A stretch of DNA of 8,595 nucleotides. It comes from a virus (Duplodnaviria; Heunggongvirae; Uroviricota; Caudoviricetes). Below, piece by piece: positions 1 to 8,595 of this stretch; the first letter of the stretch is position 1, and each line of letters starts with the position of its first letter. Below the pieces are notes generated by a model, which was not told the DNA's origin, ran no database searches, and saw nothing but the letters and a program-made list of their open reading frames with translations. The translations under genes were made by a program, and so were the position numbers. Where the stretch lies: the IMG/VR virus record IMGVR_UViG_2541047680_000002; one strand, 5' to 3'.

Positions 1-188
1 CTTTTCAGCCTGGCCCTTTCCTTTACCAGTTTCCGGCGTACCTTTGTCTCACGGGCAACCTGTGACGCAGACTGCGATATCGCGGATGACGCAACGCGGT
101 TAATGGCCATTGCGGCGGCACCAGGCACCGCCGTTTTGCTGATACGGCTGAGGTTTTCAACGGCCTGCTCAAGACCTTTTATGGCCAT
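1..188 (-). CDS. Z: Tail completion protein Z, 5' portion only (start codon at 188..186, gene runs off the window at position 1)
   Basis: Minus-strand ATG at 188..186 followed by codons translating MAIKGLEQAVENL..., which matches the N-terminus of lambda gpZ as I recall it. A GGGGGA Shine-Dalgarno at 192..197 (minus sense) lies 3 nt upstream of the ATG, 11 nt after the FII stop. Position after FII is as in lambda. Confidence 0.85.
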   Translation of the reverse strand, partial: MAIKGLEQAVENLSRISKTAVPGAAAMAINRVASSAISQSASQVARETKVRRKLVKERARLK

Positions 189-199
189 ACATCCCCCTT

Positions 200-553
200 T
201 CAGCGGCGACGGTTAACGGCAGGCGGCACGCCACGCCCAAGCCAGAGATGACAGCTTCCGCCATCATCCGGCGAAACCCGGTCTACCCAGAAATTTTCCT
301 CACCGATGGTCAGCGTGTCTCCACGCCGCAGCTGCCGCACCTCATCAGTCCGGACAAACAGGGACGGGCTGGAGCCTTCAACGCGCACGCCCTGTCCGGC
401 ATAGCTGATATTTTCAGGGTCATCAAAAACACCACGTATTACTGCGCCGGACTGCTCACCGGATGTCATGGTGGCTGACGTTCCCATGTACCCGCGTATC
501 GTTTCATCGGCGCGGGCAATGGCAGCATCGAACAGGTTATCGAAATCAGCCAC
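200..553 (-). CDS. FII: Head-tail joining protein FII (117 aa)
   Basis: Track ORF 200..553 (MADFDNLFDAAIARADETIRGYMG...) matches lambda gpFII in length and sequence from memory. Start codon is GTG (plus-strand cac at 551..553), preceded by a GGGAGG Shine-Dalgarno at about 558..563. Stop is TGA at 200..202. Confidence 0.92.
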   Translation of the reverse strand: MADFDNLFDAAIARADETIRGYMGTSATMTSGEQSGAVIRGVFDDPENISYAGQGVRVEGSSPSLFVRTDEVRQLRRGDTLTIGEENFWVDRVSPDDGGSCHLWLGRGVPPAVNRRR

Positions 554-564
554 AGCGCCTCCCG

Positions 565-963
565 TTATTGCATTCTGGCCAGGCTACGTTCTGTCATTTC
601 GGCTGCCACACCGGCAGAGACACGAAACGCCGTTCCAGGCAGCACAAATGCCACAGGTTCATCCCGGATGGCGTGAAGTGCATCGGTGTGCAGCGTCACC
701 AGTGCCACGACCGTGACCAGATCAGCCGCATCCTGAATCACGGTATCCGGCTGCGCTGATACAACCTCATTTTCATGCCCGGTCAGCACATTTTCCGGGC
801 TGAGAGGGGTGTCCTGACCGGCAGTGTCATCCGTGTCATCAAGCTCTTCTTCCAGCTCTGCCACACGGAGCGCCAGTTCTTCTTTCGTCCCCGTCAGGCT
901 GACATCACGGTTCAGTTGCTCACCCAGCGACCGGAGACGGGCAATCAGTTCATCTTTCGTCAT
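565..963 (-). CDS. FI: DNA packaging / head assembly protein FI (132 aa)
   Basis: Track ORF 565..1002 contains MTKDELIARLRSLGEQLNRDVSLTGTKEELALRVAEL..., which matches lambda gpFI. I place the start at the internal ATG at 963..961 (giving 132 aa as in lambda), which has a GGAGGAG Shine-Dalgarno 3 nt upstream. The 13-codon upstream extension in the track begins at a GTG with no ribosome-binding site. Confidence 0.9.
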   Translation of the reverse strand: MTKDELIARLRSLGEQLNRDVSLTGTKEELALRVAELEEELDDTDDTAGQDTPLSPENVLTGHENEVVSAQPDTVIQDAADLVTVVALVTLHTDALHAIRDEPVAFVLPGTAFRVSAGVAAEMTERSLARMQ

Positions 964-1004
964 GGACTCCTCCACAGAGAGAAAATGGCCCCGAAGGGCC
1001 ACGA

Positions 1005-2030
1005 TTACGCCAGTTGTACAGACACGAATTCATCAGGGTCAGCCAGCAGCATCAGCGGTGCTGACTGAATCATGGTGAACTCACGCGCCGGATCGCCGGT
1101 GGTCACCCAGTTTTTCGGGTAACGGGCAGAGGCGTTAATGCCTTCGCGCTGTGCGTCCGCATCCTGAATGCAGCCATAGGTGCGCAGACCGCGTGCCTGA
1201 GTGTTCCCCAGCACCATCGTGTTGTCCGGCAGGAAGTTCTTTTTGACGCCGTTTTCCACGTACTGTCCGGAATACACGACGATGGCCACATCGCCATACA
1301 TTCCCTTATAAGACACCGCTTTGCCCAGGTCTTTTACCGCTGTCTCCAGCTCGGAATGAGAGCCGCGACGGGTATCCAGCTTCTCCTTGACGGCCTTGAA
1401 GGAACGGAACAGCGCCCAGCCTTTCGGATCAAACACGATGATATTCACCACGCCGCTGGCGTTCAGCGCGTAGGCTTCGATATCGTCGGTCGGGTCATAC
1501 GTGGACTTGTCACGCTTGCTCCACTCCGTGACGCCGGACTGCGTGATGTTATTCGCCGCACTGCGGCCCATATCCACCTCAACCGGATCGAAGGCTTCAC
1601 CGGTCATGGTGTATTTGCCCTTAAGCACGGCAGAAACTGCCTGCATCTCTTCCACCTGGGCAATGGCCAGCTCTTCGTCACGCATGTTCTGCATGATGAT
1701 GCGACGGCGACGGTAAGCCGGGTCCGCCAGATTCTGCGGATCTTCATCCGGCAGGCGACGCAGGGTCATCTGCGGATTCACTTCATGCTTGGGTTTGACA
1801 TATCCCGGCGTAAATTCAGAGGTGGAGCCGCCACGGGAGCGGATAACCTCACCGGAAACAATCGGCGAAACGTACAGCGCCATGTTTACCAGTCCCGGAA
1901 TTTGTGAGAGATAGACTTTCTCCGTGGTGAAGGGATAGCTTTCACGGAAAAAGAGACGCAGAAACAGCGGATCAAACTTAAATTTCTGCTCATTTGCCGC
2001 CAGCAGTTGGGCGGTTGTGTACATCGACAT
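1005..2030 (-). CDS. E: Major capsid protein E (341 aa, HK97-fold family)
   Basis: Track ORF 1005..2057 contains MSMYTTAQLLAANEQKFKFDPLFLRLFFRESYPFTTEKVYLSQIPG...LLADPDEFVSVQLA, near-identical to lambda gpE as I recall it. Start set at ATG 2030..2028 (341 aa). The track extension to 2057 would run through the intergenic hairpin and T-run. Stop is TAA at 1005..1007. Confidence 0.95.
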   Translation of the reverse strand: MSMYTTAQLLAANEQKFKFDPLFLRLFFRESYPFTTEKVYLSQIPGLVNMALYVSPIVSGEVIRSRGGSTSEFTPGYVKPKHEVNPQMTLRRLPDEDPQNLADPAYRRRRIIMQNMRDEELAIAQVEEMQAVSAVLKGKYTMTGEAFDPVEVDMGRSAANNITQSGVTEWSKRDKSTYDPTDDIEAYALNASGVVNIIVFDPKGWALFRSFKAVKEKLDTRRGSHSELETAVKDLGKAVSYKGMYGDVAIVVYSGQYVENGVKKNFLPDNTMVLGNTQARGLRTYGCIQDADAQREGINASARYPKNWVTTGDPAREFTMIQSAPLMLLADPDEFVSVQLA

Positions 2031-2043
2031 AAAAAAATCCCGT

Positions 2044-2068
2044 AAAAAAAGCCGCACAGGCGGCCTTT
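2044..2068 (-). terminator. Terminator-like GC hairpin plus U-run in the D-E intergenic spacer (minus sense: AAAGGCCGC CUGU GCGGC UUUUUUU)
   Basis: Read directly from sequence: plus strand 2051..2055 gccgc and 2060..2064 gcggc pair around a 4-nt loop, flanked by a 7-nt A-run (2044..2050) that reads as U7 on the minus strand immediately 3' of the stem. It lies between the D stop (2086) and E start (2030). Confidence 0.4.
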
Positions 2069-2085
2069 AGTGATGAAGGGTAAGG

Positions 2086-2418
2086 TTAAACGATGCTGAT
2101 TGCCGTTCCGGCAAACGCGGTCCGTTTTTTCGTCTCGTCGCTGGCAGCCTCCGGCCAGAGCACATCCTCATAACGGAACGTGCCGGACTTGTAGAACGTC
2201 AGCGCGGTGCTGGTCTGGTCAGCAGCAACCGCCAGAATGCCAACGGCAGCACCGTCGGTGGTGCCATCCCACGCAACCAGCTTACGGGTGGAGGTGTCCA
2301 GCATCAGCGGGGTCATTGCAGGCGCTTTCGCACTCAATCCGCCGGGCGCGGTTGCGGTATGAGCCGGGTCACTGTTGCCCAGCGGCTGGTAATGGGTAAA
2401 GGTTTCTTTGCTCGTCAT
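2086..2418 (-). CDS. D: Head decoration protein D (110 aa)
   Basis: Track ORF 2086..2424 ([29 protein letters not shown]...AGTAISIV) matches lambda gpD. Start placed at the second ATG (2418..2416, protein MTSKETF..., 110 aa) because the AAGGG Shine-Dalgarno sits 6 nt upstream of it and directly abuts the first ATG. The C stop TAA (2428..2430) lies just upstream. Confidence 0.93.
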
Positions 2419-2427
2419 AAACATCCC

Positions 2428-3033
2428 TTACACTGGTGTGTTCAGCAAATCGTTAACGGCATCAGATGCCGGGTTACCTGCAGCCAGCGGTGCCGGTGCA
2501 CCCTGCATCAGACGATCCAGCGCAGTGTCACTGCGCGCCTGTGCACTCTGTGGTGCTGCGGCCAGAATGCGGCGGGCCGTTTCCACGGTCATACCGGGGG
2601 TTTCTGCCAGCACGCGGGCCTGTTCTTCGCGTCCGTGAGCCTCCTCACAGTTGAGGATCCCCATAATGCGGCTGTTTTCTGCCGCAACCGCTGCGGTGAT
2701 CTGCGCGTTCACATCCGGCTGCGCCGCGCTGGCGTTTTTGCCCTCCGTCGCTGGCACCACGTCAGTAACGTCAGCCTGCGAAGCAGTGGCTGAAACAGTT
2801 GTTGATTGAGTCTCTTTGGTCATTCGCCCTCCTGAGAGACGGGATTTACGTGCATCCAGTGCATCACGCATGACGGTGATCGCATCGGTGCTGTTAACAA
2901 GTTCATCAGCCAGTCCGGCATCAATGGCCTCCTGACCGCTGTACACTGCAGCCTCGGTATCCAGCACAGCCTGCACGGACAGGCCGGTATATGCCGACAC
3001 CTTCTGCGCAAACATCTGACGGGTTGCGTCCAT
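2428..3033 (-). CDS. Nu3: Scaffolding protein Nu3 (201 aa), an in-frame internal initiation product sharing the C-terminal third of the C reading frame
   Basis: An in-frame ATG at 3033..3031 gives MDATRQMFAQKVSAYTGLSVQ... and runs to the C stop. The position and length (606 nt) correspond to lambda Nu3. There is no strong Shine-Dalgarno upstream, so the call rests mainly on homology and known lambda biology. Confidence 0.6.
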   Translation of the reverse strand: MDATRQMFAQKVSAYTGLSVQAVLDTEAAVYSGQEAIDAGLADELVNSTDAITVMRDALDARKSRLSGGRMTKETQSTTVSATASQADVTDVVPATEGKNASAAQPDVNAQITAAVAAENSRIMGILNCEEAHGREEQARVLAETPGMTVETARRILAAAPQSAQARSDTALDRLMQGAPAPLAAGNPASDAVNDLLNTPV

Positions 3034-3727
3034 CCGGGACTGCAGTGTCTCCCGGACGTCATCCGGAAGATGGCTGTAGGGGTTGCCATCCACCTTATGG
3101 CTGCCGCTGTAAATCAGCGTGATTTCCACGCCCTGTTTCTCCAGCGCAGCACCGTAATTACTGTGAGCCATCATGACGCCGATGGAGCCTGTCCGGGCGG
3201 TCTGCGTGACCAGACGCCGGGAAGCGGCACTGGCAAGCAGCTGACCTGCACTGCAGTTCATGTCGTTGGCCAGTGCCCATACCGGCTTTATGTCACGCAC
3301 ACGGGCGATGATGTCAGCGCAGTCAAATGCCCCCGCCACCATCCCGCCTGGCGTGTCCATATCGAGCAGAATGCCGTCCACCATCGGATCGCTGGCAGCC
3401 TGTTGCAGACGGGCGATAATGCCGTTGTAACCGGTCATCCCCGAATACGGCTGCAGCGCCCGCGTCCGGCTGACCAGCGTGCCGGAAACCGGCAGCACGG
3501 CGATGCCGTTCATGACCTGATAACTGCGGGCCTGTCGTGGTCCGTCATCATCACCGGATAATGCCAGCGTCGCGAGTGCCTCCTGGGCAGTCAGGCTGTC
3601 ACCGGACACCGCATCCGTCAGGCGGCTGATCCCAAGCTGGCCTGCAAGCGCACAAAAGAAAACCCGCGCATAGGCGGGTTCAAGCATCAGCGGCTCATTA
3701 AAGGCCATGCTGGCAATATGCGGGAGA

Positions 3728-3747
<20 letters not shown>
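2428..3747 (-). CDS. C: Minor capsid protein C / prohead protease (439 aa, SppA/S49-type peptidase family)
   Basis: Track ORF 2428..3861 contains VTAELRNLPHIASMAFNEPLMLEPAYARVFF..., matching lambda gpC. True start taken as GTG at 3747..3745, with a very strong GAGGAGGAG Shine-Dalgarno at 3752..3760 (minus sense) 4 nt upstream. This start overlaps the 3' end of B by 20 nt, as in lambda. The 38-codon upstream extension in the track is an in-frame read-through artefact. Confidence 0.93.
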
Positions 3748-7428
<3,681 letters not shown>

Positions 7429-7454
<26 letters not shown>

Positions 7455-7974
7455 TCAGCAACCCCGGTATCAGTTCATCCAGCGCGGCTGCTTTGTTCAT
7501 GGCTTTGATGATATCCCGTTTCAGGAAATCAATATGCCGGTTATCCAGCTCAGGAAAACGTCGCTGCACCGACAGAGGAATACCGTCGAGAATACTGGAT
7601 ATTTCCCTTGCTATACGCGACAGCACGAAAGTACAGAATGCGGTTTCCACCACTTCAGCCGATTCTTTGGCATTTTTCAGTTCCTGCGCCGTCGCCTGAG
7701 CACGGGTCAGGCGATGGCGCTCAAATTCAAGTGTTCCGGGGTGAAGATCTGCCTCGCTGGCCAGCCGCAGTTCTTCAACCTCCCGGCGCAGCTTTTCGTT
7801 CTCAATTTCAGCATCCCTTTCGGCATACCATTTTATGACGGCGGCAGAATCATAAAGCACCTCATTACCCTTGCCACCGCCTCGCAGAACGGGCATTCCC
7901 TGCTCCTGCCAGTTCTGAATGGTACGGATACTCGCACCGAAAATATCAGCCAGCTGCTTTTTGTTGACTTCCAT
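7429..7974 (-). CDS. Nu1: Terminase small subunit Nu1 (181 aa; cosB-binding, N-terminal helix-turn-helix)
   Basis: Track ORF 7429..7974 (MEVNKKQLADIFGASIRTIQNWQEQGMPVLRGGGKGNEVLYDSAAVIKWYAERDAEIENEKLRREVEEL...LLSEYIEQSG) is a homologue of lambda gpNu1, with scattered substitutions relative to my recollection of lambda. ATG at 7974..7972 sits 189 nt downstream of the inferred cosN left end (190 in lambda). Stop is TGA at 7429..7431. Confidence 0.95.
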
Positions 7975-7998
7975 TGTTCATTCCACGGACAAAAACAG

Positions 7999-8110
7999 AG
8001 AAAGGAAACGACAGAGGCCAAAAAGCCCGTTTTCAGCATCTGTCGTTTCCTTTCTTTTCAGGGGGTGTTTTAAATAAAAACATTAAGTTACGGCGAAGAA
8101 GAACGGAAAC
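7999..8110 (-). promoter_or_regulatory. cosB terminase-binding region: R1 (7999..8014), R2 (8040..8055, inverted relative to R1), IHF-site region I1 (about 8056..8094), R3 (8095..8110)
   Basis: R1 and R2 are a perfect 16-bp inverted repeat read from the sequence (plus strand agaaaggaaacgacag at 7999..8014 and ctgtcgtttcctttct at 8040..8055). The minus strand of 8095..8110 reads GTTTCCGTTCTTCTTC. These match the lambda Nu1-binding R elements as I recall them, in lambda order and spacing between cosN and Nu1. Confidence 0.8.
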
Positions 8111-8151
8111 GCCTTAAACCGGAAAATTTTCATAAATAGCGAAAACCCGCG

Positions 8152-8163
8152 CGCCTTCCGCCC
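8152..8163 (-). other. cosN (terminase nicking site); inferred 12-nt cohesive end on the phage sense strand is 5'-GGGCGGAAGGCG-3'
   Basis: Flanks align without gaps to lambda as I recall it: upstream ...TACG, downstream CGCGGGTTTTCGCTATTTATGAAAATTTTCCGGTTTAAGGCGTTTCCGTTCTTCTTCG. The 12-mer between them matches lambda GGGCGGCGACCT at 7 of 12 positions; the left half GGGCGG is identical and the right half differs. Nick positions are inferred by homology, not observed. Confidence 0.7.
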
Positions 8164-8164
8164 C

Positions 8165-8200
8165 GTAGCCTGCCGGATCGCCGGAAAGGACCCGCAAAGG
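8165..8200 (-). other. Phage right-end segment immediately upstream of cosN, homologous to the lambda right terminus (expected location of cosQ)
   Basis: The minus strand reads ...GTGATAATTATTCTCACCTTTGCGGGTCCTTTCCGGCGATCCGGCAGGCTACG, which resembles the last ~50 nt of the lambda genome as I recall it (...GATAATCATTATCACTTTACGGGTCCTTTCCGGTGATCCGACAGGTTACG). The exact cosQ boundaries are not determined. Confidence 0.45.
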
Positions 8201-8263
8201 TGAGAATAATTATCACTTGCATTAATATCCAGCTTCTTCCACCATCGCACCGGACGGGCGACT

Positions 8264-8440
8264 ATGAGGGACAAAACCGCGCACCATAAACGCGGTAAAA
8301 ACCCGGTGTGCATCGTTTTTGATTATTTACGCACACTCGCGCAGAAGGAATTCCCCGTCGGGCTACGGTCATGGTTAATGCGGAAATACGGCGACGATGC
8401 AGCGCATGATGTGTCAGGCTTGAATACCTTTATCCGTTAA
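8264..8440 (+). CDS. Hypothetical small ORF (58 aa, MRDKTAHHKRGKNPVCIVFDYLRTLAQKEFPVGLRSWLMRKYGDDAARDVSGLNTFIR) in the phage right-end region, opposite in orientation to the late genes
   Basis: ATG at 8264 to TAA at 8438..8440, translated by hand; it is below the length cutoff of the supplied track. No convincing Shine-Dalgarno (only ggacggg upstream) and no recognisable promoter. An imperfect hairpin (gggata 8443..8448 with tatccc 8459..8464) follows the stop. No similarity to anything I recognise. Confidence 0.2.
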   Translation: MRDKTAHHKRGKNPVCIVFDYLRTLAQKEFPVGLRSWLMRKYGDDAAHDVSGLNTFIR

Positions 8441-8595
8441 AAGGGATATCAGTTAAGTTATCCCGTGCAGGGTATAAGCCATTATCAAAGCCACTCAGTA
8501 CTGAGAGATCCCCTCATAATTTCCCCAAAGCGTAACCATGTGTGAATAAATTTTGAGCTAGTAGGGTTGCAGCCACGAGTAAGTCTTCCCTTGTT

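Follow-up and report, generated by a model that had tools for sequence, protein, structure and literature searches.

The 8,595-nucleotide stretch of viral DNA analysed here (IMG/VR record IMGVR_UViG_2541047680_000002, hereafter the window) very probably contains a working lambda-type cos site in which the right half of cosN is a natural allele, AAGGCG. The variant is an ordinary recurring natural allele, neither a defect nor a new specificity. For this reading we rely on the sequence itself, on the recurrence of the allele, on its mosaic contexts and on the absence of covariation in the terminase, all from our own analysis, and on the tolerance of the right half and the anchoring by cosB as described in the literature.

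The cos region of the window and its alignment to lambda

The window is a lambda-type left arm in reverse orientation. Its genes all lie on the minus strand, in the series FII (200-553), FI, E, D, C/Nu3, B, W, A and Nu1; all nine (Nu1, A, W, B, C, D, E, FI and FII) are full length and stop-free, with 92-100% identity to the lambda proteins. The terminase genes, the elements of the cos site and the neighbouring features are located as follows.

5529..7454, minus strand: A, large terminase gpA, 641 aa, 634/641 residues as in lambda (98.9%), intact
7429..7974, minus strand: Nu1, small terminase, 181 aa, 169/181 residues as in lambda (93%), intact
7999..8014, minus strand: cosB R1, CTGTCGTTTCCTTTCT, as in lambda
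8040..8055, minus strand: cosB R2, AGAAAGGAAACGACAG, as in lambda and inverted relative to R3 and R1; the boundaries are our own reading of the repeat
8099..8114, minus strand: cosB R3, AGGCGTTTCCGTTCTT, as in lambda bp 50-65
8150..8151, minus strand: flanking CG beside the bottom-strand nick, bp 13-14, as in lambda
8152..8163, minus strand: the 12-bp cosN segment between the predicted nicks, predicted 5' overhang GGGCGGAAGGCG, with bp 1 at 8163 and bp 12 at 8152
8152..8157, minus strand: cosN right half, bp 7-12, AAGGCG (lambda CGACCT, 5/6 positions different)
8158..8163, minus strand: cosN left half, bp 1-6, GGGCGG, as in lambda
8164..8165, minus strand: flanking CG beside the top-strand nick, at the end of ...TACG, as in lambda
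8187..8193, minus strand: the heptamer GGGTCCT, the putative cosQ equivalent; its sequence and its distance from cosN are those of lambda 48473-48479
8264-8440, plus strand: a 58-aa ORF between the IS insertion and cos, directed away from the late operon
8501-8595, the last 95 bases of the window: terminal part of an IS10-type element (CTGAGAGATCCCCTCATAATTTCCCC...)

On the minus strand, window 8140-8200 reads ...GCGGGTCCTTTCCGGCGATCCGGCAGGCTACG / GGGCGGAAGGCG / CGCGGGTTTTCGCTATTTATG..., where the slashes mark the predicted nicks. When the window is aligned to the joined right-end/left-end junction of lambda NC_001416, the cosN segment occupies the exact position of lambda GGGCGGCGACCT, to which it is identical at 7/12 positions. 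The changes are C>A at bp 7, G>A at bp 8, A>G at bp 9, C>G at bp 10 and T>G at bp 12, and C11 is unchanged. The alignment bears out the original prediction of a cosN with a right half divergent at five of six positions; the coordinates given there (8141-8168) are correct, with the overhang itself at 8152-8163, and the lambda cosN sequence given there agrees with NC_001416.

The alignment is free of gaps from lambda 48470 to bp 136, that is, through cosQ, cosN, R3, I1 and R2, and the sole indel is the loss of one base (lambda bp 137) from the R2-R1 spacer. The R elements are identical to those of lambda, as had been expected, but the expected gap-free alignment through R3, R2 and R1 is broken by this one base, and the cos flanks carry ten substitutions (bp -32, -17, -10, -5, 71, 73, 97, 102, 125 and 134). 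All ten of these are transitions, in comparison with three transversions among the five changes of the block. The R3-I1-R2-R1 series of cosB lies at the lambda distance from cosN, with the cosN-to-R3 spacing unchanged; the extent of R3 (lambda bp 50-65) was taken from PMC9026076. The CG pairs that flank the nicks are highly conserved, as is cosQ (PMC4669245). By the left half of cosN and its CG pairs, the layout of cosB, the spacing of cosQ and the neighbouring Nu1 and A genes, the predicted site is a lambda-type cos, and the alignment and the protein identities support the earlier proposal that a natural variant of cosN is combined here with cosQ, cosB and Nu1/A of the lambda type.

The flanks diverge from lambda at 53/757 positions (7%). 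At this rate, the probability of at least five mismatches in six positions is about 1e-5 per 6-bp interval and about 0.007 after allowing for 752 such intervals, so the cluster of five mismatches in the right half exceeds chance. The GC content of the overhang is preserved (10/12; predicted Tm 46.3 vs 47.8 C).

Other readings of the block itself were considered and discarded. A sequencing artefact is ruled out by the identical block in more than 150 independent records. An origin by inversion finds too weak a match, as the reverse complement of lambda bp 7-12 (AGGTCG) agrees with AAGGCG at 4/6 positions and the direct sequence at 1/6. We also rejected the retention of C11 as meaningful, because other natural alleles vary at bp 11 (GAGCGG, CAGCGT and, as reported in PMC4669245, Gifsy-1) and the change C11G is reported to be free of phenotype (PMC4669245).

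Recurrence and mosaic contexts of the AAGGCG allele

The exact variant junction is found in two of 50,697 phage records, PhiR46_1 (PV340565) and YDC107_1 (CP025712), which have the same cosN block, 99% identity over 501 bp around cos and the same late-gene order. PhiR46_1 was deposited as an Escherichia phage, complete genome, with ECOR13 as an indicator-type host; a literature search returned no paper on PhiR46_1 as a plaque-former, on the PhiR series or on the PhiR accession numbers. Both records follow prophage or assembly coordinates and do not start from cos, and neither cos nor the cohesive end is annotated in them. A left-end-anchored search found no phage record that starts with the variant 12-mer, and in the match coordinates of a search that covered 51 contigs no IMG/VR contig terminates exactly at the variant cos.

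Those 51 IMG/VR contigs carry the allele, as do 24 PLSDB plasmids from E. coli, E. albertii, E. fergusonii and Shigella sonnei, most of them of 42-51 kb and the remainder ranging from 34 to 92 kb. In complete E. coli genomes, the allele occurs at 85 places in 80 of 5,426 genomes and the canonical junction at 8,360 places, which gives the allele a share of about 1% of the lambda-type cosN sites and makes it the second most frequent on lambda-type flanks in this species. Plasmids account for 15 of the 85 variant places vs 20 of the 8,360 canonical ones in the same genome set, a strong extrachromosomal enrichment. Among representatives with one genome per species, the allele is present in Escherichia sp. 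E1V33. An unbiased IMG/VR sample of 120 cos sites, in which the flanks were fixed and the 12-mer left free, contained 115 canonical sites, three with the AAGGCG allele, one with CGACCG and one with a change in the left half. The 12-mer first singled out in the window is thus real, but its suggested novelty does not hold, since the recurrence among lambda-family elements that had been named as speaking against it is largely what we found.

Some records returned by these searches are observations of a different kind. IMGVR_UViG_3300045988_113976 (56,122 bp) carries two variant cos junctions (L139 and L143) on opposite strands of their loci, which could represent two elements or an assembly artefact. 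Exact lambda cos junctions were also seen in assemblies of Oceanobacillus, Neobacillus, Shewanella and Leeuwenhoekiella and of Chromatiales and Pseudomonadales MAGs (L179, L181, L183, L189, L190 and L194), several of them at contig ends or followed by non-lambda sequence, and in the PLSDB “plasmids” H195, H217 and H218, among which there is a 48,499-bp Paenibacillus sonchi record. These lambda junctions in unrelated organisms look like contamination by lambda control DNA.

The AAGGCG block is invariant and its surroundings are not. On the right-arm side, the 13-nt spacer next to it comes in at least 12 versions, and the right-arm sequences are many and unrelated. On the other side, the block adjoins at least two types of cosB and small terminase: the lambda-type R3 and an N15/Monarch-like R3 (GGTGGTGG or GGTGGTGGTTTTGTTGTT), the latter at four loci (L065, L127, L155 and L162) with a different small terminase of 180 aa that starts with MKLHLMNKKNMAKSCRVSATAFDKWGV. 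The presence of the allele beside this R3 and this other small terminase indicates that it is not bound to the packaging specificity of lambda. We saw a third downstream sequence once, at L149, which resembles a deleted lambda-type locus. The canonical cosN is also found on the same flanks as the variant, and such mosaic contexts are expected if recombination takes place in the conserved sequences that flank the block. At a single locus (L249, IMG/VR 3300045988_073544), the same flanks enclose GGGCGGCAGGCG, which differs from the allele of the window by one change (A7C) and is the sole near-intermediate that we saw linking the two common alleles.

The elements most closely related to the window take two forms: N15-like telomere phage-plasmids and integrated lambdoid prophages. 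The first form is exemplified by PhiR46_1 (L174), with annotated telL/telR, a protelomerase confirmed by Pfam, ParA/ParB and a large RepA, and by the plasmid pEC21Z151-46K (L282, NZ_CP101200.1), with a protelomerase, CyRepA1 and SopA; unlike N15, both have near-lambda head and tail genes and a lambda-type terminase. On such lambda-headed N15-like telomere phage-plasmids, AAGGCG is the predominant allele. The second form is exemplified by a prophage of strain VTB96815v, in which the integrase adjoins dusA. The source of the window could be either a phage-plasmid or an integrated prophage.

The window copy bears an IS10-like insertion 337 bp from cosN on the right-arm side, of a type that E. coli genome annotations list as an IS4-like ISVsa5 family transposase. 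PhiR46_1, YDC107_1 and the 46-kb plasmids have no such insertion at 8500/8501, and the closest relatives align to the window only up to 8500. Between this insertion and cos, the 58-aa ORF has its counterpart in PhiR46_1 at 19569-19745 on the minus strand, labelled as a hypothetical protein. Pfam gave no match for the small ORFs that adjoin cos, 8264-8440 (plus strand) and 8083-8313 (minus strand), and Rfam gave no RNA family in the window.

The insertion bears on one of the alternatives, raised with the original prediction, in which cosN would be inactive because of the five changes and the element a packaging-defective, decaying prophage that persists only passively. The frameshifted J gene of the relative pEC21Z151-46K could be read in the same sense as the IS10-like element of the window copy. 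We nevertheless consider this alternative very unlikely in view of how widely the allele recurs and of the intact packaging genes: the identical block is shared by the more than 150 independent records mentioned above, on many flanks and with at least two terminase types, a mosaic pattern that would be hard to reconcile with a dead site, and the packaging and head genes of the window are all whole. The allele is also present in the deposited phage genome PhiR46_1, in whose terms the insertion site is intergenic, about 22 bp beyond a 450-nt hypothetical gene. That the window copy itself is packaged and viable is what we infer from its sequence, and the IS10-like element so near to cosN counts against certainty on this point.

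The terminase and the predicted cutting of the variant site

For the terminase, we compared 26 variant and 33 canonical loci, each with a full 641-aa gpA. The gpA of the window differs from that of lambda at seven residues (N9D, S21A, S268A, V377L, I459V, T532M and G621S), none of which tracks the cosN allele, and no residue of gpA or Nu1 separates the 26 variant from the 33 canonical loci. The gpA proteins of a variant locus (L135) and a canonical one (L072) are 100% identical, the gpA proteins linked to the variant are 0-5 residues away from the nearest one linked to the canonical allele, and four Nu1 sequences are common to both alleles. The comparison of gpA with lambda that had been proposed at the outset therefore yielded no allele-specific residue.

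These results leave little room for a co-evolved specificity, in which use of the allele would depend on a corresponding change in gpA or Nu1, and the allele would define a new nicking specificity beyond the reach of the lambda terminase. We found no support for it, and it is conceivable only through the seven differences between the gpA proteins of the window and lambda. With no discriminating residue, with identical gpA beside both alleles, with shared Nu1 proteins, and with a lambda TerL that shows no cosN specificity towards N15 (PMC4669245), such a specificity is extremely unlikely. A change in the large terminase subunit would not be required for the use of the variant.

The published work on lambda offers an explanation for this indifference. 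The cosN site is functionally asymmetric (Feiss et al. 2015, PMC4669245): many mutations of bp 7-12 have a minimal effect, and G2C lowers the yield about 10-fold when the symmetric C11G has no effect (PMC4669245). The asymmetry is attributed to the nearness of the right half to cosB, where the TerS bound to R3 positions TerL, and differences in the right half are described as “common” among lambda-like phages (PMC4669245). In the same study, the yields of lambda TerL were equal on the cosN of lambda and that of N15, with 103-132 pfu per cell reported for the two; the tolerance data in print come from single changes and from the 2-bp difference of N15, not from five changes combined (PMC4669245). 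The sensitivity of nicking to base changes in cosN, which had made a change of the right half seem remarkable, finds no support for this half, as bp 7-12 are described as tolerant and commonly variable (PMC4669245).

Our explanation, in which the window has a working lambda-type cos site with a natural right-half allele, extends this picture to the variant. Nu1 on R3, R2 and R1, together with IHF on I1, would anchor gpA at a fixed distance, and with gpA so anchored the bottom-strand nick between bp 12 and 13 would be largely independent of the sequence of bp 7-12. For the top-strand nick, the determinants would be the flanking CG and the conserved left half, GGGCGG. The product would be a 12-nt 5' overhang, GGGCGGAAGGCG, and its complement, and a change in the terminase would be unnecessary. 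Recombination in the conserved sequences on both sides may then have spread the block among lambdoid prophages and N15-like phage-plasmids.

The exact nick positions in this explanation are predicted from the unchanged cosN-to-R3 spacing, and they could be different if nicking at the variant were shifted or imprecise, with the bottom nick 2 nt to either side and an overhang of 10 or 14 nt, or mixed ends, as the outcome. The sequence gives some occasion for this, as the run GGCGCGCGGG repeats CG at bp 11-12, 13-14 and 15-16, and local contacts between TerL and cosN possibly aid precise positioning (PMC9026076). However, the spacing between cosN and R3 is held to set the nick position, with shifts of more than 1-2 bp leading to misnicking (PMC4669245), and it is unchanged in the window. 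In N15 (...GTCCG/CGCAG), too, the bottom nick lies between two CG pairs, yet its 12-nt end is determined (NC_001901). We therefore regard shifted nicking as quite unlikely and retain the 12-nt overhang.

If the variant is cut in this way, a lambda-type helper should cut it as well, which answers part of the interest that was first attached to the allele. The joining of ends is another matter. Hybrid chromosomes might arise by recombination or from mixed concatemers cut between a lambda-type and a variant cos, and their two ends, one of lambda and one of the variant, would be mismatched at 5/12 positions. Cohesive ends with a 2-bp mismatch, the sole mismatch size tested, are reported to bring a 4-fold loss of yield, and we infer that a chromosome with five mismatches would probably not circularise. 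One could go further and propose that the five-base block forms a separate compatibility group of cohesive ends, whose carriers are partly isolated from canonical lambdoid phages, and that the allele is perhaps kept for this reason and not by drift. This proposal is rather unlikely; if true, it would notably concern the lambda-headed N15-like telomere phage-plasmids.

The allele leaves the understanding of the terminase unchanged. It adds a further natural allele to the established picture in which cosB positions the terminase and so leaves the cosB-proximal half of cosN free to vary, and it is a handy natural substrate with which to study the limits of right-half tolerance and circularisation with mismatched ends. 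On the practical side, tools that locate cos sites or termini by an exact match to the lambda 12-mer will overlook about 1% of the lambda-type cos sites of E. coli, and the majority of such sites on N15-like phage-plasmids.

Comparison with known right-half variants

Besides AAGGCG, we found other natural right halves, namely AGACCT in PhiR70_1 and CGACCG, GAGCGG, CGAACC, CAGACG, CAGGCG, CTGACG, CAGCGT and CAGACT. With five changes, AAGGCG is the most divergent right-half allele found here. In the searchable literature, the 12-mer and its reverse complement retrieved no phage paper, only unrelated papers on plants and Streptomyces.

The window resembles lambda (NC_001416) in cosQ, in bp 1-6, C11 and the flanking CGs of cosN, in the spacing to R3, in R3, R2 and R1, and in the gene order through FII. 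It differs from lambda at bp 7, 8, 9, 10 and 12, in the 1-bp R2-R1 deletion and in a few transitions in I1 and the spacers, and its right-arm sequence is unrelated to that of lambda beyond about 60 bp from cosN.

Changes confined to bp 7-12 have been described before: N15 and phiD326 differ from lambda at bp 9 and 12, and Gifsy-1 differs at bp 8, 9 and 11 (PMC4669245). For N15, we confirmed the end as GGGCGGCGTCCG, with the right half CGTCCG, and the 12-nt end is annotated in NC_001901. Like the window, N15 and phiD326 combine a variant right half with the retained left half, flanking CGs and cosQ, and they share with it C11 and G12; N15-like telomere phage-plasmids are also among the nearest relatives of the window. 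In contrast to the five changes of the window, N15 has only two from lambda (bp 9 and 12), its cosB is simple, with one R3 of another sequence, and its TerL shares only about 65% identity with that of lambda (PMC4669245), where the cosB and the terminase of the window are of the lambda type.

The likeness to Gifsy-1 and to mEp213/LLS lies in the confinement of the variation to bp 7-12, as reported for Gifsy-1 in PMC4669245 and for mEp213/LLS in PMC12315714, in which the sequence is GGGCGGCGCGCT with the right half CGCGCT. Judging from the sequences as reported, both differ from the window in having other bases, fewer changes and different head and terminase modules. With its changes restricted to the same six positions, the AAGGCG allele would belong to the class of right-half variants represented by N15, phiD326, Gifsy-1 and mEp213.
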